A DNA stretch of 64,000 nt from an uncultured Pseudomonadales bacterium (GCA_964515115.1 CAZESB010000001.1:48292-112291); one strand, 5' to 3'; positions 1 to 64,000 are shown, numbered from the stretch's first letter. Notes: generated by a model from the letters alone, not told the origin. Translations and numbers: made by a program.

Positions 1-64
1 CGGTTGTTGTTTTGGCCGCAGTATCGGTGTGAACCACGGTTTCTTTTCTTTGTGTGATTGGCAT
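1..64 (-). CDS. Partial CDS: N-terminal 21 codons of a minus-strand ORF running off the left edge (MPITQRKETVVHTDTAAKTTT...)
   Basis: Reverse-complement ATG at 62-64 preceded by GAGGT; open frame to window edge; no function inferable. Confidence 0.25.
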   Translation of the reverse strand, partial: MPITQRKETVVHTDTAAKTTT

Positions 65-185
65 ACCTCAATTATAGTTCAGGTATTTTGTGTAAATTAG
101 TGTAGTCAGGTAAGAAAATGGTAAAAGCTGGCTGTTTCTTGTTTCAACTGTCAAACTACCAAGTACTTCAAACAATTCGGCCCCG

Positions 186-695
186 TCAGCCCAACAAACT
201 GGCAATTTCTTCAGGGAGTATTTCTTTTAGTTGCTGATGTGTATCTGGAGAAATTCGATCCATCATCATACTCAAAGTGGTCTGGATCAAGTCCTCAAAA
301 TTGCCATCGCCGTTATAGATAAAACTTTTTCTAATGTGATCAAGAAATTGCGCCCGATTGTATTTAAGTGGTACGTTGTCAGGATCCCAGCCTTCGTAAT
401 AAAAACCGCGCACCAACATCGGCAGCTCCGAGCCTAAATTTACTGCCTGGTGCACTGGCAGTCGGTCCCTCAAAGCTTGAAGGCTAGATCGCAACAGCTC
501 ATATGATTGTTCGCGGCGATTCTGCCAGCCCAACTCATTTTCCAGGGAATTGAGCAGCTCATTAGTTTCACGAATGGTATCATCAAAACCATCCAAGCCA
601 GTGTGGGCCGTCGATGTTGGCATCAGCAAAAGTATAGGCTTTGATTGTGAAAGAGTGGGTAGAAAGAATTGAGAAGTTGGTAAGAAGATAGTCAA
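186..695 (-). CDS. DUF2267-like protein
   Basis: Motif ALRDRLPVHQAVNLGSELPMLVRGFYYEGWDP resembles the conserved DUF2267 core (L..RLP...A.DLAAQLP...RG.YYEGW.P) as I recall it; true start may be an internal Met. Confidence 0.45.
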   Translation of the reverse strand: MTIFLPTSQFFLPTLSQSKPILLLMPTSTAHTGLDGFDDTIRETNELLNSLENELGWQNRREQSYELLRSSLQALRDRLPVHQAVNLGSELPMLVRGFYYEGWDPDNVPLKYNRAQFLDHIRKSFIYNGDGNFEDLIQTTLSMMMDRISPDTHQQLKEILPEEIASLLG

Positions 696-699
696 AAAG

Positions 700-1533
700 C
701 TAAAAGTTTTGTTCTAAGTAATCTAAAATGCCGTAAGCCAAGGCTCGGGCAGGAATTTCCGGCCGATCAACGATAATTTTTCTGTCGTCGGCATTGGTTA
801 AAAAACCGGTTTCCAGCAACGCCCCCGGAGTTTTCGACGAAATGGCATGCTCATATTTATCATAAGCAAAAGAGTAGTGATGAGTCATGTTTCTGGTAAT
901 GTTTTTGTCATCACGCCGCAGGCCGGTTTCCGTTTCGTAAGCTTGATCGAGAGCGGCCGCGAGTTTACGAGCCAGACCGGTTTTATCCTTGGCAGAGGAC
1001 GCCACTTTAAAACCATTGGCTTTGGGATTTTTGTCGCTGCCATCGGTATGGACCGAAATGTAAGCATCTGCCCTATATCCCGGAGGAATAACTGCTGGCA
1101 GGATATCAACAATCACGCCTTGTTTTTCTAAAATATCTCGAGCGCGGACCACGATAACGCCCACCACCTCTTTTTCCCATTTGCCCGCCGCGTAGGCACC
1201 GGTATTACCTTTCAGCCAAGCCAGTTCAGTCGGCGGATTTTCATTTTCGAAATGACCAACCTGCAGCCCGACCCGCAAATTTTTACCCTCAAAATTGGGC
1301 AAATTTTTCCTGGTAGAGGTACCCTGGGGAGTGGTAGCAGCAATTTCTTCCACTACTGGCCTGTTAAAAATTTGCCGCTGAATCATGCTGGTCAGAGAAT
1401 TTGTTTCTGGCTGGGCGGTAGAAGTGGGGCTTGCTGAGGGAGTTGTAACCGCGATACTAATCGCTAAAATTAAGCCAACGAGGCTGCTATGCAACGTCAT
1501 CGACGTAGATTTTTGGGCAGGTTTTTTTAGCAT
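700..1533 (-). CDS. N-acetylmuramoyl-L-alanine amidase (Amidase_3 family) with N-terminal signal/TM
   Basis: ADAYISVHTDGS and surrounding Amidase_3-like pattern; hydrophobic N-terminus. Confidence 0.6.
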   Translation of the reverse strand: MLKKPAQKSTSMTLHSSLVGLILAISIAVTTPSASPTSTAQPETNSLTSMIQRQIFNRPVVEEIAATTPQGTSTRKNLPNFEGKNLRVGLQVGHFENENPPTELAWLKGNTGAYAAGKWEKEVVGVIVVRARDILEKQGVIVDILPAVIPPGYRADAYISVHTDGSDKNPKANGFKVASSAKDKTGLARKLAAALDQAYETETGLRRDDKNITRNMTHHYSFAYDKYEHAISSKTPGALLETGFLTNADDRKIIVDRPEIPARALAYGILDYLEQNF

Positions 1534-1652
1534 GAAGCGTGAATGTTAATACACGCGTAAGAATCGTGCAAGGGCAAAATAACAGAGCAGGCGGGAAGAA
1601 CCAGCAACCTTTACTTTTGCTTGAAATATAGGCCTAAATTTAGAAAAACCCA

Positions 1653-2543
1653 TCAAAGTTCTTTTAGGAATTTCTCAAAGTCTTCACCGTATTTTTTGTC
1701 GGCCAACATGAACTTCGCGTGAGCCTTCATGTAGCGGAGCGGATCGCCGGTAGTCATCCATTCGCCGTCCACTACTTTGACCTTAACAGTGCCGTGTTTG
1801 GCCACTTGGTGATTGGCGTCTTGCAGCCAGAGTTCATTGTCAAGACCGGTAGCGTCGGCTTTGAGATACTCAAAAACTTTAGGCGTCAAAATGTAGCGAC
1901 CGTAGGAAACCAAATTAGATGGCGCCTGATCACGGGGCGGCTTTTCCACCACCATCTCAACTTCCTCATCAGAACCGTCTTTAAGTTTGACCACTCCGTA
2001 GCGATCGACCTCATCCCAAGGCACTTCCTGGACAGCCAAAATACCGTCAAGACCCGGCTCTTGATGATAAAAATCCACAATTTGCTTGACCGCACTCACT
2101 TCCCCCAAAACCAAATCATCACCCCACATCACCACAAAAGCCTCATCGTTTTCCACCAATTCCTTGGCAGTTAAAATCGGGCGGCCATTGCCATAAGGCA
2201 GCCGCTCATCTTGAGGCATGATAGTGATTTTTGGCAGCTTAAAAACCTGCTCAACCTTATCCCAGCGATCCAGCTTGCCTTGTCGAATCATCAAAGTACG
2301 GATGTTGGTAGCCGCGCCGTAAAAATAATCTTCAAATTTGGTCACTTCTCCTGGGGAAGCGACGATAATCACTTCTTCAATCCCAGCGTCAGCACATTCC
2401 TCGACTAAATATTGAATAATCGGCTTATCAATCAGGGGCAGCATTTCCTTGGGAAAGGTTTTGGTAATCGGCAGAAACCTGGAGCCAAAACCCGCGGCGG
2501 TAATAATAGCCCGCTTCACCTTTTGGTTGGATTGATTTTGCAT
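1653..2543 (-). CDS. galU: UTP--glucose-1-phosphate uridylyltransferase
   Basis: N-terminal AIITAAGFGSRFLPITKTFPKEMLPLIDKPIIQY nucleotidyltransferase signature; typical ~296 aa length. Confidence 0.8.
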   Translation of the reverse strand: MQNQSNQKVKRAIITAAGFGSRFLPITKTFPKEMLPLIDKPIIQYLVEECADAGIEEVIIVASPGEVTKFEDYFYGAATNIRTLMIRQGKLDRWDKVEQVFKLPKITIMPQDERLPYGNGRPILTAKELVENDEAFVVMWGDDLVLGEVSAVKQIVDFYHQEPGLDGILAVQEVPWDEVDRYGVVKLKDGSDEEVEMVVEKPPRDQAPSNLVSYGRYILTPKVFEYLKADATGLDNELWLQDANHQVAKHGTVKVKVVDGEWMTTGDPLRYMKAHAKFMLADKKYGEDFEKFLKEL

Positions 2544-2606
2544 ATGGGAACTTACCTAAATACTTAATATTGAGTCCGTAAGTAGCAGTATAGCAAGTAT
2601 AGCAAA

Positions 2607-3245
2607 TTAGCCGAAATTTTGTTTTTCGCTTCCCAGAAAGGTGGTCGCACCGTGGCCGGGATAGCAGAGGGTATTGTCGGGCAGCTCGAAAAGTTTCTGC
2701 AGTGAGGTGTGCAGAGCTTTAAAACTGGAGTAACTGTGATTGGTGCTGCCAAGGCCATTTTGAAAAAGAGTGTCGCCGGTGAAAAGAATTTGCCCATCGC
2801 TGACAGTCAAAGTGATTAAACAAATACTGCCTGGGGTGTGGCCGGGCGTTTCAATCACTCGCAGCTTTTGTTTACCAACAGGCAGAACATGATTTTCTTC
2901 CAGAAAAACGCTGGGGGTTGGCACCGGATCAACCGAGCGTTTAAGCCAGTGTTTAGCTCGACTCTGCACTGATTCAAGCAAAAAAAGGTCTTGCTGATTC
3001 ATCATCACTGGAATATTGAAGTTAAGCTGCACTTCCAGCGTACCCAAAATATGATCAAAATGCCCGTGAGTGAGAACGATCGCCAGAGGAGTAAGCTCAT
3101 TTTCCAGAATGGTAGTGGTGACGGTTTCACCGCTGTCGGCCGGATCAATAACCAGACACTCTCTGGTTTCACTGCAAAAGGCCAGATAGCAGTTAGTTTG
3201 TAACTCACCCAGCTCTAGGGTAATGACCTCGAGTTCGTTTGACAT
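2607..3245 (-). CDS. MBL-fold metallo-hydrolase (glyoxalase II-like)
   Basis: THGHFDHILG metal-binding motif (HxHxDH) and later His/Asp ligands. Confidence 0.65.
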   Translation of the reverse strand: MSNELEVITLELGELQTNCYLAFCSETRECLVIDPADSGETVTTTILENELTPLAIVLTHGHFDHILGTLEVQLNFNIPVMMNQQDLFLLESVQSRAKHWLKRSVDPVPTPSVFLEENHVLPVGKQKLRVIETPGHTPGSICLITLTVSDGQILFTGDTLFQNGLGSTNHSYSSFKALHTSLQKLFELPDNTLCYPGHGATTFLGSEKQNFG

Positions 3246-3306
3246 TTAGCCTTGTATTTCAGTATGATTTGATCATTAATATCCTATCACAGCAGGAGAA
3301 AGCCAA

Positions 3307-3594
3307 ATGCAACAAGACACGCCAGTTCCTACTTACGAAGCTCCCGAGTCTCCCGAAGCTCGGCCGACTGATCCGGTTGCCGCCAAAAAACTGCAACTGA
3401 AATATTTGCTGGTGATTGTGGCGCTTTTAGTGGTCGCAGCGGTGGCAGCTCTGGTTTTGAATAGCAATAATAACCAAGCAGAAGAAGAGCTACAGACAGA
3501 AGAAATGAACGAAGCTCTTGAATTGGAAATTGAGAACTCCGCTGGTTTTCCGCAAGAAGAGTTCGTCCCCTACGAAGAACTGCCGATCATGTAG
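3307..3594 (+). CDS. Small membrane-anchored hypothetical protein with acidic C-terminus
   Basis: Central hydrophobic helix LLVIVALLVVAAVAALVL; E-rich tail; no recognisable domain. Confidence 0.4.
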   Translation: MQQDTPVPTYEAPESPEARPTDPVAAKKLQLKYLLVIVALLVVAAVAALVLNSNNNQAEEELQTEEMNEALELEIENSAGFPQEEFVPYEELPIM

Positions 3595-4251
3595 TTAAAA
3601 CCAAAATTGAGTCAGCAAGGCAGTGCCGAAGTTGATGATCGGTAGAATGATTCTTCCTGCCAAAGAAACCCCTCCAAAAGGAAAAATCAGTAATATCAAT
3701 AGTATCGTGCCGTATTGTTGCATAAACTGTTCAAACTCGTAAGCAAATTGGCGGGGCAGAATTGCCAGCGCAATCTTGCTGCCATCCAGGGGATAAACGG
3801 GCAGGAGATTGAAAACAGCCAGCATAATATTGACTTGCACTGCCGCCAGCGCAATCAGCAGGAAAATATCAGGCAGAGCCACGGCAGTTTGCAGCAGGGC
3901 AAAAATAATTGAGATCACTGCCGCCAAGATAATATTTGATGCCGGCCCGGCCAAAGCAATCAGGGCAGTATCTCGCACCGGCTCCTTGAGGTTGTAGGGG
4001 TCGAAGGGAACCGGCTTGCCCCAACCAAAACCTACCAAAAGCAGAGTGATAGTGCCCAAAGGATCGAGATGAGCTCTGGGGTCGAGGGTGATGCGGTCAT
4101 TGTAACGAGGCGTGGGGTCGCCCAGATGATCAGCTACCCAGGCGTGAGCAAATTCGTGGATGGTGATAGCTACCAGCAACACTGCCAAAAAAATCACAAT
4201 GCCAATGAGAGTCCAAAGAGTGATGTTTCCAGATAAGAGAGTTAAAAGCAT
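3595..4251 (-). CDS. Membrane zinc metalloprotease, site-2 protease (M50) family
   Basis: HEFAHAW (HExxH inside a TM helix), multiple TM segments, LDG motif near the C-terminal part. Confidence 0.6.
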   Translation of the reverse strand: MLLTLLSGNITLWTLIGIVIFLAVLLVAITIHEFAHAWVADHLGDPTPRYNDRITLDPRAHLDPLGTITLLLVGFGWGKPVPFDPYNLKEPVRDTALIALAGPASNIILAAVISIIFALLQTAVALPDIFLLIALAAVQVNIMLAVFNLLPVYPLDGSKIALAILPRQFAYEFEQFMQQYGTILLILLIFPFGGVSLAGRIILPIINFGTALLTQFWF

Positions 4252-4370
4252 GGGTTCATTATATACTATTTATATGCTGCGAAGCTGACGTTAACCTTGC
4301 TTCCTCCGGGTTGTGTCATGGGTTGAAATGGCTTGAAAAGGTGAAGAAAAGTGGTATAATCACAATTCTT

Positions 4371-4595
4371 ATGGCAAGCTATTCATTTAAATATCCCAGA
4401 TCAGCTCATATCGGTAACAATGTTTCCCATGCCAAAAACCGCACCAAACGTCGGTTTAAGTACAATTTGCACACGGTGACAGTGGTGATGGATGGGGTTA
4501 AGCAGCGTCTGAAAGTACCGACTAAAGTGCTGCGTCAACTCAAAAAATCCGGGGTGACCACTCATCATCAAAACCTCAGTCAAGCTGCTGAGTAA
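4371..4595 (+). CDS. rpmB: 50S ribosomal protein L28
   Basis: GNNVSHAKNRTKRRFKYNLH matches the L28 signature (GNN.SHA.N.TKRRF.PNL); start taken at internal Met of the longer ORF. Confidence 0.8.
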   Translation: MASYSFKYPRSAHIGNNVSHAKNRTKRRFKYNLHTVTVVMDGVKQRLKVPTKVLRQLKKSGVTTHHQNLSQAAE

Positions 4596-4632
4596 AATCT
4601 TTTTTATTTTCTGAATTTCCGATTTTCTGAAC

Positions 4633-5586
4633 TTACTCCCAAATCGAGTTTTTGATTTGGTGCCAGTGGGCCGGCGTTTGACCTTCAAGTTGCACTTTTT
4701 CCAGTTTGAGTGAACTGTCGCTAGTGGCAACTGCCAGGATTTTCATTCTTTGCTGGCCTTTGTTGGTGGGCACGATAGTCCAAAGTCCGGGCCAAGGGGA
4801 GAAAGCCCGCACGGCGTGGCTAATCAGCGCTGCTGTCGAGTCGTGATGGCGACTGGCTTGTTGCAGCAGAGTGGAGTGGTAGCTGGAGGCGGAAACGCCT
4901 TTAGTGGCTGCTTTGACAGTTTCCCAGACAATAAATGAATCTGCCTTTGCTAATCGCTGCGCCAGCGGTGTTGGCGTTTCCGCCGGTTGGGCCACCGGCT
5001 TAATTTTTCCGGTGGCAAATTTCTCAAGATCATCCCCCAAATGTCGATTGATCAACTCAAAACTGAAGCGGTAATAATCCTCATGATTCCATTGACGATT
5101 AATGTCGAACTGATATTGAGCCAGCACGGGACCGGAATCTAGTCCTTGATCCATCACCATCAGCGTCACTGCTGAAATCGGCTCACCAAACAAAATAGCC
5201 AATTGTCCGGGGGAACTGCCTCGCCATTTCGGCAGGGCAGAGGGATGAATGTTAAGTGGTGCTATTTTTGGCCAAGCCAACAGCTTATCCGGCACTAAGT
5301 AACCAAAATCCACCACCAGCAAAAAATCAGGTCGCGGCCAATGCTTTGGATCAGTAATTTTTGCCAACGTTGCGACAGTGAGTTTATTTTCCACCGTCAC
5401 CACCGTAATCTGCTCTTTTTCAGCCCACAAATGCAACGGATTTTTGGTGAGAATTTTCTTTCTGCCGACTGGTTTTGGCCCGGGAGTGATCACGCCAATC
5501 AGCTCAAACCTCGAGTCCTGATGCAAAGTTTTGGCGCAAGCCTCGGTTCTAACGGTGGTGCCCGCGATAGCGATTTTATATGACAT
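4633..5586 (-). CDS. fmt: Methionyl-tRNA formyltransferase
   Basis: Formyltransferase N-domain plus C-terminal domain; directly abuts def (stop/start adjacent), the classic def-fmt pair. Confidence 0.8.
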   Translation of the reverse strand: MSYKIAIAGTTVRTEACAKTLHQDSRFELIGVITPGPKPVGRKKILTKNPLHLWAEKEQITVVTVENKLTVATLAKITDPKHWPRPDFLLVVDFGYLVPDKLLAWPKIAPLNIHPSALPKWRGSSPGQLAILFGEPISAVTLMVMDQGLDSGPVLAQYQFDINRQWNHEDYYRFSFELINRHLGDDLEKFATGKIKPVAQPAETPTPLAQRLAKADSFIVWETVKAATKGVSASSYHSTLLQQASRHHDSTAALISHAVRAFSPWPGLWTIVPTNKGQQRMKILAVATSDSSLKLEKVQLEGQTPAHWHQIKNSIWE

Positions 5587-6135
5587 CTAAATCATCTCTA
5601 AAAATTCTCGGTCAACTTCCTCAAATTTTTCTGGGTCTATTTCCTGATAAACAGGCAGATTGTCTTTAAGCGAGTGATCAGTAAAAAGAATGCCATTCAA
5701 ATGATCAAGTTCATGCTGAACTACCCGAGCAGGGAAATCAACAAATTTTTCTTTTTGGCGCACCAGCTTGCCATTTTTAATTTGGTCAAACTCCAGCGTC
5801 ACCCACTCCCAACGAAAAACCGGCCCATACAGACGAGGAATAGACAGACAACCCTCCATAATTGGCTCTTTTTGATCTTGGCCAAGCGTTTGTTCGGCTG
5901 AATGTTTCACTATCGCCGGATTAATAAAAATTCTAGGTTCCTTGACTTGAGTCGCGAAAATCCGCCACAATTTATTCACCTGCGGCGCTGCTAAACCGGC
6001 ACCCTTAGGTTTTTTGGTGGCTTTCAAAGTACTCTGGAGTTCAGCGATAAAAGTGAGCAGTTTTTTATCTACCTTAGAAACAGGCTCAGCTTTTTGCCTC
6101 AAAGTTGGGTGCGGAATTTCAATTATTGCCATCAT
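5587..6135 (-). CDS. def: Peptide deformylase
   Basis: EGCLSIP and HELDHLNG metal-binding motifs. Confidence 0.9.
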   Translation of the reverse strand: MMAIIEIPHPTLRQKAEPVSKVDKKLLTFIAELQSTLKATKKPKGAGLAAPQVNKLWRIFATQVKEPRIFINPAIVKHSAEQTLGQDQKEPIMEGCLSIPRLYGPVFRWEWVTLEFDQIKNGKLVRQKEKFVDFPARVVQHELDHLNGILFTDHSLKDNLPVYQEIDPEKFEEVDREFLEMI

Positions 6136-6171
6136 TCGGTCATTATACCGCTACTCTGGCACATTTTGATA

Positions 6172-8220
6172 CTATTCTTCAATTTCCGCTTCACTCTCAT
6201 CAAGCAGTTTAGTCAACTGCGCTCGGGCATTTTCATAATCGGGCTTCAGCTCGAGAGCTTTTTCTTGGGCGCTCTTGGCTGCTTCAAGATCTTCCAGTCC
6301 CCAGGCCACCAGGCCGAGATTGTACCAAAGCTTGGCATCGGTGGGTGCTCTAGCAATGGCTTTTTCCAGTGCATCTTTGGCGTAGAGAAGAAAATCAGCA
6401 TCAATTTGCGACAAGGCAATAAAAATTCTGGCTCGAGTTTTATAAAAATTCAGGTGAGCCGAGTTTAGGGACAAAGACCGATCGCTAAACCTGATAGCTG
6501 CTTCCACCAACTCTGCCGACGCGGTGGCGTCACCGGCTTGAGCCTGAGCTACCGCCAGACTGGCGTAATTTTCAGCCAGTTCGTCATAGAAAAGCGCTTC
6601 GCCGGGCGATCTCTCTACCGCTTCTTGTAAATAGAGCAGACCCTCGCGGTTTTGCTGATTGTCAAGCAAAGATTTACCTAAATTAAAAGCCACATCTGCC
6701 TGGCGATAGTTGTAAATATTGCTCAACAGCATTAAAACTGCCAGGGTGGTAAGAGTAGCAGCAGCAAATTGCCAACCACTAGTGAACTCCGGTTTTTGCA
6801 CCGGCGCCTTTTCAATCTCTCTCACCAGAGCAGAGCTAGCCAGGAAAAAAAACATCAAAACAGTGACCATGACCGTGGAGAAGCCGAAAAAATTGGAAAC
6901 GCTCAAGGCCGCCAGTCCGGATAAGAGCCCTAGATGCAGCAAGCTATTCTTTCTGTAAATTTGAATAATGGCAGTCACAGCGAACCAGCCCAGCAATAAC
7001 AAATACGTTCCCAAGCCAAAAATGCCGGTGGTAGCCAGAAAATTTAGGAACTCATTGTGGGCTTTGTTATAAAGAAAGTCCCACTCGGAAACTAAGTTGT
7101 GTTCAATCGGCCGGTCCAAATAATAGCTGTAAGCGAAAGTTTCCACTCCCGAGCCAAAAAGCGGATACCGCTGCCAAACTTTCAAAGCTCCTGCCCAAAC
7201 AATTTTTCTGATTTCGCCCGAATCGGTGCCGCCTAGCTCCATTTGGTTGGCGGGCAGCTCCTCTACATCTCTGAGCTGGCTCGATTCTGAAGCCAAGAAA
7301 AGCTCTCGCACTGAAGGTGTGTAAGTAGTGCCAAATATGGCCGCAATAGTCACAAACAGCAGTAAAAACCCAAGAGTGTACTGGACCACCCGTCTGCTTA
7401 AATAGTCAGCCGGAGAAAAACGCGCCGACCGCGAAGAATTCTTCCAAGCATAAACCAAAGCACCGGCAAGAAAAACCAACATCCCCACCCCAAAACCCAG
7501 CAGCCCCGAGCGCGACTGAGTAAAAACCAGCGCCATAAACAGCAATCCGCCGGCAATTCCCAAAAACATTTTCTTAAAATAATTAGCCTTTTCTGTAATA
7601 GCCAGATAAATACTGACGGGAATTAAAGTAATAACGTAGGCCGCCAGCCAGTTTGGTTGTCCAAAACTGGCAAAAACCCGCTCTTGCACTTTTTGCACCC
7701 AGCAGTCCACACCAAAATTACTGCCTTTAGACAAAATCAAGCAACTGGCAGAATGGCCAAAATGTTCCAGAATAGCGTAGATTGAAACTAACACGCCTGA
7801 AGTAACCGCGGTTAGCAACAGTTGCTTGATTGCCCGGAGTGGCACGTTGCTGACAAAAGCGTAGTAAAGCAGATAATAGCTCACCAGTGACAGCAACCCG
7901 CCATGAAAGCGGCTGTAGTAACCAAGTACGGAAGTGCGCGGGTGCATTGAGAGCAGGGTAGAAATAACTTGTGAAACCAAAAACAGCAGCAGCGGTAAAT
8001 CCAAATATGTCCGCTGAAAAATCACTCTTTTTTCTTGAATCATCCGCCAAACCCAAGCTCCGCTTATCAAAACAGTCAGCGCGTAAACCAGGATCATTTT
8101 ATTGAACTCGAAAAGCTCTTCAGTTCTGAAAGAAAAATAAAGCGGCGTGGCAAAAAGCAAAAAGTGATACAGCACCAGGATAATTTTTTGCCACCTACTT
8201 AGTTGGCTCATCTGGCTCAT
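6172..8220 (-). CDS. O-antigen ligase (Wzy_C)-like polytopic membrane protein fused to C-terminal TPR repeats
   Basis: About 12 predicted TM helices in the N-terminal 470 aa with a Wzy-like layout; C-terminal 200 aa show TPR-like A/L/Y periodicity (LGKSLLDNQQNREGLLYLQEAVERSP...). Confidence 0.55.
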   Translation of the reverse strand: MSQMSQLSRWQKIILVLYHFLLFATPLYFSFRTEELFEFNKMILVYALTVLISGAWVWRMIQEKRVIFQRTYLDLPLLLFLVSQVISTLLSMHPRTSVLGYYSRFHGGLLSLVSYYLLYYAFVSNVPLRAIKQLLLTAVTSGVLVSIYAILEHFGHSASCLILSKGSNFGVDCWVQKVQERVFASFGQPNWLAAYVITLIPVSIYLAITEKANYFKKMFLGIAGGLLFMALVFTQSRSGLLGFGVGMLVFLAGALVYAWKNSSRSARFSPADYLSRRVVQYTLGFLLLFVTIAAIFGTTYTPSVRELFLASESSQLRDVEELPANQMELGGTDSGEIRKIVWAGALKVWQRYPLFGSGVETFAYSYYLDRPIEHNLVSEWDFLYNKAHNEFLNFLATTGIFGLGTYLLLLGWFAVTAIIQIYRKNSLLHLGLLSGLAALSVSNFFGFSTVMVTVLMFFFLASSALVREIEKAPVQKPEFTSGWQFAAATLTTLAVLMLLSNIYNYRQADVAFNLGKSLLDNQQNREGLLYLQEAVERSPGEALFYDELAENYASLAVAQAQAGDATASAELVEAAIRFSDRSLSLNSAHLNFYKTRARIFIALSQIDADFLLYAKDALEKAIARAPTDAKLWYNLGLVAWGLEDLEAAKSAQEKALELKPDYENARAQLTKLLDESEAEIEE

Positions 8221-8320
8221 TTTGACCCACTTTCCGGTTCAGTTTCTTAAACATACTTTCCTTATTATACAAATTCCTGGTATATTATTTAGTGTACATA
8301 TAAATTTAGAGGAGAACGTA

Positions 8321-8932
8321 ATGAACGACCAACCTGCCCAAGACTACACGCAGTACCCACCTCAGCCGCCTGCTTCGGTTTTGCCTGAGGAGCAGCAGGG
8401 TGATGATGCTGCCGCCAGCCAGCCTCAGTCTCAACCTCAATCCCAGCCCCAGATCCAGCCTCAAGATGCTCCAGAGGGCGGTAGCGGCGATACCGCTTCA
8501 GAAAAACTGGAAGACCAAAACGTTTTCTTTATGCTCGGGGTGACCGATGGCTCCAACGAGCAGCGCGAGGAGTTCCTCGACGAATTACAACAAGTCATTT
8601 GGGAAGATTTTCTCGAATATGACGTCAAATTGCTGATGACCACCGAAGAATACGAAGAACTCCAGCGCTTGTTGGCGGAAAAAGCCGGCCAAGCGTTGGC
8701 ACAGCAGGAGGCAGCAGTGGAATATATTGAAAAACTGGTGCCTGAACTGGAAAATATCATGCTGGAGAAAGCTCTCGAGTTGAAAGCCGATTTGTTCAAA
8801 GAAAGAATTGCTGGCATGAAAGAATATTTTTCTGGTCAGCAGCAGGCCATGGAGAAGATCAGCCGCGCTGAGGAGTTAGTTACGCAGGAGCGCTGGTACT
8901 CAGCTGCAGAGCTGCTTAACAGCATCTCCTAA
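8321..8932 (+). CDS. Hypothetical acidic protein with QPQS repeat tract
   Basis: ATG at 8321 with GGAGAA RBS; QPQSQPQSQPQIQPQ low-complexity then E/L-rich helical region; sits immediately upstream of mreB. Confidence 0.45.
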   Translation: MNDQPAQDYTQYPPQPPASVLPEEQQGDDAAASQPQSQPQSQPQIQPQDAPEGGSGDTASEKLEDQNVFFMLGVTDGSNEQREEFLDELQQVIWEDFLEYDVKLLMTTEEYEELQRLLAEKAGQALAQQEAAVEYIEKLVPELENIMLEKALELKADLFKERIAGMKEYFSGQQQAMEKISRAEELVTQERWYSAAELLNSIS

Positions 8933-8961
8933 ATCCTTGTTTCATCTTGTATACTTTCGTC

Positions 8962-10020
8962 ATGAATAGGTTGGCTAAGTTTGGTGCTTTGGTTGGCGGT
9001 TTAATTTCTTCCGGCGAAGCAATTGATGATCAGCTTTTTATTGATGCCGGCTCCAGCAACACCAGAATTTATTTAGGTGAGCGCCTGGTGTATGCCGAAC
9101 CAACCTGCGTGGCGGTCCACCGTCCCAGCGACACGGTTGTGGCGATCGGTACTAAAGCCCAAAAATTGCTGGGTAAAACCGGCGAAAATATGGAGGTGAG
9201 TTTTCCGGTGCAACACGGCGTAGTGGCCAATCCTACTCACATGGAAATCTTTCTCTCAACGGTGCTGAAAAGAATTGTGGCCGATTTTTCTCTCAAGAGA
9301 ACTATTTTGGGTCTAAAAACTTGGTATGCAGTGCCGGCCAGTGCTTCGCCAGTGGAAAAACAATTCATCAAGGAAATTTTGGCTAGTGTCGGTTTTTCCA
9401 AAGTTCACCTACTACCTGGAATAGAAGCCGCTTTTCATAATGTGATCGAGAAAAGCGCTCCTACCCAGTCATATTTGGTGCTGAACATTGGTGGCCAGAT
9501 TGTGGACATTGGTGTTTTCTCTGCCAATAATTTAGTGACGGGCCGAACAATTAAATGGGGCGGAGTGCAGTTTACTGAAACTATCCAGGAAGTAATTCGC
9601 CATGAGCACGAGTGCGCAGTGGGCTGGCACATTGCTGAACAAACAAAATTTGAGATTGCTAGAATTCCGGGAGAGAAAAAAGAGGGCAGAGCCAAGGCAA
9701 AGGCGACTGTGCGAGGCAAGGATGTGATTAAACAAATCAGTAAAACGGTGGTGGTGACTGCGGATATTTTTGATGCTAACTTCAGTGAACTGATGGACGA
9801 ATTGTTCGATGCACTGGAAACTTTTTTGTCCGAACTGCCTTCCGAACTGGCGACAAGCGCTTTGGATCAAGGCATTTACTTAACGGGGGCGGCTAGCCAA
9901 CTCGATGGTTTGGGCGAAGCGTTGGCAGAAAAACTCCAGTCGGTGGTCAATTATTCCCAGCAACCGGAAATGGACACTGTTAAGGGTATGGTGAAGTATG
10001 TCAAAAATCACTCTTTATAG
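8962..10020 (+). CDS. mreB: Rod shape-determining protein MreB (actin-like ATPase)
   Basis: IDAGSSNTRIY (phosphate-1), VAIGTKAQKLLGKTGENMEV, VQHGVVANPTHME are the MreB equivalents; ATG at 8962 preferred over upstream TTG. Confidence 0.75.
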   Translation: MNRLAKFGALVGGLISSGEAIDDQLFIDAGSSNTRIYLGERLVYAEPTCVAVHRPSDTVVAIGTKAQKLLGKTGENMEVSFPVQHGVVANPTHMEIFLSTVLKRIVADFSLKRTILGLKTWYAVPASASPVEKQFIKEILASVGFSKVHLLPGIEAAFHNVIEKSAPTQSYLVLNIGGQIVDIGVFSANNLVTGRTIKWGGVQFTETIQEVIRHEHECAVGWHIAEQTKFEIARIPGEKKEGRAKAKATVRGKDVIKQISKTVVVTADIFDANFSELMDELFDALETFLSELPSELATSALDQGIYLTGAASQLDGLGEALAEKLQSVVNYSQQPEMDTVKGMVKYVKNHSL

Positions 10021-10783
10021 ACCAGCAGTAGAGAAAAAAGAGTTTGCCATCGTGGTATTGCTGGCAGTGTTGCTGGGTTTGGCAGAATTTGTGGGCTGGA
10101 CTCGGGTGATTTCTGCTCAAGTAGAAGCAGTCCTCAATCCCATTCAGGCCTTCGAAACTCAGTTGGTGCGGGCATTTAGCCAGCCAGCCCGATCTTTTTT
10201 TACCGGTTATCACAGTGCCGAAGAATTGCGAGAGCTGAAAATTAGGTACGCTGCTCAAATAGCGGAACTTGACGAGCTGGACCGACTCCGTCGAGAAAAC
10301 ACTCAACTCAGGCAAATGTTGGAAAATCCGGAGCGACCAAGCGAAGACGTTAAAATTGCTGCTCCGGTAGTATCTTTGGCCTATCCGGCGGTGGCAGCCG
10401 GTAGTCAAAATGGCGTCAATCAAGGCGAAATGGTCACTTTTCAAAATACTTTATTGGGTGTCGTTACGCAAGTTTCTCAGCATCAATCCAGGATCGCTCT
10501 TTTAACCAGAAAAGACAGTGTGCCGGTTTTGGCTAAAACCAACAGTGGTGTGCAAGGAATTGTGACCGGCAATGGCAAGCAAGTCATTTTAACCGAAGTG
10601 CCTCACGGTTTGATTCTCAACAAAGGCGAGCGAGTGGTGACGGTTGGTCAGGAGGGCATTAGGCGCGATGTTTTGATTGGGGTGATTGGTGAGGTGATGA
10701 CCCGACCTTCTGCTCCCACCCAAACCGCAGTAGTTCAACAACAACTGTCATTTTTTGATGTGCCGGCAGTGGAAATTTGGTAA
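9998..10783 (+). CDS. mreC: Rod shape-determining protein MreC
   Basis: N-terminal TM, coiled coil (ELDRLRRENTQLRQMLEN), beta-rich C-terminus; overlaps mreB end by 23 nt. Confidence 0.6.
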   Translation: MSKITLYRPAVEKKEFAIVVLLAVLLGLAEFVGWTRVISAQVEAVLNPIQAFETQLVRAFSQPARSFFTGYHSAEELRELKIRYAAQIAELDELDRLRRENTQLRQMLENPERPSEDVKIAAPVVSLAYPAVAAGSQNGVNQGEMVTFQNTLLGVVTQVSQHQSRIALLTRKDSVPVLAKTNSGVQGIVTGNGKQVILTEVPHGLILNKGERVVTVGQEGIRRDVLIGVIGEVMTRPSAPTQTAVVQQQLSFFDVPAVEIW

Positions 10784-10824
10784 CGAAACTTAATTTGCTG
10801 GTTGAATAAATTTAATAAAGGAAA

Positions 10825-11298
10825 ATGATGATCAAAGCAATTTTACAATTCTTGCTGATATTTTTTGTCCTGGTTTTGTTGTTGAGTTTAGAGTCGGCTG
10901 TGGGTTTGCCGGTGATTTTTTTGGCGGTTTTGAGTTGGCTCAGTGTCCTTTTTGCCAATCTCCTCTGGTGGCCGCTGATTTTGATCTTGATTTTAAGTTT
11001 TGTGATGGCGGCGGTTTATCAAATTCCTATGGCGGCAGCTTTTATTATTTTAATTTTAGCAGGGCGATTTAACATTAAGGCCAAAGGCGGAATCTTGACC
11101 AAACGGATGCAACGCATTTTACTGACTTCGGCGGCAGGCTCACTGGTTGTTTTGCTAATTTCTGATCTTGATTTAGCCTCATTAAGCCCGCCTACTCTGA
11201 TTTTGCAAAGTGGTATAGTATTGCTGCTGGTTTGGCGGATGTTGGGGCTACCAATCAGCTCAGATAAATCCCTAACCAAACGTCTCGGACGCAACTGA
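10825..11298 (+). CDS. mreD: MreD-like polytopic membrane protein
   Basis: About 157 aa, all-hydrophobic, positioned between mreC and PBP2; stop overlaps mrdA start (ATGA). Confidence 0.5.
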   Translation: MMIKAILQFLLIFFVLVLLLSLESAVGLPVIFLAVLSWLSVLFANLLWWPLILILILSFVMAAVYQIPMAAAFIILILAGRFNIKAKGGILTKRMQRILLTSAAGSLVVLLISDLDLASLSPPTLILQSGIVLLLVWRMLGLPISSDKSLTKRLGRN

Positions 11299-13196
11299 TG
11301 AATCTTTTTAAACAACTATCGCCTAAAGTACTGCTTTTTTTCGCGGTGGCAGTGGCAGTTTTTTCACTTTTAATGTGGCGACTGGCGGATTTGCAGCTGA
11401 TTAACGGCCGTTCTTACTTGACGATGGCTGATGCCAACAGGTTGTTTACAGCCAGAGTGCCGGTGGAGCGAGGGGTTTTTCTTGATCGCTACGGTGATCC
11501 GCTGGTATACAACCAGCCGCGATATTACCGATTGACTGATCCTGAAGCTTTATTCAGCGACAAAGCAGAAATTTCCCGCGAGGAGGCTTTAATTGTCATG
11601 GCGTCTGGTAGCGAGAGTGTGGGTTATGAACTGGAAAGGGAGTTTGTTTTTCCAGCAGCCACGGCTCACGTGCTTGGTTATGCCAGCGCAGTTACTGCCG
11701 ATGAATTAAAACAAGATACCACTCTGCATATTGAAGACAAAACGGGCAAAATGGGTATGGAGCGAGTGTTTGATGAAGTGCTGCGAGGAGTGGCGGGCGC
11801 CAGTTTTTATGAAGTCAATGCTCTTGGGAAAAAACAGAGAAAAGTGGGCGATCGGGAAGGGATTCCCGGCTTGAATATTGACACCACTCTTGATCCATAT
11901 TTGTCGCAAATTGCTTTTGCAGCCATGGGTGCCAAGCGCGGCGCGGTAGTGATTCTTGACAGCGCTACTGGGGAGGTTTTGACTTTAGTCAGTACACCCA
12001 CTTATGATCCGCAGGCTTTAAGCACCAAGTACCTTGATCCTGAACTGGAAAAACAAAGACGGCAGCAGGTGAGTGACTTTTTCACCCATCCGCAGAAGTT
12101 GTTTTTCAACCGGGCGATTAGTGGGGTTTACCCGCCCGGGTCGGTTTTTAAAATTCTCACCGCTTTAGCCGGTCTGGATAGTGGAGCGATTGATGCCGGC
12201 AAGACCGTTGATGATACCGGTGTTCTCGAGATCGGGGAATATTCTTACGCCAACTGGTATTACACTCAGTACGGCAGGATTGATGGGCCGATTGCCTTAG
12301 TGCGCGCCCTGGCCAGGAGTAATGATATTTATTTTTATAAAGCGGCTGAGTGGACCGGCCCGCAGAAAATTGCCGATATGGCCAGGCTTTTTGGCTTAGG
12401 TCAGCCAACTGGAATTGAACTTTCAGGAGAAGCAGCCGGCTTGGTGCCAGATCCTGCCTGGAAAGAACGGGAATTGGGCGAGCGCTGGTATCTGGGCAAC
12501 ACTTTTCACTTTGGGATTGGTCAGGACAACTTGTTGGTCACGCCGCTGCAAGTCGCTCAGTATGTCCAGACTATTGCTAAGCGCGGCACGCAGTGCAGTC
12601 CGCATTTGGTCAAAACTAATCCGCTGGAGGTGGATGATGGCTTGGCCAGCCATTGTAGTGAGTTGGGAGTGGCTGAAGAAAATTTGGCACTGGTTTTGCA
12701 AGGGATGTTGGATGCCTGCAGTTTTGGTGGCACTGGTTTTCCTTTCTTTCCCCACAATCAAAGGTTTAGGCAAGAGGGACTGTCGCTGGTAGAGCAGCTT
12801 AATGAAGGGGCGGTGGCTTGTAAAACCGGTACTTCGGAGTTTGGCGGTGCTGATTCCAGGGGGTACAGGCAGACTCACGGCTGGTTTACCGCTATTGTTG
12901 GGATTAAGAAAGAAGATATTTTGCCGGCGGGCGGAGAAGATTTCCAGTCCGGAAACTGGGATGATGAAGCTCATTCATTTCGGGAGCGCTGGCTGAGCAG
13001 GGTTGATGAAGCTGGTTTCCCAGACAATTTGGTGATGGTGGCTTTGGTGGAAAGCGATGAAATTTCTCCTTATCGCGAAGGTTCAGCCGACGCAGCGCCG
13101 GTGATTAAAGAGATTGTTGACTGGATTTACGGCACTAATATCAGGGCAGAAACACTCTCCGAAGAGGAAATTAGGGAAGCCGGGCTAGCGGAGTAG
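11298..13196 (+). CDS. mrdA: Penicillin-binding protein 2 (peptidoglycan D,D-transpeptidase)
   Basis: N-terminal TM, SxxK in PPGSVFKIL, KTG in ACKTGTSEF; context mreBCD. Confidence 0.75.
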   Translation: MNLFKQLSPKVLLFFAVAVAVFSLLMWRLADLQLINGRSYLTMADANRLFTARVPVERGVFLDRYGDPLVYNQPRYYRLTDPEALFSDKAEISREEALIVMASGSESVGYELEREFVFPAATAHVLGYASAVTADELKQDTTLHIEDKTGKMGMERVFDEVLRGVAGASFYEVNALGKKQRKVGDREGIPGLNIDTTLDPYLSQIAFAAMGAKRGAVVILDSATGEVLTLVSTPTYDPQALSTKYLDPELEKQRRQQVSDFFTHPQKLFFNRAISGVYPPGSVFKILTALAGLDSGAIDAGKTVDDTGVLEIGEYSYANWYYTQYGRIDGPIALVRALARSNDIYFYKAAEWTGPQKIADMARLFGLGQPTGIELSGEAAGLVPDPAWKERELGERWYLGNTFHFGIGQDNLLVTPLQVAQYVQTIAKRGTQCSPHLVKTNPLEVDDGLASHCSELGVAEENLALVLQGMLDACSFGGTGFPFFPHNQRFRQEGLSLVEQLNEGAVACKTGTSEFGGADSRGYRQTHGWFTAIVGIKKEDILPAGGEDFQSGNWDDEAHSFRERWLSRVDEAGFPDNLVMVALVESDEISPYREGSADAAPVIKEIVDWIYGTNIRAETLSEEEIREAGLAE

Positions 13197-14519
13197 TTTT
13201 GCTCGCTGTTGATCCCAGTAAGCACCGCGCCGGCAGAGCAGTTCGTTGGCTTTTTCTGGTTCTTGCATCAGTTTTTCGACGGCAATTTCCAGTAGCAGCG
13301 TGTTTTGTGAGCCTTTTACTAGCAGCAAACTATCTTTTTCTAGCTGTTTTTCCAGGTAGATGGCGGCTTTGGCAGCATCGGGGAACCATTGCACCGGTGT
13401 GTTGGTAGCAGTAATCACCGGCAAGGCGTATTGTTGCATTGCCGGCCCTACCAGGGCAATTTTATCGCCAACTGCGGCCGCTTTTTTAGCCACCCGCTCG
13501 TGTTCAAGTTTAGTTTCCTGACCCAGCTCCCGCATATCACCCAACAGCGCCAGTTTTTTCCCGGGAGCAATCCGGTTAAGCAACTCGAGAGAGTCTAGCA
13601 TTGGTTCGGCCGAGGCATTGTAGGAGCTGTCAAGGATGTAGGCGTCCTTGATGGCTGGAATTAGGGAGGAGCGCCCCCTGGGTAGTTTGAAGTTTTTTTG
13701 CAGTGATTTGACTGCTTTTTCGATGGTGATGTTTTGGCTGAGGGCCGCCGCGAGAGCGGCGGCCAAAGTATAACCGAAATGATCCGGCAAAGCCTGGCCG
13801 GGGAATTGCAACTCATAATTTTTGCCTTGATATTTCAAAATAAAACTAGTGCCACTGAGCTGCTGGCTGGATCTCACCACCTGAACAGTAGCATTTTTGT
13901 CCTGGCCAAAGGTCAAAACTGCAGCTTGAGTTTTCTCGGCGTGCTTAATTACATTGGCGTCGTCGGTGTTAAGAATAGCCGCGCCGTTTTCAGGCAAACT
14001 AGTGATAAGTTTGCCCTTTTCCGTCGCAATTAGCGCCGTCACCTCTTCCTTGCGTTGTTGCGGATCGATAGTTTTTACCAGACTATCAAAAGGCTGGCTA
14101 TGATTCGCACGGGCGTTAAGAAAAATTCCCACCTGGGGTCGCAAAATAGTCAGCAAGTACTCCATGTTTTTGGGTGCGTACGGACTATCAATGGCCATTT
14201 CCGCGATATAAACATCATATTTTTCTTTATTAGTGAGCAACTTGACCGGTGCAGCCAGAACCAGATACAACCACTCCAGGCTAGAGTAATTCTTATTGCT
14301 CAGTCCCAGAATATTCAGGGGAATTCCCGACTCTGAATTAGCTTTGTAGCCTGTTTTAGTCTTGAAATAGTCCTTAAAAATGGCCTCAACCGCGTTTCTG
14401 GCGCTGCTTTTACCTGCCGAGCCAGTAATGCCAATAATCAAGGGCTGATTCTTTTTGAGCTGAATTTTGGCTAAAAACTTAAAATACTCGAGAATTAATC
14501 TGCTGAGCAAAGTTTTCAT
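13185..14519 (-). CDS. murF: Mur ligase, MurF-like (UDP-MurNAc-tripeptide--D-Ala-D-Ala ligase)
   Basis: IIGITGSAGKSS P-loop of Mur ligases; SGIPLNILGL resembles the MurF NxIGxPLTLL motif; 444 aa. Confidence 0.55.
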   Translation of the reverse strand: MKTLLSRLILEYFKFLAKIQLKKNQPLIIGITGSAGKSSARNAVEAIFKDYFKTKTGYKANSESGIPLNILGLSNKNYSSLEWLYLVLAAPVKLLTNKEKYDVYIAEMAIDSPYAPKNMEYLLTILRPQVGIFLNARANHSQPFDSLVKTIDPQQRKEEVTALIATEKGKLITSLPENGAAILNTDDANVIKHAEKTQAAVLTFGQDKNATVQVVRSSQQLSGTSFILKYQGKNYELQFPGQALPDHFGYTLAAALAAALSQNITIEKAVKSLQKNFKLPRGRSSLIPAIKDAYILDSSYNASAEPMLDSLELLNRIAPGKKLALLGDMRELGQETKLEHERVAKKAAAVGDKIALVGPAMQQYALPVITATNTPVQWFPDAAKAAIYLEKQLEKDSLLLVKGSQNTLLLEIAVEKLMQEPEKANELLCRRGAYWDQQRAKLLR

Positions 14520-14564
14520 AGGTTTGTACAGTTTTTACTAGCTAATAGAGTTAGTGTACTATGT

Positions 14565-15740
14565 ATGGTTCGCAAAAGTAATACGAATGATCAAGTGGTT
14601 GAGTTGTCTGCGGCCGAATTGGCGGCGGTGCTAAGTGTGCCCGGCATTGGCAGAGAAACTGTTCGTCAAATCCTGGTTTACCTAAATAAATACGAAATCA
14701 GTTTTGGGGAATTTTGGCGCAAATTGCCAGCTTCAGCCGTAGAATTACTTTTATCAAAAAAACAGCTAGATAGCCTCAAAAACTTCAAAAAAGAACACAC
14801 AATTAGCTCGTATCATTACTACTTAGCAGAGCAGGGCATCAAGTTGATTTCTTATAAAGATATCACTTACCCGCCGTTGCTTTTGACTACCACAGATTTG
14901 CCGCTGCTACTGTTTGCAAAAGGAAACACGAAAATATTGAGTGATCAGCGCATGATTGCCGTGGTTGGCACTAGGAAAGTAACGACCTATGGCCAGCTGG
15001 CAACTCGCAAGCTGGTGACTGAGCTTTGTCTGGAAGAGGCGATTATTGTTTCTGGTTTTATGTATGGGATTGATGCTGAGGCTCACCAAGCGACTGTGAC
15101 TGCGGGTGGCCAGACGGTGGGGGTGTTGGGTTATGGTTACCACCACCTTTATCCCAAGTGGCAGCGGCCGCTTTTTGACAGCATTTTAGATCAAGGTGGA
15201 GTGTTTATTACCGAATTTCCTCCTCATGCCGCTCCCAACGCTGGGCAGTTTCCCTTGCGAAACAGGATTATTGCCGGTATGTCTCAAGCGGTGGTAGTAA
15301 TTGAAGCGGCCGCAAAGAGTGGCACAAGCATCACTGCCGGTCTTGCTCTCGAGGAGGGTAGACTTGTTTGCGCCGTTCCCGGGCCAATTACCAGTCCATT
15401 TTCTGAGGGCACCAAAAATCTGTTCAAACAAGGTGCGCTGATGGTAGGCAGTGGCCGCGAAGTGATCAACGAGCTGGAACTCAGTTATCCGGAATGCTGG
15501 CTGGGTAGTTATTTAGGCCAAAGTTCAAGCAAACAGTCTGGCCATCATGATGCTCCGAAAAAATATGCTCCGGAAAAAACCATCTGTGATATGCTGATAG
15601 CTCAGCCGCTCAGCACCGAAAAATTGAGTCAGCAAACTCAAATACCTGTTGTAGAATTAAACACATTGTTGACACAATTAGAGTTAAAAGGCAGGATTGT
15701 CAGAAATGGCTTGAACTGGACAGTAGTGATCAACCAATGA
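14565..15740 (+). CDS. dprA: DNA processing protein DprA (Smf)
   Basis: Rossmann-like core IAVVGTRKVTTYG...IVSGFMYGIDAEAHQA...GVLGYGYHHLYP typical of DprA. Confidence 0.75.
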   Translation: MVRKSNTNDQVVELSAAELAAVLSVPGIGRETVRQILVYLNKYEISFGEFWRKLPASAVELLLSKKQLDSLKNFKKEHTISSYHYYLAEQGIKLISYKDITYPPLLLTTTDLPLLLFAKGNTKILSDQRMIAVVGTRKVTTYGQLATRKLVTELCLEEAIIVSGFMYGIDAEAHQATVTAGGQTVGVLGYGYHHLYPKWQRPLFDSILDQGGVFITEFPPHAAPNAGQFPLRNRIIAGMSQAVVVIEAAAKSGTSITAGLALEEGRLVCAVPGPITSPFSEGTKNLFKQGALMVGSGREVINELELSYPECWLGSYLGQSSSKQSGHHDAPKKYAPEKTICDMLIAQPLSTEKLSQQTQIPVVELNTLLTQLELKGRIVRNGLNWTVVINQ

Positions 15741-15755
15741 AATGAGAAAGCAATT

Positions 15756-17984
15756 ATGAACTTAGTGATAGTAGAATCACCTACCAAAGCCAGAAAATTA
15801 AGCTCATATTTGGGTAAGGATTTTCAGATAGAAGCGTCGATTGGTCACATTCGCGACTTGCCAAAAAGTGGCGTTAATGTTGATACAGCCAATAATTTTG
15901 AACCTACTTACGAAGTTTCACCCGATAAGAAAAAAGTCATTACCAAACTTACCCAGGCAGCCAAAAAATCGGACAAAATTTACCTGGCCACCGACCCAGA
16001 CAGAGAAGGTGAGGCTATTGCTTGGCATATCAAAGAAACTTTGGAAAGCAAAAAGGGATTAGGCAAGAAAAATTTTATGCGGGCTACTTTCCATGAAATC
16101 ACTAAACCGGCGGTGACTGAAGCTATTGAAAACCCCGGTACGATCAAAATGGATTTGGTGGATGCTCAGCAAGCCAGAAGGATTGTAGACCGGTTGGTGG
16201 GCTACGAAGTCTCTCCGGTATTATGGAAAAAAATTCGTCGCGGTCTTTCTGCCGGCCGGGTGCAATCGGTGGCTTTGCGGCTGATTGTCGAGCGCGAGCG
16301 GGAAATTGCTGCTTTTGTGCCTGAAGAGTATTGGGAAGTCGATGTGGCGCTCAACACCAGCGGCAAACTTGAATTTACTGCTTTCAAAGATGGAGCGGCC
16401 AGGGATGATTTGCCTGAAAGTTTGTTGATTGGCAGGCTGGTTAAACTGAATGGTCATACTTTCAAGCCTACCAAGGAAGTGGATGTTTCTGGCCTCAAGA
16501 CAGTTTTGCCTGCCGCTACTTACGAAGTGGCGGAAGTTGAGCGCAAGCAAAGAAAACGTAGCAGCTTGCCGCCTTTTACCACTTCCACCATGCAGCAAAA
16601 AGCTGCCGTGGTTTTAGGCTACAGCGGTAAGCAAACCATGCGTTTGGCGCAGCAGCTTTATGAAGAAGGTTTGATTACTTATCACCGCACTGACTCCATG
16701 AGTTTGTCACAGGCCTCGATTGGGATGGCCAGGGAGTATATTGTTAATGCGTATGGAACGGAGTACTTGCCGGAAAAGCCCAGATATTTTGCCACCAAAA
16801 GCAAAAACGCCCAGGAGGCTCACGAGGCTATTCGGGTGACTGAAGTGGCGATCAAAGCAGAAGAAATTATGGCTAAAGGCAGCAAGTTTACCAACCAACA
16901 CGTGCGGCTGTATGATCTGATTCGCCGCCGCTTCATTGCCAGCCAGATGCAGACGGCCATCTACGACCAAACTACGATCCTCACCGACGTCAAGCCCAGC
17001 GCCAGCGGCGGCGGCGGCAAAAACAAAGACATCAAGAACGCTCAGCTCAAAACAACTGGCTCTATTTTGACTTTCGATGGCTGGATGAAACTTTTCCCAG
17101 GTAGCGAAGACACACTTTTACCGGAAGTTAAGCAAGGCCAGATTTTAGATTTTGTTGACCATAATTATGCTCAAAAGTTCACTCAACCGCCTGCCAGGTA
17201 CAACGACGCTTCCTTGATCAAAACCTTAGAAAAAATGGGTATCGGTCGCCCCAGTACCTACGCCTCAATTGTTTCGGTGATTGAAGACCGCGGCTATGTT
17301 GAAAAACAGCAGAAGCGGTTTTTTGCCACTCCGATTGGCACGACCGTGACCGATTTCCTGATGGAATACTTCACCACTTTTATGGATTATGAGTTTACGG
17401 CCGAAATGGAAGAAGATTTGGATAGAATTGCCAGAGGAGAGAAGCAGTGGCGCAAGGTTGTAGGTGAGTTTTACAAGCCTTTCCATGACAAAGTAGAAAA
17501 AGTGACTGAAAATGCCAAGCGCCAACAAGTGCCGTACGAAAAAACCGGCCAAAAATGCCCAGAATGTGGAGCAGAGGAGGGTGGAGAAATTGTCATTCGC
17601 ACCGGCCGCTATGGCAAATTTAAAAGTTGCAGCCGTTTTCCCGACTGCAAATTTACCGAAAATATCGTGGCTACCATTGAGGGAGTTAAGTGTCCGCTTT
17701 GCGGCGATGGTGGAGTCATTGTGAAAAATACCCGCTGGGGCAAACAATTTTATGGTTGCAGCACCTATCCCAAATGTGGCTGGGCCAGCTGGCAGGAACC
17801 TAAGCCGGGTGATACTGTGACAGCGGCAGAGTGGGCCGAGTTACAAGCCAAGCGTGAGGAGCGCAAGAAAAAATGGCAAGAGCGTCGTGGCAAAGGCAAG
17901 GCAACCAAGAAAACCGGAACAACTAGAAAAAGCAAAAAATCTGCAACACCCGGTGGCAGGAAAAAAGCCGCCACTGCCGCTTAG
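15756..17984 (+). CDS. topA: DNA topoisomerase I
   Basis: Toprim start MNLVIVESPTKARKL...IGHIRDLP, C-terminal C4 zinc ribbons (CPECG...CSRFPDC; CPLCG...CSTYPKC), Lys-rich tail. Confidence 0.9.
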   Translation: MNLVIVESPTKARKLSSYLGKDFQIEASIGHIRDLPKSGVNVDTANNFEPTYEVSPDKKKVITKLTQAAKKSDKIYLATDPDREGEAIAWHIKETLESKKGLGKKNFMRATFHEITKPAVTEAIENPGTIKMDLVDAQQARRIVDRLVGYEVSPVLWKKIRRGLSAGRVQSVALRLIVEREREIAAFVPEEYWEVDVALNTSGKLEFTAFKDGAARDDLPESLLIGRLVKLNGHTFKPTKEVDVSGLKTVLPAATYEVAEVERKQRKRSSLPPFTTSTMQQKAAVVLGYSGKQTMRLAQQLYEEGLITYHRTDSMSLSQASIGMAREYIVNAYGTEYLPEKPRYFATKSKNAQEAHEAIRVTEVAIKAEEIMAKGSKFTNQHVRLYDLIRRRFIASQMQTAIYDQTTILTDVKPSASGGGGKNKDIKNAQLKTTGSILTFDGWMKLFPGSEDTLLPEVKQGQILDFVDHNYAQKFTQPPARYNDASLIKTLEKMGIGRPSTYASIVSVIEDRGYVEKQQKRFFATPIGTTVTDFLMEYFTTFMDYEFTAEMEEDLDRIARGEKQWRKVVGEFYKPFHDKVEKVTENAKRQQVPYEKTGQKCPECGAEEGGEIVIRTGRYGKFKSCSRFPDCKFTENIVATIEGVKCPLCGDGGVIVKNTRWGKQFYGCSTYPKCGWASWQEPKPGDTVTAAEWAELQAKREERKKKWQERRGKGKATKKTGTTRKSKKSATPGGRKKAATAA

Positions 17985-18015
17985 CCGACTAGCCACTTTA
18001 GCTACTTAGCCGCAA

Positions 18016-18837
18016 CTAAACTGCCATCTCTGCTTTAATTCGGGGATGATGCCGGTAATTTTCCAACTTAACGTCATCCAGGGTGAAATCATCAATGTTT
18101 TTAATCTTGGGATTAAGCCAGAGAGTGGGCAAATCATAAGGCTGGCGTGAGAGCTGTTCTTTGACTTGCTTAAGGTGATTTTTGTAAATGTGGGCGTCAC
18201 CCAAAACATGAATGAACTCTCCCGGCTCCAAATCCGTCACTTGAGCCACCATCTGCAACAGCAGAGAGTAGGAAGCGATATTAAACGGCACACCAAGGAA
18301 CATATCGCCGCTGCGTTGGTACATTTGCAGCGACAGTTTGCCTTTAGCCACAAAAAATTGGAAGAAAACGTGACAAGGCGGCAGAGCCATCTGGTCAAGC
18401 TCACCCGGATTCCAGGCAGAAACAATCAACCTCCGGTCGTAGGGGTCCTTTTTGATCCGCTCGATCACTTCCGCCAATTGATCAATTTCTTTCCCCTCAG
18501 GATTTCTCCAGGATCGCCACTGCACTCCGTAAACTCGGCCCAAATCTCCCTCAAACTTAGCTTTGGGTTTCCAGTAGGGAGCCTCAGCGTTGGCGTCCCA
18601 GATGTGGCAACCCATCTCGTTGAGCACTTTGTTGTCAGAGGTGCCTTTAAAAAACCAGAGTAGCTCAGCCAGGACTTGTTTGAAAGCCAATCTTTTAGTG
18701 GTTACAGCTGGAAAACCTTGGGATAAATCGTAACGGGTTTGCAGACCAAAAACTGCGATAGTACCAACTCCGGTGCGGTCATCTCTGGCGACCCCATTTT
18801 CAAGCACATACTTGAGCGAGTTGAGGTATTGCTGCAT
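18016..18837 (-). CDS. thyA: Thymidylate synthase (ThyA type)
   Basis: LPPCHVFFQFFV catalytic Cys motif, QRSGDMFLGVPFNIASYSLL. Confidence 0.9.
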   Translation of the reverse strand: MQQYLNSLKYVLENGVARDDRTGVGTIAVFGLQTRYDLSQGFPAVTTKRLAFKQVLAELLWFFKGTSDNKVLNEMGCHIWDANAEAPYWKPKAKFEGDLGRVYGVQWRSWRNPEGKEIDQLAEVIERIKKDPYDRRLIVSAWNPGELDQMALPPCHVFFQFFVAKGKLSLQMYQRSGDMFLGVPFNIASYSLLLQMVAQVTDLEPGEFIHVLGDAHIYKNHLKQVKEQLSRQPYDLPTLWLNPKIKNIDDFTLDDVKLENYRHHPRIKAEMAV

Positions 18838-18870
18838 TTTTCCTTTATTTAGCTGTTATTTCTGATGCCA

Positions 18871-19449
18871 CTATTCTTCGCTTTCCGGAAAATTTTCCGC
18901 CATTTTGCTAGCCTGGACTGAAAAATTATTAAAATATTTACTGCCGAGTGAAGGATCGCCATACTGTTTGGCTGCCGGATTTTTCAGTTGGCAAAAGGCT
19001 ATTTGGGCAATTTTCATTTTAGGATAAAGTTTGATGGGCATACTGTTGGTGTTGAAAAGTTCGAGAGTGGCTTTGAGTTTGTTGCCGGGATCAACAAAAC
19101 CAGCGGTGGTATGGATAATCAGACCAAGTCTGGCTAGGCTGCTTTTGCCCATGATGTTGAGGCAGTACTTGGGTCCGACGCCAAAAAAATCATCTGTTAC
19201 AGCCAAGGCGAACTCGCCTGGGTGGAGGACAAAGTAGTCGTTTTCATTTGCCAGAGTGATTTTGGTCATGTATTCCGCTACCGGCTGTTTGGGATCAATG
19301 ATCTCAACTTTGTGTTTGTCAAAAACCAAAAATTCATTTCCGAGCAAGACATCGTAACTGGCAGGTTGAAGCCTAGCCGGATCGAAGTTTTCGATGATAA
19401 TGTCGCCTTCGTTCAGAGCGGCTTGAATATCAATATCAGATAGGTACAT
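18871..19449 (-). CDS. dcd: dCTP deaminase
   Basis: N-terminal MYLSDIDIQAAL and dUTPase-fold motifs; about 192 aa. Confidence 0.8.
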   Translation of the reverse strand: MYLSDIDIQAALNEGDIIIENFDPARLQPASYDVLLGNEFLVFDKHKVEIIDPKQPVAEYMTKITLANENDYFVLHPGEFALAVTDDFFGVGPKYCLNIMGKSSLARLGLIIHTTAGFVDPGNKLKATLELFNTNSMPIKLYPKMKIAQIAFCQLKNPAAKQYGDPSLGSKYFNNFSVQASKMAENFPESEE

Positions 19450-19530
19450 AGCAATTAATATAACGCATTTTAAGTTTTTTTAAACAGTGAGAAGAATAAG
19501 TGGGAAGAATGGGCAGGGGCATGTTACGAT

Positions 19531-20061
19531 ATGGTCATGAACTCATTGCACGTTTTTTTGATTGCTGCTATTACTCTGGATGGTTTTATTGCTCAGACTA
19601 AAAACCAAAAATCTACTCAATGGACCAGCAAAGCTGATGCCGATTATTTTAGAACCAGGTCGAAGCAAGCGGGAGCGCTGGTAATGGGTGCCACTACTTT
19701 TGCCACTATTGGCGGCCCGATGCAGGGCAGGAAAATTTACGTACTAACTTCAAGCCCGGAAGATTACGAGGGCTTTCATCCTGATCAGGTGGAGCCAGTG
19801 GCTCTGCCGCTGGAAGAGTTGGTGCAGAAAGTTAAGGCTGAAGGGTTTAAGGAGTTGGCTGTTTGCGGCGGCGCCAGCGTTTATCATCAGTTCATGGCCG
19901 CTGGTTTGGTGCAGACTTTGTATTTGACGGTTGAGCCGAAGTTGTTTGGCAAGGGCATTAAGCTTTTTTCCGGTAATTTGGCTGAGGTTGAGTTGAAGTT
20001 GAAAAAAGTTAAAAAACTGTCGGATCAGACAATTCTGCTGGAGTATCAAGTGAGAGGGTAA
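19531..20061 (+). CDS. Dihydrofolate reductase family protein (RibD C-terminal-domain type)
   Basis: FLIAAITLDGFIA...ALVMGATTF...RKIYVLTS pattern of the RibD_C/DHFR-like family; placed between dcd and dut. Confidence 0.55.
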   Translation: MVMNSLHVFLIAAITLDGFIAQTKNQKSTQWTSKADADYFRTRSKQAGALVMGATTFATIGGPMQGRKIYVLTSSPEDYEGFHPDQVEPVALPLEELVQKVKAEGFKELAVCGGASVYHQFMAAGLVQTLYLTVEPKLFGKGIKLFSGNLAEVELKLKKVKKLSDQTILLEYQVRG

Positions 20062-20063
20062 TT

Positions 20064-20528
20064 ATGGCGGGAAAGGCAAGTAAAAGTACCGAAAAAATTA
20101 AAGTAGTGATTAAGCGTTTTGATGAATCGTTGCCATTGCCGGAGTATAAGACGGCTGGGGCAGCTGCTTTTGATCTTTACGCCCGGGAGGAGACCACCAT
20201 CCCCGCTGGGGGAATCGGCTACGTGCCTTTGAACATTGCCCTGCAGCTGCCCCCCAACCACTGGGCGCTTTTGAGCGCCCGCAGCTCGTTGCATCAGCGC
20301 GGCCTGATGTTGGCCAACGGCATTGGAGTAGGTGACTACGATTACCGCGGCGATGAAGACGAATACCGGGCAGCTCTCTACAATTTTTCCTCTCAAGACG
20401 TGGTGGTTGAGCGCGGTGAGCGCCTGGTGCAAATGATCATCATGCACCGCGCACCGGTGGAGTTTCAGGAACTGAAACATTTTGCCACTCACAGCCGCGG
20501 CGGTTTTGGCAGCACCGGTCGAAAATAG
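20064..20528 (+). CDS. dut: dUTP diphosphatase
   Basis: AGAAAFDLYAR, GDYDYRG, RSRGGFGSTG dUTPase motifs. Confidence 0.85.
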   Translation: MAGKASKSTEKIKVVIKRFDESLPLPEYKTAGAAAFDLYAREETTIPAGGIGYVPLNIALQLPPNHWALLSARSSLHQRGLMLANGIGVGDYDYRGDEDEYRAALYNFSSQDVVVERGERLVQMIIMHRAPVEFQELKHFATHSRGGFGSTGRK

Positions 20529-20576
20529 CCACCAAGCTCAGCTAAATTCCCTACAACCAATAGTATTTTCCCCCTT

Positions 20577-21611
20577 GTGGTCACACAAGATTTTGTGATT
20601 TCATGTACTCTGTTGCCTATGCCGATAGAACAGCTGTCCCTCACCAGCCTACTTGATACCAATGCCCATGCCGACAACCGGTCTGAAGCAGAAAAAATTC
20701 CTGATAGCCGGCTTAGTTTACTCAAAAAATTGACAGTCTTTTTCCGTCAGGATCGTCCTACCTTAGATACTTATCACTCACTTTACCCATCGCGGCTTTT
20801 TTGGCTGGTGTGGCACGAAGTTAAGGAACTAAACGGTCAGGACAAGTACGGCCTTTTTGCCCAAGAGGAATTTTTGGGCTTGTACCGACAGCAGGAACTG
20901 GCGGACATCATTATTTATTTGCAAGCGGTTTACGACCAATTGGCTGAAAATCCAGATGAAATTATCTTTCTTGATGAAGACTTGATTTTAGAGCGCGCTG
21001 CGACTATTGCTCAAGCACACCATATCGCCGTAGTTGACCTTGACCAACCGCTCAAAGAACCAATAGTTTTAAATCAAAACCAAGAAGCAACCTATAATCA
21101 ACTGAAAAATAATCTCAACTTTTGGGCTACAGTTTTAGATCCTGCTAAAGCTGATTTATGGAACGGACTGAGCCGCACCGAACAGGAGATGGCGCTAAAT
21201 GAAGTCATGTCCACGGCTTTTGTCATGCTGTATCTTTACGGCCTGAACCCACTCAAGGCCTCTCTCGAGAAAATTGCTCGCAATCTTTTGCGCTACGATC
21301 CTCAACTCCTGCAAGATAATTTTTCGGATATTTTGGGTGATCATAGTCTCAGTCAGGAAGAAAAGGACGGACTAATTAACGAGAGATATGAGGCGGCCAT
21401 CGAGGCTTGCAAAGTTCAATTTGATGGTCAGCTGGATAGCCAAGGTGAAAGACCGCAACTCGGAACTCAGCAATTTTATCTTGGCCCTCTGGCTCCGCCA
21501 TACTTGGATTTGTTGGCTTCAGAGAATCAAAAAATTCTCCAGCAAAACTCGCCAAACCATGATAGATTAGAAAGAAATGGTAATAATACTGGAGCCAGCA
21601 AAACTAGCTAA
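20577..21611 (+). CDS. Hypothetical protein (about 330-344 aa) embedded in the dut-tmk operon
   Basis: No recognisable motifs; GTG at 20577 or ATG at 20619; ends 6 nt before tmk. Confidence 0.4.
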   Translation: MVTQDFVISCTLLPMPIEQLSLTSLLDTNAHADNRSEAEKIPDSRLSLLKKLTVFFRQDRPTLDTYHSLYPSRLFWLVWHEVKELNGQDKYGLFAQEEFLGLYRQQELADIIIYLQAVYDQLAENPDEIIFLDEDLILERAATIAQAHHIAVVDLDQPLKEPIVLNQNQEATYNQLKNNLNFWATVLDPAKADLWNGLSRTEQEMALNEVMSTAFVMLYLYGLNPLKASLEKIARNLLRYDPQLLQDNFSDILGDHSLSQEEKDGLINERYEAAIEACKVQFDGQLDSQGERPQLGTQQFYLGPLAPPYLDLLASENQKILQQNSPNHDRLERNGNNTGASKTS

Positions 21612-21616
21612 TTTTT

Positions 21617-22279
21617 ATGTCAAAACTAAAAGCCAAAGCAAATAAAAAAGGTTATCTCATCACTCTTGAAGGCGGAGAAGGGGGCGGCAAAACCACCCAA
21701 ATAGTCAGACTCCGTGACAAGCTCACCAAGGCAGGAAAAGATGTTCTAGTGCTGCGAGAGCCGGGCGGGACGGTGATTAGCGAGCAAATTCGTGAAGTGG
21801 TTTTATCGGCTAAAAATGTCGGTATGGCTTACACCACGGAAGTGCTGCTTTTCCAAGCGGCCCGGGCGCAAATTTATCGTGAATTGGTTTTGCCTTCGCT
21901 GGCAGTGGGCAAAGTTGTTTTGATGGACCGTTCCCGCGACAGCTCAGTGGTTTACCAAGGTTTGGTGCGGGGTTTCGGGAAAGATATGATTGAACAACTC
22001 AACGAAATTTCCACCAAAAATACTTACCCAGATATTACATTTTTACTTGATTTAGAGGCAGAAATTGGGTTGAAAAGAAGGCGGGAAGCCGGTGACGTTA
22101 ACCGCATGGAAATGGAGGATTTGAACTTTCACAAAAGAGTGCGGGAGGCTTATCTGCAACTCGCCAAAGAGGACAAAAAGCGTTGGCACCTGATCGATGC
22201 CTCTCAGACTTTAGACGAAGTTGATGCCGCTATTTGGCAAATTGTGGCTAAAAAACTGGGGCTTAAACTTAAATCTTAA
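21617..22279 (+). CDS. tmk: Thymidylate kinase
   Basis: P-loop GYLITLEGGEGGGKTTQ and LREPGGT lid-like motif. Confidence 0.85.
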   Translation: MSKLKAKANKKGYLITLEGGEGGGKTTQIVRLRDKLTKAGKDVLVLREPGGTVISEQIREVVLSAKNVGMAYTTEVLLFQAARAQIYRELVLPSLAVGKVVLMDRSRDSSVVYQGLVRGFGKDMIEQLNEISTKNTYPDITFLLDLEAEIGLKRRREAGDVNRMEMEDLNFHKRVREAYLQLAKEDKKRWHLIDASQTLDEVDAAIWQIVAKKLGLKLKS

Positions 22280-22338
22280 AATGACCAGCCACCAATAAAT
22301 CCAAAATCAAGTACAACTGGAATTTTGCAAGGAGTTTA

Positions 22339-22947
22339 ATGAAATTACCGCGTTCAGTGCAGCAGCTTATCGAGAGTTTTGAAAAATTACCGGGTGTCGG
22401 GCCAAAATCAGCCCAGCGCCTGGTTTTTTACTTGCTGCACAATCCCGATCATCAGCTGGAGGAGTTTGCCGAGCGATTATTGGCCCTCAAGAAAAATACC
22501 ATTCTTTGTAGCAGCTGCCACAACGTGAGTGAAACCGATCCCTGCAAGATTTGCTCGGATCAGACTCGCGACGATTCTTCGCTGTGTATTGTGGAACAAC
22601 CACTGGACGTTATTGCTATTGAAAACTCTGGGGCTTTTAAGGGGAAGTATCATGTTTTGCATGGAGCAATCGCGCCTCTGAACAATGTAGGGCCGGATCA
22701 GCTTTACTTGCATGATGTGACCAAAAGACTGAAAGGAGTGGTGGAGCTGATTATTGCCACCAACCCCACCATGGAGGGTGAAGCTACGGCGCTTTATATT
22801 AAAGAGTATATTCTTCAATCTGGGGTGGATAAGGTGGCAAACCTGGCTATTAGCCGGATTGGTCACGGTTTGCCGATTGGCGCCGATATCGAGTACGCCG
22901 ATGGCGTCACTCTTTCCAGGGCACTAGATGGCCGGCGAGAGATGTAA
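22339..22947 (+). CDS. recR: Recombination protein RecR
   Basis: HhH start LPGVGPKSAQRL, C4 zinc finger CSSCHNVSETDPCKIC, Toprim domain. Confidence 0.9.
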   Translation: MKLPRSVQQLIESFEKLPGVGPKSAQRLVFYLLHNPDHQLEEFAERLLALKKNTILCSSCHNVSETDPCKICSDQTRDDSSLCIVEQPLDVIAIENSGAFKGKYHVLHGAIAPLNNVGPDQLYLHDVTKRLKGVVELIIATNPTMEGEATALYIKEYILQSGVDKVANLAISRIGHGLPIGADIEYADGVTLSRALDGRREM

Positions 22948-22971
22948 TTTTCTTCATGCTATAGTGGATAT

Positions 22972-24468
22972 ATGCCAAATGAGGGAGAAATAACTAGCCC
23001 CGTACAGCGTCTTAATGAAACAATGCTGCCAGTTCATATTCGGGCGGCTGGTGAATTCGGGATAAAGGATTCGGCAACTGAGGTACACACTTGGGAACCA
23101 AGTAGTTCTAATGAGATTTTACTTGAAAGCACACCTGTTCAGAAGCAAGAGCTTGTTGCCGCATTAACTGATCCAAAATTACACAAAATTTTTCAACACC
23201 AAGGCGAAACTTACATTGTTTTCAAAATTGCTGACCAATTATTTGTTATGCCATCTGGAAGAATACCAGAGTTACAACAGGCACTGCGACAGGAGCGGTC
23301 TGGGTCTAGTTTAGTGAAGAAGGTGGAGGGACTGGCAAGAAAAATCTTTACTCCCGACCAGGGACAGGAGCCTGACAACACTTCTCCTCAAGAACAAATC
23401 AGACTACCCGATAATTTCCCGGTGGGAGTAGCCTCTTTGGCTTCACCTCATCACCTTAATCATGATTCGTCTGCAACGCAATCACTAACTAATGCAGCTG
23501 GAATAAGAGTTCACCGATATTTGGTCATAGATGGTGCTGGTGGCACTGCGCAGATGGTAGCTCTGGCTGAGCGAGACCGAGCCATTCAAGCAAAAATGGA
23601 AGCGGTCCGCAAAAAAGTATGTTTGCATCGGGGTACTATAGTTGAAGCCTTGCTGGCGGCAGACAAGACTAGCAAAACCACTCCAGAACTTATAGATAAT
23701 GATGCCTCGGGGGGAGTGATAGCAGTTGAGTTTAATCCCAAAACAGGCAGGCTTGAATTTGCTTGGGTTGGTGATCCGGTCGCCATGACTTGGTCTCCCA
23801 CAGGTTATCGGCACAACAGAAGAGTAGACGCTCAATCTTCTACTCTTGAAGAACCAAACACTTTGCAAATGATTTCAGAGCAGCATAACCTGGCTTGGCA
23901 AATGAAAAAGTCTAATCCTGCTTTTGCGCCTACCATTGACCTAGATCTAGTGTCGCAAGCAAATCAAATTTATACTTCCGTAGGCGGTAGTAAGCAAAAA
24001 CCAGCCTTGAGACCGGAACAGATTGGTCAATTAAGCATACCGATTAACGAACTTGATGCTCGGTTTTTGCTGCTGATGTCGGACGGCGCTCGCCCAAATC
24101 AAATGATCGCTATGAATAATGAATCTGATCATCGATCAATGGAAGTCAGAAAACTAATTGGAAAATTTGTTGAAATATTCGCTCAGTCGCTCAAAGATCA
24201 ACAGGCTCAGGAAGATTTGTTAAACAGACTAACCAACATTGTTACAGACATGCCGTCTGCTTACTCAGTGGCGGTTGATCAATTATTAAGACATACCGGC
24301 CCGGCTAGTCAAACTGATCAGGTTGAACAAGTTGAGCAGACTGAACAAAAGCGAATAAGTTTGGAGATGACTGCACATTTAATTACCCACCTTGCCAGAA
24401 GAATTGGTGATCAAGATGACATCACCGTGATGATTATTGACCTGAATGAATACCGGCCAACTGCTTAG
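22972..24468 (+). CDS. Divergent PP2C-family phosphatase-like domain protein with unknown about 180 aa N-terminal domain
   Basis: Four PP2C-like motifs in order: YLVIDGAGGTA (xxDGxGG), AWVGDP (xVGDS), FLLLMSDGA (LLLCSDGL), GDQDDITVMIIDL (GGxDNITVxVVxL). Confidence 0.45.
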   Translation: MPNEGEITSPVQRLNETMLPVHIRAAGEFGIKDSATEVHTWEPSSSNEILLESTPVQKQELVAALTDPKLHKIFQHQGETYIVFKIADQLFVMPSGRIPELQQALRQERSGSSLVKKVEGLARKIFTPDQGQEPDNTSPQEQIRLPDNFPVGVASLASPHHLNHDSSATQSLTNAAGIRVHRYLVIDGAGGTAQMVALAERDRAIQAKMEAVRKKVCLHRGTIVEALLAADKTSKTTPELIDNDASGGVIAVEFNPKTGRLEFAWVGDPVAMTWSPTGYRHNRRVDAQSSTLEEPNTLQMISEQHNLAWQMKKSNPAFAPTIDLDLVSQANQIYTSVGGSKQKPALRPEQIGQLSIPINELDARFLLLMSDGARPNQMIAMNNESDHRSMEVRKLIGKFVEIFAQSLKDQQAQEDLLNRLTNIVTDMPSAYSVAVDQLLRHTGPASQTDQVEQVEQTEQKRISLEMTAHLITHLARRIGDQDDITVMIIDLNEYRPTA

Positions 24469-24572
24469 CGGCTCGGCAATTTGACAGTCCCGGGAGTAAC
24501 TTTTTAGCCCATTTATTTTCCTATAAATTTTGGTACGATGAAGGTGTCGATGAGATTGCGCTCATACAAAGT

Positions 24573-24609
24573 AAAACCACTCGGTCCTGCTTAGGAAGAG
24601 TGGTTTTTT
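24573..24609 (+). terminator. Intrinsic-terminator-like hairpin (10 bp stem AAAACCACTC/GAGTGGTTTT with inner TCCT/AGGA) followed by T6
   Basis: Read directly from sequence; lies 100 nt after the PP2C-like gene and 20 nt before the hpf start. Confidence 0.5.
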
Positions 24610-24629
24610 GTATCCAGAAAGGAGACTCA

Positions 24630-24968
24630 ATGACAGTGATTGTCGAGTCCAAGCGTTTAAAAGTGACCGAGGCTCTCCGAGCTTTTGTTGAGGAGCAAGC
24701 AAAAAAGCTGCTCAAATTGGGCAAAGGTGTGACCGGAGTTCGGGTACATCTGGAAACCATTGCTAAGAAAAGCAATGATCCCCAGGCTAACGCAGTCACT
24801 TTTCGGGTGGTTATTCCTGGCAAAGATGTGGTGGTGACCAAAACCGCGGAAAATATGTACACAGCCATTGCTTCGGCCGCGGATAGCGCCATTAGGCAAT
24901 TGAGGAAAAGATATGAAAAGCGCCGCACTCTGCGCCGTTCCAACGGTGAGAGTGGTAGTGGCGAATGA
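24630..24968 (+). CDS. hpf: Ribosome hibernation promoting factor (RaiA/HPF family)
   Basis: MTVIVESKRLKVTEALRAFVEEQ...VRVHLE...AVTFRVVIPGKDVVVTKTAENMYTAIASAADSAIRQLRK matches the short HPF fold; GGAGA RBS. Confidence 0.8.
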   Translation: MTVIVESKRLKVTEALRAFVEEQAKKLLKLGKGVTGVRVHLETIAKKSNDPQANAVTFRVVIPGKDVVVTKTAENMYTAIASAADSAIRQLRKRYEKRRTLRRSNGESGSGE

Positions 24969-25020
24969 TTAAGAGTGTTCCTGCTTGATTTACTCTTGGC
25001 TCATCTAGTATGGTAGAAAC

Positions 25021-25494
25021 ATGACTAATCCAGCAGATGATCAAACTAGTGGTTCGCAGCAAAATTTTCAGCAGACCCAACCGGCTCAGCAAGCTCAGCA
25101 AGACCCGCTGGCGGCGCTTGAGGAGTTATTGAAGCAAACGCAGCAAAATCAACAGTCGCCGCAGAGTGCTCAACCAAACCCACAGCAGCTAGCTGAAGCT
25201 GATGATGAGGTTGGCGGCCTGGGTTCGGACATGGGGACGGCTGACGCTGAGGTTCAGGCAGCAGCTCAGGCTCAAGCCCAAAAACAAGCGGAGTACGAAG
25301 CCATGGCTGCTCGCAGCCAGGCAGAAACGCAGGAACAGCTTGAGGTGCAAAAGCAGGCTTTGGAGGAAATTAAAACTATGCCTGAATATCAAGCCAGAGT
25401 CCAACAAAATCAACAGGAAGCCGAGAAGCAAGAGGAAGAAGCTAATCTGGCTGATGGTTTGCAAATTAGGCAGTTGAAACACGATAAAGTTTAG
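25021..25494 (+). CDS. Q/A/E-rich low-complexity hypothetical protein
   Basis: Gln-rich N-terminal region, AQAQAQKQAEYEAMAAR helical repeats; no domain. Confidence 0.4.
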   Translation: MTNPADDQTSGSQQNFQQTQPAQQAQQDPLAALEELLKQTQQNQQSPQSAQPNPQQLAEADDEVGGLGSDMGTADAEVQAAAQAQAQKQAEYEAMAARSQAETQEQLEVQKQALEEIKTMPEYQARVQQNQQEAEKQEEEANLADGLQIRQLKHDKV

Positions 25495-25522
25495 GGAAAT
25501 TTAGAGGAAATAAGGAATAGCT

Positions 25523-26197
25523 ATGTCTGCACCTAAAGCTGGAGGGCCGGGCGCTCGGGTGAGAGCGGGCGGCGGCTTCAATCAGTTTGCTGACGAACTC
25601 GGTGGTGAACACCTCCAGTCTTCGGCGATGCAGCAGGCCATGCAGCAAAAAGCCGCCGCCCAAAAAACTGCTGATCCCCGCGCCGGTCAAACCTCCCAAG
25701 CCAAAATGCAGCAACAGGCTTTAGCCCAGCAGTTGCAGCAGCAACAGGAGCGCGCCGGCGGCCAGCCTCAAGCTCCCCGCGAAGTTGGTACCATTCCTGA
25801 AGAATTTAAGCGCATGGGCCAAGATGCTTTCCAGGAACTCAAATCATTTTTTTCTTTAAATACTTGGCTGGGAGTGAAACCGGAAACAGACGATCCTGAA
25901 GAAGTAGCCAAGCGCAAAAAACTGCACGAGCGCTGGCAGAACCTGACTGAAGAACAACAAGCGGTTGCCAAGCGCCAGTACCAGGAAGAACTCGAGCGCA
26001 AGCGGGCGGAGGAAGAAGAAGCGCAGCAAAAAAAGCAACTGGAAGAACAGAAAAAAGAGCGTGGCTTACCAATGCCCGCCAGCCCGCAAAAAGGTCCGAT
26101 TGGCCCCGGCACAGCCGGTAAATCTAAAAAGCAAGACGCGGTTCAGCGTCTGCAACAAAGCCGCCAGCAACTGAGTGGTCCAAGCAGCCTGAATTAA
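25523..26197 (+). CDS. Gly-rich N-terminus / Q-rich / KE-rich coiled-coil hypothetical protein
   Basis: GGPGARVRAGGGF, long Q tract, EELERKRAEEEEAQQKKQLEEQKKE; no domain. Confidence 0.4.
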   Translation: MSAPKAGGPGARVRAGGGFNQFADELGGEHLQSSAMQQAMQQKAAAQKTADPRAGQTSQAKMQQQALAQQLQQQQERAGGQPQAPREVGTIPEEFKRMGQDAFQELKSFFSLNTWLGVKPETDDPEEVAKRKKLHERWQNLTEEQQAVAKRQYQEELERKRAEEEEAQQKKQLEEQKKERGLPMPASPQKGPIGPGTAGKSKKQDAVQRLQQSRQQLSGPSSLN

Positions 26198-26257
26198 GTC
26201 CGCTTGCAATCAACTCGCCATCTACTCTAAACTGGAATTAATATTCTCGAAAGTTTT

Positions 26258-26491
26258 ATGACAAATTCACTTTCACCACAACTCGCGACCATTTTAGAAC
26301 GTTTTGGCAAGGAACTACAACAATATCTCGAAGCCGAAATTAAACGCCAAACAGCGGTGCAACTGACTGAACTTCCTGAGTCTTATTCCGCAAATCAAAG
26401 TTTCAAAAGTCAAGATTTTAATGAAGCACTCTCAGAATTATCAACTTTAAGAGATTCGATAATTACTGACCAAATCGCCGACTTAAATTAG
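26258..26491 (+). CDS. Small hypothetical protein (77 aa), paralog of the 29539-29907 N-terminus
   Basis: SPQLATILERFGKELQQYLEAEIKRQ matches ASQLQQILDDFGLDLQNYIREEVARQ of the downstream ORF. Confidence 0.4.
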   Translation: MTNSLSPQLATILERFGKELQQYLEAEIKRQTAVQLTELPESYSANQSFKSQDFNEALSELSTLRDSIITDQIADLN

Positions 26492-26569
26492 TACAAATTA
26501 TCTGGTCATGATAGAATATTGATACTTTTGAACTGAATAAAGAACAAATATAAGTAAAGGAAATTAGAC

Positions 26570-27673
26570 ATGAACGAGATTACCGTCAATCCCCAAGATA
26601 TCCAAGATATTAATGCTGTTGACACCGCAGCGCCAGAAACAAACCAACAGCAAGTGGATCAATCTACCCCCCCCCATCTAGATGAGCCTTCACTGTCTAG
26701 ATCAGAGATGCTCAGAGAGCAAAGATTAGATTTTGCTGCCGGAAAACAAGAAAAGCGAGCTGAAAGGCAAACGCAGGCGCAAGAAAGAGGGGCGCAAAGA
26801 AGAGCGGCGCTAAAAGAAAAGTTTGACCGAGCCTCCAATATTTTTACTACCCAAGTCAATGTCTTAAAAGAAAAAGGTCGTGCTGCTTATGATTTTGCTG
26901 CCGAAAAAGGCGCAGCAGCTTACACTAAAACAACTGAAGCGGTTGGTGCTGTCAGTCAAGAGATAAGCGGTAGCGCACCGGCACGAGCTCTAGATCGAGT
27001 TTTGCAAGTTGGAGTTGAGGGATTTATGTTTGCTCGTGAACAAGCTGCTAGGGCAGATGAAGCTATTGCGCAAAAACTGGATACCGGGATGGGTAACTTG
27101 GTTGGCAAATTCGAGGCTGGGAAGCTTAACTTTCAAGCTGCTAAACATGAAAGAAACCAAGCTCGTTTAGAAGCAGAGCAAACTAAAGCCGCCGCACGCC
27201 TTAAAGATCTAGAAGTTCAATTTAAGGAACACACCCGAAAGATTATTGACTCCGCTCGAAAAGAGCCAGAAACCAAGCGTTATTTTAATCTGGCTAAAAA
27301 TTTGCGCAATATGGCTGGCGAATCGGCTTTGCCTGATTCTAGAGATCAGTTGCTCGGTATGGCCGATCAATTAGAGAACCTTGGGAATGAGGCAGTGAAA
27401 GCAGCAGTAGCGCCGCAGCTGGAAAATTTAAGAAGCGAAACCATAGATATTTACAAGCAATTGAAAGAAGATCTAGACTTTTACACTGAACAAGTTCAGG
27501 CGCTTGAAAGTAGAGCAGCGGAACTCCGCACTGAAGCCCAAGCACGCTTAGGCAATGGCCAAGGTTTGCGGACTTTGAGGCAGGGGGTAGTGGGTATGTT
27601 CACCGACGCGCGCGGGACTACTCAAGGAGCATTTCGTGGTTTGGTAAATAGAGCAAAAGCAAGATTTAGTTAA
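26570..27673 (+). CDS. Alpha-helical / coiled-coil hypothetical protein (apolipoprotein- or phasin-like composition)
   Basis: Amphipathic A/K/E/Q repeats (AAEKGAAAYTKTTEAVGAV..., LEAEQTKAAARLKDLEVQFKE); no catalytic motifs. Confidence 0.4.
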   Translation: MNEITVNPQDIQDINAVDTAAPETNQQQVDQSTPPHLDEPSLSRSEMLREQRLDFAAGKQEKRAERQTQAQERGAQRRAALKEKFDRASNIFTTQVNVLKEKGRAAYDFAAEKGAAAYTKTTEAVGAVSQEISGSAPARALDRVLQVGVEGFMFAREQAARADEAIAQKLDTGMGNLVGKFEAGKLNFQAAKHERNQARLEAEQTKAAARLKDLEVQFKEHTRKIIDSARKEPETKRYFNLAKNLRNMAGESALPDSRDQLLGMADQLENLGNEAVKAAVAPQLENLRSETIDIYKQLKEDLDFYTEQVQALESRAAELRTEAQARLGNGQGLRTLRQGVVGMFTDARGTTQGAFRGLVNRAKARFS

Positions 27674-27699
27674 AGCAAAAATTAACCCAAAGGAATTAC

Positions 27700-28008
27700 A
27701 TGACCAAACAAGACTTACACCAAATGCTGGCAGAAATCGAACTAACCGATGACGTGCGTCAAAACGTTACGGAGGTTATTAACTCCTTTGCCAATGAAGA
27801 ATTAACTGAGGACGAAGTAGCCGAACTGGTGGAATATCTGGATTTGGCTTCAGAAAATGAGGTGGTTTTAGCCGGTGCGCTCAAAGAAGCCGCCGATCTG
27901 GCCGATCAATACGTGACTGACATGGATCGCAATCAAGAAGATTTGACAACCAACACTATTGGCAAAATGCACGACACGTTGGTGCAAGCTACCACTTTGG
28001 CTGATTAA
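27700..28008 (+). CDS. Small highly acidic hypothetical protein
   Basis: 102 aa, D/E-rich (ELTEDEVAELVEYLDLASENE); no domain. Confidence 0.35.
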   Translation: MTKQDLHQMLAEIELTDDVRQNVTEVINSFANEELTEDEVAELVEYLDLASENEVVLAGALKEAADLADQYVTDMDRNQEDLTTNTIGKMHDTLVQATTLAD

Positions 28009-28054
28009 CTCAACTCCTAACCCCAAACTCACCAAGATTTGCTAGGATATAACT

Positions 28055-29506
28055 ATGAGTTCTATGCGTTTATACAACACCATGAGCCGGCAAGTTGAAG
28101 AGTTTGTGCCCTCAAACCCGCCTGAGGTCAAGCTCTACGCCTGTGGTTTTACCGTTTACGATTACACTCACCTCGGTCATTTGCGTAAATATACCATGGA
28201 CGATATTTTGGTGCGCACCCTCGAACATCAGGGTTACGAAGTTAAGTTTGTGCAAAATGTCACCGATGTTGGCCATCTCACTTCTGACGCTGATACCGGC
28301 GAGGATAAACTGGAAAAAGGCGCCAAAAAATATGGTAAATCGGCTTGGGATATTGCTCGGGAGTTTGAGGATTACTTTTGGTACAGCATGGATTTGATGG
28401 GCAATAAGCGCCCTGACATCAGCAGCCGAGCCACGGAGCACATCGAGGCTCAACTTGATTTAGTCAAAACCCTGGAAGAAAAAGGCTACACTTACGAAAT
28501 TCCCGGCGACGGCATTTATTTTGACACCGCCAAATTGACTGATTATGGCCAGCTAGCCCGTCTCAATCCGGCCAGCCAGCAGGAAGGTGCCAGAATTGGG
28601 GTGGTTGAAGGCAAGCGCCAGCCCACCGATTTTGCTCTTTGGAAATATGAGCGTCCGGGTGAGAACCGCGCCATGGTGTGGCCCAGTCCGTGGCACGAGC
28701 GCAGTTTTCCGGGCTGGCACGTGGAATGTAGCGCTATGGCCATGCAATATTTAGGCGAGCAGCTTGACATTCACACTGGCGGTATTGATCACATTCCGGT
28801 CCATCATCCTAATGAAATTGCTCAGTCGGAGGCGGCTACAGGCAAGAAACCCTTTGTCCGTTACTGGGCTCATCATAATTTTTTGCTGATAGAAGGCGAA
28901 AAAATGAGCAAATCGCTCGGCAACTTTTTTACTGTAGATGACGTCATCAATCGCGGCTTTGATCCTCGCGCCCTCAGGTTGCTTTTCTTGACTGCACATT
29001 ACCGCAGCGAAATGAATTTCACTTGGGAAAATTTGGCTGGCATGCAGAAAAGTTATGAACGCTTGCTGCGCCAGACAAAAGAGCTAGGCGAGCTTTCGGT
29101 AGCTTTACCTTTAGCAGGGTTGAACGAGATGAGTGAGGCGGCCCGAGCGCTTCATGATCAGTTTTTCGCAGCCATGAATGACGATCTGGATACACCGACA
29201 GCAGTGGCAGTAATGTGGCAGGCGCTCAAAACGGCAATTCCGGCCCAAGAAAAGCTGGCGCTCTTGCAAGTTTTTGACAACATTTTGCAACTTGATCTGG
29301 CCAATGCTGAGGCTCATTTGACTGAAACCGAAATTACTCCGGCCCAGTTGCCGGAAGAGGTGCAGCAACTTCTGGCTGAGCGTCAACAAGCCAGGGAAAA
29401 TGGAGCTTGGGATCAAGCTGACAGCCTCCGCGACCAACTCAAACAGCTGGGTTACGAAGTTACCGACATTGCTTCAGGACAGAAAATCAGACAAATTACT
29501 ACTTGA
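28055..29506 (+). CDS. cysS: Cysteinyl-tRNA synthetase
   Basis: HIGH-type motif TVYDYTHLGHLR, KMSKS motif KMSKSLGN, Zn-binding Cys residues. Confidence 0.9.
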   Translation: MSSMRLYNTMSRQVEEFVPSNPPEVKLYACGFTVYDYTHLGHLRKYTMDDILVRTLEHQGYEVKFVQNVTDVGHLTSDADTGEDKLEKGAKKYGKSAWDIAREFEDYFWYSMDLMGNKRPDISSRATEHIEAQLDLVKTLEEKGYTYEIPGDGIYFDTAKLTDYGQLARLNPASQQEGARIGVVEGKRQPTDFALWKYERPGENRAMVWPSPWHERSFPGWHVECSAMAMQYLGEQLDIHTGGIDHIPVHHPNEIAQSEAATGKKPFVRYWAHHNFLLIEGEKMSKSLGNFFTVDDVINRGFDPRALRLLFLTAHYRSEMNFTWENLAGMQKSYERLLRQTKELGELSVALPLAGLNEMSEAARALHDQFFAAMNDDLDTPTAVAVMWQALKTAIPAQEKLALLQVFDNILQLDLANAEAHLTETEITPAQLPEEVQQLLAERQQARENGAWDQADSLRDQLKQLGYEVTDIASGQKIRQITT

Positions 29507-29538
29507 AATAGCTCTGCCTGAAGCATTACACTGAAAAT

Positions 29539-29907
29539 ATGCCAAACGACCCTGCCTCTCAGCTTCAGCAGATTCTTGATGATTTTGGTCTTGACCTGCA
29601 AAACTATATCCGCGAAGAGGTGGCGCGCCAGCTTGGTGAGCGAAAAGTGGAAGTCGCAGGCATTGAAACTCCGCCGGAACAGCCAGTCGAGTGGCAGCAA
29701 CCCGAGCAGCCAGAGCAGCAGTCGCCTCAATCGGAACAGCAGCCGGAAATCGAGCAGTTCCAGCCTGAACAGTATCAAGCCGATATTAACGACTATCAGC
29801 CGACCGAGGGAGCCAATAACATCAATAATACCAGCTCTAGCGACATGTCTGATTACGACAGAATGTTCGGCGTCCTGGCGAGGATAAAAAACAGACACGC
29901 ATCATAA
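29539..29907 (+). CDS. Hypothetical protein with conserved N-terminal approximately 30-aa motif and E/Q/P-rich tail
   Basis: N-terminal motif paralogous to 26258-26491; PEQPEQQSPQSEQQPEIEQFQPEQ low complexity. Confidence 0.4.
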   Translation: MPNDPASQLQQILDDFGLDLQNYIREEVARQLGERKVEVAGIETPPEQPVEWQQPEQPEQQSPQSEQQPEIEQFQPEQYQADINDYQPTEGANNINNTSSSDMSDYDRMFGVLARIKNRHAS

Positions 29908-29965
29908 ATGCAGCGACAGCAACAATCACCGTATTAAGAAACCCAGCTCGGCTGGGTTTTGCTAT

Positions 29966-31333
29966 TTGAAAGGGGTTATGAAACAGAAACGCAAACGCAG
30001 TATTGTGATTTGTGGCGGTGCTTTTGGTGATGAGGGTAAGGGCAGAGTAGTTGATTCGTTTGTGAATGAATTCGCCGCTTTGGGCCAAATTGTGGTTTAT
30101 CGTGACAACGGTGGGGCAAATGCTGGTCACACTGTCGAGTTTGACGGGGTGCGGGTGGCGCTGCATCAGTTGCCCTCAGGGGTGTTTTTTGAAGCTGGCA
30201 CGGTGATTTTGGGCAAAGGCATGGTTTTGCATCCGGCTGATTTACTTGAGGAAATTGCTGAAGTAGAAAAAGCTGTTAGTGGCCAGGTGCCGGCGCGGAT
30301 CAAAATTGACGAAATGGCGGCCTTGTCTTTGGATACCCACCGCGCTTTTGAAGCAGTACTGAAAGATTGGCAAACCGGCCAACACGGTTCGACCGGCAGA
30401 GGGATTGCACCGGCGTATGTTGATATTTTACTGCGTCATCCTCTGAGGATGCGGGATCTTTTACATTTTGATGAAGAAAAGATCAGCAAACATTACGATT
30501 TGTATGCGGCTTTAGTCAGCGGTTTGGATGCTGAGTTGGCAGCCGCTCCGGTGCCTACTCTCACCGGGGAGATGACTACGACTGGCACCAAGAAGCAATT
30601 CATTACCAAGCTCCGAGAGCAAGCGGCTGCCCTCAAACCCTACATCGAAGACGTGTCTGATTTTCTTACCACCGCCTGGAAAGATGAGAAAAATTACAGT
30701 TTTGTTTTTGAAAAAGCTCAGGCCATTGGGTTGGATTACCGTTGGGGTGTTTATCCGGACGTAACCGCTTCGGATACTACCAGCGCCGGTATCTTCGCCT
30801 CCACCGAAGGCATCATCGACCCGGAGCAGATCGAGATTCATGCCGGCGTGCTCAAAGCCACTTACATGTCGAGTGTTGGTGTCAGGCAATTGCCTACCGT
30901 TATGCCAGCAGAGGAGGCGGAAATTATCCGCCGAGACGCGCACGAGTATGGCGCCACCACCGGCAGGCCGAGGGACGTGGTTTATTTTGATTTACCGATG
31001 CAACAGTACTTGGCTAAAGTGGGCAGACTAACCCACCTAGTCCTAACTCATATGGATATCGTTTATCCGGACAGGAAAGTGAAAATTTGCCGGCAGTATA
31101 CCCTGAAAGGCAAACCAGTAACCTACCGACCGGATCAAGAATTTCTTCTCCAAGTTCAGCCGGTTTATGAAGAGTTTGCACCTTGGGATGTTGCAGAGCT
31201 GCGGCAAGCCAAAGACCGCGAATCCCTACCGAAAAACGCCAAAATCTTCATTGAATTTTTGGAAACTGAATTTCAGCTGCCAGTACTGATGATCACCACT
31301 GGGCCGGCAAGGGGAGCCGAGGTTATTTTCTAA
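29966..31333 (+). CDS. purA: Adenylosuccinate synthetase
   Basis: VICGGAFGDEGKGRVVD P-loop, GANAGHTV, GTTGRPR-like GATTGRPR. Confidence 0.85.
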   Translation: MKGVMKQKRKRSIVICGGAFGDEGKGRVVDSFVNEFAALGQIVVYRDNGGANAGHTVEFDGVRVALHQLPSGVFFEAGTVILGKGMVLHPADLLEEIAEVEKAVSGQVPARIKIDEMAALSLDTHRAFEAVLKDWQTGQHGSTGRGIAPAYVDILLRHPLRMRDLLHFDEEKISKHYDLYAALVSGLDAELAAAPVPTLTGEMTTTGTKKQFITKLREQAAALKPYIEDVSDFLTTAWKDEKNYSFVFEKAQAIGLDYRWGVYPDVTASDTTSAGIFASTEGIIDPEQIEIHAGVLKATYMSSVGVRQLPTVMPAEEAEIIRRDAHEYGATTGRPRDVVYFDLPMQQYLAKVGRLTHLVLTHMDIVYPDRKVKICRQYTLKGKPVTYRPDQEFLLQVQPVYEEFAPWDVAELRQAKDRESLPKNAKIFIEFLETEFQLPVLMITTGPARGAEVIF

Positions 31334-31359
31334 TTCTAATTGACCTCAATAGCGCCACC

Positions 31360-31944
31360 CTACGGCGTGGTGAACTCAGGCATATTTTCAAACAGATTAG
31401 TAAAAGTGACATTAGTTGGCACTGCAAACTCACTGTCACTAATATTGGCTCGATCACAGCTAAATTGTACTGGCGATTCCTCTGATTCATCCGCTTCCTC
31501 AGTGAAGGCCGTGGTTGGCTCATCAGCAAGAGGCTCAGCCGGGCGCTCTTGAGCTTCCTGAGCAAACTCTTTTGCCTGCTCCTCATTAATGGTGTACATC
31601 ATGCCGGTAGGGTTACCTTCAGTCCAGATGTATTGAGTAGTGCCGAGTATCAGCACATATGATTTTTGGCCACTCGGGTCGGTGCTGATGATTTTCATAT
31701 TCTTGTCTTTGACCAAATATTCAGCCAAACTTTGAGCATTTTCGTCAATAGCAGTACACCTGACCGAGGCTCCAGTTTCCATGGCTCTGGCCAAAGTCAA
31801 CATCTCCGCATCAAAGGCAGCGCTATCTTGAACACTTTCCGACTCAGGCTCAACTTGATCAGGAGAGCGGTTGATACAACCACTCAACACCAATGATCCG
31901 GCAATTAACAAAACTCCTAGACGGAGGGAAGCATGGCGAAACAT
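31360..31944 (-). CDS. Hypothetical lipoprotein
   Basis: Signal peptide ending in lipobox LVLSGC; acidic mature region. Confidence 0.45.
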   Translation of the reverse strand: MFRHASLRLGVLLIAGSLVLSGCINRSPDQVEPESESVQDSAAFDAEMLTLARAMETGASVRCTAIDENAQSLAEYLVKDKNMKIISTDPSGQKSYVLILGTTQYIWTEGNPTGMMYTINEEQAKEFAQEAQERPAEPLADEPTTAFTEEADESEESPVQFSCDRANISDSEFAVPTNVTFTNLFENMPEFTTP

Positions 31945-32122
31945 ATCGATCTCCTTCGGACAGGATACTTAGTAGTAGGCTTTTTGCTTGTCACAGCAAT
32001 GAGTTTACCTCTACCTTATTAATATAGCACGTGGCGGGAACAAAATACAGCAAAGTAAAGGTCAAAAAGTAATCAAGGATAAAAAAACCAGCAAAATCAC
32101 CCTTTCTCCCAGGCTTTGCGAT

Positions 32123-32143
32123 AATTATGCGGCAATTATGCGG
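32123..32143. repeat. Tandem direct repeat AATTATGCGG-C-AATTATGCGG (11-bp periodicity) in a divergent promoter region
   Basis: Read directly from sequence. Confidence 0.5.
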
Positions 32144-32203
32144 GAATAGCGCCCACCAACATGCTAGCTTTTTGCCAGCCAGCCTCTGATACAATCAGGG
32201 AGA

Positions 32204-33376
32204 ATGAAGGTAACTTTATCCCAAGATCAGCGAGTAGCTCTCAATAAACTCTGGCAGTGGCTCAAGTACGACAGCAAAACCGAGGGTTATATTACTCTGG
32301 GAGGCTATGCCGGCACCGGTAAAACTACTTCGCTGGCGGTTTTCAGAAAATATTTGCGGGCAGTTTTGCCAGACTGGCAGGTAGCTTTCATTAGTTTCAC
32401 CGGCAAAGCCACCCGGGTGCTGAAATCGGCGCTTAGGCAGCAGCAAGCCATCTACCAGGACGATTTTGTCGGCACAATTCATTCGCTGATTTATTCGCCG
32501 GTGATCAATGAGCGTCAAGAAATTATCAGCTGGGACCGCAAAAACCAACTTGATTACCAACTGATTATCATTGATGAAGGCTCAATGGTGGATTACCAAA
32601 TTTGGCAAGATCTGAAGAGGTATGAGATTCCGATTATTGCTGCCGGTGATCACGGTCAATTGCCGCCGATTCAGGGCAGTTTTAATTTAATGGCAGCGCC
32701 GCAGCTTAAGCTGGAACAAATTCATCGCCAGGCGAAAGATAATCCGATCATCAATCTTTCGATGATGGCCAGAGAAAAAGGGGAGATTCCGGTGGCTAAT
32801 TATGCTCCGGGAGTCAAGAAACTGTCGCGGGAGGATTTTGCCTCGCAAGAATTAGTAGAGCAGATGATTAGAATGCACCCGGAACAAAGCTTGATTCTTT
32901 GCGGCTACAACAAAACTCGCATCAAGCTCAACGCTTTTGCTCGGGAATTGTTGGGTTTTGAAATGCCCGAACCGCGCCCTCAAGATAGAGTAATATGTTT
33001 GCGCAATAACCATGAAAAAGACGTCTATAACGGTATGCTTGGAACTGTAATTTCTCTGACTAAAGAAGATAAAAAGTGGTATTTTGCAGAAATTGCTTTG
33101 GATGAAGAACCGGAACCCTATCGCGGTTTAATTTTAGCAGAACAATTCAATGCTGAGCGGGCAAAGAACTTTACTTCAGAGCGCGCCGACACTTTGCAAG
33201 GCGAGCTTTTTGATTTCGGTTACGCTTTAACGGTTCATAAAGCTCAAGGCAGCCAGGCTAAAAAAGTAATAGTTTTTGAGGAGAGATTCAAGCAGATGGA
33301 CGACGAAATGTGGCGCCGCTGGCTGTATACTGCGGTCACCCGAGCGGAGCAAGAATTGTATATAATAGGAGATTAA
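32204..33376 (+). CDS. SF1 RecD-like/Pif1-like ATP-dependent DNA helicase (short form)
   Basis: Walker A GGYAGTGKTTS, Walker B LIIIDEGSMV, C-terminal TVHKAQGSQAKKVIVF (UvrD_C_2-like) motif. Confidence 0.65.
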   Translation: MKVTLSQDQRVALNKLWQWLKYDSKTEGYITLGGYAGTGKTTSLAVFRKYLRAVLPDWQVAFISFTGKATRVLKSALRQQQAIYQDDFVGTIHSLIYSPVINERQEIISWDRKNQLDYQLIIIDEGSMVDYQIWQDLKRYEIPIIAAGDHGQLPPIQGSFNLMAAPQLKLEQIHRQAKDNPIINLSMMAREKGEIPVANYAPGVKKLSREDFASQELVEQMIRMHPEQSLILCGYNKTRIKLNAFARELLGFEMPEPRPQDRVICLRNNHEKDVYNGMLGTVISLTKEDKKWYFAEIALDEEPEPYRGLILAEQFNAERAKNFTSERADTLQGELFDFGYALTVHKAQGSQAKKVIVFEERFKQMDDEMWRRWLYTAVTRAEQELYIIGD

Positions 33377-33389
33377 ATAGGAAACTAAA

Positions 33390-33674
33390 ATGATCTTGCA
33401 AGTAATTGTCTTTTTATTTATCGGCTTTTTTGTTGGTTTCCTGGCGCATTTCAATCTCAGCCAGCAGGCTAAAATTTTTGATCCCTGGGGGTCGATTATT
33501 ATTGGTATCATTGGCTCGTTGGTTGGTGGTTTTCTGGCACCGGCTTTCAATATTTTCGTTTTAAATTACGTTTTGTTAGGCTCTTTTTTGATGGCGATTT
33601 TGGGAGCGATGAGCTTTATTTGGCTGGCCTCTTTTATTAAAATGATTATTTTTGCCCGACCAAACAGTGAATAG
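33390..33674 (+). CDS. GlsB/YeaQ/YmgE-family small membrane protein
   Basis: 94 aa, 3 TM, Gly-zipper IIGIIGSLVGGFLA typical of the family. Confidence 0.5.
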   Translation: MILQVIVFLFIGFFVGFLAHFNLSQQAKIFDPWGSIIIGIIGSLVGGFLAPAFNIFVLNYVLLGSFLMAILGAMSFIWLASFIKMIIFARPNSE

Positions 33675-33762
33675 CTTACTTTTTTTTCTAACCCAACTCT
33701 TACGTTTTTTTTATCTTAGCCATAATTGCTCTTGATGTAATTGATTCCAGCAAAAAGGATTT

Positions 33763-34431
33763 ATGACCGATTACCACCAATTTTCCGACCGCCAAGAAGC
33801 GGGTCTTAGGTTGGCCCAAGAAATTGAAACCTCACTCGAGCCTGAAGCAGAAGTGATGGTATTGGGTTTGCCTAGGGGCGGAGTGCCGGTGGCTTATGAA
33901 GTGGCCAGACATTTGCAGGTACCGATGGATGTTTTGGTGGTTCGCAAGCTGGGCTACCCGGGCAACCAGGAATACGCAGTCGGAGCTTTAGCGGAAGGCG
34001 GACAGCAAGTCACCAACGATAAGGCCTTGGAGTATGTGTCTCATAGCCAGTGGGAGCAGGTCTTGGCTAAAGAACAACTGGAACTTGAGCGCCGGATCCA
34101 TACTTACCGGTCTGGCAAGGCCTTTCCTAATTTGCGAGGCAAAACGGTAGTGATAGTTGATGATGGTTTAGCTACCGGCGCCACGATGTTGGCCGCGATC
34201 AAGACGGTGAAGCGATATCAGCCGAAAAGAATTATTGTAGCGGCACCGGTTGGCGCCAAAGAAACTTGTCAGGAAATTCTCAGCACCGTCAATGAAGTCA
34301 TTTGCCTCCGGATGCCGGAGCCTTTTTATGGTGTGGGTGCTTGGTATCAATCTTTTCCTCAAACTTCAGACGAAACAGTTAGACATTTACTCGATATGGC
34401 CCAACATGGGTTCAATGGCCGCCAGGCTTAA
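33763..34431 (+). CDS. Predicted phosphoribosyltransferase (type I PRTase fold, COG1926-like)
   Basis: PRPP-binding loop VVIVDDGLATGATM; VLGLPRGGVPVA. Confidence 0.6.
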   Translation: MTDYHQFSDRQEAGLRLAQEIETSLEPEAEVMVLGLPRGGVPVAYEVARHLQVPMDVLVVRKLGYPGNQEYAVGALAEGGQQVTNDKALEYVSHSQWEQVLAKEQLELERRIHTYRSGKAFPNLRGKTVVIVDDGLATGATMLAAIKTVKRYQPKRIIVAAPVGAKETCQEILSTVNEVICLRMPEPFYGVGAWYQSFPQTSDETVRHLLDMAQHGFNGRQA

Positions 34432-34449
34432 AGGAATAAAAGGAATAAA

Positions 34450-35073
34450 ATGAGAATGAAAAACTTTTTATTGACTAATTTGATTGCCGGCACTTTTGCC
34501 GTTGGCACTTTTTATGTGCCTGATTTTTTTGATCGAGTTAACGCCAACGATCAGGGATCAGCCAACACTTCTTCTTCATCAATCAAAGTCAAAAGCAATA
34601 CCAGCAGTCAAGGTAATTCCAGTGTTCGGGTGAAGCAGACGGTTCGCAGCAATAACAATCAAGTTGAAGTTTATACCTATCGCGAAGAGAATGGTAAGGT
34701 GCTGGAAGACAATCGACGCACCATTCGTTCTGAAACTGAGCGTTCCGCAGCTGAAAATCAGCCTGACTCAGATCAGCTCCGCCGACAAACCAGGGAAAGA
34801 GTGCAAAATCAAGCTGAGGCCGCCTTGAAAAATTTTGAGGAAAAACTCAAGCAGGCTGAAATTGAAATAACTGACAAACTTACTGACGCAGAACAAGAAA
34901 TTGCCACCGAAAAACAAGAGGCAGAAAAGGAACTTGATCAAATTAGCCAGGAGGCTGGAGAAGCAGAAACGGAGTTGCGGCTGCGGTGGCAGCAACAGCT
35001 GGAAGAGCGGGAAGAAAGTTTTTGGCAGCGGCTGCGCCATTGGCTTCGCCTGAGGATTGAGAGTTTAAGGTAA
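34450..35073 (+). CDS. Secreted/membrane-anchored coiled-coil hypothetical protein
   Basis: N-terminal hydrophobic segment, S/N-rich linker, E/K/Q coiled coil. Confidence 0.4.
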   Translation: MRMKNFLLTNLIAGTFAVGTFYVPDFFDRVNANDQGSANTSSSSIKVKSNTSSQGNSSVRVKQTVRSNNNQVEVYTYREENGKVLEDNRRTIRSETERSAAENQPDSDQLRRQTRERVQNQAEAALKNFEEKLKQAEIEITDKLTDAEQEIATEKQEAEKELDQISQEAGEAETELRLRWQQQLEEREESFWQRLRHWLRLRIESLR

Positions 35074-35095
35074 ACCTTGTTATAATCAGGCCCGC

Positions 35096-36205
35096 ATGAC
35101 ATTGAGGATCGCTAAAATCATTTTATTTTTCACTACGACGGTTTTGATTTTTGTGAGTTTGGTTGCTGTAGCTGCTTTTGTGGGTGAGGCGCGCAATCGC
35201 GCTGAAAATAGCGGCAATAGTGGCAATGAAGCTAGCAACGGAGTCGAGGGGCAAGCAGAATTTTTGAGTGACGGCAGCGCGGAGGCAGAAGTCCCCGATT
35301 TTGCTTTTAAAGAATTAACGATTCCGTATTTGCGTGGTCGAGATTATCAGAGTAGCTTGGGTGGATTGGCAGAGGTAAGCCGGAATGGTGGCTACACTGC
35401 CTATCTCACCAGTTACGATTCTGATGGTTTTCGTGTCAACGGACTCCTGACGATTCCCGACGGAGCAGAGCCGGCTGGCGGTTGGCCGGCGCTGGTTTTT
35501 GTTCACGGCTACATCCCGCCGACTCAATACCGGACTTTACAGCGCTACGAAGATCACGTGGACTATCTGGCCAGGAGTGGTTTGGTAGTTTTTAAGATTG
35601 ATTTGCGCGGGCATGGCAGCTCGGAGGGCAGTCCCAACGGTGCTTATTATTCCGGTGATTATGTTGTTGATACTCTCAATGCCCGCGCCGCTCTTCAAGC
35701 CACCGACTTTGTTAATGCTGACAAGATTGCCCTTTGGGGTCACAGTATGGCCGGCAACGTGGTGTTGCGCAGTTTTGTGGCCGCTCAAGATGTGCCGGCT
35801 ATTGTTGTCTGGGCTGGCGCGGTATTTACTTACGATGACATGCGCCAGTTTGGTATCGAAGACAACAGTTATTCACCGCCGGCCGAGTACTCGGAGCGCC
35901 AGCGGGAGCGACGCCGACTGATGGAAACTTATGGTAATTTTAACGCTGAGAGTCAATTCTGGAGCCAAGTTGTTCCCACCAATTATTTAGCTGGCTTGCC
36001 GGGTGCTATTCAACTTCATCATGCTCTCGATGATCAAGTTACCAGCATTGAGTACAGCCGCAATCTCAGCCTTATTCTTGAAGAGAAGAGCGTCGAACAT
36101 GAGTTCTATGAATATTCAGATGGCGGTCACAACCTCAACGGCAGCGCTTTCACCAGTGCCATGCAAAGGACGGTGGATTTTCTTAAAAGAGAGCTGAGTT
36201 ATTGA
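35096..36205 (+). CDS. Alpha/beta hydrolase (dienelactone-hydrolase/S9-like) with N-terminal TM anchor
   Basis: GxSxG nucleophile elbow WGHSMAGN, later Asp/His (DDQV...GGHN). Confidence 0.6.
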   Translation: MTLRIAKIILFFTTTVLIFVSLVAVAAFVGEARNRAENSGNSGNEASNGVEGQAEFLSDGSAEAEVPDFAFKELTIPYLRGRDYQSSLGGLAEVSRNGGYTAYLTSYDSDGFRVNGLLTIPDGAEPAGGWPALVFVHGYIPPTQYRTLQRYEDHVDYLARSGLVVFKIDLRGHGSSEGSPNGAYYSGDYVVDTLNARAALQATDFVNADKIALWGHSMAGNVVLRSFVAAQDVPAIVVWAGAVFTYDDMRQFGIEDNSYSPPAEYSERQRERRRLMETYGNFNAESQFWSQVVPTNYLAGLPGAIQLHHALDDQVTSIEYSRNLSLILEEKSVEHEFYEYSDGGHNLNGSAFTSAMQRTVDFLKRELSY

Positions 36206-36231
36206 CGCAACACTTTTATCAATAATATAAC

Positions 36232-36261
36232 TTGCAATAGCATTATTCTTTATGATATAAT
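36232..36261 (+). promoter_or_regulatory. Candidate sigma70-type promoter TTGCAA-18-TATAAT for the vapBC pair (near-leaderless)
   Basis: Read directly; -10 ends 10 nt before the vapB ATG and no SD is visible. Confidence 0.3.
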
Positions 36262-36270
36262 AACGATATT

Positions 36271-36522
36271 ATGAGAAATATTATTTCAATTACTTCAAGA
36301 GGTCAGCTAAATTTACCCAAAGCTTTACTAGATGATATGGATATTACTCCACCTGTAAAAGCAATCGTTAGTCAAGTGGGTAATAAAATCATTGTTGAGC
36401 CACGCGCCAATTTTTGGTCACTAGAAGGCTCGCTCAAGTCAGAAAAAAAACTTTCTGATGTGGAACTCAGAGAAGCAAGAGAAGCATTCTCTAAAGAGTG
36501 GGGGAGTAATGAGCAAGGTTAG
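36271..36522 (+). CDS. vapB: AbrB/SpoVT-type antitoxin (VapB-like)
   Basis: 83 aa; N-terminal swapped-hairpin-like ISITSRGQLNLPKALLDDMDI; overlaps downstream PIN gene by 14 nt. Confidence 0.55.
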   Translation: MRNIISITSRGQLNLPKALLDDMDITPPVKAIVSQVGNKIIVEPRANFWSLEGSLKSEKKLSDVELREAREAFSKEWGSNEQG

Positions 36523-36889
36523 AACGAAACTTGTTGATACCAATGTGATTTTGCGCTATCTAGTTGGCGATAATAAAAGCCAACAATTGAGGGCGCGCGA
36601 CTGGTTCTTGGCAGCAGAAGCGGGTGAGTTTGAGCTGGTGATTGCACCACTTGTAGTTGCGGAAGCCTGCTTCGTCTTGGAATCTTTTTATAAACTGGAC
36701 AGAGCAGAAATTGCCCGAGCCTTCGAGGTTTTTTTGAGCCAAAAGTGGTTACAGGTTCAAAATAGAGAAGTGCTGCTTGGTCTTTGGTCGCGATATATGA
36801 AAGGTCTACATTTTGTGGATAGTTATTTATTATCTTATGCAGACAATGAAAAGTATGGGATTTTGAGCTTTGATAAAGAGCTTAATTAA
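36509..36889 (+). CDS. vapC: PIN-domain ribonuclease toxin (VapC-like)
   Basis: LVDTNVILRYL (first conserved Asp), later acidic residues; about 127 aa. Confidence 0.6.
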   Translation: MSKVRTKLVDTNVILRYLVGDNKSQQLRARDWFLAAEAGEFELVIAPLVVAEACFVLESFYKLDRAEIARAFEVFLSQKWLQVQNREVLLGLWSRYMKGLHFVDSYLLSYADNEKYGILSFDKELN

Positions 36890-36950
36890 AGTATCTCCAG
36901 AAGAATTTGCAACCAACCTGAATCTAACAACACCTGCTACAATACACCTC

Positions 36951-38033
36951 ATGTCACTCTCAGTCGGAATCGTTGGTCTGCCCAATGTGGGGAAATCCAC
37001 TTTGTTTAACGCGCTTTTAAAGCGCCAGGTGGCGTTGGCGGCCAATTATCCTTTTGCTACCATCGATCCCAACACTGGTGTAGTGCCGGTGCCGGACGAG
37101 CGCCTGGAAAAGTTGGCTAAAATTGTCAACACTCAAGTGATCAAACCCGCTACTGTCGAGTTTGTCGATATCGCCGGTTTAGTGAAAGGGGCTGCCGAGG
37201 GTGAAGGCTTGGGCAACCAGTTCTTGGCTCACATTCGGGAAGTTGATTTAATTGCTCATGTCATTCGTGGTTTTTCTAATGAACAAGTACTGCGAGAAGG
37301 CAGCATTGATCCTCAAACCGACCGTCAGATTATCGAGATGGAGCTGCTTTTAGCGGATATCGCCACTTTAGAAAAACAAAAAGAACCGAAAGCTAGTAAG
37401 GACAAAGATGAGTTATTTCGTTGGGCGGCGATCCAGAAAATGTTAGCGGCCGCCCGTAACGAAACCTTAATCGCCGCCGCTCTCACTACGCCTGAAGAAC
37501 AGAAAATCGCTCGCGAACTTGGCCTGCTCACTGCCAAAACGATTCTTTACGTACTAAATGTGGACGAAGCGGTAGTTAGCCAGCAAGAAACTCTAACTCA
37601 AAAGTTTGCCGCTGAACTTAAAATCAATCCCGACCAGCTCATCATCATCAGCGCCCAAATTGAAAGCGAACTTTCTTCTCTCAGCGACGAAGACCAAAAA
37701 CTTTATCTCCGTGATCTTGGTCTGCAAAAGAGCGGTTTGGAGCGGTTGATCCAGCAAGCTTACCAACAACTAAAGCTGCAAAGCTTCCTCACCGCCGGCG
37801 AAAAAGAAGTTCGTGCCTGGACCATCCGTCAAGGCACCACCGCGCCACAAGCAGCCGGCGTTATTCACACCGATTTTGCCAAAAAATTTATCAAAGCTAA
37901 GGTGGCTAACTACCACGATTTCCTCGAGCACAACGGCTGGAAAGGTCTGAAAGAAAGCGGCAAACTTCGGTTGGAAGGTAAAGATTACCTGATGCAGGAG
38001 GGTGACGTGGTTGAGTTCATGATCGGTGCCTAA
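36951..38033 (+). CDS. ychF: Ribosome-binding ATPase YchF (Obg-family GTPase)
   Basis: G1 GIVGLPNVGKSTLFNAL, G3 DIAGLV, C-terminal TGS domain. Confidence 0.85.
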   Translation: MSLSVGIVGLPNVGKSTLFNALLKRQVALAANYPFATIDPNTGVVPVPDERLEKLAKIVNTQVIKPATVEFVDIAGLVKGAAEGEGLGNQFLAHIREVDLIAHVIRGFSNEQVLREGSIDPQTDRQIIEMELLLADIATLEKQKEPKASKDKDELFRWAAIQKMLAAARNETLIAAALTTPEEQKIARELGLLTAKTILYVLNVDEAVVSQQETLTQKFAAELKINPDQLIIISAQIESELSSLSDEDQKLYLRDLGLQKSGLERLIQQAYQQLKLQSFLTAGEKEVRAWTIRQGTTAPQAAGVIHTDFAKKFIKAKVANYHDFLEHNGWKGLKESGKLRLEGKDYLMQEGDVVEFMIGA

Positions 38034-38046
38034 TTTTATGCTATAA

Positions 38047-38055
38047 TACGGTTCA
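38047..38055 (+). promoter_or_regulatory. Extended -10 element TGCTATAAT upstream of rpsF
   Basis: Read directly; followed by AAAGGAG RBS before rpsF. Confidence 0.3.
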
Positions 38056-38131
38056 ACAATATTAATTAATTCTGTCTGTTCGCCGGCGGCGGACTCCAAA
38101 GCTCTAAGGCAGAATGAAAGGAGCAAAAATA

Positions 38132-38491
38132 ATGAAACTTCCACCAAAAGACTTGGTGCGTTCCTACGAGTTAACTTTCGTCATTCCCGGCGATCGGACT
38201 AGTGTGCAAGTAGCCGCTGTTGATACTGCGGTCAAAGCCTTGGCCAAAAAACATAAAATTAAAGTAGTTTCAGAAGAGGACTGGGGTAAAAAAGAGTTGG
38301 CCTACACCATTACTCACCAAGCCAAGCACCACCATGAGGGCTATTATCATCACTTGGTTTTGGAAACGGCAGCGGGTAATGTTCGAGATTTTGAGCAGGA
38401 TATTCTGCTCAACGAAGACATTATGCGCCACTTATTAGTCATTGCGGAGGCAACTCCGGCGGTAACAGTACCTGAATCAGCAAAGGAGTAA
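38132..38491 (+). CDS. rpsF: 30S ribosomal protein S6
   Basis: YELTFVIPGD start and S6 fold pattern; first gene of rpsF-ssb-rpsR. Confidence 0.75.
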   Translation: MKLPPKDLVRSYELTFVIPGDRTSVQVAAVDTAVKALAKKHKIKVVSEEDWGKKELAYTITHQAKHHHEGYYHHLVLETAAGNVRDFEQDILLNEDIMRHLLVIAEATPAVTVPESAKE

Positions 38492-38588
38492 GTTCTACAG
38501 TTAATTCAAGCTAAGACCTATAGATTAAGCACAGTAATAGAGAGTACAGGCCGCTTTAGCGGTTTAACCGGTACAGAAAGGATGATTC

Positions 38589-39065
38589 ATGTCAGTCCGC
38601 TCACTTAATAAAGTAATGTTAATCGGGAATCTTACCCGAGATCCCAACCTCCGCTACACCCCCAATAACACGGCGGTGTGTTCATTTGGGTTGGCCACCA
38701 ATCGTTCCTGGACCCCCAATGAAGGTGGCGAAAAGCAAGAAAGGGTGGAATATCACAACGTTGTGGCTTGGTCTAAGCTGGCGGAAATTTGCGAGCAACT
38801 CCTACACAAGGGAGACAAGGTTTATGTCGAAGGTCGACTGCAAACCAGAGAATGGAAAACCGAAGACAATGTCGAACGCAGGACCACCGAAGTAATCATT
38901 GATAACATGATCTTGCTCAGAACGGCGTCTGGTGCCGGTGTTGGTGATGACGATGATGATGATAACAGCAGTAGCACCGCCGCCGCCAGCATCTCGGACG
39001 ATGATATGCCCAGCGCGGATGACGTTTCTGAAGCAGAAGACGTAGCCGACGATGTCCCGTTTTAG
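38589..39065 (+). CDS. ssb: Single-stranded DNA-binding protein
   Basis: OB fold LIGNLTRDPNLRYTPNNTAV..., acidic tail ending DDVPF. Confidence 0.9.
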   Translation: MSVRSLNKVMLIGNLTRDPNLRYTPNNTAVCSFGLATNRSWTPNEGGEKQERVEYHNVVAWSKLAEICEQLLHKGDKVYVEGRLQTREWKTEDNVERRTTEVIIDNMILLRTASGAGVGDDDDDDNSSSTAAASISDDDMPSADDVSEAEDVADDVPF

Positions 39066-39104
39066 GGAAAAGTTGGCTCAATAAGGTTCAATAGAAAGGA
39101 AATT

Positions 39105-39320
39105 ATGGTCAAAAAAACCTCTCAGGGCAGAGCTAAAACTGATCCTCAGGCAACTTTTTCATACAAAAATTATGAAACTTTGCGCCGATTTATTACCACT
39201 CAAGGATCAATTCTTTCCAGGAGTGAAACTCGACTGACGCAAAAACAGCAGCGTGGTTTAGCCAAAGCAATCAAGAGAGCCAGGCATTTAGCCTTGTTGC
39301 CCTTTACTCAAACCGTATAA
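39105..39320 (+). CDS. rpsR: 30S ribosomal protein S18
   Basis: [40 protein letters not shown] matches the S18 core. Confidence 0.85.
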
Positions 39321-39333
39321 GCCAGGAAAAATG

Positions 39334-39355
39334 CCCCTCATCCAGGGGTATTTTT
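39334..39355 (+). terminator. Rho-independent terminator candidate (CCCCT-catcc-AGGGG + TATTTTT)
   Basis: Read directly downstream of rpsR. Confidence 0.45.
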
Positions 39356-39452
39356 CTGCGGAAACTTGCGGGAGCGTCTATGTCCAAGGCAACTATGGCA
39401 GGATAATTCTAGTTTTGAAAAAACCAGCGTTTCTGCGTACAATAAAAACCTC

Positions 39453-40712
39453 ATGAGCATTCAACCAGTCACTATTCGCAGTTTGATTATCGCCTTGTTG
39501 CTGGTGACGGCTGGGTTTTTTGCCGAGTACCGGTATGGTCTGGTAGAAAAATTTATCAGAGAAACGCCGGAGGCAGCGTTTTTGCAGCGACCTTCAGCCA
39601 GATCGCTGGTCACCAACACCGAAATTCCCGCTGACAAACAAAAAGATGTTTCTTTCCAAACTTTCTGGGAAGTTTGGAGTTACTTGGAGCGCGATTATTT
39701 GGAGCCTGGCGATATCAATGCCGAAAATATGGTCAATGGTGCTATTGCCGGCATGACCTCGGCGCTAGGAGATCCTTACACGGTTTATTTGCCGCCGGCA
39801 GATAACCAGCGCAGCGGCGAAGATTTGGCCGGGGCTTTTTATGGCATCGGTATTGAATTGGGCTATGTGGAAGGAATTTTGGCCGCGGTAGCCCCTCTGA
39901 GAGGAACGCCCGCTGAGACAGCTGGTATTCAGGCCGGCGACTTGATCATTAACGTCAAAGATGAAGCTAAAAGTATTGATGAAGACTCGACTCAGTGGTC
40001 GCTTAATAAGGCTGTTGACACTATTCGTGGTCCCAAAAACACGCCGATTACCCTGACTTTGGTGAGAGAAGGTGTGAATGAGCCGTTTGAGCTGACGATT
40101 CTGAGAGACGAGATTGTGGTTGAATCAGTGGAAGTAGAGTTTGTTGAGCATGCCGGTAAGCGGGTGGCTCACATCATGCTTTCTCGATTTGGCGAGAGAA
40201 CCAACGGTGAGTGGGATGCGGTAGTTAATGAAATTCTGAAAAATAGGCAAGGTCTGGATGGAATTATTTTAGACATGCGCAACAATCCGGGTGGCTTTTT
40301 TGACGGAGCGATTATTATTGCCTCTGAATTTATTGATTCTGGCGTGGTGGTGACACAAAAAGGCCAGTTTACCGAGCAAGATTACAACACCAGAGGCCGC
40401 GCCCGCCTGAGTTGGGCGCCGATAGAGGTGCTGGTCAACAAAGGCAGCGCTTCTGCTTCAGAAATTGTGGCCGGAGCCTTGCGGGACAGAAAAGACGCCA
40501 GGCTGATTGGCCAGCAGACGTTTGGCAAGGGCACGGTTCAGGATCGAAAAGAACTTTCTAATGGTGGTGGCTTACATGTCACTGTTGCTCGCTGGATGCT
40601 GCCGGGCGGAGACTGGATTCATGACAGTGGTATTCCGGTTGACATTGAAGTTGAGCAGGATTTTGAAACTGAAGTTGACGAACAGTTGCTGAAAGCGATT
40701 GAAGAATTATGA
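39453..40712 (+). CDS. ctp: Carboxyl-terminal processing protease (S41) with PDZ domain
   Basis: N-terminal TM, PDZ (GDLIINVKD), S41 catalytic region GSASASEIVAGAL...K; an upstream TTG start is possible. Confidence 0.7.
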   Translation: MSIQPVTIRSLIIALLLVTAGFFAEYRYGLVEKFIRETPEAAFLQRPSARSLVTNTEIPADKQKDVSFQTFWEVWSYLERDYLEPGDINAENMVNGAIAGMTSALGDPYTVYLPPADNQRSGEDLAGAFYGIGIELGYVEGILAAVAPLRGTPAETAGIQAGDLIINVKDEAKSIDEDSTQWSLNKAVDTIRGPKNTPITLTLVREGVNEPFELTILRDEIVVESVEVEFVEHAGKRVAHIMLSRFGERTNGEWDAVVNEILKNRQGLDGIILDMRNNPGGFFDGAIIIASEFIDSGVVVTQKGQFTEQDYNTRGRARLSWAPIEVLVNKGSASASEIVAGALRDRKDARLIGQQTFGKGTVQDRKELSNGGGLHVTVARWMLPGGDWIHDSGIPVDIEVEQDFETEVDEQLLKAIEEL

Positions 40713-41878
40713 ACATGCATTCAGTTCGATCTTTTATCATTGGTTTGCTGGTTTCGATTCTGTTTTTAGCCAGCTTTTTCCTGGGAGCAATAGCCGACCG
40801 AGTTTTTGTTTTAAAACCGCTGGATTTTTTGCTTAATCGGAGTGGGAGACTGGTGCAGAATCAGCAACAGCGGCCGCTGCCCAACTTGCGGGAATTACTG
40901 ACAGATGAGACTTATTTAGTGGCCACAGTGGCGGAAAATACCTCCGACTCGGTGGTGACAGTTGCTGTGAGAAGGCAAGAACAACAGCTTAATCCTTTTG
41001 GCTTTTTTGGTTTTGGCTTTGGTTTTCCCAGTGGAGAAGTGCAGGAAGTGCAGCGTGATATCGGCAGTGGTTTTGTAGTTGAGGGGAATCTGGTGGTGAC
41101 CAACAAGCACGTGGTGGCTGATGCCAGCGCCGCTTACTTGATCATTGATAATAACGACAATGAGTATCAGGTGGTGAATATTTACCGTGATCCTGCCAAT
41201 GATTTGGCTATTTTGCGAGTTGAGAATATCAACTTACCGGCTTTAACGCTCGGCGATTCAGATCAGATCAGGGTTGGTGAGCCGGCCATTGCTATTGGGA
41301 CAGCACTCGGGGAGTTTCGCCATACGGTTACTTCTGGGGTGATTTCTGGTTTGGGACGAGGGATTCAGGCAGGCAGTGCTTTTAGTCAGCTCGAAACACT
41401 AGAGGGAGTGATTCAGACTGATGCTGCTATCAATCCCGGTAACTCAGGTGGGCCGCTTTTAAATGCTGTCGGAGAAGTAATTGGGGTCAATGTGGCGGTG
41501 ACACAAGGAGCCGAGAATATTGGTTTTGCCATTCCGATTAATGTGGTCAAAGCTTCGCTCAATAATTTTAATGAAACCGGCCAGTTTGATCGGCCATTTT
41601 TGGGGGTGAGATATCAGCTTATTTCTGAGCAGGCAGCGGTGGCCAACGAAATTCCCCAAGGAGCTTATATTGCTGAAGTGGTGGCTGGTTCTGTGGCAGC
41701 CGAGGCAGGAATTGAGCCGGGCGATGTTTTGCTGAGTATTGATGGGGAGCGGCTGAATGAGGAGCGCGACCTGGCAGTGATAATTAACAACAAGCGGGTG
41801 GGACAGAGAGTGGAATTGGAGTATTGGTCGGAAGGGAGTCGGCTCAGGGCAACGGTGACGCTGAGGGCTTCAGAGTAG
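40709..41878 (+). CDS. HtrA/DegP-family trypsin-like serine protease with C-terminal PDZ
   Basis: GSGFVV...TNKHVV (His), DLAIL (Asp), GNSGGPLLN (Ser), PDZ GIEPGDVLLSIDG. Confidence 0.8.
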   Translation: MNMHSVRSFIIGLLVSILFLASFFLGAIADRVFVLKPLDFLLNRSGRLVQNQQQRPLPNLRELLTDETYLVATVAENTSDSVVTVAVRRQEQQLNPFGFFGFGFGFPSGEVQEVQRDIGSGFVVEGNLVVTNKHVVADASAAYLIIDNNDNEYQVVNIYRDPANDLAILRVENINLPALTLGDSDQIRVGEPAIAIGTALGEFRHTVTSGVISGLGRGIQAGSAFSQLETLEGVIQTDAAINPGNSGGPLLNAVGEVIGVNVAVTQGAENIGFAIPINVVKASLNNFNETGQFDRPFLGVRYQLISEQAAVANEIPQGAYIAEVVAGSVAAEAGIEPGDVLLSIDGERLNEERDLAVIINNKRVGQRVELEYWSEGSRLRATVTLRASE

Positions 41879-41882
41879 AGTT

Positions 41883-42905
41883 TTACTCAGTTGTGGTGTT
41901 GACCACTTCGGCTTCGGCGTCAGTTTTTCTCAGTGCTAGAATTAGCTCGGTGAACATTTCTTCAAGAAAACCGTTAAGGATTTCCGGCAAGTTGTGCCAA
42001 GATTGTTTGGTGCGGTGGTCGGTAATCCGGTTTTGGGGGTAGTTGTAGGTGCGGATTTTTTCACTGCGGCGCGCGCGCCCAATGGCGCTGCGCGCCTTCC
42101 CAATCTTGGCCAGTCTTTTTTCTTCTTCAATTTCCCACAACTGTGAGCGCAACAGCTCCAAGGCCAGCTTGCGATTTTGTTCCTGTTTTTTCTCCTGCCT
42201 GGAAGTGACCACAATGCCGCTCGGCAGATGAGTCAGCCGCACGGCGCTACTGGTTTTGTTAACACTTTGCCCACCAGCGCCGCTCGAACGCATAAACTGC
42301 CAATCTAAATCTTCATCACGAATCTCTACAGCATTAACCGCCACCTCAGGCAGAACCGCCACCGAACAAGTAGAAGTATGGATCCTGCCCTGAGCCTCAG
42401 TTGCTGGCACCCGCTGAACTCGGTGTACGCCGGACTCATATTTAAATAACTCGTAAGCCGTTACTTCAGGAATTTCCTCGGTCTGGAGTGCTGCCAGTTC
42501 CCGAGTTTTGCCTTGAACCTTAATCACCAAATCATCAATATAATGAAATTTCAGCCCTAGTTTTTCGATAAAGCGAATGTACATCCGCAAAATATCATTG
42601 GCCCAGATTTTGGCTTCATCGCCGCCGGCTCCGGGTCGCAGCTCAATAGTGCAGTTTACTTGTTGAGCATCGGCAGCCGTGCCTTCACCAGCGGCCAGAT
42701 TCTGCTCATACTCAAGCGCCGCCTTTTCCAGCGCCGCCTTTTGGATTTTCAGCTGGGCAATCTCGCCTTCAGCCAAAGCTTTCAGCTCTTCATCGCCAGC
42801 TTGTAGCAGCACCTCAGCCTCAGTTAGTTGCTGATTAAGATGGTCGATTTGATCTTGGTAAGGATTGAACATTGAACTCATAGCACTATTGTAGCAGGGC
42901 TTCAA
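41883..42905 (-). CDS. prfA: Peptide chain release factor 1
   Basis: GVHRVQRVPATEAQGRIHTS (PxT tripeptide motif of RF1) and SSGAGGQSVNKT; start may be at MSSMFNPY. Confidence 0.85.
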   Translation of the reverse strand: MKPCYNSAMSSMFNPYQDQIDHLNQQLTEAEVLLQAGDEELKALAEGEIAQLKIQKAALEKAALEYEQNLAAGEGTAADAQQVNCTIELRPGAGGDEAKIWANDILRMYIRFIEKLGLKFHYIDDLVIKVQGKTRELAALQTEEIPEVTAYELFKYESGVHRVQRVPATEAQGRIHTSTCSVAVLPEVAVNAVEIRDEDLDWQFMRSSGAGGQSVNKTSSAVRLTHLPSGIVVTSRQEKKQEQNRKLALELLRSQLWEIEEEKRLAKIGKARSAIGRARRSEKIRTYNYPQNRITDHRTKQSWHNLPEILNGFLEEMFTELILALRKTDAEAEVVNTTTE

Positions 42906-42914
42906 CAGGCTGAG

Positions 42915-43286
42915 CTATTCGGCTTTAGTTTGCTTAGCTTTATCCGCAGTAGGAACTTCAGTTTTGGCCTTTTCATCAGCTTTTTTAGTTTCCTGGCGCA
43001 GTTGAGTTTGTTGCTCACGCAGCAGTTCGCGGTAAGACTTAGGATCTGCAGCTTTAACCGATTTTTTGGCAGCTTTTCTTGGTTGAGCAGCGGCCATTTT
43101 CTTCTTAAACTTGTCAACCCGTCCCTGGCGGTCAATAAACTTGACTTCACCAGTAAAAAAAGGGTGGCACTTGTTGCAGATGTCCACTTCTAGAGTCGGT
43201 TGATTTGAGCCAATCACAAAAGTATTGCCGCAACTGCAGGTTACCTGGCAGTCACTGTACCAAGTGGGATGGATACCTTTTTGCAT
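42915..43286 (-). CDS. rpmE: 50S ribosomal protein L31 with about 55-aa Lys/Ala-rich C-terminal extension
   Basis: [10 protein letters not shown]...CSCGNTF...[10 protein letters not shown] zinc-ribbon L31 core. Confidence 0.85.
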
Positions 43287-43380
43287 AATTTCTTTCTTCT
43301 ATCCTGAACAAGCAGTTATTGTACCACAAAAACTCGGGCTGTGGAGGCAAAAATTGGTAGTGGCGAGATTAGCTTTTCCC

Positions 43381-44328
43381 TCAACCGCGCAAGTAATTTT
43401 TTCTTTCTGCCACCAAAACCCCCACGAAAACTACCAGCAGCGAAACAATTTGCACCGGGTGAACACCTTCGTTCAGCATCAACATGCCCAAGGGCAGATA
43501 AATCAGCGGCTGCAAGTAATTAAAAAGGCTGGCTTCAGACGCCTCTAGCACTTCCATGGCCTTGATCAGCGCGGTGTAGCCAATAATCGAGCCAAAAGTA
43601 GCCATGTAAATTGCTGCGGTCACCACGCTGGGTGCGACTAGATCTGTTTGAATTGCCGCGGTCAGGGTAGGGAAGGAAAAACCGGCTTCCACCCAACTCA
43701 AAATCGCAAAACTCACCAGGCCAACATAAAAACTCAAGGAACTGGCCAAAAGTTTGGGAATTTGTCGGTAATATCTCTTGGTGAGCGGGTAGTAAAAACC
43801 GTTCAAAACCAGGCTGAAAATAACTAAAAAATTACCCAGCAGAGCAATTTCTCCCAGCGCCTCGTTTTCGGTGAAGAGCGGCACCAGCGACAGCACCAGC
43901 GTGCCCAGAAAAGCAATCGTCAAGCCCATCGACTCATTTTTCTCCAGTCTTTCCTTAAAAAGCAGCACTCCCACCAGGGTAATAAAAAGCGGCTGAGTAG
44001 TGCCAAGTAAAGAGGCCTCGATGCCGCTGGTCCGCTGCAGACCAGTGTACAAAAGCCAGAGGGTGAGGGTGGTGCCGAGCAACTCAATCAGGGTAATATG
44101 AATGATGTTCTTGATTGACGGCTTGGCTCGGTACCAAAAATAAAGCAAAATCGGCAGGCCGATAGCGGCCGCCAAGACGTAGCGGTAAAGCAAAAAGCGG
44201 TAGGGTGTAGTCACATCCAGGCCAGGTTTGACAATGATCAGCGCTGCACCCCAGGTAATAGTATTAACAATCATGAAGAGATAGGCGCCCAAACGGGATG
44301 GTGTTTTGAGTGATCGCTTTTTTGGCAT
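43381..44328 (-). CDS. EamA-family (DMT superfamily) transporter
   Basis: 10 predicted TM helices in two 5-TM repeats. Confidence 0.6.
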   Translation of the reverse strand: MPKKRSLKTPSRLGAYLFMIVNTITWGAALIIVKPGLDVTTPYRFLLYRYVLAAAIGLPILLYFWYRAKPSIKNIIHITLIELLGTTLTLWLLYTGLQRTSGIEASLLGTTQPLFITLVGVLLFKERLEKNESMGLTIAFLGTLVLSLVPLFTENEALGEIALLGNFLVIFSLVLNGFYYPLTKRYYRQIPKLLASSLSFYVGLVSFAILSWVEAGFSFPTLTAAIQTDLVAPSVVTAAIYMATFGSIIGYTALIKAMEVLEASEASLFNYLQPLIYLPLGMLMLNEGVHPVQIVSLLVVFVGVLVAERKNYLRG

Positions 44329-44341
44329 CTGGAGTCGGCTT

Positions 44342-45589
44342 CTACCTGGCGGATAAAACCTGGCTAATCAATTCCTCAACTGTTAATAGTTCTTGGTCGC
44401 CGGTTTGCATATTTTTCAGGGCTACTTTTTCTGCTTCGATTTCCTGCTCGCCGACAATAGCCACAAAGGGAATTTTTTTCTGATCTGCCAGCTTAAATTG
44501 TTTGCCGAGTTTGTCCGGTTCAGGATAGATTTCTGTTTTAATACCAGCCGCGCGGAGCTTGCTAGCTAATTGCAAGGAATTTTCTGTATATTGCTCAGCA
44601 AAGAGAGTGATTAGGAGATCGGCACTGCGGTTATTGAACTCGAGGGTTTGGAGTTGCAGGGCGGCTTCAACAGTTCTGTCAAAACCAATGCCAAAGCCAA
44701 CCGCTGGCAGCCGTAGTCCGGAAAGGTTTTCTATGAGTTGATCATAACGACCACCACCACCCACAGAACCAACAGTGTATTCGGGAATTCTGGCTTCAAA
44801 AATGAGGCCAGTGTAGTAGTCCAAACCGCGAGCCAGCTTCGGGTTAAATTTGAGAGCTGATTCAGGTACACCCAGTGCTATAACATTGTTTGCAATTTCC
44901 AACAAATTGCTTGACATTTCAATGTTATTGAGAGCAATAAAAAGCTCATCAGCGGCGGCTTTGGTTAGGCCTTTGCCCATTAATTCGGCCGCAATTTCCG
45001 CCTCAGATTTTTTGTCTAATTTATCAACAGTTTGCACCAAAGAAAAGACATCAACAGTTTCATTAGCAAAGGGCGAGAGGGCGGTGAGCAGAGTTTGCCG
45101 GTCGTTGATTTCCAACACCACCGAACTCAAACCGAGCGAACGGAAAACTTCATAAAAAACCGCCAAAATTTCCGCATCCGCTACCGGCGAGGTAGTGCCA
45201 AAAATGTCGCAGTCGCACTGGGTGAATTCGCGATAGCGGCCACGCTGTGGTTTATCTGCCCGGAAAACATTTTGAATCTGGTAACGCCGGAAAAATTTGG
45301 GTAGCTGGGACTGATATTGGGCCAGCACTCGAGAAGACGGCACAGTCTGATCGTACCGCAAGCCAACCTTTCTCCCGCCTCTATCATCAAAAGTGTAGAC
45401 TAATTTATCTGCTTCCTGGCCGTATTTGCCCAACAGCAGCTCAGCATACTCAAGAGTAGGAGTTTCTAGAGGCTCAAAGCCAAACTTTTCAAAAACCTCA
45501 CTCATTTTTTTGGCCACAAAATCCCGAGCCCTTTTTTCTTCAGGAAGCAAATCGCGAAAACCTTTCAAAGTTTGTACAGTATTTTTCAT
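44342..45589 (-). CDS. hisS: Histidyl-tRNA synthetase
   Basis: GFRD start motif, class II motifs, GGRYD and anticodon-binding C-domain. Confidence 0.85.
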   Translation of the reverse strand: MKNTVQTLKGFRDLLPEEKRARDFVAKKMSEVFEKFGFEPLETPTLEYAELLLGKYGQEADKLVYTFDDRGGRKVGLRYDQTVPSSRVLAQYQSQLPKFFRRYQIQNVFRADKPQRGRYREFTQCDCDIFGTTSPVADAEILAVFYEVFRSLGLSSVVLEINDRQTLLTALSPFANETVDVFSLVQTVDKLDKKSEAEIAAELMGKGLTKAAADELFIALNNIEMSSNLLEIANNVIALGVPESALKFNPKLARGLDYYTGLIFEARIPEYTVGSVGGGGRYDQLIENLSGLRLPAVGFGIGFDRTVEAALQLQTLEFNNRSADLLITLFAEQYTENSLQLASKLRAAGIKTEIYPEPDKLGKQFKLADQKKIPFVAIVGEQEIEAEKVALKNMQTGDQELLTVEELISQVLSAR

Positions 45590-45663
45590 CTTTATCCTTT
45601 AATCTAATTATTGTAACATTTGCGGCCTTGTTTTTATGGAGCCTAAAGAGGAGGGCAACAAAA

Positions 45664-45679
45664 AACTCCCCTAAGGGAG
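45664..45679. terminator. Short hairpin ACTCCC-ctaa-GGGAGT flanked by A5 and T4 (bidirectional terminator-like) between divergent hisS and mazG starts
   Basis: Read directly from sequence. Confidence 0.35.
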
Positions 45680-45834
45680 TGTTTTCAAATTGGCCAAGGT
45701 ATATAATGTCAAGTTATATTAGGCACGGCAAACCACTCCCAGCTGATGGTTGGGATGATGGCAAACCAAGCTAATACTGTCAGTAATACAGGCCATACTT
45801 TAATTATGAGCCTATAATATGAAAATGTCAAGTC

Positions 45835-46239
45835 ATGCCAAATAAAAAGCCGAGTGCTTCGAGTCTCAAGGAATTAACCAAACTAATCGCTGTTTTTCGC
45901 GCTGAGCGCCACTGGAAGCGTTTCCGCAATTCTAAAGAGTTAATTTTGGGTTTATTTATCGAGACGGCAGAGTTGGCGGAACACTTTCAGTACCTCGAGG
46001 GCGAAGAGTTGCAGCAGCATATTGAACTTTTTAAGGATGATATCGGTGAAGAATTGGCCGATGTTTTGTACTGGGTGCTGTTGACTGCTCACGAGCTTGA
46101 GATTGATTTGGATGAGACTTTTCGGGATAAAATGAAGAAAAATGCCTTAAAATACCCGCGGCCGGAAGGTGGTGAAGAGGGTGAAGGCAAACTGGCCCAG
46201 CGCCGCCAGAAAAAAATGATGGCCAAGCGGCAGCTGTAG
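45835..46239 (+). CDS. MazG-like nucleotide pyrophosphohydrolase
   Basis: EELADVLYWVLLTAHELEIDLDETF matches the MazG EExxD/E metal-binding helix pair. Confidence 0.7.
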   Translation: MPNKKPSASSLKELTKLIAVFRAERHWKRFRNSKELILGLFIETAELAEHFQYLEGEELQQHIELFKDDIGEELADVLYWVLLTAHELEIDLDETFRDKMKKNALKYPRPEGGEEGEGKLAQRRQKKMMAKRQL

Positions 46240-46393
46240 AGGCTTATCTATTTCCTTTTTTTTCGAGCCCCGCTTTAGGTTTTGCTTCAAGCCTGCTTAT
46301 TTGGAGTTTTACTTTTTCAGTTTCTTTTTTTAAGCCTGTCTCTTTCTGCTGTTTCTTTGCAAAAAAAGATTCTACAGAATAAACAAGGGAGGT

Positions 46394-46645
46394 ATGTCAA
46401 TGCCAATGCAATTCTTGCAACTTGTCACAAAACATGTTAATACGAAGTATATGTTAAAAACCCAACTGCATGTTCCAGAAAAACAGCTTAATTCTGCGAC
46501 TGCTTTGCTCAAGTTAAAAGCAATTGGTGAAAAAAATAATCTCCATGGTCCGAAAGATCTCTCTGAGAATATGGATGATTATTTATGGGGCAGGAAAGCC
46601 TGGCAGAGAAATAGTGGTAGTGGTAAATGCTACTGCAATTTTTAG
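46394..46645 (+). CDS. Hypothetical small protein (83 aa) with C-terminal GSGKCYCNF
   Basis: Strong GGGAGG RBS upstream; no domain. Confidence 0.3.
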   Translation: MSMPMQFLQLVTKHVNTKYMLKTQLHVPEKQLNSATALLKLKAIGEKNNLHGPKDLSENMDDYLWGRKAWQRNSGSGKCYCNF

Positions 46646-46701
46646 TTTTGATAAGTTTTATAGCCAGCAAGGTTTTACTCTGGTTTCAGAGTTATAAGGA
46701 A

Positions 46702-46774
46702 GGGCCTGTAGCTCAGTTGGTAGAGCGCACGATTCGCATTCGTGAGGTCAGGGGTTCGACTCCCCTCAGGTCCA
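46702..46774 (+). tRNA. tRNA-Ala (anticodon CGC)
   Basis: GGGCCTGTAGCTCAGTTGGTAGAGCGCACGATTCGCATTCGTGAGGTCAGGGGTTCGACTCCCCTCAGGTCCA; G3:U70 Ala identity pair; 7-nt loop TTCGCAT; CCA not encoded. Confidence 0.85.
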
Positions 46775-47866
46775 CGTTAATTCTTCCACTTTCTTTCCCA
46801 ACAAAACCGTATTTTCGTGCCGATAACCAAACTCGCCGGTCAGATAAATGCCTGGCTCAATTGTCAAAACCATGCCAGGCTGGAGCGGTGTGTCGTTCAG
46901 CCAGCTCAGAGAAGGCTGTTCATGAATAGCTAAACCCAGCCCATGCCCGGTGGTGTGAATAAAATTCGGGCCATAGCCCTGGCTAGCGATATAATTGCGC
47001 ACTGCCCAGTCGAGGTCTTTGGCGCTCAGGCCGTCGCTCAGTTTGCCGCTACCAGCGTCACCAGCACTGCCACCCCCACCCAAATTGCCTAGCTTCTCCA
47101 AGGCCACTTGGTAGGCTGCCTGGACTACTTCCTCAATTTCAACAAATTTCTCAGCCGGCTGGTCGCCAAACCAAAAAGTTCGAGTCATATCGCTGCAATA
47201 GCCTTGGTAGGAAGCACCAATATCAATCACCACCGGCAAGTTTTTCTTCAGCTGAGCACCGGTAGGCTGGTGATGGGGCAGAGCGGTATGCTCGCCAAAA
47301 GCCACAATAGTAGGAAAAGCCGACGCCTCAGACCCCAGCGCTCGCAAACTTTCCTCCAGCATTTTCTTCACCTCCAGCTCAGTCATGCCTGGCTCCAGGC
47401 GTGCCATCACCTGCTTCAGGGCCTTCACCGTCATCTGACAGGCCATTTTAATGGCAGCAATTTCATCAGCGGTTTTCACCGACCGCAAATTCCAGATCAT
47501 AGTTCTATCCAGGCCAGTAATTTTTAACCCTCCAATCTCCCGTACCGCCTCCAATTCACTAACAAAAAGCGTGTTCTTATCAATCCACAACTCCCGAATT
47601 CGCTCTCTACCACTAATTTGCAGCAGTTTTTTCTTCAAAACCTCCGGTTGGCAGCCGGGAACGGCCTCAATTCCAACCTGAGCTTGAACGGGAGAAAAAT
47701 TGGCATGAAGCAGGGTGGCAGATTTTTGAGTCACCAGCAGCAGCGCCTCGCGTTCTTCAGGCACCAAAATTTCAAAATGGGCAAAATAGCGAATATCCCC
47801 AGTATTACTCAGCAACAAAGCCGTCCGAGGAGGAATTTTGGCTTGCAGTTTTTCCAGTTGGTGCAT
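46766..47866 (-). CDS. M24-family metallopeptidase (Xaa-Pro aminopeptidase/creatinase fold)
   Basis: Pita-bread domain with HTTGHGLGLAIHE metal ligands; stop codon overlaps the tRNA-Ala 3' end on the opposite strand. Confidence 0.7.
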   Translation of the reverse strand: MHQLEKLQAKIPPRTALLLSNTGDIRYFAHFEILVPEEREALLLVTQKSATLLHANFSPVQAQVGIEAVPGCQPEVLKKKLLQISGRERIRELWIDKNTLFVSELEAVREIGGLKITGLDRTMIWNLRSVKTADEIAAIKMACQMTVKALKQVMARLEPGMTELEVKKMLEESLRALGSEASAFPTIVAFGEHTALPHHQPTGAQLKKNLPVVIDIGASYQGYCSDMTRTFWFGDQPAEKFVEIEEVVQAAYQVALEKLGNLGGGGSAGDAGSGKLSDGLSAKDLDWAVRNYIASQGYGPNFIHTTGHGLGLAIHEQPSLSWLNDTPLQPGMVLTIEPGIYLTGEFGYRHENTVLLGKKVEELTWT

Positions 47867-47873
47867 TGTTGGA

Positions 47874-48605
47874 TTAGAGATTTTCAGAGTCTAACTTCAA
47901 CGGAGCTAAAGATTTGATAGTGGTGGCTCGGGCAGTGCCTTCTTCATTTTCAAAACCGACCACTAAAATAGTCATATCGACGTCAAAGCCGCTCCAGGGA
48001 GCTTCGTTGCCTTGGAAATCTTGCAGCTCGGTCGTAGTGGCGACAGCAATAACGCGCTCACTGCTGCCATCGCGCGGGCTAATGGTCACCGAATTTCTGC
48101 TAATTTCCGTAATCGTACCCAAAACCACCACTTGAGGATCGGTCCGGAGAGACTCCGCAGAAACGACAATAAATTCCGGCGTAATGGTTTTATCATTAAC
48201 CGTGCCCATAATGGTCACCCAGTTATCAACCGCGATCTCACCCACGCTAATGGCGTTGCCATCTTTCATCAGCAGGGCGTTGGCCAGGGGAAAAATTTGT
48301 TGACCATCGGTATGGCGGATAGTCAACGCCTCATCAGTAATGCGCTGGACTTCGCCAATAATCGCTTTTTTGCCACCGTCAGTCACGCCCCTAACTTTAG
48401 TGGCAGTTTCCTTGACTAACTGCTTGATATTGTTGGTGACAGTTTCATCGACTGCTTCTTGGTCATCATTTTGCGCCGCTGAAGTTGTGGCATTAAAAAT
48501 AGTTTGCGCTGCTACCCGCTGCTGAATCAAAGTAGCGGTGAAGGCGGTGAGAATGAAAAAGGCCAGTAAGATCAGTGCTAGCTGAAGGGTGGGTAATTTA
48601 ATCAT
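47874..48605 (-). CDS. Hypothetical secreted/membrane-anchored protein
   Basis: N-terminal TM/signal, T/V/I-rich beta-type composition; 4-nt overlap with upstream gene. Confidence 0.4.
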   Translation of the reverse strand: MIKLPTLQLALILLAFFILTAFTATLIQQRVAAQTIFNATTSAAQNDDQEAVDETVTNNIKQLVKETATKVRGVTDGGKKAIIGEVQRITDEALTIRHTDGQQIFPLANALLMKDGNAISVGEIAVDNWVTIMGTVNDKTITPEFIVVSAESLRTDPQVVVLGTITEISRNSVTISPRDGSSERVIAVATTTELQDFQGNEAPWSGFDVDMTILVVGFENEEGTARATTIKSLAPLKLDSENL

Positions 48606-49072
48606 GAGCTCTCTGCCTCCTCGCTGGTTGTTTGAGCTTCGCTTTCATACATATCTGTCACTACCACAATTCGTTCTTCCATGGCTGTTTCGCCTGAGTC
48701 ATTAACGACATAGATGTTGAGCAGATTAGTGCCATCTTGCAAGTTAGCGTTGAAAGTGAAATTGCCCGAATCATCACTGACGACAATATTATCATCTGCA
48801 TTGATAAAAAGGACTACGTTGGCATTGGGAATGGTGGTGCCGGTGATGGTGGTGGTGTTGGCGGTTTGAACAGCGCCTGCTTGAGGAGTGTGGACCGACA
48901 GCACGGTAGCAACCGCCGCGGACTCAAGTGCGCCATTGGTCAGCTCCAGCACATCGGCTACATCGGTGACGGGAGGCTGGTTGAGCGAATTCTGAACTCG
49001 ATAAATACCATAGGTAATTACCAACCCCATGCTCAGACCAATCAAAACCGCTACAAGCACTTCTTTTTTCAT
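48602..49072 (-). CDS. Membrane-anchored protein with bacterial Ig-like (Big) domain
   Basis: N-terminal TM; TTITGTTIPNANVVLFINADDNIVVSDDSGNFTFNANL resembles Big/Ig-like repeats. Confidence 0.45.
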   Translation of the reverse strand: MKKEVLVAVLIGLSMGLVITYGIYRVQNSLNQPPVTDVADVLELTNGALESAAVATVLSVHTPQAGAVQTANTTTITGTTIPNANVVLFINADDNIVVSDDSGNFTFNANLQDGTNLLNIYVVNDSGETAMEERIVVVTDMYESEAQTTSEEAESS

Positions 49073-49182
49073 ACTGAATATCCATTATAACCCATGACGC
49101 AAGCGCCTGCTGAACATTGCACTCATTGCTTCAAATGATATAGTATGAGATAACTGAAATTCAAGCAAATGAAGGAGTATCA

Positions 49183-49842
49183 ATGTTGATTACTTATCAC
49201 GGTCACTCAATGTTTAAACTCAAAGGCAAGAGAGGGACGGTAGTGACCGATCCCTTTGGTGACTACATCGGTTTTGATATGCCGAGGGTGAGTGGCGATA
49301 TTGTGACAATCTCGCATCAGCATCCCGATCACAATGCCCACGACAGAATCAGCGGCACTGCCAGAAGGAAAAATCCGTTTATCATTGATCAACCGGGTGA
49401 GTATGAAGTCGGGGGTATTTCGGTTTTTGGGACTAAAACTTACCACGATACTGCTGAAGGCGCCGAGCGGGGAGAGAATATTGCTTTTACTATTTTGATT
49501 GATGGCATCAGAATTTGTCACTTAGGCGATTTGGGTCACGAGCTTACTGCCAGGCAGCTGGAGGAAATTGGCGCGGTTGATATTTTGTTGGTTCCGGTTG
49601 GCGGCACTTTTACCATTGGTCCGGAACTGGCGGTCAAGACTATTCGCACCTTGGAGCCAAGCATTGCCATTCCGATGCATTACAAAACCGCTGATCATGA
49701 CGAGAAAATTTTTAGTGAGGTGAAAACTTTGGACGAATTTACTAAAGAATATGGTTTAGAGCCTAAACCTGAAGTTAAACTGGACTTGAGTCGCAGTCGG
49801 TTGGGCGAAGAAACTGAGCTGATTGTTTTGAGGGCCACCTGA
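49183..49842 (+). CDS. MBL-fold metal-dependent hydrolase (UPF0173-like)
   Basis: ITYHGHSMF...DPF start, SHQHPDHNAHD metal motif. Confidence 0.65.
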   Translation: MLITYHGHSMFKLKGKRGTVVTDPFGDYIGFDMPRVSGDIVTISHQHPDHNAHDRISGTARRKNPFIIDQPGEYEVGGISVFGTKTYHDTAEGAERGENIAFTILIDGIRICHLGDLGHELTARQLEEIGAVDILLVPVGGTFTIGPELAVKTIRTLEPSIAIPMHYKTADHDEKIFSEVKTLDEFTKEYGLEPKPEVKLDLSRSRLGEETELIVLRAT

Positions 49843-49884
49843 AAGTAATTTGGTGTAGTGTAGGGGGAGCAGAACGACATCAAC

Positions 49885-51225
49885 ATGGCTGAAAATAAAA
49901 AAGGTAGAATTCCGCCGCACAATTTGGACGCTGAACGCTCGGTGTTGAGTGCTATTTTAATTGATCCTGACGCTATTGTTAAAATTGCCGACCTCATCAG
50001 CCCGGCGGCTTTTTACGATCCGGCCAATCAAGGCATTTATGAAGCCATGCAGAAGCTTTACGATGACCGCCAGCCGATCGATGTGGTCACTCTCACCGAC
50101 CAACTTCGAAAAATGAAACAGCTCACCAAGGCCGGTGGGACCGCGGCGATTGCGGAGCTTTCCAACGCCGCTTCTACCTCAGCCAACATTGTTCATTATG
50201 CCAAACTGGTGGCGGACGCCTACATCAAGCGGCGGATTATCAGTCTGAGCGGAGAACTAACCGAGTTGGCTTTTGATCCTGGCAAGGAGCTGGAAGATGT
50301 CATGGACGCGGCCGAGCAGAAAGTTTACACGCTTTCTTCCACCAGAAACAGCCGGGCTTTTATTCCGATTAAAGACACTTTGGTGGAAAGTTTTGAGAGG
50401 TTGGACGAGCTGCAGCGCAGTGATGGTGAGCTGAGAGGCTTGCCAACCGGTTTTGCTGATCTGGACAACATGTTGGCCGGTTTCCAGAAATCCAACCTAA
50501 TTATTTTAGCGGCCAGGCCGGGAACGGGAAAAACTGCTTTGGCTTTAAATATGGCTCAACACATGTGTGTGGCTGTTAAAAAAAGAGTGGGTTTTTTCTC
50601 TCTGGAAATGAGCCGGGAGGAGTTGGTGGATCGTTTGTTGGTGGCCCAGGCCGATATTGACGCCTGGAAGCTTAAAACGGGCAAACTCAATCAGCAGGAT
50701 TTTATGAAGCTCTCCGACGCCATGGGAGTACTGGCTGATGCTAATATTTTTGTTGATGATACCCCGGGCATGAGTATTTTTGAGATGCGTACTCGCGCCC
50801 GAAGGTTGATGACGGAGTATCATATTGATTTGCTGATTGTTGATTATCTCCAGCTGGCTCAAGGCAGAACCAAGGATAATCGGGTCCAGGAAGTGGCAGA
50901 AATTTCGCAGGGCTTGAAAAATATTGCTCGAGAACTGAAAATTCCGGTTTTGGGTATTTCGCAGTTAAATCGGTCGGTGGAGAGTAGGACAGAAAAGTCG
51001 CCGCAACTTTCTGATTTGCGGGAGTCAGGCTCGATTGAACAGGATGCCGACGTGGTGATGTTCCTTTACCGTAAGGATGATGATGTGCGTGAGGCAGTGA
51101 CTTTGAAGATTGCCAAACACCGGAATGGCAGCGTGGGTGAAATTGATCTTTACTTTAGAGGCGATCGAATTAAATTTTACGGCATGGAGCGGCGGCATGA
51201 AGGTGGCGTTTTGGCCGCGGCTTAG
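49885..51225 (+). CDS. dnaB: Replicative DNA helicase DnaB
   Basis: PPHNLDAERSVLSAIL N-domain, Walker A ARPGTGKT, Walker B IVDYLQL, RecA-like C-domain. Confidence 0.9.
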   Translation: MAENKKGRIPPHNLDAERSVLSAILIDPDAIVKIADLISPAAFYDPANQGIYEAMQKLYDDRQPIDVVTLTDQLRKMKQLTKAGGTAAIAELSNAASTSANIVHYAKLVADAYIKRRIISLSGELTELAFDPGKELEDVMDAAEQKVYTLSSTRNSRAFIPIKDTLVESFERLDELQRSDGELRGLPTGFADLDNMLAGFQKSNLIILAARPGTGKTALALNMAQHMCVAVKKRVGFFSLEMSREELVDRLLVAQADIDAWKLKTGKLNQQDFMKLSDAMGVLADANIFVDDTPGMSIFEMRTRARRLMTEYHIDLLIVDYLQLAQGRTKDNRVQEVAEISQGLKNIARELKIPVLGISQLNRSVESRTEKSPQLSDLRESGSIEQDADVVMFLYRKDDDVREAVTLKIAKHRNGSVGEIDLYFRGDRIKFYGMERRHEGGVLAAA

Positions 51226-51270
51226 AGGTTAATCACTTTTAGTTAAAGCTGGCCGACTGGGAAATAGCCA

Positions 51271-51507
51271 TTAAACCCCAGGCATATAGCCGAACAAGAG
51301 ATAAATCAAACCTCCGGAGAGAGCAAAAAACAAGAGCAGAAAACCAAGATTAGACTTGAGGTTTTTGAGGGATTTTTGCGGATCGGGTGTGTCTGAGCTG
51401 ATGATAATCACTGCGGCCACAATGAACCAAAACAGGCCACGGAAAACTACCGACCAAATGCTGTTGACGTTTAAAATTGACTCCAAAAGGTTGGCTGCAA
51501 TTTCCAT
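51271..51507 (-). CDS. Small 2-TM membrane protein, hypothetical
   Basis: 78 aa, two hydrophobic helices. Confidence 0.35.
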   Translation of the reverse strand: MEIAANLLESILNVNSIWSVVFRGLFWFIVAAVIIISSDTPDPQKSLKNLKSNLGFLLLFFALSGGLIYLLFGYMPGV

Positions 51508-51573
51508 GCTTCTACTATGCGTGAAAAAAATGAAAATATCAAGCTCGTGGTATAATTGAGTTCTTCAAATAGT

Positions 51574-51659
51574 GCCGTGGTGGCGGAATAGGCAGACGCG
51601 CGAGACTCAAAATCTCGTTCTCTTTACCGGGAGTGTGGGTTCGATTCCCACCCACGGCA
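51574..51659 (+). tRNA. tRNA-Leu (anticodon CAA), class II with long variable arm
   Basis: GCCGTGGTGGCGGAATAGGCAGACGCGCGAGACTCAAAATCTCGTTCTCTTTACCGGGAGTGTGGGTTCGATTCCCACCCACGGCA; 7-nt loop CTCAAAA. Confidence 0.85.
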
Positions 51660-51672
51660 CAAAATTTTTCGG

Positions 51673-52119
51673 TTACCGCAAAAACCAAATTGCCGCCACC
51701 AAAATCAGTTGCGGCATCAGCCCCAAAACCATGTTAGGAGTGGAATTATGGAAAAATTGATGGAAGTTGTTGATGGGCTTGAGAAAATCCGGCTCCCAGC
51801 GCAGGAAATTGCGCGGTGCTTCCAGTAAATCCGGGACGATACCCGTGAGCGCGCCCAGCCAAACATGATATTGAATCCCGGCTTTGCCACTCTGAAAAAA
51901 CAGCCAAATCAGTCCCAGAGCGACACTCAACTCGATCAGTTCCAAAATAATAGCAGTTGAACGCTTGCGGCTGCCGTTGGATAGCCCGGTGCCAACATCC
52001 CAATGAGGAATCCAATCCTGGAGATAGTGCATGGCCAAAGTGGTGGGAACATAGACTGCCGGATGTGGGAAAGTGCTGGCCACAAAGGCCCCCGTCAGCA
52101 TATGAGGAATTGATAACAT
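51673..52119 (-). CDS. Hypothetical His-rich membrane protein (possible YdjM-like membrane hydrolase)
   Basis: Several TM helices, multiple His (HYLQDWIPHWD, VPDLLEAP); assignment weak. Confidence 0.35.
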   Translation of the reverse strand: MLSIPHMLTGAFVASTFPHPAVYVPTTLAMHYLQDWIPHWDVGTGLSNGSRKRSTAIILELIELSVALGLIWLFFQSGKAGIQYHVWLGALTGIVPDLLEAPRNFLRWEPDFLKPINNFHQFFHNSTPNMVLGLMPQLILVAAIWFLR

Positions 52120-52261
52120 ATAGCGAGGCTAAGTATAGCAGAATCTTGAAAAAGCGTGAACCGGGGTGGTTTTAGAGACATCATTGTGTCGGCATCATTA
52201 CAAACCAGGGTGGTTGGGAATTATGAGGAACTGAGTGGTGTAGAGTTACTTTCAGCAACAG

Positions 52262-52269
52262 TGTAGAAT
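52262..52269 (+). promoter_or_regulatory. Extended -10 element TGTAGAAT upstream of lgt
   Basis: Read directly, 22 nt upstream of the lgt GTG start. Confidence 0.3.
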
Positions 52270-52290
52270 ACTCAATATAGAAAGGCAGTA

Positions 52291-53154
52291 GTGTTTCCGA
52301 TTTTATTTTCATACGGTCCGGTGACGATCAAAACCATGAGTCTTTTTATGGTTTTGGCTTTTCTGGCCAGCGCCTTTATTTTTTGGAAACGGGGTAGGGA
52401 AGAGCATTACAAGGAGGATCAACTTTTTGACGGTTTTTTGATGGCGACGGTTTTTGGTTTGCTGGCGGCTCGGGCCGGTTACCTGATTTTCAATTTTGCT
52501 ACTTTTGGTTTTTCTCTGATTCGCTGGGTCGATTTTTTGAGTTATCCGGGCTTGAGCGGGCTTTTTGGCTTGATTGCCGGTGGCTGGTATCTTTATCGTT
52601 ACGCCGGCAAAAATCGCTGGGATGGTTTTGAAATTCTGGATTTTTGGGCGATTGCGGTAGCCATGGGTTTGATTTTTACCTCGCTTGGCTCCTTTCTTGA
52701 TGGCAGCGGTTATGGTTACGCCACTAGCTTGCCGGTGGGGGTGACTTTTCCCAGTTTAATTGAACCGCACCATCCGGTTCAGCTTTATTTTTTCCTTTTT
52801 TACTTGGCTTTGTACTTTTATCTTTTCTGGGCGGAATATCATTATCGCACTTTTGAGTGGTATCGCTATGGCAAAAAAACCGCCCAAACCGGCTTTTTGA
52901 TTTCTGCTTTCGTTATTGCCACTGGCTTGGCGAACTTTATACTCGCTTTTTTCAAACCGCCCGCGCTGACTTTGTATGGCGCCAATCTGGATATGGCGGT
53001 GTCTTTGGCGGCATTTGTGGTGGGGGTGATGTTGCTTTATGTTAGGTCTGGTCGAGTGTTGCCTTTTTCGGCCGGCAGCAAAAAGAAGCAGGCTCGCTTG
53101 AGGCGGTTTCAACAAGTTGAAAAACCGATAATTGATCAGCCAGACCAGTTTTAG
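52291..53154 (+). CDS. lgt: Prolipoprotein diacylglyceryl transferase
   Basis: MFPILFSYGPVTIKT start, HPVQLYFFLFY (Lgt HPxQLYE signature), polytopic; GTG start. Confidence 0.75.
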   Translation: MFPILFSYGPVTIKTMSLFMVLAFLASAFIFWKRGREEHYKEDQLFDGFLMATVFGLLAARAGYLIFNFATFGFSLIRWVDFLSYPGLSGLFGLIAGGWYLYRYAGKNRWDGFEILDFWAIAVAMGLIFTSLGSFLDGSGYGYATSLPVGVTFPSLIEPHHPVQLYFFLFYLALYFYLFWAEYHYRTFEWYRYGKKTAQTGFLISAFVIATGLANFILAFFKPPALTLYGANLDMAVSLAAFVVGVMLLYVRSGRVLPFSAGSKKKQARLRRFQQVEKPIIDQPDQF

Positions 53155-53164
53155 CCTCGAATTT

Positions 53165-53569
53165 ATGCGCAGATTAATGATCTTTTTTGCCAGCACCGTG
53201 GTTTTTGACCAACTGACCAAGTACTTGACGACAGTTTTTGGCCGCCAAGTTTATCTCAATCCCGGCATTTCTTTTGCCTGGTTGGCCAACGAAACCCAGG
53301 CAGCGGTGATTTTGCTGACTTTTATCATGATTGTGCTTTTGGGCTTGAGGTATGGCTATTTTTGGGCCAAGCATCCGGTGGCTACCGGTTTGTTTTTCGG
53401 TGGCGCTTTTTCTAATTTGATTGACAGACTGGTTTTGGGCGGTGTGCGGGACTGGATTCCGGTACCATTTTTACCGTTTCAAAATAATTTGGCTGACTTG
53501 GCTATTTGGGTGAGTTTGGCGATGATGATTTGGTATTTGTATCAGGGAGGGGAAGATGAAGCGTTTTGA
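53165..53569 (+). CDS. lspA: Lipoprotein signal peptidase II
   Basis: FGGAFSNLIDRLVLGGVRDWI matches the LspA GGAxGNLxDR motif; ATG at 53165 preferred. Confidence 0.7.
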   Translation: MRRLMIFFASTVVFDQLTKYLTTVFGRQVYLNPGISFAWLANETQAAVILLTFIMIVLLGLRYGYFWAKHPVATGLFFGGAFSNLIDRLVLGGVRDWIPVPFLPFQNNLADLAIWVSLAMMIWYLYQGGEDEAF

Positions 53570-54395
53570 TTTGCCGGTTATATACGAAGATGAAGATTTG
53601 TTGGTAGTGAATAAACCAGCCGGAGTGGTGGTCAATCGGGCAGCCACTTATCAAGGCTGGACAGTACAAGATTGGCTGGAGGAACGGTTGGGGGAGAGCG
53701 GAGAAACTGGAGCTAAAGCTAGAGATTGGGAAAAGTTGGTGCCTGAAGATTTTACTGCTCAGTATGGCAGTCCTGAAAAAATTTTTGAAAACAGGCTAGG
53801 AATGGTGCACCGACTGGACAAAGACACCAGTGGGGCCTTATTGCTGGCTAAAAATCCCGGTGTTTTGGTCAATCTGTTGGCGCAGTTTAAAAATCGCCAG
53901 GTACAAAAAAAATATTTGTGCCTGACTCACGGTCGGTTTGTGTTTGAGAGTGGGGCGGTGAGGTTGCCGGTGGGCCGCCGGCCGGACAATCGCCGGCTGT
54001 TTGGTATCGTACCCGATGGCCGGCCGGCGGAAACAGTCTACCAAGTCCTCAAATACTACCCCCACTTCAACGCCCAACTGCTGCCGGAAAACATCAGCAA
54101 AAACCAGCGTCTGAGCCTGTACCAAGGTTTTAGCCTGGTAGAATGTTTGCCGAAAACCGGCCGCACCCACCAGATTAGAGTTCATCTGCAACACCTGCAA
54201 CACCCCATCGTGGGCGATAGTATTTATGTGGGCAAAAAACGGGCTAAACTCGACGCTCTTTGGTGCCCGAGGCAGTTTTTGCACGCCAGTAGCCTGACTT
54301 TTACTCACTCTCGCTCCCGGAAACAGCTCACCATCCAAGCTGAACTACTCGCCGATCTCAAAGACGTCTTGAAGTTTGTTTCTGAATCAGCGTAA
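53556..54395 (+). CDS. rluD: RluA-family 23S rRNA pseudouridine synthase
   Basis: VHRLDKDTSGALLLAKN catalytic Asp motif; 14-nt overlap with lspA. Confidence 0.8.
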   Translation: MKRFDLPVIYEDEDLLVVNKPAGVVVNRAATYQGWTVQDWLEERLGESGETGAKARDWEKLVPEDFTAQYGSPEKIFENRLGMVHRLDKDTSGALLLAKNPGVLVNLLAQFKNRQVQKKYLCLTHGRFVFESGAVRLPVGRRPDNRRLFGIVPDGRPAETVYQVLKYYPHFNAQLLPENISKNQRLSLYQGFSLVECLPKTGRTHQIRVHLQHLQHPIVGDSIYVGKKRAKLDALWCPRQFLHASSLTFTHSRSRKQLTIQAELLADLKDVLKFVSESA

Positions 54396-54405
54396 AATGG
54401 GCTGC

Positions 54406-55023
54406 ATGATGAAATTTCCAGTCACCCAATTTGACAACAACGGCGCTGCCTTTATTACTCCCACCTGGGAGGAACTGAACCAACTAGCTTTTGCGGTGGC
54501 GCAAAAAATCCTCACCGACGGCGCTCAGTTTGACAGAATTGTCACTCTGGCTAAAGGTGGCTGGCCCATGACTCGCTCATTGGTAGATTATCTCAACGTT
54601 AGGGAAGTGGCCAGCATTGGCATCAAATTTTATGCCGGTATCAACAAAAGGATGAGCCGACCGGAAATTTATCAGGATTTGCCGGTGATTGTGAAGGGGG
54701 AAAGTGTTTTGCTTTTTGACGATGTGGCCGATTCCGGTGAGTCCTTAGAATTTACTCGCGAGTACTTATTGGATCAGGGTGTAGCTTCGGTCAAATGTGC
54801 CACTTTGTTTTACAAACCGCACTCCACGTTCAAACCGAATTATTTTGCCGGCGAAACCACGGCTTGGATTATTTTCCCCTACGAAACCCTGGAAAGCATG
54901 AAATTACTCGAGGAGACTTGGCTTAAGCAGGGCCTGAAAAAAGCAGCCATTATTGACCGGTTTATAAAACTTGGGATTAAAGACCGCTACATCAATCATT
55001 ACCAAAAGCTTCATAATTTATAG
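54406..55023 (+). CDS. gpt: Purine phosphoribosyltransferase, xanthine-guanine PRTase (Gpt)-like
   Basis: TWEELNQLAFAVAQKI...IVTLAKGGWPMTRSLVDYL, PRPP loop LLFDDVADSGESL, LFYKP, TAWIIFPYE parallel the E. coli Gpt blocks. Confidence 0.6.
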   Translation: MMKFPVTQFDNNGAAFITPTWEELNQLAFAVAQKILTDGAQFDRIVTLAKGGWPMTRSLVDYLNVREVASIGIKFYAGINKRMSRPEIYQDLPVIVKGESVLLFDDVADSGESLEFTREYLLDQGVASVKCATLFYKPHSTFKPNYFAGETTAWIIFPYETLESMKLLEETWLKQGLKKAAIIDRFIKLGIKDRYINHYQKLHNL

Positions 55024-55025
55024 GT

Positions 55026-55054
55026 TTGACAAACCGCAAATAATATCCTATAAT
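55026..55054 (+). promoter_or_regulatory. Perfect-consensus sigma70 promoter TTGACA-17 nt-TATAAT
   Basis: Read directly: TTGACA at 55026-55031, 17-nt spacer, TATAAT at 55049-55054. Confidence 0.6.
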
Positions 55055-55248
55055 AATAAAATTAGGGCTTGAAATCATTTCGGCCTTTACTTAGAATGCA
55101 CTAATTACTACAAGTTGGTGGAAGCGCTTTTGCAGTTTTCCTCCCAAGCAACGAACCGGCCAGGCTTACGTGGACACCAAACACCAGGCACGGAGAAACC
55201 AAGTGAAGAAAGCAGTAGAGGCGTTTTTTAGATAAATTATTTTAGAAT

Positions 55249-56688
55249 ATGTCATTGTTAGAGTTGAACGAATCTGGTTCTAACCAAAGCCAGCATGAAT
55301 TAGAATTACTCCTTTGCAAATTTTTGGAGGCTAATAAATTCAATAATTTAGCAGTAGTTCTTTCTTGGCTTCATCATCAAGAGCAAATTGCAACTGAGCC
55401 GGACGCTGAGCACAACATTGATTCAATGGCTGAGTTTGCGGCATGGCAACCCGACAGTCCTCAAATGTTAGAAGTGTGGGGTGGCACCAACTGCATTGGC
55501 ATGGTTCAGTTATTCAAGGAGATTTTGGAAGATCGCGGCTATCAGACTGAACTGGCGGTGACAACAAGCAATAACCTCCCAGAAGGTGTTTCAATAGTGG
55601 ATGTTCCTTTTCAGCACGCGGCGCTATATGTTACTGATGATGAAGGGATCATGTATTTGGTTGATCCAGGATTAGGTTTGGTTAAACCTATTGAGCTAAC
55701 TGAGAATTCTGTTGAAATAGCCGGCAGGAAATACACGCTGGAATTACATGAAGAAATGCAGCGGCTTCGTGTCATTAAGCCGAGTGGCGAAGAACTTCAT
55801 TTTGATTTTGTCTCAGCACCACCTGATATGGACTTAGAAAGAAATATTCAGAAACCACTTCTGAGGGCAACTAGTGTCTTTAAAATTGATAAATTCAATG
55901 CTGAAGGACAAAAAACCTGCTCTATTAAAATTGATTTAATTAGAAAGTCGGTCTCTTATTTTGTTCTTCAAGAAGTAGAAACACGTTCATTTGCAGAACT
56001 CCCAACTATTGAAATAGGCAAAGCAGGTCATTTATTTCGTAATGTCATGGCAGAATTAGATGATCCTGAACTCGCGAGTAAGTTGCGTTCTATAGCGGCA
56101 AGAGAAGATGACATAGTGGCAATTTGGTTTGATGAATTGCAAAAGCAATATTATTTAGAAAACCCGGAGCAACTTTCTCCGTTTGAAACACCATCCAGTC
56201 AATTGCTTGAGCGAGGTTATCAAGCTGGCGGGGTGGTGGCGGTGCTTCATGACGGCGCTGGCAAAGTAATACTTTATGAAGTACCAGAGGGAATGGATAA
56301 ACCGCAAATCAACAGGTATTCAGGAAACCTTAATGTTTTTACTGAAACGGCTGAATTTATGCCTGGTGAAAATGGCGGTATGATTATGGAAGAGTTAGAA
56401 CCAAATATGCAGCGAATTTATCAGGAAGAAATTGGTCTAACTCCACCTGAAGAATTTATTTATCGTGAAGTAGATTATAGAGCAGGTTCACCGGTTAGGG
56501 CCAGAGTTATAATTCAGCAAGTAGAGAAAGATGCTTTGTCTGCAGTAATGGCTTATAATATTGATAGTACAGAAATTGGCCAGGTGCAATGGGTTAATTT
56601 GCACGAACTAGATAAGCAACCAATTGAACCGAATGCTCGGGCAATTTTGCAAAAACTTCTAGATGCTGGTGTTCTTAGGCATGCATAA
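55249..56688 (+). CDS. Fusion protein: N-terminal arylamine N-acetyltransferase (NAT)-like Cys-His-Asp domain plus C-terminal degenerate Nudix-like region
   Basis: VWGGTNCIGMVQLF (NAT RGGxCxxxNxLF), 40 aa later FQHAALYVTDDEGIMYLVDPGLG (NAT HLLLxVxxxxxxYIVDxGFG) with NAT-like Cys/His/Asp spacing; C-terminus FMPGENGGMIMEELEPNMQRIYQEEIGL approximates a Nudix box with a 1-residue deletion. Confidence 0.5.
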   Translation: MSLLELNESGSNQSQHELELLLCKFLEANKFNNLAVVLSWLHHQEQIATEPDAEHNIDSMAEFAAWQPDSPQMLEVWGGTNCIGMVQLFKEILEDRGYQTELAVTTSNNLPEGVSIVDVPFQHAALYVTDDEGIMYLVDPGLGLVKPIELTENSVEIAGRKYTLELHEEMQRLRVIKPSGEELHFDFVSAPPDMDLERNIQKPLLRATSVFKIDKFNAEGQKTCSIKIDLIRKSVSYFVLQEVETRSFAELPTIEIGKAGHLFRNVMAELDDPELASKLRSIAAREDDIVAIWFDELQKQYYLENPEQLSPFETPSSQLLERGYQAGGVVAVLHDGAGKVILYEVPEGMDKPQINRYSGNLNVFTETAEFMPGENGGMIMEELEPNMQRIYQEEIGLTPPEEFIYREVDYRAGSPVRARVIIQQVEKDALSAVMAYNIDSTEIGQVQWVNLHELDKQPIEPNARAILQKLLDAGVLRHA

Positions 56689-57448
56689 AACAAAAATTGG
56701 CGTTTTTGCCTCTAAGGAAATATTACTAGACTTATACACTGCTGCTAGCAGTAATAAGTTGATCATCTTTTTTCATGGTTGTTGCGGCACTGTTTACGAT
56801 ACAAATCCTACAACTTATCAATTATTAGCTGATAAATTAGTTGCCACTAACACTGCCAATGTTGGGTTTTATGAATCAACCCGCAGACTCAGAAAGACTG
56901 AGGATACCGAGGAAATGGATTTTTTTCAGTTTGCTTCAGAAGCTTTTGGTGGCAAATCTTTTATAGATGAAGTAGAAGAGGGTAGACGAAGTGTTAAGTA
57001 CCTTCTGGATGAATACCGCAAACAAAAGCAGACAGCCCCAGAGCTTTATTTTGCAGGATTTTCTTTGGGTGGACTAATTGCTGCTACACTTACTCAAGAG
57101 TTCAAAGCAAAAGGCACGATGCTTTTTGGCTCTGCGAGTAAATTTGCTGTAATGGATAATTTACCCATACTTGGTTCAGCAGCAGAAATGAAAGCGGTTG
57201 CTACTATTTCTGAAACCGCGGCTAAAAGTATTGCCACACCGGTGTTGTTGATTAGGGGTACCGATGATGATACAGCCTCTCATGCCGATGCGTTGCAACT
57301 TTTTTCAGCCTTTAAGAAAGCTAAAGTAAAAACCTTTATTGAGTGGCAAGGCATTGATCATCGCTTTAAACTCAATCGTGGCGAACCTGATAGTGCTCTA
57401 ATTGACAGATTGGCAGCGGAAATTAGTCGTTTTATCAACTCTGTCTAA
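56681..57448 (+). CDS. Alpha/beta hydrolase (dienelactone hydrolase-like)
   Basis: Nucleophile elbow GFSLGG, acid RGTDDD, His GIDHRF; start overlaps the upstream stop by 8 nt. Confidence 0.6.
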   Translation: MHKTKIGVFASKEILLDLYTAASSNKLIIFFHGCCGTVYDTNPTTYQLLADKLVATNTANVGFYESTRRLRKTEDTEEMDFFQFASEAFGGKSFIDEVEEGRRSVKYLLDEYRKQKQTAPELYFAGFSLGGLIAATLTQEFKAKGTMLFGSASKFAVMDNLPILGSAAEMKAVATISETAAKSIATPVLLIRGTDDDTASHADALQLFSAFKKAKVKTFIEWQGIDHRFKLNRGEPDSALIDRLAAEISRFINSV

Positions 57449-57527
57449 ATTGTTATTCTACTACCTCGTAGTTGTTTTTAGCTATTTCTAGAGCTTTTTC
57501 ATACTATTAAATATAAAATAACCAGAC

Positions 57528-58262
57528 ATGCCAAAAACACCATTAACCATCGGTTATTCAACTGGCTGTTATTTTCCTCACGAAACCAATCTGGCCATTG
57601 CTCTCGAAAAAATTCTGGAGTTTGAAAATGAAGCGGTGGAATTAAACCTGGCCACCCTCGAGGATGTGGCTGCTCTTGATGAACAAATTGTGGCCTTGGC
57701 CGGGGAATTTCAACAAGTTTCTATTCACGCGCCGATGATCAATTACCGCTATACTGAGAAGAGTAGAGGACTGCTCGAAAAACTCAAGGAATTTTCCCGG
57801 AAGGTAAATTCCCGCTACGTACTTTTCCATCCTGATATTGTTGATGATTTTCAGCTGATCAGGCAAAAGCTTGGCAGCCTGGCGGCTTTTGAAAATATGG
57901 ACCGCCGGAAAGATTTTGGAGCTAATGTTCAAGATTTGGCGGCAGTTTTTGAAAAATGTCCAGATTCACAGTGGGTTTGCGACCTCAATCATGTTTTTAC
58001 CATCGATAAAACTATGAAACTCTCAAAAGAGCTGCATCAGGCTTTTTCATCCAGATTGGGAGGCTATCATATCAGTGGCTATCAGGATGAAAAAACGCTG
58101 CACACTTGTTTTTTTCTAACTCATGAAACTGAAATTCTTGACGCGATTGAGGATTATTCTAAACTGATGATTCATGAAGGCGGTGCGCCTGCCGCCTATC
58201 ATCCTGATTTTATTGCCAAAGAAGACGGCTATATCCGTGATTATTTTTATTCCATCGACTGA
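57528..58262 (+). CDS. Xylose-isomerase-like TIM-barrel protein (sugar phosphate isomerase/epimerase or Nfo-like fold)
   Basis: SIHAP, VLFHPD, AFENMD, CDLNHVF parallel the HA/HxG/ENxxG/D.CH metal-site blocks seen in the nfo gene of this window. Confidence 0.5.
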   Translation: MPKTPLTIGYSTGCYFPHETNLAIALEKILEFENEAVELNLATLEDVAALDEQIVALAGEFQQVSIHAPMINYRYTEKSRGLLEKLKEFSRKVNSRYVLFHPDIVDDFQLIRQKLGSLAAFENMDRRKDFGANVQDLAAVFEKCPDSQWVCDLNHVFTIDKTMKLSKELHQAFSSRLGGYHISGYQDEKTLHTCFFLTHETEILDAIEDYSKLMIHEGGAPAAYHPDFIAKEDGYIRDYFYSID

Positions 58263-58296
58263 AGGTGAAGTAGCACTTCTTTCGAATTTTTCTCTA

Positions 58297-58911
58297 TCAC
58301 AATCGATTTTCCCTCGCTTTAATCAACTCCTCAGCAATCTTTTTCGCCTCCTCATGCCTGAACCTAGGCAGTCGCAACTTATAAATGCTGTGCTGCATAA
58401 AGCGCTTTTCGTCTGCTGGCGAAAGAGTGGGAGTAACCCGCTCAACGTCAAGCATGCCCAGGGTGTCGGCTTCCATCAGTAGTAGCTCATCCTCATCTTT
58501 CAGCTCACGGACTTGGTCGTGAACCGCCACCAGATGAACAATCCGCCATTTCTGCCGGTCAGTAAAGTAATTATTGAGGCGCTGATAAAGCAGCTGCTCG
58601 ATTTTCTCGGCTCCGCGCTGCATGTGCAGTTTTTTTCTGTCGATAATATTGTTGAGCCAGCGCGAATCAGCATCCGCAAACAAACCAGCGTAACCCCAGT
58701 CATGAGCGTAGGCCGCGGTAATTAAGACTGCCGGATCCAGATCGGGGCTGTCAAACCCATCAAGGTTATCAAGCCTGGCAAGCAGCTCTTTCAGCCAATA
58801 AACTACCGCTTCAGTGTGGGGTTTATCATAATCTTTACGCCCCTGATTAGCCAAATCTTTGAGAATAATTTGCCGCAGCAACTGCTCAGCCTTGGGTTTT
58901 ATTTGTTTCAC
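58297..58911 (-). CDS. HD-domain phosphohydrolase
   Basis: H...HTEAV and AAYAHDWGY (HD dyad), later His/Asp; GTG start. Confidence 0.55.
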   Translation of the reverse strand: MKQIKPKAEQLLRQIILKDLANQGRKDYDKPHTEAVVYWLKELLARLDNLDGFDSPDLDPAVLITAAYAHDWGYAGLFADADSRWLNNIIDRKKLHMQRGAEKIEQLLYQRLNNYFTDRQKWRIVHLVAVHDQVRELKDEDELLLMEADTLGMLDVERVTPTLSPADEKRFMQHSIYKLRLPRFRHEEAKKIAEELIKARENRL

Positions 58912-58918
58912 TAAATAG

Positions 58919-58951
58919 TAGTATAACCCATTGTTCGGTTAGGTTATACTA
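58919..58951. repeat. Perfect 10-bp inverted repeat TAGTATAACC-N13-GGTTATACTA between the HD gene and glyA
   Basis: Read directly from sequence. Confidence 0.5.
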
Positions 58952-59089
58952 AGCCCATCATGATTAAAGCTAGCTTGCGATGGCAAAGCCATTATTCCAC
59001 TTCCTGATTTTTTTCTGCCTGAATAAAGCCGCGCCAGAGCGGTTAAAGTTTTAAGTTTAATTTGAATTTATAATCAGCAAAGGAGAAGC

Positions 59090-60406
59090 ATGAAAAAAGA
59101 TCAAGTTTTTGCCATTATTAAAAAAGAAGAGCAGCGCCAGCGGGAAATGATTGGGCTGATTCCTTCCGAGAACCATATTTCCCCCGAAGTATCCAGCGTT
59201 TTAAGCAGCGTGCTTTCCAGTAAGTATGCCGAAGGTTATCCGGGTCGCCGCTACTACGAAGGCAACCAATTTGTCGACGAAATTGAGAATTTGGCCCGCG
59301 ATAGAGTAAAAAAATTGTTCAATGTGCCGTATGTCAATGTTCAACCTTATTCCGGTTCTCCGGCTAATAGTGCTATTTATTTTGCTCTGCTTGAACCTGG
59401 AGATACTATTCTTGGTCTGAAGTTGGCGATGGGAGGGCATCTGACTCATGGGCATCCTCAGGTGACTTTTTCCGGCCGCTATTACCAAGCTGTACAGTAC
59501 GGGGTAGATAAGCATGCTAGAGTGGATTTTGCCGAGGTTCGCCGCCTGGCTAAGCAGCATCAGCCGAAGATTATTGTAGCCGGCAACACTGCTTATCCGT
59601 TTGAGCTGGATTTCAAAAAGTTCCGCGAGATTGCCGATGAAGTTGGTGCTTGGTTGATGGCGGATATTTCGCATATTACCGGTTTGGTGGTGGCAGGGGA
59701 GCATCTCTCACCCGTGCCTTATGCCGACGTGATTATGACCACCACTCACAAAACTTTTCGCGGACCGCGGGGTGCCATGATCATGGCTACTGAGAGAGGC
59801 ATGAAACGCGACTCCAAACTGGGGCAAAAAATAGACGCCGCCATTATTCCCGGGTTGCAAGGCGGACCGCATAATGCCACTACAGCTGGTATTGCTGTGG
59901 CAGCGGCAGAGGCGATGCGGCCAGAATTTATAACCTATGGCAAGCAGGTACGCCGAAATGCCACCGCTTTAGCCGAGCGCTTGATGAGTCACGGCTTGCA
60001 GTTGGTGGGCGGTGGCACCGAAACTCACTTGATGGTGGTAGACTTGACCAATTATGGTGATGGTTTTGGCACCCAAGTGGCTTACGCTCTGGACGTAGCC
60101 GGTATGTACGCTAACCGCAACACTGTGCCTCACGAGCCTTGCTCGCCGTTTTATCCTTCGGGCTTGAGGTTGGGCACTCCACTGGTTACCACCAGAGGCA
60201 TGAAAGAAAAAGAAATGGTGCAGATTGCTGACTGGATTTATGCAGTTGTTGAGCAGATTAAAGATGAGCAGTTGCCTGCAGATAAAAAAGAATGGGGCAA
60301 GTTTATCAAAGACTTTAAAGCCCGGGCTGGTAAAAACAAAGCTTTGCTGAAAATCCGGCAAGAGGTGAAAATGATGGCGGAGAAGTATCCGCTTTTTACT
60401 TGGTAA
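59090..60406 (+). CDS. glyA: Serine hydroxymethyltransferase
   Basis: IGLIPSENHISPEV, PLP lysine region TTTHKTFRGPRG. Confidence 0.9.
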   Translation: MKKDQVFAIIKKEEQRQREMIGLIPSENHISPEVSSVLSSVLSSKYAEGYPGRRYYEGNQFVDEIENLARDRVKKLFNVPYVNVQPYSGSPANSAIYFALLEPGDTILGLKLAMGGHLTHGHPQVTFSGRYYQAVQYGVDKHARVDFAEVRRLAKQHQPKIIVAGNTAYPFELDFKKFREIADEVGAWLMADISHITGLVVAGEHLSPVPYADVIMTTTHKTFRGPRGAMIMATERGMKRDSKLGQKIDAAIIPGLQGGPHNATTAGIAVAAAEAMRPEFITYGKQVRRNATALAERLMSHGLQLVGGGTETHLMVVDLTNYGDGFGTQVAYALDVAGMYANRNTVPHEPCSPFYPSGLRLGTPLVTTRGMKEKEMVQIADWIYAVVEQIKDEQLPADKKEWGKFIKDFKARAGKNKALLKIRQEVKMMAEKYPLFTW

Positions 60407-60441
60407 GCTTGTATCGGTAGAGGAAGCGAAAGGTTAAGAGC

Positions 60442-61326
60442 ATGTTAAAAAGAAAAATTGGCGCCCATGTTTCCACTGCCGGTGGTTATTACAAGGCGGC
60501 AGAGCGGGCAGCGACAATTGGCGCCAACTGTGCGCAAATTTTTTCCAGCAGCCCACGGGTTTGGAATGGCGCCTGGGAGCAGAAGCTGGATTTGGCTAAA
60601 TATCGGGAAGAAATAGAAAAATACGGTATCGAGCCGGTTTTTACTCACGCGCTTTATTTGGTGAATTTGGCTTCAGCCAATCCGGTTCAAGTGGAAAAAT
60701 CTGTGGCCGCCCTGAAACAGGAGCTGGGTTTTGATAGCGCTATCAGTGGTGGCGGCGTGATTGTCCATCTTGGTAGCCACCTCGGCAAAGGTTGGACAGC
60801 GGTGCGAGAACAAGTCGCCCAGGCAATTAAGGCAATTTTGGCTGATACCCCTAAGAACTCAACTTTTTTGATAGAAAACTCGGCCGGACAGAACGGTAAA
60901 GTCTGCAGCGATCTGACTGAAATCCGCTGGCTGCTTGATCAAATCAATTCCTCGAGACTGGGTTGGTGTGTTGATACTTGTCACGCTTTCGCGGCTGGTT
61001 TTGAGCTTGGCGTTAAGAAAAGTGGGGTAGGGCACCAAAAATTTTCCGCTTGTTCGGGCAATTTAGTTGAAGCCATTAGCGACCTTAATCTTTGGGAAAC
61101 TCTCCAGTGTGTCCACGTCAATGATAGCAAGGGTGATTTCGGTTCTGGTATAGACAGACACGAAAATTTGCTGGAGGGAAAAATTCCCGCTGAAGATTTC
61201 CAATACTTGCTCAATCACCCCAAAATCAAAAATCTGCCTTTAATCTTAGAAGTACCCGGCCTCAAAGGGGAAGGACCGGATGCGGAAAACATCTCCCGCC
61301 TCAAGGACTTGGTTAGGGAAAATTAG
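60442..61326 (+). CDS. nfo: Endonuclease IV
   Basis: IGAHVSTAGG start, metal-site blocks HALYLVNLAS, IVHLGSH, LIENSAGQ, CVDTCHAF, VHVNDSK. Confidence 0.85.
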   Translation: MLKRKIGAHVSTAGGYYKAAERAATIGANCAQIFSSSPRVWNGAWEQKLDLAKYREEIEKYGIEPVFTHALYLVNLASANPVQVEKSVAALKQELGFDSAISGGGVIVHLGSHLGKGWTAVREQVAQAIKAILADTPKNSTFLIENSAGQNGKVCSDLTEIRWLLDQINSSRLGWCVDTCHAFAAGFELGVKKSGVGHQKFSACSGNLVEAISDLNLWETLQCVHVNDSKGDFGSGIDRHENLLEGKIPAEDFQYLLNHPKIKNLPLILEVPGLKGEGPDAENISRLKDLVREN

Positions 61327-61352
61327 CAACCTCTAGTACAATACATAACCTG

Positions 61353-62276
61353 ATGCATATTTTTGACGGCCGAACCACAGCTATGCGTTTGGAAACCGCC
61401 CTGCAAAAACGGGTGGAAAAACTGCGCTCTGAAAACAAAAAAATCAAGGTCGCCGCTGTCCTTTTCCATGAAGATGTTGGTAGCCGTTTTTATTCTGAAT
61501 ACAAGCGCCTAGCCGCCGAGAGAGTTGGTATCGCTTATGAATTGCATGCTTTTTCGATTGCCACGCCCATAGCTGTGGTCATGGCCACTATTGAAAATCT
61601 CAACCAAGACCAGACTGTGACAGGGATAATTATTCAAAAACCTACAGGCAGAATTTGGCGGCAGCACAATCCGCAACCACAATACTCTTATGGTGAGTGG
61701 TGGGAAAGGCTCTACCAAGCAGTGGATTTTAACAAAGACGTGGACGGCCTTCATCCCACCACCATGGCTGCCATTGAAAATGGTACTTGGCAGGAGGAGG
61801 GTAGAGTACTGCCAGCTACCGTTCGGGCGGTTCAAAAAGTGATGCAAAGTCCTGAATTTCAGGCCATCACTAATGAAAACAGCCAATACTTGATTATTGG
61901 CAAGTCGGATCTTCTGGGCAAGCCGCTTTATCACCTGCTCAAACACCAGGGGAGAGCAGTGGAGATGATCGGCAAAAAAGGTTTTGCTGCTAGGATGAAA
62001 TCAGGCCAAAAACTTACAGATGCTGATGTGATTATTACCGCCACCGGGCGGGAATACTTGGTCACCGGAGAGATGATTAAAAAAGGAGCGGCGCTAATTG
62101 ATGTCGGTGAACCGCGGCCAGACCTGGATCAAAAAAGCCTGGCGGAAAAAGCCGCTTTTATTACGCCAGTGCCAGGCGGTGTGGGGCCGCTAACAGTAGT
62201 GAGTTTGTTGGAAAACGCGGTGGCGCTCTATCAATTATGTTATAATACACCTCTGAATACTAAGTATTGCGGATGA
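61353..62276 (+). CDS. folD: Methylenetetrahydrofolate dehydrogenase/cyclohydrolase FolD (with about 15-aa loop insertion)
   Basis: FYSEYKRLAAERVGI (YxxxK catalytic Lys), KDVDGLHP, ITPVPGGVGPLTV. Confidence 0.75.
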   Translation: MHIFDGRTTAMRLETALQKRVEKLRSENKKIKVAAVLFHEDVGSRFYSEYKRLAAERVGIAYELHAFSIATPIAVVMATIENLNQDQTVTGIIIQKPTGRIWRQHNPQPQYSYGEWWERLYQAVDFNKDVDGLHPTTMAAIENGTWQEEGRVLPATVRAVQKVMQSPEFQAITNENSQYLIIGKSDLLGKPLYHLLKHQGRAVEMIGKKGFAARMKSGQKLTDADVIITATGREYLVTGEMIKKGAALIDVGEPRPDLDQKSLAEKAAFITPVPGGVGPLTVVSLLENAVALYQLCYNTPLNTKYCG

Positions 62277-62360
62277 TGCGGACAACAGTCCTGACTTTTC
62301 CCTCCATTCGCACGCTGCTCTCCGGATAAAATAAACCGGTTAGCAGGAAATAAGGACAAT

Positions 62361-63101
62361 ATGAAAGGTGTCATCACCTCAACTTTATTGAAAAATCTGG
62401 ATTTGCCAGACAAAGCTCCTGAATATGACTTGAGAGAATTGCTCGATTATGGCATGCATTTTGGTCATCAGAAAGCCAAATGGTTCCCCAAAATGGCAGA
62501 GTGGATTTACATAGAAAAAGATGGGGTTCACATTTTTGACCTCGAGAAAACGGCTGCTCAACTGCAACTGGCCTACAATTATTTTTACCATCTGGGCAGA
62601 ACCGGCAAAACCGTCATTATGGTTGGCACCAAGCGCCAGGCTTCACCAACCATTGAAGAAGTGGCCGAGGCAAACAAGATGATGCATATTACCGCTCGCT
62701 GGCTGGGTGGTTTCTTGACTAATTGGGAGCAGGTGCAGCAGTCCCTCAACAAGATGCTCAAATTGGAAAAAGGCTTGAGCGAAGGCACCTATAGCAAGTA
62801 CACTAAGTATGAGCAAGTGCAGTTGGAAAAAGAGCTGAATAGATTGAGGCGATTTTTTGCCGGGGTCAAGGAGCTTAAGGGCAAGCCAGATGCTTTGTTT
62901 GTCGTTGATCCAAAGCGCGAAAAAATTGCTGTCAGCGAGGCTCAAGCTATGGGCGTGCCGGTGGTGGCGATTGTCGATTCTAATACTGATCCAACCGGCA
63001 TTGATCTGGTGATCCCGGCCAATGACGACGCTTTGAAAAGCATTAAATTTGTGGTGGAGCAACTGGCAGCAGCTTACTCGGCGGGTAAAAATAAGCAATA
63101 A
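62361..63101 (+). CDS. rpsB: 30S ribosomal protein S2
   Basis: LLDYGMHFGHQKAKWFPKM S2 signature. Confidence 0.9.
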   Translation: MKGVITSTLLKNLDLPDKAPEYDLRELLDYGMHFGHQKAKWFPKMAEWIYIEKDGVHIFDLEKTAAQLQLAYNYFYHLGRTGKTVIMVGTKRQASPTIEEVAEANKMMHITARWLGGFLTNWEQVQQSLNKMLKLEKGLSEGTYSKYTKYEQVQLEKELNRLRRFFAGVKELKGKPDALFVVDPKREKIAVSEAQAMGVPVVAIVDSNTDPTGIDLVIPANDDALKSIKFVVEQLAAAYSAGKNKQ

Positions 63102-63132
63102 AAGTAACTGGAAAAATCAAAGGAAAACTAAA

Positions 63133-63594
63133 ATGGCAACTTACACAATCAAAGAAATCAAGCAACTGCGCGAAGAAACCGGCGCGGGGATGATGGATTG
63201 CAAAAAAGCTCTTGAGGAAGCTAACGGCAATTATGCCAAGGCCAAGGAGATCGTTCGCCAAAAAGGTCTGGCTAGGGCAGAGAAGAAGGCTGATCGGGTG
63301 GCCGCGGAAGGCTATATTGCCAGCTATGTCCACGGTAACAACCAAGTGGCAGCGCTGGTGGAAATCCTCTGCGAAACCGATTTTGTAGCTCGCAACAGTG
63401 ATTTTCAGGCTATGGCCAAAGATGTGGCCATGCAAGTGGTGGCCATGAATCCAGCGAATATTGAGGAGCTAATGGGGCAGGATTTTATCAAGGATCCTGC
63501 TATTACGGTGGAAACTGTGGTTAAGGAAACCAGCGGCAAGATTGGTGAAAAATTTGTGGTTAACCGGTTTGTGAGGTATGAGGTGGGAGAGTAG
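63133..63594 (+). CDS. tsf: Elongation factor Ts, short (about 153 aa) form
   Basis: UBA-like start IKEIKQLREETGAGMMDCKKALEEANGN, core LCETDFVARN. Confidence 0.8.
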   Translation: MATYTIKEIKQLREETGAGMMDCKKALEEANGNYAKAKEIVRQKGLARAEKKADRVAAEGYIASYVHGNNQVAALVEILCETDFVARNSDFQAMAKDVAMQVVAMNPANIEELMGQDFIKDPAITVETVVKETSGKIGEKFVVNRFVRYEVGE

Positions 63595-63610
63595 GGTAAA
63601 AAAAGGAGCT

Positions 63611-63823
63611 ATGACAGACAGGGAAAAAGAAAGAGGCAGACCACTTACACCTAAAGAGAGAGCTCAACTTGGGATTGTGCGTCAAGTTACTGAACTTACA
63701 CTGGTAAATGCATATAATGATGATCAGGGGTCGAATTCGGATCAAGTTATGATAGCCTTAAGAACTCTTAGGGTTCTCCCTAAACCTCAAAGAGCTAATG
63801 AGGAAGATCTATCCTTACATTAA
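63611..63823 (+). CDS. Small basic hypothetical protein (70 aa)
   Basis: AAGGAG RBS 7 nt before ATG 63611; no domain. Confidence 0.35.
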   Translation: MTDREKERGRPLTPKERAQLGIVRQVTELTLVNAYNDDQGSNSDQVMIALRTLRVLPKPQRANEEDLSLH

Positions 63824-63870
63824 TTGAGATTCTCTACGAAACTGATTTTGAAAGTTAGAATAAAATTTAT

Positions 63871-64000
63871 CTGTTTTCAAATTATCAACATCGCGTCCCC
63901 AAATGAGTAAAATCTGTATTCATTTTCGATAGCTTGAGCATAAGCTTGGCCCACAGTCGAGGTCTGAAAATCCTCAAACTTGTGTGGGGTATTTGGCGCC
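63871..64000 (-). CDS. Partial CDS: C-terminal end of a minus-strand ORF entering from the right edge (...QAYAQAIENEYRFYSFGDAMLII*)
   Basis: Open reverse frame from the window edge to a TGA stop near 63871; function unknown. Confidence 0.2.

Follow-up and report, generated by a model that had tools for sequence, protein, structure and literature searches.

A conserved leader RNA with competing terminator and antiterminator-type folds is a candidate transcription attenuator in Patescibacteria

Ahead of an operon that begins with an arylamine-N-acetyltransferase (NAT)-like, NUDIX-like gene, the 64-kb stretch of DNA analyzed here (the window) carries a leader RNA that belongs to a conserved family of Patescibacteria RNAs. 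In this family, a covarying hairpin that forms a terminator competes with a second conserved pairing. We consider it probable that the region serves as leader to the NAT/NUDIX operon and represents one copy of a cis-acting transcription attenuator, allowing for an effector of any kind, proteins included, and the two alternative folds probably switch downstream nucleotide-salvage-type genes on and off. A preliminary description of the window had suggested that the NAT-like operon might be controlled by a riboswitch-like or attenuator leader, or else that the region encodes an independent small RNA; our analysis supports this pair of readings and favors the attenuator. That description had also named lack of conservation in related genomes as grounds for abandoning the idea, and we find the leader conserved, with covariation, in 65 distinct sequences.

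Patescibacteria, ultra-small bacteria also known as CPR, have tiny genomes and lack de novo nucleotide synthesis, and to our knowledge very little is known about gene regulation in these organisms. We found no RNA regulator described for Patescibacteria in Rfam 15 or in the searchable literature.

The leader ends in a long intrinsic terminator hairpin

The leader separates a purine-type phosphoribosyltransferase (PRT) gene (54,376–55,023, + strand) from an ORF of 479 aa (55,249–56,688, +), and all of its parts described below are given on the + strand. The ATG of the ORF at 55,249 lies 195 nt past the −10 hexamer of the promoter discussed below, in agreement with the distance of about 190 nt first noted. 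The leader is also GC-richer than its surroundings, as had been proposed, with a GC content of 0.51 at 55,100–55,199 as compared with 0.30–0.37 in the flanking intergenic DNA.

In the minimum free energy (MFE) fold, a long irregular hairpin of ~107 nt (55,121–55,227) runs straight into UUUUUU (55,224–55,229), with the ORF starting 19 nt past the U-run. The leader fold has a predicted energy of −40.5 kcal/mol and a shuffle z-score of −2.66, a modest value that is no more than suggestive by itself; conservation and covariation among relatives are decisive. The basal stem, P1, is formed by 55,121–55,133 and 55,215–55,227, and P2 by 55,135–55,143 and 55,205–55,213, on the basis of folding and covariation. 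An internal loop, delimited by alignment, follows P2, with a 5′ half, J (CCAAGCAACGAA, 55,144–55,155; family consensus CCAAGNNAC(R)A), and a 3′ half, J′ (AGAAACCAAGU, 55,194–55,204; family consensus G-GANACCAAG-N(N)). Between the two halves, an apical stem-loop of variable length and sequence, P3, is predicted at 55,156–55,193. P1 and P2 followed by U6 constitute an intrinsic (Rho-independent) terminator, and the leader end that had attracted attention, GAGGCGTTTTTT (55,218–55,229), is the 3′ strand of the basal stem together with the U-run. By contrast, two copies of CCAGGC that had been read as a helix (55,160–55,165 and 55,184–55,189) form a direct repeat inside P3 and are not paired with each other.

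Two further hairpins are predicted in the 5′ part of the leader. One, at 55,064–55,087 in the MFE fold of 55,061–55,232, would be present only in transcripts from the more distal of two promoters, and it overlaps the −35 hexamer of the other. The second, P0 (CACUAAUU/AGUUGGUG, 55,099–55,120), abuts a conserved element that we call box a. A hairpin ending within 4 nt of box a occurs in just 26 of 66 family copies, and we dropped P0 as a defining element of the family.

The leader belongs to an RNA family of Patescibacteria

A search of species-representative genomes with the PRT protein as query gave 55 loci. All come from Patescibacteria metagenome-assembled genomes (MAGs), many of which bear the labels Pacebacteria, Beckwithbacteria, Woesebacteria or Microgenomates. 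In L001, the nearest of these loci, the PRT protein is 93% identical to that of the window. BLAST, nhmmer and fuzzy motif searches located sequences matching the center of the leader in many of the loci, immediately beside the PRT gene. From 5′ to 3′, family members consist of a promoter, the variable P0, box a ((U)UGCGARRGC), CACC with a short linker, box c (GCUUUCGCUC), CCAAGNNAC(R)A, the variable P3, G-GANACCAAG-N(N), box d (GAGC(N)GAAAGC), a linker, GGUG and the U-run. More compactly, a strong promoter precedes box a (GCGARRGC) and a hairpin in which P1 and P2 are separated from P3 by the CCAAGNNAC / GANACCAAG internal loop, with a U-run immediately behind. J is invariant in the alignment of PRT-anchored loci, and the U-run, of five to nine U residues, follows the hairpin in all complete members.

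We also scanned a metagenome collection with an exact pattern of the core only, which yielded 62 loci (L056–L117). Sixty of these also show all of the features that the pattern did not require, namely box a, P1, the U-run and the promoter; the remaining two are chance matches in GC-rich coding DNA that were rejected by the covariance model described next. Invariance of the CCAAG core in L056–L117 is imposed by the scan pattern, and the independent evidence for the core comes from the PRT-anchored loci only. A covariance model, R1, built from 24 compact members matched the window copy, which was outside the seed alignment (A2), over its full length (model positions 1–93) at 55,116–55,228, with 44 bits and an E-value of ~1e-8. 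In total, R1 accounts for 66 copies (65 distinct sequences) in Patescibacteria MAG and metagenome loci, including one additional PRT-linked copy in L018. Within the 64-kb window R1 found no second copy, even with filters off. We rejected a phage origin of the family: a pattern scan of viral contigs gave five matches, only one of which was scored by the model, weakly (27 bits) and without the J′ core.

An Rfam/Infernal scan, the check originally proposed for the leader, identified no matching family among the 4227 models of Rfam 15. Across the whole window, only two tRNAs exceeded the Rfam gathering thresholds (46,702–46,774 and 51,574–51,659, +), and at E ≤ 10 the segment 54,950–55,350 gave only two noise matches. 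In ten other member loci, the only match at E ≤ 1 was to tmRNA, elsewhere in the locus. The Rfam 15 models for riboswitches, 6S, SRP, tmRNA, RNase P and the PyrR site all failed to match the RNA, and our literature searches turned up no CPR riboswitch or small RNA of such a kind. The family appears to be undescribed so far; its kind, the terminator-based cis-regulatory RNA, is well known.

Three loci carry the motif in tandem. Behind the first copy in L061, L087 and L108 come, in order, ~200 nt lacking any conserved ORF, another promoter, a variant copy of the motif and then the gene. The AT-rich spacer between the copies (L061 255–490, +; L087 1325–1535, −; L108 760–1000, −) contains three conserved TAT(C/A/G)AGACT boxes (TGTTATCAGACT, CTATAAGACTCT and TTATGAGACTGTATC) around the promoter of the second copy, which may be operator sites for a DNA-binding regulator. 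The second copy (L087 1219–1330, −; L108 646–766, −; L061 481–600, +) is a distinct subtype with a longer box a region (GCGAACUGGCAC) and a P3 loop region, CCCUCAGAG, that is conserved between loci, and it precedes a family of 330–390-aa proteins with HDxGK-like motifs. The paired copies could represent two attenuators in series, or an orphan small RNA gene.

Covariation supports the terminator form

We measured base pairing in the terminator form across the 65 distinct sequences, as the preliminary description had recommended doing on related leaders, and found that P1, P2 and P3 covary. Paired cells amounted to 89.5% of the total, as compared with 47–58% in controls in which the strands were slid. 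Double changes were present at 16 of the 21 pairs, with 181 compensatory cells, values reached by none of 500 shuffles. P1 was paired in 97.6% of cells and all five modelled P3 pairs covary, while the proximal P2 pairs (GCUC/GAGC) hardly vary and hence are uninformative on covariation. Since the alignment was fitted to the model and the sequences are related, these counts lean towards structure; the 17 PRT-anchored copies alone gave the same picture, with 92% of cells paired and 63 compensatory cells. G-U pairs are abundant at four pair positions (39, 17, 16 and 13 cells), indicating that the + strand is the functional one.

Like a riboswitch in the generic sense, the RNA combines stems that covary with unpaired nucleotides that do not change, within a conserved structured domain. 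In the alignment, both strands of the internal loop carry CCAAG, facing each other beside P2, and a conserved GA lies beside P3. If C41–G141 and G45–C137 (columns of alignment A3) are paired, they would enclose a symmetric C-A / A-A / A-C loop.

The same textbook arrangement of hairpin and U-run, with no sensing at all, would be expected if a strong promoter simply ran into an inter-operon terminator or insulator of unusual length. However, the loop nucleotides are invariant and the stems covary among loci in which the neighboring PRT is only ~50–60% identical to that of the window, which is more than a plain terminator needs, and a promoter feeding a constitutive terminator would be futile. 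An attenuator governed by a leader peptide could be imagined from a 38-codon ORF (55,115–55,231) that overlaps the window RNA. This ORF is not conserved, and each reading frame anchored on the core is interrupted by stops in 44–53 of 65 members (68–82%); together with the freely varying length of P3, this indicates that no peptide is conserved within the RNA, and we rejected the leader-peptide attenuator. We regard the two accounts, even taken together, as very improbable.

A conserved pairing between box a and box c competes with the terminator

When applied to our first alignment, RNAalifold returned a pairing of box a with box c rather than the long hairpin. In the large alignment, this helix of nine pairs (a:c) is 88% paired, as compared with 39–55% when slid, and GC-to-AU or AU-to-GC swaps occur at three of its pairs (25 cells). 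Box c has a C-to-U change in L009, L039, L041, L042 and L081, each time with a matching change in box a; box d is also changed in the first four of these loci. In the small PRT-anchored subset the signal is weak, with six compensatory cells, a number reached by 11 of 500 shuffles. We therefore rate the a:c helix as well supported by conserved complementarity and moderately supported by covariation.

Because the a:c helix shares alignment columns with the 5′ strands of P1 and P2, the two folds are mutually exclusive, and formation of a:c excludes the terminator; this is a terminator/antiterminator architecture, and mutually exclusive structures of this sort are what the generic riboswitch definition describes as an expression platform. 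When the RNA was cut before box d, a:c was present in the MFE fold of 53 of 64 copies, while in the full-length RNA the terminator form was the more stable by an average of 4.6 kcal/mol. According to these folding predictions, the pattern fits a kinetically controlled terminator/antiterminator switch. In the window, the short helix GGAAGCGCTTTTGCAGTTTTCC (55,120–55,141) singled out earlier does form a hairpin in the MFE fold of the nascent transcript, and it is the competitor of the terminator. This predicted antiterminator-type hairpin, GGAAGCGC-UUUU-GC(A)GUUUUC (55,120–55,140), occupies the 5′ strands of P1 and P2 in a register shifted from the consensus, and the window copy is a divergent family member.

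Near-consensus promoters are a family trait

Transcription of the leader is expected from one or both of two promoters. The distal site (55,026–55,054, +) is TTGACA-17-TATAAT, a 12/12 match to the sigma-70 consensus with its −35 at 55,026–55,031 and its −10 at 55,049–55,054, from which a transcript would begin at ~55,061; position 55,055, where the leader was originally taken to start, is the base directly 3′ of the −10 hexamer. The proximal, promoter-like site (55,069–55,097, +), absent from the preliminary description, is TTGAAA-17-TAGAAT, a 10/12 match 43 nt 3′ of the distal site and 20 nt 5′ of box a. Alignment shows the distal promoter to be retained in L001 as TTGACA-17-TATAAC, and it places the promoters of the closest relatives, L001, L003 and L005, at the position of the proximal site. 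In most family members the best promoter lies 15–67 nt 5′ of box a, a range at whose far end the distal promoter of the window falls. The window RNA could start from the distal promoter, the proximal promoter or both.

The distal site had been called textbook-perfect and unusual for its genome. It is indeed the only 12/12 sigma-70 site in the 64-kb window, where 0.017 would be expected from first-order Markov random sequences. Across the RNA family, however, near-consensus promoters are common: many members score 11/12, and L014 and L018 match the window at 12/12. Because such promoters are the rule among members, the perfect promoter is a family trait rather than a peculiarity of this leader.

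Between the PRT stop codon and the proximal −35 hexamer, the stretch ATAATATCCTATAATAATAAAATTAGGGCTTGAAAT (55,040–55,075) is recognizably kept in L001, L003 and L005 (CCTATAxAA...AAATTrGGxCTTG), where the PRT is ~60% identical to that of the window, or 93% in L001. This stretch may act as an UP-element or operator, or may mark where the PRT transcript ends.

Position relative to neighboring genes

In the window, PRT is the last gene of an lgt-lspA-rluD-PRT string, and it is a frequent syntenic neighbor of the RNA. We observed the RNA adjoining PRT in the window and in 15 PRT-anchored loci. In 12 of these loci it lies 3′ of the gene, in L013 and L027 it lies 5′, and L004 has a copy on either side. 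Counted over 55 copies, the upstream gene is PRT in 17 and rluD-like in 10. Two loci have a tmRNA gene (RF00023) just 5′ of the motif on the opposite strand (L072 341–736, −, 83 bits; L091 1119–1530, −, 76 bits), so the motif can adjoin another RNA gene as well as rluD or PRT.

Downstream, the RNA is closely followed by a gene. Sixty copies have sufficient sequence to judge, and in 53 of them an ORF in the same orientation begins no more than 55 nt past the U-run; three others have gaps of 76–106 nt, and the 56 copies for which an ORF was called have a median gap of 15.5 nt. This leaves no space for a promoter belonging to the downstream gene itself. The 479-aa ORF of the window has an arylamine-N-acetyltransferase-like N-terminus (Acetyltransf_2, 23.7 bits) and a NUDIX-like C-terminus (18 bits). 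It overlaps the second downstream ORF, which encodes an alpha/beta-hydrolase (56,663–57,448, +), by 26 nt (56,663–56,688), suggesting that one operon lies behind the leader. A convergent HD-domain gene is located at 58,297–58,911 (−).

The position of the RNA bears on whether it is instead a free-standing small RNA gene, trans-acting or protein-binding, whose own strong promoter and terminator would leave the downstream genes to leak-through transcription or unrelated to it, with the a:c hairpin merely a folding intermediate. Conservation is greater for the upstream neighbor than for the downstream gene, contrary to what riboswitches usually show, and a syntenic position after rluD or PRT with variable genes behind it is what such an account expects. 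It also draws on the family-wide near-consensus promoters and on the long, stable hairpin with its U5–9 tract in every complete copy, which together have the look of an abundant small RNA gene, as well as on the presence of a single copy in the window and the orphan first copies of L061, L087 and L108, which have no ORF behind them. However, it is not obvious what a stable small RNA would gain from a conserved 8–9-bp pairing in competition with its own terminator, and the spacing of 53 of 60 copies, the two copies flanking one gene in L004 and the lack of a match to 6S, SRP, tmRNA, RNase P or any other Rfam RNA likewise speak against it. On balance, we judge a free-standing small RNA to be fairly unlikely.

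Most assignable downstream genes have a nucleotide theme

We scanned 54 downstream proteins, which form 21 clusters, against Pfam. Matches were to phosphoribosyltransferases of two kinds (five proteins), GNAT acetyltransferase (three), adenosine deaminase (two), SLOG/LOG (two), NAT plus NUDIX (two), Maf at a sub-threshold score (two) and inosine-uridine nucleoside hydrolase (one). The assignable genes are mostly nucleobase, nucleoside or nucleotide enzymes, a theme that rests on a minority of all downstream genes because 37 of the 54 proteins have no Pfam match. Such a theme suits organisms that live on salvage.

Among the unassigned proteins, cluster c1 (L057 1622–2563, −; L066 3416–4207, +; six more) and cluster c5 (L009 4896–5936, +; L039, L041 and L042) lie 3′ of the motif and are remote homologues of 250–390 aa (hhalign probability 96%), with no Pfam or PDB match. 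A third family (e.g., L093 842–1699) has the sub-threshold Pfam match to Maf, aligned in register with the Maf N-terminal motifs. Clusters c1 and c5 and the Maf-like family are candidate CPR-specific nucleotide-handling enzymes. PDB profile searches with the unannotated downstream families returned nothing useful, and hhalign comparisons of downstream families with E. coli Maf (a validated probe) and RdgB (an unvalidated one) were not significant, with N-terminal motifs in register. For one unannotated downstream protein, a homologue search found two proteins only, and an AlphaFold model from the resulting two-sequence alignment (pLDDT 40) was discarded.

PRT as a candidate effector

The same terminator/antiterminator switch could respond to an RNA-binding protein, for example the neighboring PRT acting like PyrR, or a dimer bound to the CCAAG/CCAAG loop. 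Attenuators of the pyr operon lie around pyrR in Bacillus subtilis, a layout of which the PRT-adjacent copies described above are reminiscent by analogy, and the presence of the same CCAAG on both loop strands beside P2 would suit a symmetric binder. However, 29 of 44 close PRT loci have no RNA copy within 4 kb, and in the pattern-derived metagenome sample, which was not selected via PRT, the upstream gene is PRT in only 5 of ~49 copies. The best NCBIfam matches of PRT were to xanthine PRT and hypoxanthine-guanine PRT, at 47 and 41 bits and thus far under the cut-offs, with the PyrR model absent from its matches, and the Rfam family of PyrR binding sites (RF00515) does not match the RNA. With adjacency frequent in the PRT-anchored sample, rare in the pattern-derived one and unaccompanied by a PyrR signature, we rejected PyrR-like autoregulation by PRT, and we consider a protein effector of any sort to be quite improbable.

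Comparison with known regulatory RNAs

Purine riboswitches in Firmicutes and Vibrio control xpt (xanthine PRT) and add (adenosine deaminase). The guanine/adenine class (RF00167) resembles the family described here in its terminator-based expression platform and in analogous gene classes, with PRT and adenosine deaminase genes following our motif. It differs in fold: where purine riboswitches have a three-way junction with kissing loops, our RNA is a rod-like hairpin interrupted by an internal loop, and the RF00167 covariance model does not match it. The PyrR attenuators of the pyr operon (RF00515) share the logic of terminator versus antiterminator and, as in L004, have copies 5′ and 3′ of a gene with a PRT fold. 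Unlike them, our RNA has no evident third, anti-antiterminator hairpin and lacks the PyrR binding-site consensus; the neighboring PRT is purine-type by its weak best matches, and most copies are not beside PRT.

Strong promoters, a rod-like hairpin with internal loops, an own terminator and a length of ~110–170 nt are shared with 6S and SRP/4.5S RNAs. Neither is matched in Rfam, however, and our RNA has the conserved competing hairpin; its apical loop is not conserved, unlike the GNRA loop of SRP RNA, and its 5′ and 3′ ends are not paired with each other, unlike those of 6S RNA.

A precedent for such an architecture is the HMP-PP riboswitch (thiS motif), an ON switch in which the aptamer is embedded in a terminator hairpin and the effector stabilizes a competing fold (Atilho et al., 2019; PMC6478431). 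Both RNAs place conserved nucleotides inside what looks like a classic intrinsic terminator hairpin with a U-run (PMC6478431). Both have a second consensus fold that keeps the tip of the hairpin (P3 in our family) and swaps the base of the terminator for another stem (here a:c), and both occur with terminators in tandem arrangements. The two share no sequence or Rfam similarity. Our RNA has roughly double the length, arranges its conserved nucleotides as a large internal loop in place of a hairpin loop or pseudoknot, lies beside nucleotide-salvage-type instead of thiamin genes, and occurs in Patescibacteria.

Discussion

The observations above lead us to propose the following model of attenuation. 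Transcription would begin from the perfect distal promoter, from the proximal one or from both, and the nascent RNA would first fold box a with box c (55,120–55,140). Once the 3′ half has been made, the same nucleotides may instead form the hairpin of P1, P2, internal loop and P3, which, ending in the U-run at 55,224–55,229, would terminate transcription 19 nt before the start codon. An effector contacting the conserved CCAAG.../...GANACCAAG nucleotides that flank P3 would pick the winning fold, with a:c plus P3 giving read-through and P1-P2-P3 giving termination, and this choice would control the NAT/NUDIX-hydrolase operon. The effector would most likely be a small molecule from nucleobase or nucleotide salvage and less likely a protein. 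We infer that termination is regulated, that there is an effector and of what kind, and in which direction the switch works. An effector acting on the hairpin loop or terminator could make an OFF switch, and one acting on the competing fold an ON switch, by analogy with the HMP-PP riboswitch.

A more specific version of this attenuator model, which we put forward tentatively as possible rather than probable, is that the pseudo-symmetric CCAAG/CCAAG loop forms an aptamer embedded in the terminator that senses a purine or salvage metabolite such as a nucleobase, nucleoside or non-canonical nucleotide. This would be the first riboswitch class specific to Patescibacteria/CPR, with a regulon of salvage and house-cleaning enzymes together with several CPR-only protein families that lack an assigned function and would thereby gain a functional label.

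A conserved, covariation-supported terminator switch 5′ of salvage-type genes is a candidate metabolite sensor in Patescibacteria. If a metabolite-sensing switch is confirmed, a pathway context for several currently unannotated protein families would follow. So would a native regulatory part for Patescibacteria, a group reported to lack inducible expression tools (PMC11665869). Even if it turned out to be a small RNA, the molecule would be new, widespread in the CPR radiation and highly expressed.
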